From positions 44,392,001-44,456,000 of the forward strand of contig OZ024754.1 of assembly GCA_964016885.1 (NCBI GenBank): a stretch of DNA of 64,000 nt, given 5' to 3'. The notes below the pieces were generated by a model. It saw nothing but the letters and a program-made list of their open reading frames with translations, did not search any database and had not been told where the DNA came from. This document shows positions 1-64,000 of the stretch, one piece after another (positions within the stretch are counted from its first letter, which is position 1; each line of letters opens with the position of its first letter). The DNA comes from Eledone cirrhosa. Its lineage: Eukaryota. A program made the translations under genes and the position numbers.

Positions 1-107
1 CGTGGTTAACTACTGACGATGGGACACTGTCAACCTCTTGTTTGTGTCTCCTTACCTTCTAACACCCGTTATAAGTAAGCACACAGCCCCTCCTCTCATC
101 CATATTT

Positions 108-160
<53 letters not shown>

Positions 161-626
161 TAATTCAAGCATATATTAACTAAACAGCATCAGGTATAGC
201 TTTTTATTTAAAACAATATTCTAAATATTATTTTAGATGGTAATCTTTCGTTAGACATACAATATGCTCAGGTAGACTTTATTAGTAACGTCGTTGATAA
301 TATAGAGTAATATGTTTGTAATATAAATACTTTGTATATTTTCATAAATAAACTAATCCAACCTAACTTAACCTATTATTATGGTCGGTTAGATTAGGTT
401 AAGTTATGTTAAGTAAGTTTAAAATATTAGATTTATTAAAATATACAAAAAACTCGTTGTCTGTCGTTTTTGTAGGCTTTTTTGATAGGCCCCCCTCCCA
501 CAACATTATTAGTGTTTACTATTAATATAGGTAGTAGATAGCTGGTTCTACTTACAACAATAGGTTCACTGCACGCAAATATGAAGATTTCTTTCTCAAT
601 GGAATTGATGCTATTATCTTTAAATT

Positions 627-813
627 ACGGTGGATTGGCAGTATCAGTAGAGTGTCAGACGCCATGCTTTGCAGCATAGAGTTATGGCCCTTTACGTTCT
701 GAGTTAAAATCCCATTGAGGTTAACTTTGCCTTTATATCCTTACAGAGTCGATAAAATAAAGTACCAGTAATTCACTGGCGTAATTGCTGGCTTTGTGCC
801 AATAGTAGAAACA
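627..813 (+). mobile_element. tRNA-SINE copy
   Basis: Same head and core; flanked by a direct repeat attatctttaaatta. Confidence 0.8.
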
Positions 814-2685
814 ATTATCTTTAAATTACGGTGGATTGGCAGCATCACAACAGCAGCATCACAACAGCACCGCCACAACAGCACCGCCACAACAGCAGCA
901 TCACAACAGCAGCATCACAACAGCAGCATCACAACAGCACCGCTACAAGTCGCCATTTCCTTCTATATTTTCTATTTAGCATTTTTTGCATTTCTTGACT
1001 GTTTTTTGTAAAGGTGAAAAGGTGACCTTTTATATTTTTGAATAATTTGGACTCTAGCCACAAAGTTCGGACGTTGTGTACTGGAAAACAGACCATTGCT
1101 GCTGCTGCTGCTGCTGCGTCGTCGTCGTTGTTGTTGTTGTTGTTGTTGGTTGTTCTTCTTCTTCTTCTTCTTCTTCTTCTTCTTCCTCGCCCGCTTATGC
1201 CCAATTGGGTCGTTGTGGGAGCAGAGGCCTCATCAACACACCCAGGCCACCACCATCACCACCACAAAAACCACCACCAACACCACCACCATCAGCATCA
1301 CCATCGCCAACCCCCCACCCCCACCCACACACACCAGCAGCACCACCACAAACATCTTCCCCAACACCACCACCACTACCACCACCACCACCACCACCAC
1401 TTTCACCATTACGCTATCTTCTAAGATGGCCACTATTACATCTTTTATCTCCCAGTTGCCAAAAAGCCAGATAAATGTCTGCCAGACTCCACGATAACAA
1501 ACGTAAAAACACCCTGGCATGTAAATACACTGTAGCTGCCATCTTGGGTTGTTTGAAACTTTTCTGTCACTAGCATTGTTGTCTAGTGTCGCCAAAACCT
1601 TCACTAAGAGGCTCTCAAACTTTTCAGGCCACCACCCCTCCCGGCCTCACAGTCACGTAACACCCTCAGACCCCCCCCCAGACCCCACCCCCACGACCCT
1701 ATTTATAGCGAGGCCTGTCTACACGTAAATTGTAAATAATTGTTTCTACTTTTGGCACAAGGCCAGCAATTACCCCAGTACATTACTGGTACTTTATTTT
1801 ATAGAACCCCTTTGGGATGAAAGGCAAAGTTAACCTCGGCGGGATTTGAACTCAAAACATAAAGGGCCATAACAGGGGGTCGGGATGTGCTCCAGGATCC
1901 TAGAGCACCAGACGTCTCCACTACTATACGTTCAACAAGAAGCTAGTCCACTACATGGGGCTCACTTCTGGAGGTCGTCAACTCCCCCTCGAGGTAGCAG
2001 GGGGCCAGGATGTGCTCCAGGATCCTAGAGCACCAGACGTCTCCACTGTTCTATTTTTAACAAGAGCCAGTCTACTTCATGGGTCTCACTCCTACGATTA
2101 GCCAACTCCTTCTCTGCCCAGATAGCAGCGAGTAGGGATGGGGTCGATTTTCGTAACATTCATAAAGAAATCAAGAAAGCAACAATAAATAAAAGTGAAT
2201 GAGATGATATAAGGGCTGGAAGACAAGAGGGGGAACCTAAAACGAGGAGATTATAAAACAGCCTCCTTAGCCACGCAGCCACGCCTGCACCTATCTTAAA
2301 CAGTGTTTCATACAGTGTTGCCGTAATATATATTCTGTTTGGGTGTTAGTCACCACCAATTCCACGGTGGGGTGTAGAGATACGGGGTAAGGTGTAAGGT
2401 TTATGTATGGGAGTTTGCAGTTAGGTTTAAGATTAGGGTTAAACTGAGAAGAGAGGTGGTGGTGGGGGGGGGGGGGGGTGCATTGAAAATGTTATTTTTA
2501 TTTTGGGTAACACAGGGTGACCATCAAACACACACACGTACATATATATATATATATATATATACATACATATGTATACATACATGCACACACATACACA
2601 CACTCACATACATACATATATATATTTATACATATGTATATATATACATATATATATATATACATATATATTTACATATATATAC

Positions 2686-2722
<37 letters not shown>

Positions 2723-3049
2723 TACACACACACACATATATATATATCGTGTATGTATGTTTACAAATATTATTTAACAAGTAGGTTTGATAGAGACAAT
2801 AAGATTTAATTAAACTGAATTGGAGAAGGTTAAACAGTCACAAAATAACATTTTAGACAACTTGAACCCGTGAAATACATTTAGGCACCATCACCACCAC
2901 TACCATCATCGCTAACACCAACACCAACACCATCACCACCACCACCACCACCATCACCACCATCACCACCACCACCACCATCATCACCACCACCACCACC
3001 ATCACCACCATTTTGTTTTGATGTTGCTGTTGTTATCTCCCAGATAGGA

Positions 3050-3290
3050 GGTCGTTTACGTGGTTGGTGTATAGTAAATATACGGACAGATAAGACGCAA
3101 CTCTTCTCATTGTTACGTGGTTGGTGTATAGTAAATATATGGACAGATAAGACGCAACTCTTATCATTGTTGCGTGGTTGGTATATAGTAAATATATGGA
3201 CAGATAAGACGCCTACTCTTATCGTTATTATGTGGTTGATATATAGTAAATATACGGACAGATAAGACGCCTACTCCTATCATTGTTACT
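3050..3290. repeat. 57/58-bp tandem repeat, 4 copies
   Basis: Unit gtggttggtgtatagtaaatatacggacagataagacgcaactcttatcattgttac. Confidence 0.9.
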
Positions 3291-3830
3291 AAACTTCTGT
3301 TTAGAGTATCCATAATATAAAATAATTTTCAACGATATTTAGAAATATACCAATTAAGAAACCTACCAGGTTTGGGGGACCAGCCAGTACTTTGTTCCGG
3401 GGCCCAAGAGCTAAGAAGGCCCCACAACAACCATTTTGAGAAAATGTTTGCCTGCTTCTGGCCCCAAGGGGTCTTGTACCGCCTTGCAAGATTTCTCTTG
3501 GAGGCCTGCACGTACGTACATATTCGCACACACACACAAATATACAGGCATAAACTGTGTGCGCGTGCTGGGACTCATAATTAGTAATTAGTGGTGTAAG
3601 GAGGGCGAAATAAAGGGTTTTTTTTCTCTAAACATAACTAATTAAAGGATAATATCCCCTTAAATACTGATGTAATGATATGGTTCAGCAGTTATACACC
3701 TAATTCTACACACGGGTTTCAATATCTCAAACATGAGAGTACACACACACACGCATACATACATACACACGCACATACACAGAGAAACATATGCAGCTGC
3801 ATACACATTCATAGTCGCTCATATATATAT

Positions 3831-4013
3831 AGGAAGAGAGTCAAGACCCCGACGGCAGAGCTCCGGCCGTTTCGACAGCTAGATCCAGCTGTCGAAACGC
3901 CTGGAGCTCTGCCGTCGGGGTCTTGAACATTTTCCTATTACCCACTCTACTACCCTAAGTATCGAGTACTCTGGTGCGTTATGGTCCACCTGGATCCTTA
4001 CCACACTTCCTTC

Positions 4014-4016
<3 letters not shown>
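3831..4016. mobile_element. Fold-back short element in (TA)n; other copies at 19061-19210, 48830-49030, 63335-63510
   Basis: ~86-bp palindrome tcaagaccccgacggcagagctc...gagctctgccgtcggggtcttga plus a shared ~90-bp tail abutting (TA)n. Confidence 0.75.
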
Positions 4017-4050
<34 letters not shown>

Positions 4051-5654
4051 ATCCACTAGGGGTGGGTGGGAGATGTCTTCTCTTGTGAAAATTGGTAAAA
4101 CTTTCCTTATGTAAAATCTCGCCATTTTGCCTCATTTCTCCCCGTTTGGACCACTTTTTTTCACAGTACTCCCTGTTTGGGTTTTTAGAGGTTGGCAGAT
4201 CTGATATATGGACACATCTTGATAAATAATACACACACACACACATACACATATACACACACACACACAATGATTCTCACAAACACAAACATATATATAT
4301 GTATATATATATATTTACATATATACACACAGACTCAATAACATATAAACAGATTAACCTTAATTTGCATTCACACAAATTCAGGCACATGCAGACACAC
4401 ACATACACACACACATCATCATCCACACATACAGAGGGGGAAGGGGAGGGCGTGGAGGAGACACAGAGAGGAAAGGAGAGGGAGGGGTAGGGTAGAAACA
4501 AACCAAACCAAACAAAGAGAAGGAAGAAAAGGAACAAATTTGAAGGCTCAAATGGAACAACGCCCTTGATTAGTCATTTGAAGGCAATTGTGCAGACAGA
4601 CAGACAGACAGAGAGAGACAGGCAGGCAGGCAGAGAGACAGACAGACAGATAGATGGATAGACAGAGAGAGACAGGCAGGCAGGCAGAGAGACAGACAGA
4701 CAGATAGATGGATAGACAGACAGATAGATAGGTGGATAGAGATGTGGGATAGATGAACGGTGGTGGTGGTGTAGTGGTGTTAGTGGTGGTGGTGTAGTGG
4801 TGGTGATGGTGGTGTTAGTGGTGGTGGTGGTGTGGTGGTGGTGGTGTTAGTGGTGGTGGTGGCAGTAGTAATAGTGGTAACAATGAAGTGTGAGAACAAA
4901 GATGCAATCAGTATCCCTCATATACCCCCCCCCCCCAGCTTCTCCACCCACTCCATCTCATCATTCTGCAATAGTGCAGTGCCAGACACCATGCTTCGTA
5001 GCATAGAGTTATGGCCCTTTATGTTCTGAGTTCAAATCCTGCTATGGTCAGCTTTGCCTTTCATCATTTCGAAGTTCATAAATAAAGTACCAGTCAAATA
5101 TTGGGGTCGATTCTTCCTCTCTTTCACTCCCTATCCTTCTCTGGAAGACATCTGTGTTCAGATCTGGAGAAGAATGGGCTCTGCCAAGCTTAAACATTCC
5201 CCACCAAACTGCTGGATGCTATTGCAGTGCCCCTATGACTCCACCAGGAGTTATCTCCCCATACGTAATCCTAGCTATAGAAAAAAAAAATATGGAATGA
5301 TCATTTCAAGAAAGTTTAGGCCCAAATTCTCCTAACTTGGATTGACTCGGGGCTAAACAAAAACATCAACAAAAACATCAACAAAAACATCAATAAGCAA
5401 TGCCATAGCAAAAGGCTGGAAGATCAAACAATTATTGTATGATCTTCCAGTATGGTCCTGTAATTATTTTATTGGTTGAAGAATTAATGTAGAACATTTT
5501 GCAAAGTAAAAAAATATTTATTTAATTTTCTTTTAATCAAAAATAATTTGTAATTATAAAAAAATTATTATTTACACATTTGAAAAAAAAAAAAAGAAAA
5601 TTAAACTCCATATTAAAGCACATTTATATTGTTACCTCAGATGATTATTATTAT

Positions 5655-5870
5655 GGCAGTGGATTGGCAGAATTGGTAGAGCGTTGGACACCATGCTGGC
5701 ATAGAATTATGTCCTCTTATGATCCGAGTTCAAATCCCACTGAAGTTAGCTTTGTCTTTCATCATTACAGGGTCGATAAAATAAAGTACCAGTAATGCAC
5801 TGGTGTTAATTTAATCGACTCCCCCCCCCCTCAATCTCAAAATTGCTGGCCTTGTGCCTAAATCAGAAAT
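5655..5870 (+). mobile_element. tRNA-SINE copy
   Basis: Head, B-box, core and tail match 52344-52560. Confidence 0.8.
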
Positions 5871-6196
5871 CATTATTGTTATTGCCCTATTATCATTACC
5901 ATCAACATCCAGAATTCTCTCATCTCTTGCCATGGTGACAATGGTGGTGATGGTAGTTCTAATGATGATATACGCGAAATACACCAAAACTACACCTGAT
6001 GTACACATGTACACTTGTGTATCATGACTCATGCACTGTTCATTTTCCTGATGTTTGTACATTACCCTATGTACTATACATACACTTTTTGATGAGTTGT
6101 AGTGCACCTGAGCACTGTACACAATATTTCATTATTATTATTTTTATAGTGTTTTTGAATAAGAGATGTTGATAACGAGACTGATGAATATATATG

Positions 6197-6291
<95 letters not shown>

Positions 6292-6374
6292 TGGCTGGTC
6301 GCATCCATCCAATCAGTTTAGACATGACAGAACCCTGAGTAAAAAACAAAACAAAAACGGTAGGGAGCCTCTAA

Positions 6375-6536
6375 CTAAAGTGAATCACTCTGTAAATTAT
6401 CTACAATGGCCCTTAACCAAAGTGCGACACCAACAGCTCCAGGATCTGGTCGACTGAGCAAGTCAGAACTCACATAACTGGCACGCCCTGCCTGGGCAGT
6501 CATTAACTTGGTAGCTTCAGCTTCTTCTTCAGCTGC
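6375..6536 (-). CDS. TKFC: TKFC exon 16 ([21 protein letters not shown]...PDPGA...SDSL*)
   Basis: AGRASY and PDPGA motifs; TAG stop at 6377-6375. Confidence 0.93.
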
Positions 6537-6602
6537 CTGTTGTCCATGGTGGTGGCCATGGAAGTAATGGATGAAAGAAAGAAAAAGAAAATGAGTATAG
6601 TT

Positions 6603-6649
<47 letters not shown>

Positions 6650-6711
6650 ATAATAATAAATTTGAAAACTAAAATCCAAAGAGGGCTCCATAAGGATAAA
6701 TATAGAGCAAA

Positions 6712-6778
<67 letters not shown>

Positions 6779-7119
6779 CTTTTATTTATATATATATATA
6801 TAAATAAAGCTCTTATTTTTCTCATGACAGGCTGAATGAGTTGGGGCCCAGAACCCAACGAAACCTGTTTATGTCACTGTTGTAATTATTTATACTAAAC
6901 TCGTCATTTGGACTGAGTGCTCTTACTCTTGGATATTTCCACTTAACTTTTACTTCAGTATATATATATATATATATATATCATCATCATCATTTTACGT
7001 CCGCTTTTCCCTGCTTGCAAGGGTGGGACGGGTCTTATTCAGCACAGCATCTCTCCACTCGTCACGGTCCTTCGTCATCTCCACCGTGAGCTTCAATGAT
7101 CTGAGGTCTGTTCTCACCA

Positions 7120-7168
<49 letters not shown>

Positions 7169-10100
7169 GTAGGTTGCAAGATAAATGTGTCTGTAGGCGG
7201 TAAGCCGGTTGAGCACTCAAAGCTCGCGCAGAGCAGAGTATAATATTATAATGATAAGGAACAAGGATTTGGGTTCGATCTATAATAGATCTTGCCTCGA
7301 GCTGATCGATAGAGAAACATATGTAATGTGTTATTAAATATGTTATGATGCAACACTGAATCCTTGTTCCTTATTATAATATATATAAATCCCGCTGAGG
7401 TTAACTTTGCCATTCATCCTTAGGGGGTCGATAAAATAAAGTACCAGTAATGTACTGGGTAATTGCTGGCCTTGTGCCTAAAGTAGAAACAATTATAATA
7501 TATATATTATGTATTTTTTTTACTTCTCTCACTCTTAAGGGAATCATAGGAGCACATATTGACATAAAGCATAGGGCATTTTTTAAACTTGGCGGAGCCC
7601 AACCCTTTCCAGGTCTGGATACATCAGATTTCTTCCAGAGAAGGATAGAGGGTGAGAGGAAGAGAGAAAGAGATATAGAGGAAGAATCTACCAATCATTA
7701 TAGATAGATAGAGAGATAGCGAGATAGATAGAGAGATTGAGTGATAGATAGATAGATAGAGAGATAGATAGATAGATAGATAGATAGAGAGAGAGATAAG
7801 TGTATCTATATTTACAAAGGCTAAACATAAAGGGCCACATACCTCTACAGCCAGCTGGAAGGAACTGACCAAATCCTTTTCTTTCAAGGTTTTTTCAAAC
7901 ATTTGATGAGTGGAATGTAATGGATCAATCTAGATTACAGATAAGAAACAGGTTATTTCTAGCAAGTCAAGAAACCACACAAAGGCTCCCTCATGTTGTT
8001 GTTGCTGTTGTTGTTTTGCCAGATAAGTTGTACGTATTCTTTGATCCAAATACCTGCATACCATTGGTCAGCTGATGTTAATGGGTTAAAGAAACCTTGT
8101 TTGGGGCTAAACAACAACAGCAACAACAACAACAGCAACAACAACATGCCCAATCACAGAGATATTGACCTCCATGTCTTCTAAAATAATTAACACACAT
8201 CGTTCTAGTTTGTTGTATTAATAAAAACAAACAGCAACAAAATACTCACCATGGTTCTATCTCCAGGATTGGCACCACCATACCTGTAACAAACCAACAA
8301 AAATTAATTAACATATGATCCATAATTATTATCCTATTAGGGGATCTTTCATCATTGTTTTAAGGGGTTCTTACACACCCAACATTATTTTAATCCTTTC
8401 TCTCGTTATGACAAAGATCTTCAGTTCTTCTATTGCAAGGCCACTTGGTAGTAAAACAACAGGTGTTTATATCCAAAGTTGGTAGAGCACTCAGTCCAAA
8501 AGACGAGTTCGGTACGGAGTTAGTTCCACAACAAATTAGCAAACCATACTCGAGGACACATGTTTCACCAGAAGGATTTTCAACCCGTGCATGGCTACAC
8601 AATATTAAATATTGCTTTAAGATCAGGATTTCTGTGAAACACACTTACCTCTGAATGGTCTCAAGTCCAGCTCCAAGAGCTTTACACCAGCCTGTACCTG
8701 TCATATCATCAGGGTGTTGCTCCAGATCTCGGGCAGCGGCAGTGAAAAATAAGCAGTAGAGCTGAAATAGGGGTGTAATGTTAAGATACCTGGGTAGATG
8801 GCAACAGCTGTGGATGCTCAAACAAAAGAGTGTGGGATGAAATGTTGAAATACCCAGGTAGATGGCAACAGAGATGTAACTAGGGAATATAGTACATATG
8901 GCAAGCAGTGAAATTGTACCCCTACCCAAACCTCTGATAACCATAATATTTTAAAGGGAGCGATCTGTGTAATACTGATCTTTGACAAATATTAGACCCT
9001 ATTAACATATTTGACAAGTCATACTATGGTCTTGTAGTTACTAGCCCAGTATTTTTTCCTATGGAAGCCTCTTTCATCATCATCACCATTTTACATCCGC
9101 TTTTCCTTGCTTGCAAGGGTGGGATGGGTCCTTTTCAGCACAGCATCTCTCCATTTGTCACGGTCCTTCGTCACCTCCTCTGTGAGCTTCAGTGATCTGA
9201 GGTCAGCTCTCACCACCTCCACCCATGTTTTTCGTGGTCTTCATCTACTGCATCTTCCTTATAAATGGTTTAATGATCCAGCCACCATAGTGTTTCTCAG
9301 CCATGATAATCAAAGACAGATCATACATCTGAAGAAGTTTCTTTATTCACCCTCCAATGATAGCTTGTCTGACTTTAATAGAAAGTGTTCCTAGTCCAAG
9401 TGCCAGACCATCAACCCACCCACATCAAGTGGCACCCGTGGGATGTGCCATACTCTAGTTACACCCCTGGATGGCAATAAAACAACAGATTATACTCACA
9501 GCTCCTGATGTTCCTCCCATACAGTTCTTGGCCACCTCTGCCAGGTCCTCAGCTAATTTGGCCCAGTTGTCCACTGCTAACCTACACTGCTGGACACTGC
9601 CCAGTCTTTTGATGATTTCTGATGAGACAGGTAAACATATAAACTGATGATGATGATGAGGAGGTATGTACCAGGTAAGGTGGTCGTGTATTGTTTATAT
9701 ATATATATATATATATATATGCAGATTATATTTAATTTGTTGGGATTCAACAAGCTTAAAAATGTTTATAACTGATATAAAGCACTCAACAGTTTAGTGG
9801 AGTAAATATACAATATATTAATAAATGGAAACTATATTTATAAAACCATATTTATTTTATTATACATATTTCAAGGGCAACCAAGGCAAATTATGGTGTG
9901 CTTTCATCAGATAAAATACAGATTTGTTATATAAATAAATATTGACATACTCAGAAAAAAGACTATCCCGGAAGCTTTAAGGTTGTCTTTTTTCCGGGTA
10001 TGTCAATATTTATTTATAAAACAAATGTGTATTTTATCTGATGAAAGTGCACCATAATTTGCCTTGGTTGCCCTTGAAATATATATAATAAAATAAATAT

Positions 10101-10295
10101 GGTTTTATAAATATAGTTTCCATTTATTAATATATTGTATATATATATAGTTATACTTTGGGAGGGTCATATTGCCAGAATTAATAACAGAACACACTCA
10201 CTGTTTGGTTGGTTTTCGCTTCTGCATCTTTTATATCAGTTAATTTAATTTATTCGGTCCTCAATATTTCTCTCTCTCTATCTATATATATATAT

Positions 10296-10332
<37 letters not shown>

Positions 10333-12717
10333 AATGGATGGGTAGAAGAGGGAAAGAGAGAGAGAATGAGAACAGATGAAATTACCTTGAGCTCCACGGG
10401 CCAGAGTACTACCACAATCACCATCACCACTAACAGTGTCCAGTTGGTTTAAATATTCTTCTTTGGTCAACAGTGACTCACAAACTTGTTTCAGTAGTTT
10501 ATGTCGTGTGATATGTTTAACTGTAACGGAACATTTTATATTTAAGGGTTGTTATTGTTATTAACCCTTTACCATTTACATTACTCTATATATACTATTG
10601 TATTTTCACAGTAAAGGCTTTACCTCACATAATATCTCACATAACATCTACATTACTCTATATATACTATTGTATTTTCATGGTAAAGGCTTTACCTCAC
10701 ATAATATTGAATCTATGAAATTTGATATTTTTTATGGCCATGGATTGGCACTATCAGTAGAGATGCGAACACCATGCTTTGAAGCATAGAGTAATGGCTC
10801 TTTGCCTTCTGGGTTCAGTAAAATGACTATTTTGATTGAGAAATGTCACATCAATAAACTAGTAACTCCATCTAGCTTTGAAGTTATGAACTGTTGGAAG
10901 CGGGTTCATAACTCTGAAGTTATGAACTGTTGGAAACGATTTCAAACATGCTAGGATGAGTTATCTCATCTACAGGACTGAAGAGGTTAAAGTACTGATA
11001 ATAAATTGTAGTCTATACTCACCAACAAAAGTATTTGTCATCCTTGGACTCTCAGTAGATGTACTACCACCTTGGACTGTTGAAGAAGTATGTCGGTCAA
11101 TGGTATTCTCAGGTAGGTAAGGATGAAGCCAGCTGGGAGCTGAGGTTGGCGCATCTGGGATAGATATTACAGAGGTTAGGCAATGATATGTAATCAACGA
11201 GTCCATCGCAGGGTTAAACCCCCAGCTATTACTGGTACTCATTTTCAGCTGAGTATACTGGAGCAACGTGAAATGAAGTGTTTCGCTCAAGAACACAACA
11301 CACAACCCAGCCTAGGAATCAAACCCACCACATTACAATCGTAAGTCCAACACCCTTACCACTAGGCCACACACCTCCACATCCAACACCCTTACCACTA
11401 GGCCACGTACCTTCACATCCAACACCCTTACCACTAGGCCATGTACCTTCACATCCAACACCCTTACCACTAGGCCACATACCTTCACATCCAACACCCT
11501 TACCACTAAGCCACGTACCTTCACATCCAACACCCTTACCACTAGGCCATGTACCTTCACATCCAACACCCTTACCACTAGGCCACGTACCTTCACATCC
11601 AACACCCTTACCACTAGGCCACGTACCTTCACATCCAACACCCTTACCACTAGGCCACGTACCTTCACATCCAACACCCTTACCACTAGGCCACGTACCT
11701 TCACAATATAATAAGGTAGAAAAGAGAATTGAGGTGAAACTAAGACAAATGTTTCACTTACCAAGGTATTTCTTAAAGGATTCATTGAGGCGGAGAAGGG
11801 TTATAGAGACACCCCTCATGTTTAGAGAGGTTACAAAGGAACCAGAGTAGGCTCGGCTAACACGGAGGCACTTGGTATCTTCTGTAAACAGATAGAAGGA
11901 GAGATATACAGAGAGAAAGAAAGAGAGAAATACAGATAGAAAACAGTGAAAAGAAATGTTTTATATATATGTGAGAGTAGGTTGAAAAGTTCATAGGCTG
12001 ACCAAGATACTCTCATGGAATGACGAAAGGGGTTTATACTTCAACATACAGGCAAGCATGGAATAGCGAACATATGATGTTAATGATAATGGTAATACAT
12101 AAAATAAAAAGACATCCAGAAAATTGAAAATGTTTCTAAGTATTAACTTACCAAGATATGATATAGCTTCTTTAGCTATTACGTTCTGTTCTATAATGGT
12201 AAGGCCCCCTAGGTTATTGATAATGCAGGCAACTTCATCACCTAAAAGAGTTATGGTAATTAAATAAAGGGGGAAAATAAAATAGAAAACTGAACAATCA
12301 AGGATGAAAATGTAATATATAAAGTTCAAGAAGTCTTTGGACAAATTCCTTCATGAAATCCTGGATAAATCTCCTACACTTGGATATGTCTACATAAACA
12401 CTAGTTCTCTACTTGAGTGGGCCATGGTGTCTAAATTCTGATTTGAAACACTTCGCCAGGTGGTGCTATTAAGTCAGGCATAACCTAAGCCAATACTGGT
12501 CAAAACCTATCAAAGTTATATCAGTATGTACATATGTGTATGTGTTTGTAAATATATACATGTACATATGTGTATGTGTTTGTAAATATATACATGTACA
12601 TATGTGTATGTGTTTGTAAATATATACATGTACATATGTGTACATATTGGTAAATACATACATGTACATATGTGTATGTACACGGACTGACACAACACAT
12701 ACACACACAGGCAGTTG

Positions 12718-12757
<40 letters not shown>

Positions 12758-13003
12758 AATGATCTACTGATAGTTTCTGTTAAAGACATTTTCAATCCAA
12801 ATCAGAAATCAGGTTTTAATGACCAGAATCAAATACTTGAATCATTGGTCGGAATCAGAGATCTGGAATTCTTATTTCTGATATTGAGCCAAATATTAGG
12901 AATGGAAGACTTATTAACCAGACATCTTGTTAAGTTTTTACTTTAACAGATGTGAAAGAAATCTCACTGCCAAAAGATACACACACACAAACAGACTCAT
13001 GTA

Positions 13004-13051
<48 letters not shown>

Positions 13052-15580
13052 TATATATGGTGAAGCTGTGTGGCTGAGTGGTTAGAGAATTGGATTCACA
13101 GTCCTGAGGTTATAATTTCGGGTGATGCATTATGTCCTTGAGCAAGACACTTTATTTCATGTTTCTCCTTCTGCCTGGAGTTGTGACCGGCAGATAGTAT
13201 TAGCAATTGGAAAGACTAATAGAAACATTGTTCTCCTAGTCGTCCGATTTGACGAGCTTCACCCCATTGTTAAGCGAATGAGGGCTGGGACCTTGTCGAT
13301 CGAATGTCGATATATCATCACCACTTTACATCCGTTCTTCCATGCTAGCATGGGTTAGACGGGATATATATATATATATCATCATCATCATTTACCACAC
13401 AATACCGCACCGCACCGCACCGCACCGCACCGCACCGCACCGCACCGCACCGCACCGCACCGCACCGCACCGCACCGCACCGCACCGCACCGCACCGCAC
13501 CGCACCGCACCGCACCGCACCGCACCGCACCGCACCGCACCGCACCGCACCGCACCGCACCGCACCGCACCGCACCGCACCGCACCGCACCGCACCGCAC
13601 CGCACCGCACCGCACCGCACCGCACCGCACCGCACCGCACCGCACCGCACCGCACCGCACCGCACCGCACCGCACCGCACCGCACCGCACCGCACCGCAC
13701 CGCACCGCACCGCACCGCACCGCACCGCACCGCACCGCACCGCACCGCACCGCACCGCACCGCACCGCACCGCACCGCACCGCACCGCACCGCACCGCAC
13801 CGCACCGCACCGCACCGCACCGCACCGCACCGCACCGCACCGCACCGCACCGCACCGCACCGCACCGCACCGCACCGCACCGCACCGCACCGCACCGCAC
13901 CGCACCGCACCGCACCGCACCGCACCGCACCGCACCGCACCGCACCGCACCGCACCGCACCGCACCGCACCGCACCGCACCGCACCGCACCGCACCGCAC
14001 CGCACCGCACCGCACCGCACCGCACCGCACCGCACCGCACCGCACCGCACCGCACCGCACCGCACCGCACCGCACCGCACCGCACCGCACCGCACCGCAC
14101 CGCACCGCACCGCACCGCACCGCACCGCACCGCACCGCACCGCACCGCACCGCACCGCACCGCACCGCACCGCACCGCACCGCACCGCACCGCACCGCAC
14201 CGCACCGCACCGCACCGCACCGCACCGCACCGCACCGCACCGCACCGCACCGCACCGCACCGCACCGCACCGCACCGCACCGCACCGCACCGCACCGCAC
14301 CGCACCGCACCGCACCGCACCGCACCGCACCGCACCGCACCGCACCGCACCGCACCGCACCGCACCGCACCGCACCGCACCGCACCGCACCGCACCGCAC
14401 CGCACCGCACCGCACCGCACCGCACCGCACCGCACCGCACCGCACCGCACCGCACCGCACCGCACCGCACCGCACCGCACCGCACCGCACCGCACCGCAC
14501 CGCACCGCACCGCACCGCACCGCACCGCACCGCACCGCACCGCACCGCACCGCACCGCACCGCACCGCACCGCACCGCACCGCACCGCACCGCACCGCAC
14601 CGCACCGCACCGCACCGCACCGCACCGCACCGCACCGCACCGCACCGCACCGCACCGCACCGCACCGCACCGCACCGCACCGCACCGCACCGCACCGCAC
14701 CGCACCGCACCGCACCGCACCGCACCGCACCGCACCGCACCGCACCGCACCGCACCGCACCGCACCGCACCGCACCGCACCGCACCGCACCGCACCGCAC
14801 CGCACCGCACCGCACCGCACCGCACCGCACCGCACCGCACCGCACCGCACCGCACCGCACCGCACCACACCACACCACACCACACCACACCACACTACAC
14901 TACACTACACTACACTACACTACACTACACTACACTACACTACACTACACTACACTACACTACACTACACCACACCACACCACACCACACCACACCACAC
15001 CACACCACACCACACCACACCACACCACACCACATACTTAAACTCACCAGATCCAGCTTGGAACCCATTAATGTTGTCTGGATTAAACATGTGATCCAGC
15101 ATCACTGCAACAGCATCTTTTGCAGAGGTAAACTGAAATACAGGTAATACAGGTAAGATGTTTTAGAGGTAGAGGTAGGGGTGGTTTAGTAGAGGTAAAT
15201 TGATATACAGGTAATACAAGTAAGATGTCTTTATAGCAACTGTACAGCAAGATTTCAAAGAAACTTGCGGCAACATTTTATAGCTAATGAGTGGCAAGAT
15301 TTTGCTATGTGCAGCCCTAATGCAGCAAATATGCGGTGTGCAACTATTCAGCTTAGAAAGAACATTGATCTGGGGTCTTACTGACTTCAGGTATTTCAAG
15401 GTAGTCAGTTATATAAAGGATTATTGGAATCAAATAGTGTTTAACAGGGAAATAGAATGAAAATAGATCTCTTACCTTCAGTTTCTTTACACCTGCTTCT
15501 CCATGGAGACCTGGGTTTGAAAGGTGAGTAGTTGGGTGAGAAATCAAATATATGTTGAGAGAGAGAAAGAGCAAGGGAGA

Positions 15581-15642
<62 letters not shown>

Positions 15643-16090
15643 GAGAGAGAAAGTAAAATAAAGTCAGAGAGAGACATGATTCCCTGTCAACATTTAATTT
15701 TGTCATCTTGTCCACACAGCAACCACTATAAACAACAATGACAACAACAACAACTACAATTTCAAAGAACTAGAGACACCAGCAACTATAGACAACAACA
15801 ACAACGACAACAACATTAACTACTAACAATATCATCATCATCATCATCATCATCGTTTAATGACCAACAACAAAATACAGTAATTGTAACTTACCCAGAC
15901 CTAGCGCCATTTCTCCTGCCTCTAAACTGAAGAGAAGACCTAACCCTGGAACTGTACAGCCACTTAGACAGAGCCCAATGGTACCTGTAATTAATGAAGG
16001 GTTGGTGATAGCAATAGGATATAGTAGTAGTATAGGTAGTAGTAGTAGTTGTGGTAGTAGTAGTAGTAGTAGTATAGGTAGTAGTAGCAA

Positions 16091-16127
<37 letters not shown>

Positions 16128-16158
16128 TGTGGTAGTAGTAGTAGTAGTAGTAATAGTG

Positions 16159-16222
<64 letters not shown>

Positions 16223-16275
16223 CAGCAGCAATAGTAGTAGTAGTAGTAGTGGTGGTGGTGGTGGTAGTAGTAGTG

Positions 16276-16315
<40 letters not shown>

Positions 16316-16404
16316 CAGTAGTAGTGGTAGTAGTAGTGGTAGTGGTAGTGGCAGTGGTAGTGGTAGTAGTAGTAATAGGGGTGGTAGTAGTAGTAGTAGT
16401 AGTG

Positions 16405-16437
<33 letters not shown>

Positions 16438-19400
16438 TAGGTAGTAGTAGCAATAGTAGTAGTAGTAGTGGTGGTAGTAGTGGTAGTGGTGGTAGTAGTA
16501 GTAGTGGTAGTAGTAGTAGTAGTAGTAGTGGTAGTAGTAGTAGTGGTAGTAGTAGTGGTAGTAGTAGTAGTAGTGGTAGTAGTAGTGGTACTCACTGATG
16601 TTCTTGTGTAGTTCATGACAGGCAGCTGTGATTTCAGCCAAGCTGTGGCCCTTCTCTGCCATAGCACCAGCAATCTGTGGTAGATGGAGATAGAGAGAGG
16701 TGCAGTGAGAGAGAGGAGGAGAGAGAGAGGTGCAGTGAGAGTGTTGTAGTGTGTTTCACTATTTGACATATTTGAGGGGGGGACAAATAGTATGTGTGTT
16801 GTATGTATTACACTCTATAGTGTGTGTGTGTATGTATTACTCTGTCCTGTATTGTGAATCAATATATAGAGAGTGTGTGTATATGTTAGCTCTCCAGTGT
16901 ATATGTTAGCTCTCCAGTGTGTGTGTGTTAGCTCTCCAGTGTATGTGTTAGCTCTCCAGTGTATGTGTTAGCTCTCCAGTGTGTATGTGTTAGCTCTCCA
17001 GTGTGTGTGTATTAGCTCTCCAGTGTGTGTGTTAGCTCTCCAGTGTGTATGTGTTAGCTCTCCAGTGTGTGTGTATTAGCTCTCCAGTGTGTATGTGTTA
17101 GCTCTCCAGTGTGTGTGTATTAGCTCTCCAGTGTATGTGTTAGCACTCCAGTGTATGTGTTAGCACTCCAGTGTATGTGTTAGCTCTCCTGTGTGTGTTA
17201 GCTCTCCAGTGTGTGTGTGTTAGCTCTCCAGTGTGTGTGTTAGCTCTCTAGTGTGCGTGTTAGCTCTCCAGTGTATGTGGTAGCTCTCCAGTGTATGTGG
17301 TAGCTCTCCAGTGTGTGTGTGTTAGCTCTCCAGTGTATGTGTTAGCTCTCCAGTGTGTGTGTTAGCTCTCCAGTGTGTGTGTTAGCTCTCCAGTGTGTGT
17401 GTTAGCTCTCTATCAATTCAAACAACAGGTGTTCCAGTAAAATGACAGAGATGATAAAACTAATTAGTTTACCTTCATTACAAATACAACTCCACAAAGT
17501 CCTCTCCGTCCTGCAGACTTAGTGTTGTTGATAGTGGCACAGTCCTCACCAATAATCACAGAGTCTATGTTGATATTTGGACATTGACTTTGGAAGTTCT
17601 CAAGAGCCAAACCAAAGTTTAGGCGGTCACCAGTGTAATTTAGAATCAAAACAAGGCAGCCTCCTGTTTAAAGATAACAATAAAGAATTAAGAGATGTGT
17701 CATCAGCTTAGATACCAGGTGAGAAAATATATTAACAACGACAATATATAATTGTTTCTACTTTTGGCTCAAGGCCAGCAATTACCTCAGTGTATTGCTG
17801 GTACTTTATTTTATCGATCCCATAAGGATGAAAGGTAAAGCTAACCTTGACGAGATTTGAACTCATAATTATTATTTTTTTTAATATTTGTTTCTGCTTT
17901 TGGCACAAGGCCAGCAATTACTCCAGTGCATTACTGGTACTTTATTTTATTGACCCCATAAGGATGAAAGGCAAAGTTAACCTCAGCGGGATTTGAACTC
18001 AGGCCATAAAGGGACGTAACTCTATGCTGCAAAGCATGGTGTCCGACCCTCTACCGATGCTGCCAATCCACCACCCTTGGGGACAATATATAATGGTTAA
18101 TTATTGAGCCAGGAGGAATGAAAGTCCAATCTTGCTTACAACCAGCCCTGATATTGAACTACGTCTAATGAAAGTCCAATCTTGCTTACAACCAGCCCTG
18201 ATATTGAACTACGTCTAATGAAAGTCCAATCTTGCTTACAACCAGCCCTGATATTGAACTACGTCTAATGAAAGTCCAGCCCTTCCACAACCAAACTTGT
18301 TAAATTATTGACCCATGAGAAATTCCAACTGCCATCACCCTGCAGTTTTCTTTTCCCGGCACAGTGTATCTGTGACTACATTATTCTAATGTGTCATATT
18401 TTTAAGATAATAGGGAGATTCGAGAAAGATTTAGCTGTTGTTTATTGTAGATCTTGCAACTATACAGAATTTTCCTTATTTTGGGGAATGGTCAAGCTAC
18501 TCCATCTTGTCAATATTAAAGAAAAAAAAACACAAGATGTAGAAAAAAATTAAGACGAGAAAGAAGAGGAGGCACATAAGAGAACAGATAGTCATTGAGG
18601 AGGCCAGAGAATGTGTGACAAAAGAACTTTGATGAAGTAACCAATAACTAGCAATAAAGATAAAGTGAAAATCTTATGGTGCGCTGTGTTTTTTTTATTG
18701 GCAATAATGGCAAGGTGTCCATCCCAACATATAACAATATCGGTTTCAACACATGATTTCACATTAAGAATCTTGCAAAACAAATACATAAACACACACT
18801 TATATATATATAGATATAGATATATATTACCTTTAGATGTTGGTGTGCAGATTGCATTGATAGCAGCACTGATGCTCATTGGTGGAGGTGATGTGAAAAT
18901 AGGACCTGCAACAGATGCACTCAGGAGACCTCTACCAACATACCCTACAATTAATGACATAAATATCTTAAGACAGTCATAAATATATATGTATGTATAT
19001 GAAAAGTGGCTGTAAAATGATGGTGATGATAGTGATAGTTTATATATATATATATATATAACGTAGGAAGTGTGGTAAGTAACCAGGTAGACCATAACAC
19101 ACCAAAATACTCGATACTTAGGGTAATAGAGTGGGTAATAGGAAAAGAGTCAGGACCCCGTTCAGACCTAGCTGTCGAAATGGTCGAAGCTCAACCGTCG
19201 GGGTCCTGACGATTAAATCGACTCCAGTACGTTACTGGTACTTTATAATGCTTACAGAACGGAAACACAAACAAATATAATATATACAAAGGAAAGGGAA
19301 AGGGAAAAAAAGAAAGAGGAAAAGAAAGAGAAAAACAACAACACATAAGCAGGTAATACACACATCTAGGATCATATACACACATCTAGGACATATATAC

Positions 19401-19973
19401 ACACACCACATCTAGGACATATACACACATCTAGGACCATGTACACGCATGTGTGTGTATATATATATATTAAAGTAAGATTTGATTGTTTTATACTTTG
19501 TATCTCGGCTCTGTAATACATTGAGCCTTTTCTCCTACCGGTAATTGGCTAGTACTTAGTACTACCTTCCATATTTATAATTATTATTATTACTACATAT
19601 ATATATATATTGAAATAAAAGGCTTCGCTCTAACTTTTTGACTGAATGAAATAGTTTAACAATAACGGAACGTATAAACACATGCTGTATATATATATAT
19701 ATACAGCATGTGTTTAAATATATATATAGATAGATAAATAGAGAGAAAGAGAGATGTGGTCTACTTACCAGCAAAGGCGGGTTCGTGACCTGAACCACCG
19801 CCACAGAGTAAAGTAACTTTACCCTGTTCGATAACCTTCTTTATATCTACCCTTACAACTACACGATGTGGTCCTTCTAGTAGTTTTTGGCCGGGATGGA
19901 CATTAACTTGACCAGCTAAACTATCATCTACACAAGTCTCAGGAGAGTTAAGAAAATAGCTGTTAGTTGCCAT
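6375..19973 (-). CDS. TKFC: Triokinase/FMN cyclase (dihydroxyacetone kinase, DAK1+DAK2 domains), 16 coding exons, 596 aa
   Basis: Exons 19973-19769, 18944-18831, 17663-17473, 16674-16596, 15984-15895, 15510-15476, 15132-15048, 12241-12152, 11881-11762, 11154-11023, 10520-10386, 9618-9500, 8761-8649, 8283-8250, 7929-7843, 6536-6375. All GT-AG, phases consistent, total 1791 nt. Motifs [68 protein letters not shown]. Confidence 0.96.
7843..7929 (-). CDS. TKFC: TKFC exon 15 ([13 protein letters not shown]...AVE)
   Basis: tag|ATT ... |gtatgt; in frame. Confidence 0.87.
8250..8283 (-). CDS. TKFC: TKFC exon 14 ([11 protein letters not shown])
   Basis: 34-nt exon; GDRTM motif. Confidence 0.92.
8649..8761 (-). 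CDS. TKFC: TKFC exon 13 ([10 protein letters not shown]...GLETIQR)
   Basis: AG/GT; in frame. Confidence 0.9.
9075..9255 (-). mobile_element. RTE-like LINE 3' end with (ATG)n tail; related copy at 6980-7101
   Basis: [31 protein letters not shown] on the minus strand; near-identical sequence at 6980-7101. Confidence 0.7.
9500..9618 (-). CDS. TKFC: TKFC exon 12 (...MGGTSGA)
   Basis: MGGTSG motif; AG/GT. Confidence 0.92.
9853..9918 (-). ncRNA. Minimal type-I hammerhead ribozyme motif (sense to TKFC pre-mRNA)
   Basis: Reverse complement reads tattttat-CTGATGA-aagcacacca...tggttgccctt-GAAA-tatgta-TA-ataaaata. Confidence 0.72.
10030..10095 (+). ncRNA. Minimal type-I hammerhead ribozyme motif
   Basis: [19 protein letters not shown] II (aagtgcacca/tggttgccctt)-GAAA-tatata-TA-ataaaata; perfect 8-bp stem I and palindromic stem III. 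Confidence 0.75.
10386..10520 (-). CDS. TKFC: TKFC exon 11 (...[21 protein letters not shown])
   Basis: DAK2 GDGDCG motif; AG/GT. Confidence 0.92.
11023..11154 (-). CDS. TKFC: TKFC exon 10 (DAPTSAPSW..., interdomain linker)
   Basis: DAPT.A..W motif; AG/GT. Confidence 0.88.
11205..11375 (-). mobile_element. Second tRNA-SINE family (related pieces at 13060-13165 and 47020-47100)
   Basis: Minus strand: TGGCCTAGTGG A-box, GGTTTGATTCC B-box, gtgttcttgagcgaaacactt body. Confidence 0.7.
11347..11704. repeat. 36-bp minisatellite, ~10 copies
   Basis: Unit ccaacacccttaccactaggccacgtaccttcacat. Confidence 0.95.
11762..11881 (-). CDS. TKFC: TKFC exon 9 (...[21 protein letters not shown]...)
   Basis: G.F.TSL.M.G.S.TL motif; AG/GT. 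Confidence 0.92.
12152..12241 (-). CDS. TKFC: TKFC exon 8 ([19 protein letters not shown]...)
   Basis: NNLGG motif; AG/GT. Confidence 0.92.
12320..12515 (+). mobile_element. CR1/L2-type LINE 3' fragment
   Basis: [22 protein letters not shown]...SLLEW resembles the FK..LD.FL C-terminal motif. Confidence 0.55.
13404..15034. repeat. (GCACC)n pentamer satellite grading into (ACACC)n/(ACACT)n
   Basis: Pure array 13404-14866; variants to 15034. Confidence 0.97.
15048..15132 (-). CDS. TKFC: TKFC exon 7 ([18 protein letters not shown]...)
   Basis: ttcag|...|gtgagt; in frame. Confidence 0.88.
15476..15510 (-). CDS. TKFC: TKFC exon 6 ([12 protein letters not shown])
   Basis: 35-nt exon carrying the catalytic-His motif GxHGExG. 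Confidence 0.92.
15895..15984 (-). CDS. TKFC: TKFC exon 5 ([13 protein letters not shown]...EMALGLG)
   Basis: AG/GT boundaries; conserved motif. Confidence 0.92.
16020..16590. repeat. (TAG/TGG)n trinucleotide tract
   Basis: Direct observation; fills most of TKFC intron 4. Confidence 0.95.
16596..16674 (-). CDS. TKFC: TKFC exon 4 ([15 protein letters not shown]...)
   Basis: cag|ATT ... |gtgag; K-IAGA.A motif. Confidence 0.92.
16880..17410. repeat. 18-22-bp minisatellite (ttagctctccagtgt..gtg)
   Basis: Constant core with a variable (GT)n spacer. Confidence 0.92.
17473..17663 (-). CDS. TKFC: TKFC exon 3 ([17 protein letters not shown]...[13 protein letters not shown])
   Basis: AG/GT boundaries; conserved motifs. 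Confidence 0.94.
17753..18075 (-). mobile_element. Two tandem tRNA-SINE copies
   Basis: Reverse-complement core occurs twice. Confidence 0.8.
18118..18278. repeat. ~50-bp tandem repeat, 3 copies
   Basis: Unit aatgaaagtccaatcttgcttacaaccagccctgatattgaactacgtct. Confidence 0.9.
18831..18944 (-). CDS. TKFC: TKFC exon 2 ([21 protein letters not shown]...)
   Basis: AG/GT boundaries; DAK motif GYVG..G.F.SP. Confidence 0.93.
19769..19973 (-). CDS. TKFC: TKFC exon 1 ([19 protein letters not shown]...[12 protein letters not shown])
   Basis: ATG at 19973; donor GTAAGT; DAK N-terminal motif. Confidence 0.93.
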
Positions 19974-20110
19974 AGTCAATATTACTACTATTAGTGTTAG
20001 AGCCGACAGCAACCTGTAGCGGAACTTTTCCGCTATTGTCACCGTTTGTTGACGGGTAGGTACAATCCAAGGGAGATAACTCTCGCTACAGGAAGGTCTG
20101 TGTTAGCATA
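19974..20110 (-). promoter_or_regulatory. Probable TKFC 5'UTR/core promoter
   Basis: Non-repetitive CpG-containing segment directly upstream of the ATG; contains AAGGGAGATAACTC at 20069-20082. Confidence 0.4.
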
Positions 20111-20189
20111 AATAGCAACAATATATACCATTACATCTAGCAGTGATATATGTCTTATCTGGACAATGTGAAAGAATACTCTTCCAATA

Positions 20190-20946
20190 ATACACACACC
20201 ACCACCACCATCACCATCACTACCACCACCACCATCATTACTACCAGCACCACTAGCACCACCACCACCACCATCATTACTACCACCACCATCACCACTA
20301 CCACCATCGCTATCACCACTACCACCACCACCACCACCACCAACCACCACCATCACCACCACTACCACCACCACCAACAACAACAACAGTAACACCAACA
20401 ACACCACCAACAACACCACCACCACCAACACTACCACCACCACCACCAACACCACCACCAACAACAACAACACCACCACCAACAACAACAACACCACCAC
20501 CACCAACACTACCACCACCACCACCAACACTACCACCACCACCACCAACACCACCACCAACAACAACAACAACAGTAACACCAACAACACCACCAACAAC
20601 ACCACCACCACCAACACTACCACCACCACCACCAACACCACCACCAACAACAACAACACCACCACCACCAACACTACCACCACCACCACCAACACCACCA
20701 CCACCACCACCAACACCACCACCAACAACAACAACACCACCACCACCACCACCACCAACACTACCACCACCACCACCACCAACACTACCACCACCACCAC
20801 CAACACCACCACCAACAACAACAACACCACCACCACCAACACCACCACCACCACCACCAACACCACCACCAACAACAACAACACCACCAACAACAACAAC
20901 AACACCACCACCACCACCACCAGCAACACTACCATCAACAACAACA
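20190..20946. repeat. (CAC/CAA)n low-complexity tract
   Basis: Direct observation. Confidence 0.93.
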
Positions 20947-21229
20947 TAAGAAGCAGTCATTTGGTTGGTGAGTGATTAATACCTTAGCATCTTGATATGA
21001 GGTGAGATTAGTGGAGATTAAAGTAACTCACGTGAGGTGACTAGCAGGTCCAGGTAACATTTCTCTACCTCCAATTACTGTCAGGAACAGGGACGGGGGG
21101 GGGGGTAGGTGACTAGGAGGTCCAAGTAACAGTCCCCCACCTCCAATTACTGTCAGGAACAGGGACGGGGGGGGGGGGGGGTAGGTGACTAGGAGGTCCA
21201 AGTAACAGTCCCCCACCTCCAATTACTGT

Positions 21230-21790
21230 CAGGAAGAAGGACAGTGGGTGTCGGGCGGCGGCTCTGGTCACCCTATCAGGAAGAAGGACAGGGTGCATGG
21301 GCCGGCGGCTCTGGTCACCCTATCAGGAAGAAGGACAGTGGGTGTCGGGCGGCGGCTCTGGTCACCCTATCAGGAAGAAGGACAGGGTGCATGGGCCGGC
21401 GGCTCTGGTCACCCTATCAGGAAGAAGGACAGGGTGCATGGGCCGGCGGCTCTGGTCACCCTATCAGGAAGAAGGACAGGGTGCATGGGCCGGCGGCTCT
21501 GGTCACCCTATCAGGAAGAAGGACAGTGGGTGTCGGGCGGCGGCTCTGGTCACCCTATCAGGAAGAAGGACAGGGTGCATGGGCCGGCGGCTCTGGTCAC
21601 CCTATCAGGAAGAAGGACAGTGGGTGTCGGGCGGCGGCTCTGGTCACCCTATCAGGAAGAAGGACAGGGTGCATGGGCCGGCGGCTCTGGTCACCCTATC
21701 AGGAAGAAGGACAGTGGGTGTCGGGCGGCGGCTCTGGTCACCCTATCAGGAAGAAGGACAGGGTGCATGGGCCGGCGGCTCTGGTCACCC
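21230..21790. repeat. 47-bp GC-rich minisatellite, ~12 units, two variants; preceded by a ~70-bp triplication at 21035-21235
   Basis: Unit caggaagaaggacag[tgggtgtcggg|ggtgcatgggc]cggcggctctggtcaccctat. Confidence 0.93.
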
Positions 21791-21969
21791 TCCTTTTCCC
21801 TGCTTAACCCTTTCTTTACCTTATTGCTAATGAAATATTTCGTATTCTAATTAATTACTGAATAATTTTGCAAAGATTTACTTGAAATTAAATTTCATTA
21901 AGATGGGATTTGTAACAACAGAATGTTTTTATATTAAATTATGTTGGAAAGATTTGATTTCTATAGCAA

Positions 21970-22420
21970 CTTTTTAAAGTGGGTGGTTTTGTTTCATAGA
22001 AACAGAGGCCGTTTAGAGCCGGCTGGTATTACATGAGTTAAATAGAAACCCTTTAAAATGGGTGGTTTGATAGAAATAGGGGTAGTTTAGGGCATGTTGG
22101 TATTAAAAGGCTTAAGTAAGAACCCTTTAAAATGGGTGGTTCTGTTTCTTAGAAACGGGTGGTTTAGGGCTGTCTGGTATTAAAAGGGTTAAATAGAAAC
22201 CCTTTAAAATGGGTGGTTTGATAGAAATGTGGTAGTTTAGGGCAGGCTGGTATTAAAAGGGTTAAATTGGAACCCTTTGAAATGTGTGCTTTTGAGCGGG
22301 TATTGAAAGAATTATATATAGAAACCCTTTAAAATAGGTGGTTTTGTTTTCTAGAAACAGAGGTAGTTTATAGTAGATTAATATTAAAAAGGTTTAATAA
22401 AACCCCCTTAAAATGGGTAG
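21970..22420. repeat. Degenerate ~60-bp tandem repeat
   Basis: Recurring aaaccctttaaaatgggtggttt...tagaaa...ggtattaaaaggg. Confidence 0.8.
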
Positions 22421-22816
22421 TTGTGTTGAAAAGAAAGGGAGGGGATTTTGGGCGTGTATTAATAGAGTTAAGCAAAACTTGAGACTTGAGACAGAAGAGA
22501 TTTACCTAGCCAACACACACCCATCTACCCTGTAACAATCTTTTAAGAGTCTTAACTGTATTAATTGTACTACTGACATTATCACAGCAGCACCCCCCCC
22601 CCCCCCACCAACACCGGTAGTACCTCCACTGTCACCACCACCACCATCACCAACTACTACTGCTACTGCTACTACTACTATCGTCATCATCAATACATTT
22701 CTATTTGGTTGACATGAACTATTTCACAAAGGCTACAGTTTATATTAATCCAAAGTACTTAATACGAACACATACTTATACTTGGGTTATATGTACAAGG
22801 ATGTGTACCCACACTC

Positions 22817-22867
<51 letters not shown>

Positions 22868-22938
22868 TAAATATATATATATATGTATATATATATATTT
22901 ACATACACATATATGTATTTAGACAGATGCTGATACCC

Positions 22939-23026
<88 letters not shown>

Positions 23027-23301
23027 GCTATAGAGAAAGAGCAAGGACTTCATGTGGGGCCCATGGTATGCGCCATGCTTGCCATAGCCTAGCTACGCCC
23101 CTGGATTTAAGGGTTTCCCGTCGGTCAGAATCTGTTTGGTTTTGTTCATCTCTGGGAGAAACAGAGTTCGATTCTTCGTAGCGACTCTGACAACATTTTC
23201 CCGCCTCTAAAGATCTTTACCTGATTTTAATAAAGTACTTTACAACAACTGGCGGCATTTGTTGTTATTTTCTGCACAAGGAGCTTCTTACGTCTTATAA
23301 T

Positions 23302-23406
<105 letters not shown>

Positions 23407-23534
23407 ATATGTGTGTGTAAGTGTGTGCGTGTGTGTGTGCACATGTCTATGAGTGTGTGTTTGTGTTCGTGAATAAGTTTCAGCTGGATTAAGAACAGTC
23501 TGCTGAGTAGCTTGACAAATAATCCCCAGCGTCT

Positions 23535-23902
23535 ACCATCACAACACTGTGTGCCTCTCCTCTAAAGATATTCCTGGTTAAACTTTCTCCACCATAACAG
23601 TCTGTCTCTCCTCTAACGATATTTTGTTGTCAAACTCCTTCAACCACAACAGAGTGTTCTCCTCTAAAGATTTTCCTCGCTAAACTCCCTCCATCACAAC
23701 ACTGTGAACCCTCCTCTAAAGATATTGCTGCTAAACTCCCTCAATCACAACAGTGTGTTCTCTAAAGATATCTATTGCTAAACTTCCTCCAACATAACAC
23801 TACATCCTCCATTAAAAATATTTCTGGCTAAACTGCCTACATCACAACACTGTGCATCTTCCCCCAAAGATATTCCTGGCTAAACTCCCTCCATCACAAC
23901 AC
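23535..23902. repeat. Degenerate ~50-bp tandem repeat abutting the NPC2-A start codon
   Basis: Unit ccatcacaacactgtg..ctcctctaaagatattcctggctaaactccct, ~7 copies. Confidence 0.85.
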
Positions 23903-23905
23903 ACG

Positions 23906-46275
<22,370 letters not shown>

Positions 46276-47202
46276 GAGACGCTGTTGTCTTCAGAACCAG
46301 GAGAAAGTAACAATAATAATAACAATGATAATAATAATAATAAATACAAAAGATAGCACTACTAGGCACTGCACACAGATTACGAAAAGTACCATCAATA
46401 CAATAGAAACAAAATCAGCAAAAGCTACACTGCATGTGTCCAAGGGGCATAGGACTGTGCTCGGTAAAGCAGTAATGATGCGCAATAAAAATAATAATGG
46501 AAATAATAATAATAATAATGGATTCTGATTTAGGTACAAGGCCAGCAATTTTGTGGGAGGGGAAAGTCGATTAAATCGACCTCACTTCATGACTGGTACT
46601 TTATTTTAGTCACGTACTGGGGTCGATGTAATCGACTCCCCCCCCCCCCCTCCCAAATTGCTGGCCTTGTACCTAAATCAGAAAACCTCATTATTATAAT
46701 GATAACTTTAGAATAACAACGATAACTAGAACAGAAAGACCAGTTTCTTCATTCTGGTCGGTTCCTTGTTGTTACAGGAAATTTTGGCACTTAAACATGT
46801 TTAAATAAGACGTAATTCGGAGAGGAATCTCATGTGAGACCTCCATTCTATACTGTTTGAACAATAAACCTTTTAAAATAAGATTTTGTTTTGTTTTGTT
46901 CTTTTGGTAAATTATATTAATTTTAAAAATTGTAAAGATCGATTTCAAGTCAGGGGCCCCCAAATTGAGCTCTTCAAATTGGGGACCCCCTCAAATTGGC
47001 TTAGGGGTTAGGGTATTCGGTTCACGATCGTAAAGTCATGAGTACGATTCCCAGTGGTGCGTTGTGTCCTTGAGCAAGACACTTTATTTCAGGTTGCTCC
47101 TATGTGTAAGTATGTAAACGTGATTCTGGTTTCTGGTTTGTGATTGGATGTTTATAGGACAAGACCATAACAAAATATGAACACACACAAACAAACACAC
47201 AT

Positions 47203-47265
<63 letters not shown>

Positions 47266-47294
47266 CACACACACACATATCTATCTAGCTCTCG

Positions 47295-47379
<85 letters not shown>

Positions 47380-47382
47380 TAC

Positions 47383-47462
<80 letters not shown>

Positions 47463-47506
47463 CCCGTTAAGGGTGAAAGCAGCGATTCTTTGCTTAAACT
47501 TTAATC

Positions 47507-47577
<71 letters not shown>

Positions 47578-48631
47578 TACACACATACACACACACATAA
47601 ACACATACACATACACACACACGCGCACATATCTATATACATACATAGACACACATACATACACACATACACACACATATATAGTACGCATCCACTATAA
47701 CTTAAAATAACAGCAACCATACATATGCGTAAAAAGGATGTACACGACCTACTTGGAGAATATCTAATTCTATGAAGAGAATTTAAACCAATTTTAAGCA
47801 GGATCCATTGTACTGTCGCTCGTAAAGTATGATTTTAATGTGAATTAAAGACCTTATTTCCCAGCAACATATGGCTGGGTTTTACTCAAATTTAATTAAA
47901 CTTAACGAGTAAAGGTCAATCACCTTCACAAAACAAATTCCACGAAATTCCACGAAAACAACTTATGGAAACAATCTCAATTAAACGACCATTCGCTTAG
48001 TAATTGTCTATAATTATTCTGGATAATTTTATCAACAACCACAACCAAGAATATTATTCTTAGTGGATTTACAGAATCGTTAAAGTGTCGCCCATAATAT
48101 GCCGTGGTGTTTCTCTTCTGGTTATCCTGAGTTCAAATCCAGCTGCAATCTATTTTGTCTTTTATCCTTACAGAGTCGATAAAATAAAGAACCAGTCAAG
48201 TACCGGAGTCGATTTAATCAACTTCCTTTCTTCCTTTCTTCCTTTCTTCTCAGGATTGCAAATTTGAAAAACCTTTGTTCTTTCACGAGTTGATTATTGT
48301 TTTTAATATAGGGATAGAGTGGGTAAGTCGACTACATCACCAATATATTACTGGTACTTTAGTTTATTCAACCTGGAGGGATCAAAGGCAAAGTTGACCT
48401 TGGAGTGAAAGTGGCAACTAAATACCACAGATTATTCTATCTGACGCTCTACCAATTCAGCCTAATCCACTCTTTCATAATTGGTTCTACTTTTGGAACA
48501 AGGCCAGCAATTACTCCAATGCGTTACTGGTACTTTATTTTATCGACCCCGTAAGGATCAAAGGCAAAGTTAACCGCGGCAGGATTTGAACTCAGACCAT
48601 AAAGGGCCGTAACTCTATATATATATATATA

Positions 48632-48812
48632 GGGCGGGTAAAATCCCTGAGATCCATGGACGAGTTCTCTCCAGCGGTCTCTGCCCTTCATCATCGCCGC
48701 CATATCCTGCGTCTCCAAGAGATCAGTGTCTGTCCTTAGGGCATCAACGTATGTCAACCTCAGTCTCCCTCTTCTAGTGTGTCCGTGTAGGGGCTCCCAC
48801 ATGACCACTGAG
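48632..48812 (-). mobile_element. RTE-like LINE 3' fragment
   Basis: VMWEPLHGHTRRGRLRLTYVD...MMKGRDRWRELV. Confidence 0.65.
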
Positions 48813-48829
48813 TGCAGTTATATATATAT

Positions 48830-49030
48830 AACAGAGGAAATGTGGTAAGGAACCAGGTGGACCATAACGCACCAGAGTACTCAATACTTTGGGTAGTAGA
48901 GTGGCTAATAGGAAAATGTTCAAGACCCCGACGGCAGAGCTCAAGCCGTTTCGACTGCTATTTCTGGACAGTCCAGAAATAGGCGTCGAAACGGCTTGAG
49001 CTCTGCCGTCGGGGTCTTGAACATTTTCAT
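48830..49030. mobile_element. Fold-back short element in (TA)n (same family as 3831-4016)
   Basis: Palindrome 48912-49028 plus shared tail. Confidence 0.75.
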
Positions 49031-49450
49031 ATATATATATATGTGTGTTTGTGTGTGTGTGTGGGGGGGGGGGGGGGGGGGTCTGGTAAAAAAAAATTCC
49101 TCAAGTTCTATTTAGTAATATTCATGCTTTCATTTGAATAACTTATTTAAATGTATGGAAACTGAAGACATTTTAATTTAGTCATATAGGAATGCTGTCG
49201 ATCGATTAACGGAATAATTACTAACATCGTGCTAAACAGATCTCATCGATAAAACAATTAGTATCCTTGTTTTGTTGACGATGGTTAATATGATGGTTAA
49301 AACCACAACCACGGCTGGATTACGGATGTGGTATATGGGAAATGAAGGAAACCATTGTTTAAATAAATCCATTCTGTTGGAAGCTCCAACAGTAATGGTT
49401 GCATTCTTTAAGGGTATGTCAATATTTATTTATAAAACTGATCTATATTG

Positions 49451-49515
49451 TATTTTATCTGATGAAAGCACACCATAATTTAACTTGGTGTCCTTGAAAT
49501 ATGTATAATGAAATA
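49451..49515 (+). ncRNA. Minimal type-I hammerhead ribozyme motif (third copy)
   Basis: tattttat-CTGATGA-aagcacacca/tggtgtcctt-GAAA-tatgta-TA-atgaaata; substitutions keep the pairing. Confidence 0.72.
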
Positions 49516-49642
49516 AATATGGTTTTATAAATATAGTTTCCATTTGTTAATATCGTATTTTTACTCCAAATATTTGTTGAGTGCTTTATATCAGTTATAA
49601 AAATATTTGCTTGTTGTATCCCAACAATTTAAATAGAACTTT

Positions 49643-49703
<61 letters not shown>

Positions 49704-50248
49704 ATGTATAAGTATCTATTTATATATGTATGTAGGTATATATAGATATAAGTATACATATTTTGTGCCAATCCTTACGGGATCGATAAAATAAAGTACC
49801 AGTAATACGCTGGGGTAATTGCTGGCCTTGTGCCACAAGTAGAATCAATTATTATTATTTTCAATCCTTACGAGGTGGATAAAATAAAGTACCAGACACG
49901 CACTGGGGTCGATTTAATCGACTTTCCCCTCCCCCAAAATTGCTGGCCTTGTGCCAAAAGTAGAAACAATTATTGTCCATAAAATAAAGTACCAGTAAGT
50001 CTTGTATTTCTCGATCTGCTTCATGTATTATGTTTGGAATGTTTGGAACTGACAAATTTGACACCTCATTATTTCGAGCAAACGTTCCCAATCTAACCAC
50101 TCCTTAAATGTATCAAATCCACAGTTTTTTCATATTTAGATATTTATTTTATCTCCGTATTTATTTTAATTGTTTAGATTTTTTTAGTTCCTTTCATTAA
50201 TTAATTTTTTTTGTTTTTTGTTGCTGCTGCTGTTATTATTATCATTAT

Positions 50249-50284
<36 letters not shown>

Positions 50285-50619
50285 CACTCATGTCCGTACG
50301 GGGGGAAAAACTCGTACTTCGTCATTTTCTAGTAAACTCCAAAGTGGAAGCTATACGGATATAAAAGGTCATATTGTTCGGGTTATAAGATACACTAGTG
50401 CATAAAACGCACCCATATTTTGAAGAAAACAAAATGACAAAAAATGTTTTTGTACTATTTACAATATCTTTACAATATCTGACAACATTCAAACTGAAAT
50501 AAAGAATTTTAAAAAAAACAACGTAAAAGAGAATTATTTCAGGTCAAAAGAACTCAATATACAATAATTATTTATTTACAATAGTTTATAACTTTGCCTA
50601 TTAATCCGTATGGTGAGCA

Positions 50620-50930
50620 AATGGGGTCCAATGTGTTGGCCTCCCACAGCCCCGGCGGACAGGATGGAGAAGGCGTTTCCTTGGAGGGTGGAAAGGGAGA
50701 TGCGCAGGAAAAGCCATTCCAATTCGCGGGGCTCACACCTGCGGCTGTCCAGCTTAGCGCCTATGGAGGTGAATAGGGAGGTAGCCTTAGGGCCAGGGAC
50801 ACCAGAAGTCTCCACTGCCAAGGGCACGACGGCGAACCTGTCGGAGAGCGACCGGTACTTGAAGAGTTTGGCCTCCACAGCCCGACGTGCAGCAGAACCA
50901 GGGTTAGTCGCAGACTGCACCAGGTTGCGA
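50620..50930 (-). mobile_element. CRE-like RLE C-terminal fragment (same family as 28905-29196)
   Basis: SATNPGSAARRAVEAKLFKYRSLSDRFAVVPLAVETSG...QGNAFSIL. Confidence 0.75.
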
Positions 50931-50934
50931 CTGT

Positions 50935-51250
50935 GGCGGCGAATTGTCAGAGTCGTTAGAACGTCAGATAGAATGCCTTGCGGTATTTGTTCCGGCTCTC
51001 TGTTCTCTGAGTTCAAATCCCACCGAGGTCAACTTTACCTTTCATCCTTTCGAAGTAAATAAAAAATTAAAAAATACCAGTCCAGTACTGGAGTCAAATC
51101 TTGCTCTATGTCTCTTTCACTTTCTATCCTTCTCTGGCAGAAATCTGCTCTGTTCAGGACTGGAGAGAGGAGATGGGTTCTGCCAGACTTAAAATGCCCA
51201 GGAAACGCTGTATGTCACTACGACACCCCTACGACTCTATCAGGAGTTAC
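50935..51250 (+). mobile_element. tRNA-SINE variant with alternative ~150-bp tail; related copies at 4975-5255, 45660-45915 and 7530-7690(-)
   Basis: Core followed by ctatccttctctgg...gatctg...gatggg...cttaaaatgccc...gagtta in each copy. Confidence 0.65.
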
Positions 51251-51833
51251 AGGACTACACCACATTTACCCTTACTCTATATATACTATTGTATTTTCAC
51301 AGTAAAGGCTTTACCTCACATAATATCTCACATAGCATTTACATACTCTATATATACTATTGTATTTTCACGGTAAAGGCTTTATCTCACATAATCTCCC
51401 AAAACATCATAGGAATTCCATCATCATCATCTTCATCATGACCATCATCATCGTCGTCAACAACAATAACAATCTTAAAGCAGGACACAGCCCACTACCA
51501 CCACCATCATCACCACCACAATCACCTCCACCATCACCACTACCAACACCAACACCACCATTACCACCACCAACCAACCAACACCACCACCACCACAATC
51601 ACCACCACCACCACCATCACCAACCAACCAACCACCACCACCACCACTACCAACACCACCACCAAATAAACAGTAACCAGATATATCGTCTGATATTTTA
51701 CAATTATTTTATTCACACATACAACAACGTAGTTACCTGCCAGACAAAATGGCGAATAGAGCACATTTCTCTCGTTTACTCTAATAAAAGACACCAAACT
51801 ATTGGTTGACAGAAATGGAGTCGTTTTATTCTT

Positions 51834-56046
<4,213 letters not shown>

Positions 56047-56152
56047 ATTGGTTTTCTTGTTCCTGACGACAAACAGAAATGAAACGAGTTCTCTGCAAAT
56101 GTGACGAAGAGAAGAACTGTATATATATATATAGCTATATATATATATATCT

Positions 56153-56184
<32 letters not shown>

Positions 56185-56317
56185 TATATATATTGACAGG
56201 TATGTGTGTGCGTGGGGTGAGTATACACACACATATATATATATATATACATATATATGTGTATGTATATATATATATGTGTGTGTGTGTGTATACTCAC
56301 CCCACGCACACACATAC

Positions 56318-56391
<74 letters not shown>

Positions 56392-56393
56392 GT

Positions 56394-56523
<130 letters not shown>

Positions 56524-56528
56524 TGTAT

Positions 56529-56631
<103 letters not shown>

Positions 56632-56733
56632 TTTATATATATATATATGTATATATATATGCATATATATATATATATATATATACATATATATATAACA
56701 TATATAAATATACATACATATATGTGTAGTTGC

Positions 56734-56800
<67 letters not shown>

Positions 56801-56803
56801 ATA

Positions 56804-56839
<36 letters not shown>

Positions 56840-57036
56840 AGTGTATGTGTGTGATATTCATGTATATATATACACATATATGTGTGTGTGCGTTGACACG
56901 TGTACACAATTCGTTACGCACGTAAATTGTGGTTGGTACCATGGTACAAGATGTGTTAGACTGACAGGCATGTGGGAATATGTGGGGTTTGTGATATGGA
57001 ATGACTATCACGACTTATGTTAGTGTACATATATAC

Positions 57037-57113
<77 letters not shown>

Positions 57114-57139
57114 GATATATAGATATATGTGTGTGTGTA

Positions 57140-57203
<64 letters not shown>

Positions 57204-57229
57204 GATATATAGATATATGTGTGTGTGTA

Positions 57230-57278
<49 letters not shown>

Positions 57279-57294
57279 TTACATATATACACAG

Positions 57295-57345
<51 letters not shown>

Positions 57346-57460
57346 TATATATATATATATATATATAACTTTTATTTCTCTATCAGCAAACAATAAATGA
57401 AGGAATAAAATAAGAAATATATAAAAAAATAAAGAAAGAATCTTGTGTCCTTGATAAAGG

Positions 57461-57540
<80 letters not shown>

Positions 57541-57994
57541 GTTATATAAGAACATTTTAAAGGTTTGGTGTAAAGGAAAATGGTATACTTTGGAGTATTT
57601 CAGAGGCCTCTCGTGTAATACATGGACAGAGAGAGTATTCCAAGTGGTTTGTGTTTGTAGTCTTGTGCCATGTCTGGTGTATGGAGGGCAAAAAACGTAA
57701 TATGGGTGACGATAGTAAGAGGGATGAATGGTACTGATAGATTTGTTGGAGACGGCATCATATTGTTTTCTGATTTAAGCACAAGACCAATAATTTGAGG
57801 AGAGGCGAAAGTCGATTAAATCGCCCCCAGTGCATTACTGGTACTTTCCGACGTATGTGGAAATCAGAATCCTTGGAAACACGTAAAAATAAGTAATAAA
57901 AAAAAAAAGAAGATAAAAATTAATTTCTTTTCGAAACTCGAGACGGGTGTTTAAGTAAAGATTTACCGATAAAGTGTCAACAACGTTAAACAGC

Positions 57995-58099
57995 CGTTGG
58001 ATATCCCTCTTCCCATTCGAAGAAGGTAGATCCCTCATCTGGGACGCCAGAATTTGTGAAACGTACTCCGCCTCCAGCTTAGTCGCTTCAGCCACAAAC
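57995..58099 (+). mobile_element. CRE-like RLE fragment, broken at the (CATA)n tract
   Basis: ISLFPFEEGRSLIWDARICETYSASSLVASATN ends in the SATN that begins the 50930 fragment. Confidence 0.62.
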
Positions 58100-58107
58100 A
58101 TACTCAC

Positions 58108-58142
<35 letters not shown>

Positions 58143-58250
58143 TACATACATACGTACATACATACATACATACATACATACATACATACATACATACATA
58201 CATACATACATACATACATACATACATACATACATACATACATTTATACA

Positions 58251-58365
58251 TATTTGCAAAACATTCTTGCGATTCAAGGGATTACTATTTCTTTTCTTTT
58301 ACAACCTTGCCACCAGGAAGGTGGCCGGTCAAAAAAATATACTCGAAATGAAGAGAAAGAGATAA
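58251..58365 (+). mobile_element. Family B RLE LINE 3' fragment (short)
   Basis: Shares 3' end with 30116-30357; in (CATA)n. Confidence 0.78.
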
Positions 58366-58378
58366 CATACATACATAC

Positions 58379-58543
58379 AAAGAGCGCAGCTCCCTAATTC
58401 ATAGTCTACAAATGGCTGCGATAGCTGGCACCTTCAAAATTTGCAAAACATTCTTGCGATTCAAGGGATGACAATTTATTTTCTTTTACAACCTTGCCAC
58501 CAGGAAGGTGGCCGGTGAAAAATGTACTCGAAATTAAGAGAGA
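58379..58543 (+). mobile_element. Family B RLE LINE 3' fragment
   Basis: KERSSLIHSLQMAAIAGTFKICKTFLRFKG* plus 3'UTR; in (CATA)n. Confidence 0.8.
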
Positions 58544-58576
58544 TACATACGTACATACATACATAGATACATACAA

Positions 58577-58607
<31 letters not shown>

Positions 58608-58667
58608 TACATACATACATACATACATACATACATACATACATACATACATACATACATACATACA

Positions 58668-59275
58668 TGGTGGCTGCCAACTCGTTTTCGAGTACGGCCA
58701 CTACTTTATATCCATGTAGGAGAACCCCTACCGATGCGCTGAACGAGTGTGACTTTTTAGTCCAGCCAGCGACTTGAAAACTCTGGTACAAACACTACAC
58801 TTGTGACAATTATTGACACATAGAGCTGGGCCCATGGTACCATGTGACGACAAGTGCAGAGAGATCTCCAGATATAAAGCAATGCCTGTGCCGTGAAGCT
58901 TTTATAGTGAGCAAAGGCACTGCACAAAGCCAGTCCCACTCTCTTAACCAAGATGATATTTACCAAAAAGAAGAACAAGTCAACATCATTGGATACCATC
59001 AGGGTTGCAGGTGTTATATCAGAGTTTTCCTTCTCTTAGAATTCTGCCTTGACAAAGGCTAAGGGGTCATCTCTCCCAGTGATTTTGGATGGCCATTGAC
59101 TCTTAAGAGCTCCTTTGCCCTTCGACAGGTTTTGTTTTTAGTCCTGCAGGATGTCCAAAGTCACCCTCCTCACCAAGAAACCTTGGTGGGGTTGCCAGTT
59201 TAGTCGCCAACGACCCGACCATGAGACAGGTTGTACTGGGATACATGTTACCAGTAGCACCAAGTGGTGACCTGA
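58668..59275 (-). mobile_element. Non-autonomous bipartite RTE-derived element, copy 3
   Basis: Reverse complement of copies 1 and 2 with the same termini, inside (CATA)n. Confidence 0.8.
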
Positions 59276-59311
59276 CATACATACATACATACATACATAC
59301 ATACATACATA

Positions 59312-61830
59312 AGTGAGGGTACCCTTGAGACTGTGATAGGAAAACTCCAAGATAAGAAAACACCAGGAAGAGACATGATTGTCGGCTACTGGTACAAAAA
59401 ACTAATATTCTATCGGAGGTATCTTACTGACCTCTACCAACAAGTTCTTAAGGGAGATACACTTATACCAGAATGGTTGACATTAGCACAAACGTTACTG
59501 GTCCCCAAGAACAAAGACACCCACTTGGCAAAAAACTACCGACCCATTGCATACCAGAACCTGATGTATAAGATGTATACAGCCTGCCTGAACCTATTCC
59601 TCCAAGATCACTGTGAAAATAATAACATCATCACAGATGAACAAGCAGCTGGAAAGAAGAGGGTTTGGGGATGTGCTGAACAACTCCTAATCTACAAAAC
59701 TGCGATGTCGGAGGTGCGACAACTTAGGAGGAATATGACTACAGTCTGGCTGGACTACAGGAAAGCTTTCGATTCTGTTCCCTACTCTTGGATGATAGAA
59801 ACCCTCCAACTTGCTAAAGTCCCAGACATTATTGTCAGAGCCATAGAGAGGCTGTCTTCTTCTTGGGCTACTATCCTAAGGTTAAAGACAGATAGGGAGG
59901 ACTCTATTTTCACTGATAAAATAAAATATTGCAGGGGTATATTTCAGGGGGACAGTCTCTCTGTGATATTGTTCATCTTGTCATTAAACCCCTTGTCCTT
60001 TTTGCTCAAGAAATGCGAGGGATACATCATTGGCTCACAGGAGGACAGAAATACGAACCTAACCCATAACTTCTTTGTGGACGATCTGAAACTCTATGCC
60101 AAGAACATGGATGGGATGAAGAAAAATCTTGACCTGGTTACAACGTTCTCAAAGGATATAGGAATGGAGTTTGGCCAAGATAAATGCTCATACATGACTG
60201 TAAAGCGAGGAAAAACAACAACCCAATCTAGCAACATTGTCATCAATGGTCTAACTGTTTCACCGATATCTGATGAGGAGTGCTACAGATACCTGGGGAT
60301 AGATGAGAACATATCCTATAATGGTATCTGTAATAAAGAACGCGTAACCAGGGAATACTACACCCGATTAAGAAAGATCTGGTCATCGGAACTCTCTGCG
60401 CAAAACAAAACAGTGGCTCACAATGTATTTGCTGTGCCTGTCCTAACACCAACGTTTGGAATACTCAATTGGACGATAGACGAAATCCGAGCAGTTGATG
60501 TTGGAACTCGAAAAATACTGAACAACACCGGAAACTTCCACATCAACAGTGACATAGACCGCCTTTACTTGAAACGTAAGCAGGGAGGCAGAGGCCTAAC
60601 ATCAGTCCAAACAACATTTGAATGTCGCATCATATCTCTCCGACAACATCTACGAACCTCGAAGCGTAGGAGCCCGCTTCTCGAGCAAGTCTATCTGCAT
60701 GAAACAGATAAGATCATGAGAGTTGGGAAAGAACTCCTTGAGAGATATTCCCTGTGTGATAATCAGCAGTATCGCAGTGAATCCATGGATGAAAAACTGC
60801 ATGCCTATCAGCAAAAAAATCATGCATGGATATGTTGCCAGGAAGCTCCAGAGTGAGAGTAATATAGATAAGGAAAGTAGTCTATCTTGGACCAACAACC
60901 GCTATATTGGCTCCCACTTTGAAGGATACGCTTTTGCAATCCAAGAACAGGAGATTAGTACAAAATACCTGATTCACAAAAGAGATAGGGATGCAGGCAA
61001 AACACCTAGATGTGATAACAAGTGCAGACTCTGCAGAACTAACATCGAGGATATCACCCATGTCATCAGCAGCTGCCCAAAGATGTCATCGCTGTACTAT
61101 CTACCTATGAGGCATGATGTAGTGGCCAAAACACTGTTCAATGCAGTTCGTAAAAAAGATAGCCCCGATAATAAACACATTAAAAGCTACAACAATGTGG
61201 AAGACATCTATGTACATAATATGAAAGAGTACTGGTGGAATGTTCCAGTAAAAACCCCAATAAAATGCAGGCATAACAGACCAGATATTATGATATGGGA
61301 CAGGGAGAAGAAAACATGCACAGTAGTGGAAATTAGCTGCCCAGCGGATGCCAATATTAGTGAAAAGGAGAATATTTATGCAGAACTGATGAGAAATCTG
61401 CAGATACTCCACCCTGATTACACCTTCAGATTTATGCCTGTGATTATTGGGGCACTGGGATATGTTAGTAACTGCCTCAATACAAATCTTGAGAAGCTAG
61501 GCTTCACAGGAACAGAAAGAACACAACTAGTTATGAAACTACAAGTACAATCCATTAATGGAACAGTAAAAATATGTAAAACATTCCAAAAAAGTTGCAT
61601 CTAATAACTGCATATACACATGTACAGATACAAAGCATATACACATGCACACATACAACTCAAAATATACACATCCACATACAATAACATCCATATCTAC
61701 ACATGCATGCATACATACATATCTACCTAGTTGATGTTGTGTAAATTCCAATGAGAGAGTCTTGTGTCTATGTTAGAAACCGACTCTCTCTCTATTGGTA
61801 AAACTTTGTGAAATTATAAAACCAGAAGAA
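59312..61830 (+). mobile_element. 5'-truncated non-LTR retrotransposon with RT and C-terminal restriction-like endonuclease (R4/Dong-like, family A); frameshifted
   Basis: ORFs 59333-60856 and 60723-61604 carry RT motifs (NYRPI, WLDYRKAFDSV, GIFQGDSLS, FFVDDLK, YRYLG), CCHC knuckle CRLC..H..SSC, RHD, and PD..(D/E) nuclease RPDI...VEISCP. (CATA)n on both flanks. Confidence 0.92.
59333..61604 (+). pseudogene. Disrupted RT-RLE polyprotein of the LINE (frameshift near 60770-60850)
   Basis: Two overlapping frames together give RT, zinc knuckle and RLE; begins inside the RT N-terminal region (KKTPGRD). Confidence 0.85.
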
Positions 61831-62569
61831 CATACATACACAAACGCATACACACATTCATACATATACACACATAAATACTTCCACATACAAAGTAAAT
61901 GGATCTTTGTCGGTTTCGGCGATGAACATTTCAGTTGTTCGATCAACTGAACTGTCTTCTTATTGAGTTATAATAAAAATGGCTGAGTATTCCACAGACA
62001 CGCATACGCTTAACGTAATCCTTAAACAGAATCAGCGTGACAAAGTATGTGGGAAGGCTGGAGCTGTCAATTATAGGTACATTTCAAATGACGGACTTCC
62101 TAGCAGTTTCCGTCTACCAAATTTGCCTTATAAGGCTTAGGTTGACCAAAGATTGTAAGTAAAACATACTTGCTCAAGACAACAAGCCGTGGGATAGAAC
62201 CTGGAAGTAACATATAACATATGTTTTATTTGTTGAACACTGACGGGCGATAGGAACAACTGTGCTATACTGATGAGCCTAAAACTCATACTGAAACCTC
62301 TGTCCACAATGTGGCTGTGCTACGTCACGAAACTAAGGCCAAGCTCTCCACCATGAAATTATCCCCTCTTTTCATTCACTGCTGTTGCTAATGAGTCTCT
62401 GAGAAATGTAGTTTTTGCAATAAATTAAAAGTTTGTTACGTATGGCATTTACAACATACATGCCCAAACTTGCCTGTATGTTTAAGTATATGTATGCATA
62501 TGTGTATATATATATGTAGTTATATATATATATATGTATATATATATAAATATATATATATGTGTGTGT

Positions 62570-62634
<65 letters not shown>

Positions 62635-62665
62635 TGTGTGTGTGTCTGTGTGTGTGTATACGTAC

Positions 62666-62698
<33 letters not shown>

Positions 62699-63281
62699 TA
62701 TATATATGTCAATGTGTGTATAAGGAGAGAGTATGGATAAATGAGGTTAGGTTAATTGTACTTAGAAAAGGGTTAATATGAGGGAGAGCTGGGCAGCAGT
62801 GGTGGTGGGGGTAGTTTGGGAGTCGAGGGGGGGGGGGGGGGGTTGGAGAGAGAGGGGGGGGGGTCTGGGAGAAGAGTGTATGTTTTGATGAAGAGATAAA
62901 TACGTGGAAAACGGCAGGTTTCGATCTGGCTATTGCTAAGATAATAAATTATTTTATCGAAGTACGTGTCCTATCAGTTGACAATATATTGAGCTCCAAT
63001 CTCTTTCATATTCAATACATAATCTACTCTCTTTTCTTCTTCTTCTTCTTCTTCTTCTTCTTCTTCTTCTTCTTCTTGTATATTATTATCAAGATATTTT
63101 TGTATCAACTCGTATGATTGACCGACATAATAGGTCACCTGATTTAATTACATCACATGAACTAAACTGTAGCTATGGGTATTTTTGGTGGTAAACACTA
63201 ACAGCTGCAAGTTGGGGGCGCAGATCAATTTCGTAAGATCTGTAGTTCAAAAATGTTCAAAACCTGGCTCAGAATCAAACT

Positions 63282-63688
<407 letters not shown>

Positions 63689-63810
63689 ATAATGGTAGCT
63701 ATGGTGCTTCCATAGGCGGTATGCCAAAATTAGCACTCAATATTCTTACAGAGCAGAGTGTGAATAGTATAAAAAAAACGAGAAATTAGTGATGCATCTG
63801 GACTCAGTTT

Positions 63811-64000
63811 ATTGCGTGTTACAATTGTTTCGCTGGCAGGTAGCTCGAGACATGATCACTGTATGGATCTGGCTGATTCAAATTCAATTCTCCGAAAGAA
63901 TTGCATGTGTCCGAAGGAACCTGCAGCCGTAGAATCAGCCAGATCCATACAGTGATCATGTCTCGAGCTACCTGCCAGCGAAACAATTGTAACACGCAAT
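63811..64000. repeat. Perfect inverted repeat, arms of at least 69 bp, running off the window end
   Basis: 63811-63879 is the reverse complement of 63932-64000. Confidence 0.9.

What the first reader, a model, noticed from the sequence alone, without database searches (positions are those of the whole stretch)
9721..10142. Pair of inverted minimal hammerhead ribozyme motifs in a fold-back element in TKFC intron 11
Both arms of a ~160-bp inverted repeat contain stem I-CUGAUGA-stem II-GAAA-(palindromic uauaua/uaugua)-UA-stem I. This matches the minimal type-I hammerheads of Penelope-like elements, which are thought to cleave as dimers through the palindromic stem III. One copy is sense to the TKFC pre-mRNA. 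The fold-back would compete with ribozyme folding and form long dsRNA, a potential ADAR substrate; this is relevant if the host is a coleoid cephalopod.
Basis: partly seen in the sequence, partly recalled or inferred. Interest (0 to 1): 0.72.

Follow-up and report, generated by a model that had tools for sequence, protein, structure and literature searches.

The report
Fold-back Penelope stub with hammerhead motifs
This 425-base hairpin-shaped insert in an intron of an octopus-like TKFC gene is two head-to-head pieces of a very abundant repeat, likely the tail end of a Penelope-like jumping gene; each piece carries a hammerhead-ribozyme motif that the hairpin is predicted to switch off, so it is likely an ordinary leftover of a known kind.

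Summary
Observation confirmed: arms 9803-9963 and 9985-10145 (161 nt, 95%) each carry a type-I hammerhead motif (0 of 5000 shuffles), in intron 11 of a minus-strand TKFC gene whose best match is Octopus vulgaris (88%). A solo third copy lies at 49.4-49.6 kb, and laid contigs show a very high-copy family.

The unit is two 5'-truncated copies joined head-to-head, with a one-sided 82-nt tail and (TA)n at both ends: the published shape of Penelope-like insertions. The link to an RT/GIY-YIG ORF could not be tested.

Corrections: the copy sense to TKFC is the minus one (cut after A9861, not A10087). The two copies cannot dimerise in cis. The antisense arm is transcribed first and is predicted to sequester the ribozyme (95 kcal/mol). 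The motif lacks the usual G10.1-C11.1 pair. Editing and cleavage were untestable.

One hint: 8 of 11 fold-back junctions shown from other genomic copies stop within -1..+10 nt of the predicted cut, possibly a fossil of in-vivo cleavage. This scan found the same kind of stub before on other genomes (7 notes). Verdict: new member of a known kind, low interest.

The parts
9721..9963 (-). Copy A: 5'-truncated repeat copy, sense to TKFC pre-mRNA, ending in (TA)n
9721..9802 (-). One-sided 82-nt 3' tail of copy A (shared with copy C, absent from copy B)
9853..9918 (-). Hammerhead motif A (core 9910-9904, GAAA 9872-9869, predicted cut after A9861); helix II weakened by mutation
9962..9963 (.). Head-to-head junction; the two copies overlap by about 2 nt
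   Evidence: junction compared by eye with loose ends before 9977 and 9996
9962..10145 (+). Copy B: 5'-truncated copy with the short 3' end (end uncertain, 10137-10145, within TA)
10011..10113 (+). Hammerhead motif B (10030-10095, predicted cut after A10087) with distal 12-bp helix 10011-10022/10102-10113
9696..9720 (.). (TA)12 target, left
10138..10149 (.). (TA)6 target, right; a different high-copy repeat follows at 10150-10260
9619..10385 (-). TKFC intron 11 (GT..AG), the host intron
10386..10521 (-). TKFC coding exon 11 (start approximate; Dak2 start)
9500..9618 (-). TKFC coding exon 12
49379..49646 (+). Copy C: solo 5'-truncated copy (5' end approximate) with hammerhead motif 49451-49515, long tail and (TA)n; no inverted partner

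Best explanation
The element is two 5'-truncated, head-to-head copies of a very abundant hammerhead-bearing repeat, likely the pLTR end of a Penelope-like retroelement, likely left by one insertion into a (TA)n tract in TKFC intron 11. Shown: the arms, the motifs, the one-sided tail, (TA)n ends, a solo third copy, very high family abundance, and a centre that the family does not share. Inferred from published PLE biology: an element-encoded GIY-YIG nuclease nicked the TA tract; reverse transcription started at one of two sites (giving short and tailed 3' ends), stopped early about 55-75 nt upstream of the ribozyme core and switched template or folded back, making the mirror copy. In the parent element the hammerhead probably processed tandem pLTR transcripts as a dimer. 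At this locus it is predicted to be inert: in either direction of read-through the antisense arm is made first and pairs with the whole ribozyme. The 161-bp, 78% A+U duplex is a likely ADAR substrate in nascent RNA, as a by-product.
For: Architecture matches print: inverted 5'-truncated copy, optional one-sided tail, (TA)n preference in several PLE clades (PMC8557442); head-to-head inverted pLTRs (PMC3846280); paired minimal hammerheads 100-700 bp apart on opposite strands (PMC4209133); tail = distance between two RT start sites (PMC11167929). Family: summed depth 2e5-2e6 over the arms against about 9.4 over exon 12 in run X1, falling towards the 5' end in 4 of 4 runs; centre depth only 23-206 at 9951-9976. 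Other copies fold back at other points (11 skip joints). Helix II covaries: loose ends at 9873 and 10075 show a different sequence with the same 31-nt length and pairing (read by eye); copy C has A-U where copy B has G-C. Isolated B and C fold into the hammerhead frame; in the intron P(helix I)=0, core unpaired 0, gap 94.8 kcal/mol. Two more families in the window have the same fold-back, tail, (TA)n and hammerhead-remnant anatomy. Penelope-like elements are 6.83% of the O. vulgaris genome.
Against: No RT or GIY-YIG ORF was found next to any copy (0 of 7 translations around copies A and C match Pfam), so PLE parentage rests on architecture. The tail is 82 nt against 30-40 in print. The G10.1-C11.1 pair and bulged nucleotide of the PLE consensus are absent. 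Zero changes in the 13 core positions among 3 copies is expected by chance with P=0.31, and only 40 of 186 variant rows were shown (none of the 40 in the core). No target-site duplication can be read in TA repeats.
Confidence: 0.84

Rival explanations
1. The hammerhead-bearing repeat is the 3' end of a non-PLE retroelement (a SINE-like or retrozyme-like non-autonomous element), inserted with a twin-priming-type inversion.
For: No PLE ORF seen beside the 3 copies; the motif departs from the PLE consensus; it does not match Naiad_Ovul.
Against: No head-to-tail tandem units as in retrozymes; the one-sided tail with head-to-head inversion is described as PLE-typical; a preprint argues animal retrozymes derive from PLEs anyway.
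Confidence: 0.08
2. It is a MITE or fold-back DNA transposon that moves as one palindromic unit into TA sites and carries the motifs passively.
For: Long inverted arms and TA flanks.
Against: The arms are not terminal (82-nt tail on one side); copy C is solo; the centre is near single-copy depth and other copies fold back elsewhere.
Confidence: 0.04
3. It is a host-selected regulator of TKFC: a ribozyme that cuts the pre-mRNA, or an editing-controlled hairpin that gates it.
For: Copy A is sense to the pre-mRNA with an intact core; A-to-I editing could in principle loosen the duplex; octopus hyper-editing is very high.
Against: Ribozyme A is fully sequestered in the predicted fold and has the weakest helix II of the three; no sense partner lies in the transcript for a dimer; arm differences look like neutral decay (3 of 8 are CpG-type, by eye).
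Confidence: 0.03
4. The motif is a chance match in AT-rich DNA, or the palindrome is an assembly artefact.
For: The region is 78% A+T.
Against: 0 of 5000 and 0 in 40 shuffles; the arms differ at 8 sites; a third copy and a covarying subfamily exist.
Confidence: 0.01

Closest known systems
Insertion units of endonuclease-positive Penelope-like elements (Arkhipova et al. 2013, PMC3846280; Craig et al. 2021, PMC8557442)
   Same: 5'-truncated copy plus adjacent inverted copy head-to-head, optional one-sided tail, (TA)n target, hammerhead in the repeat, high copy number.
   Different: Tail 82 nt rather than 30-40; no ORF seen, so the clade (Neptune, Hydra or other) is unassigned; no readable target-site duplication.
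[quoted passage not shown]
   Same: CUGANGA/GAAA/UH core, type-I topology, long helix II, palindromic helix III region, AU-rich flanks, pairs on opposite strands 100-700 bp apart.
   Different: Helix II closes with A-U, with no bulged nucleotide and no G10.1-C11.1; 6-nt all-A/U palindrome; 31 nt between the core boxes; helix I extends to about 24 bp. Their held alignment file has mollusc rows but no Octopus row.
Poseidon element of Anolis (Frangieh et al. 2024, PMC11167929)
   Same: Two alternative 3' ends defining a tail; hammerhead upstream of them.
   Different: There the ORF starts inside the ribozyme and no reads ended at the cut site; here no ORF is evident and some genomic junctions lie near the cut.
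Naiad_Ovul / Naiad_Obim (Craig et al. 2021 supplement)
   Same: Octopus PLEs that target (TA)n.
   Different: No similarity to this family seen (motif search; Naiad_Ovul in full and the 3' part of Naiad_Obim read by eye); Naiads lack canonical hammerheads.
Self-folding repeats as ADAR substrates: Xenopus Harbinger, lizard Penelope (Porath et al. 2017, PMC5625713)
   Same: One insertion supplies a long, near-perfect hairpin with a short loop.
   Different: Editing is shown there and untested here.

Membership tests
EN+ Penelope-like element insertion | Inverted 5'-truncated copy adjacent head-to-head | tested here: met
EN+ Penelope-like element insertion | Optional one-sided 3' tail | tested here: met
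   82 nt on copies A and C, absent on B; longer than the 30-40 nt in print
EN+ Penelope-like element insertion | (TA)n insertion preference (Naiad, Hydra and others) | tested here: met
   3 of 3 copies end in (TA)n
EN+ Penelope-like element insertion | Dispersed, mostly 5'-truncated copies | tested here: met
   depth falls 5'-wards in 4 of 4 runs; divergence between subfamilies contributes to the fall
EN+ Penelope-like element insertion | Parent ORF with telomerase-like RT and GIY-YIG endonuclease | not testable with these tools
   no genome held; no Pfam match beside the copies; pattern scans empty
EN+ Penelope-like element insertion | Target-site duplication or microhomology junction | tested here: inconclusive
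   TSD unreadable in TA; about 2-nt overlap at the centre
PLE minimal type-I hammerhead (Cervera consensus) | Core CUGANGA, GAAA, UH in type-I topology | tested here: met
   3 of 3 copies; B and C fold so in isolation
PLE minimal type-I hammerhead (Cervera consensus) | Palindromic 15.2-16.2/loop 3 allowing a dimer | tested here: met
   TATATA or TATGTA; predicted intermolecular helix only -3.2 / -2.2 kcal/mol
PLE minimal type-I hammerhead (Cervera consensus) | Bulged nucleotide after position 9 and G10.1-C11.1 pair | tested here: not met
   helix II closes with A-U in 3 of 3 copies against the consensus; the motif is therefore filed as a variant, not under the strict consensus
PLE minimal type-I hammerhead (Cervera consensus) | Covariation in the helices across family members | tested here: met
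   subfamily loose ends at 9873 and 10075 in runs X11 and X5 (by eye); B versus C. Few independent sequences
PLE minimal type-I hammerhead (Cervera consensus) | Self-cleavage as a dimer | not testable with these tools
   needs in-vitro assay
Rfam hammerhead families | Match to a covariance model | tested here: not met
   none among 29 matches at E<=10 in 8500-11500
MITE / fold-back DNA transposon | Terminal inverted repeats and a constant unit across copies | tested here: not met
   tail outside one arm, solo copy C, variable centres
Non-LTR retrozyme | Head-to-tail tandem units, each with a hammerhead | tested here: not met
   no tandem units in the window; untested genome-wide

The most novel reading that the evidence does not exclude
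The family's genomic copies preserve a fossil record of in-vivo hammerhead cleavage: many were reverse-transcribed from RNA whose 5' end was the ribozyme cut, so their fold-back junctions pile up at the scissile bond. The head-to-head geometry then silences any surviving ribozyme, and these self-folding stubs supply a large share of the long double-stranded RNA behind octopus hyper-editing, as palindromic Harbinger does in frog.
Probability: 0.25. Interest if true: 0.6.

Novelty: new member of a known kind. Interest (0 to 1): 0.27.

Why it matters
As a single locus it matters little: it is one of thousands of likely dead stubs. The family has some value. It gives an octopod hammerhead variant that Rfam models miss and that my searches did not find in print for cephalopods. 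With an assembled genome, its many truncation points would directly test whether PLE hammerheads cut in vivo, which is open (low in-vitro activity in PMC4209133; no reads at the cut in PMC11167929). It is also a concrete candidate source for the unusually abundant long dsRNA of octopus (PMC5625713).

Tried and rejected
Own genome: none held, so no copy count or ORF linkage. Pattern scans for the family gave 0 loci in metagenome contigs, viral contigs and prokaryote genomes. Rfam: no hammerhead model matched. No RNA holder listed among 13 runs. Run X4 (kind not on record) has a contig matching only exon 12 and no depth on the unique intron flanks, which looks like a spliced transcript; its A>G plus T>C share (34 of 76 places) against X1 (29 of 84), X5 (17 of 64) and X11 (47 of 163) mixes thousands of paralogues and is no evidence of editing. 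Read ends at 9889, 9892 and 10059 come from a RAD-seq DNA run and say nothing on RNA cleavage. A depth step at the cut site was looked for: the fall is gradual (X1 ratios 2.0, 2.2, 1.4). Co-folding two isolated motifs did not give the dimeric hammerhead; the energy model is weak for this. A possible PLE-type intron (GTATGT..TAG around the ribozyme) was dropped: a variant loose end before 10029 keeps the distal helix strand but not the donor-like motif. Translations around copies A and C: no Pfam family. Naiad_Ovul as parent: rejected (that supplement is held cut, and line breaks can hide a motif). The O. vulgaris repeat paper's held supplement gave no match to the 3 motifs searched; file 1 of the PMC4209133 supplement could not be searched; Lunse et al. 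(PMC5785218) is not held and is known here only through a review - its alignments may contain this variant. The line 'without 4 CpG-linked' used a wrong count (3 by inspection) and is not used.

Full report
Observation. The inverted repeat is real: arms 9803-9963 and 9985-10145, 161 nt, 95% complementary, with 8 mismatches. Each arm holds an 8-bp helix I, CTGATGA, a 31-nt helix II domain, GAAA, a 6-nt palindrome and TA. The same search finds a third copy at 49451-49515. The motif occurs in 0 of 5000 dinucleotide shuffles of the arm region and in none of 40 block-shuffled windows. No Rfam hammerhead model is among the 29 matches at E<=10.

Host gene. Two exons match Pfam Dak1. The first exon's best relative is O. 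vulgaris triokinase/FMN cyclase at 88% identity, the next two at 65-67% (3 hits among 47 candidates), so the host is most likely an octopod. That protein maps 16 coding exons on the minus strand. The element lies in the 767-nt intron after the 11th (9619-10385). The copy sense to the pre-mRNA is therefore the minus one, with its predicted cut after A9861.

Anatomy. Copy A (minus, 9963-9721) runs 82 nt further 3' than copy B (plus, about 9962-10145); copy C shares that tail. All three end in (TA)n. Loose ends of other genomic copies before 9977 and 9996 match both the 21-nt spacer and the sequence upstream of copy C. So the spacer is copy B's own 5' part and the two copies meet head-to-head with about 2 nt of overlap. 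Both arms share a T-rich stretch at 9954-9963/9985-9994 that differs from copy C and from the family loose ends, which suggests one template and one event. Arm divergence is JC 0.051; borrowing the calibration of 0.09 = 25 My quoted in PMC13282606 gives roughly 7 My or less, a loose figure.

Family. No genome is held. I laid 4 of 13 listed runs on 9300-10260 at 80% likeness. In X1, summed depth is about 9.4 on exon 12 and 2e5-2e6 on the arms. The tool warns this is no copy number; nominally it is about 1e5, or about 3e3 if overlapping short contigs inflate it 31-fold. Depth falls towards the 5' end in all four runs and is 23-206 at the centre (9951-9976), so the palindrome is not copied as a unit. 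Of 186 variant rows 40 were shown; none of these lies in the core, and those within the motif lie in helices or loops. Among the three window copies 0 of 13 core positions vary against 11 of 127 overall, which chance allows (P=0.31). Better evidence for selection on structure comes from loose ends at 9873 and 10075 in X11 and X5: read by eye they give a different helix II of the same 31-nt length, with the second pair changed from A-U to G-C and an 8-bp inner stem.

Folding. Alone, B and C fold into the hammerhead frame, with helix I extended by a 12-bp distal helix (pair probabilities 0.83-1.0); A does so only partly (helix II about 0.15). In the pre-mRNA the antisense of B is made before ribozyme A. 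At each of five transcript lengths tested, P(helix I) and core unpairing are 0, and forcing the ribozyme open costs 94.8 kcal/mol. B is silenced likewise in the other direction. The two copies never share a strand, so no dimer can form in cis; the trans helix III would be only -2 to -3 kcal/mol. These are equilibrium predictions, not measurements.

What is known. Cervera and de la Pena (PMC4209133; parts 1-2 of 4 read; supplement passages) describe minimal hammerheads in PLE pLTRs, dimer dependence, low activity, and pairs 100-700 bp apart on opposite strands. Their consensus has a bulged base and G10.1-C11.1, which this motif lacks. Craig et al. (PMC8557442; passages; supplement passages and part 24 of 59) describe the inverted 5'-truncated copy, the one-sided tail and (TA)n targeting. 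Arkhipova et al. (PMC3846280; passages) describe head-to-head inverted pLTRs and propose self-priming. Frangieh et al. (PMC11167929; passages) tie the tail to two RT start sites and found no reads at the cut. A review (PMC6765202; passages) and a preprint (10.64898/2026.07.22.740005; part 1 of 5) agree. PLEs make up 6.83% of O. vulgaris (PMC13282606; passages and a supplement row). Porath et al. (PMC5625713; passages) report very high hyper-editing and long-dsRNA content in octopus, and heavy editing of lizard Penelope and palindromic frog Harbinger. Searches for cephalopod hammerheads (listings only, 20 of 30 shown) showed no paper on this family. Seven earlier notes of this scan reached the same reading on other genomes; they are AI notes, not independent evidence.

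A hint worth following. One search shows 15 of 51 joints; 11 are skips, i.e. fold-back junctions of other copies. In 8 of these 11 the longer arm stops within -1 to +10 nt of the predicted cut, and an X4 loose end at 9855 (6 contigs) restarts at 10087. Templates cleaved by the ribozyme would give this. Against it: three of the joints share one register with up to 6 nt of microhomology (two are probably one junction seen from both strands); most rest on one contig or one or two read starts; the region is AT-rich and the best covered; 36 joints were not shown; and depth shows no single step at the cut. It is a lead only.

Context. Two other families in the window show the same pattern of (TA)n, one-sided tail, fold-back and hammerhead remnant. 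In one, the four centres all differ. This supports a general insertion by-product rather than a special TKFC device.

Verdict. Real, and most likely a dead fold-back stub of a Penelope-like element (0.84), with a variant hammerhead predicted to be off in this context. PLE parentage is inferred from architecture; cleavage and editing are untested. New member of a known kind; interest 0.27.

Noticed in passing
window 48819-49032 (+), 3821-4028 (-), 63320-63507 (+), 19049-19210 (+): Second fold-back family: (TA)n at the tailed end, one-sided tail of about 83 nt, arms carrying the 3' half of a hammerhead (GAAA, a real helix III, GTC) but no CUGANGA; the four centres all differ and lie just 5' of GAAA.
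   Followed up: partly
window 40790-40997: Third fold-back family: (TA)n at both ends, tail of about 60 nt, 48-nt arms, and a decayed hammerhead in the loop (ATGATGA at 40897, GAAA at 40943); the inversion point coincides with helix I, which may have supplied the microhomology (by eye). Its tail matches 55745-55818.
   Followed up: no
window 10150-10260 and 9300-9402: Two further high-copy repeats in TKFC introns 11 and 12; the first begins at the same (TA)n tract as copy B. No second copy in the window.
   Followed up: no
joints, window 9839-9857 to 10087-10106: Fold-back junctions of other genomic copies cluster near the predicted cleavage site (8 of 11 skip joints shown).
   Followed up: partly
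window 59276-61604 (+): Frameshifted non-LTR retrotransposon ORF with RVT_1 (E 7.9e-24) and a weak zf-RVT match.
   Followed up: no
window 32580-39573 and 41921-45103: Large minisatellites: 40-nt unit x175 and 38-nt unit x84, both 94% matches; also (ACCGC)n x298 at 13404-14895 inside a TKFC intron.
   Followed up: no
window 628-818, 1735-1873, 5659-5883, 7387-7499, 17745-18075, 28035-28484, 46503-46703, 52340-52567, 53584-53988 and others: A very abundant dispersed repeat of about 110-170 nt, often in inverted pairs close together: another likely source of intronic dsRNA.
   Followed up: no
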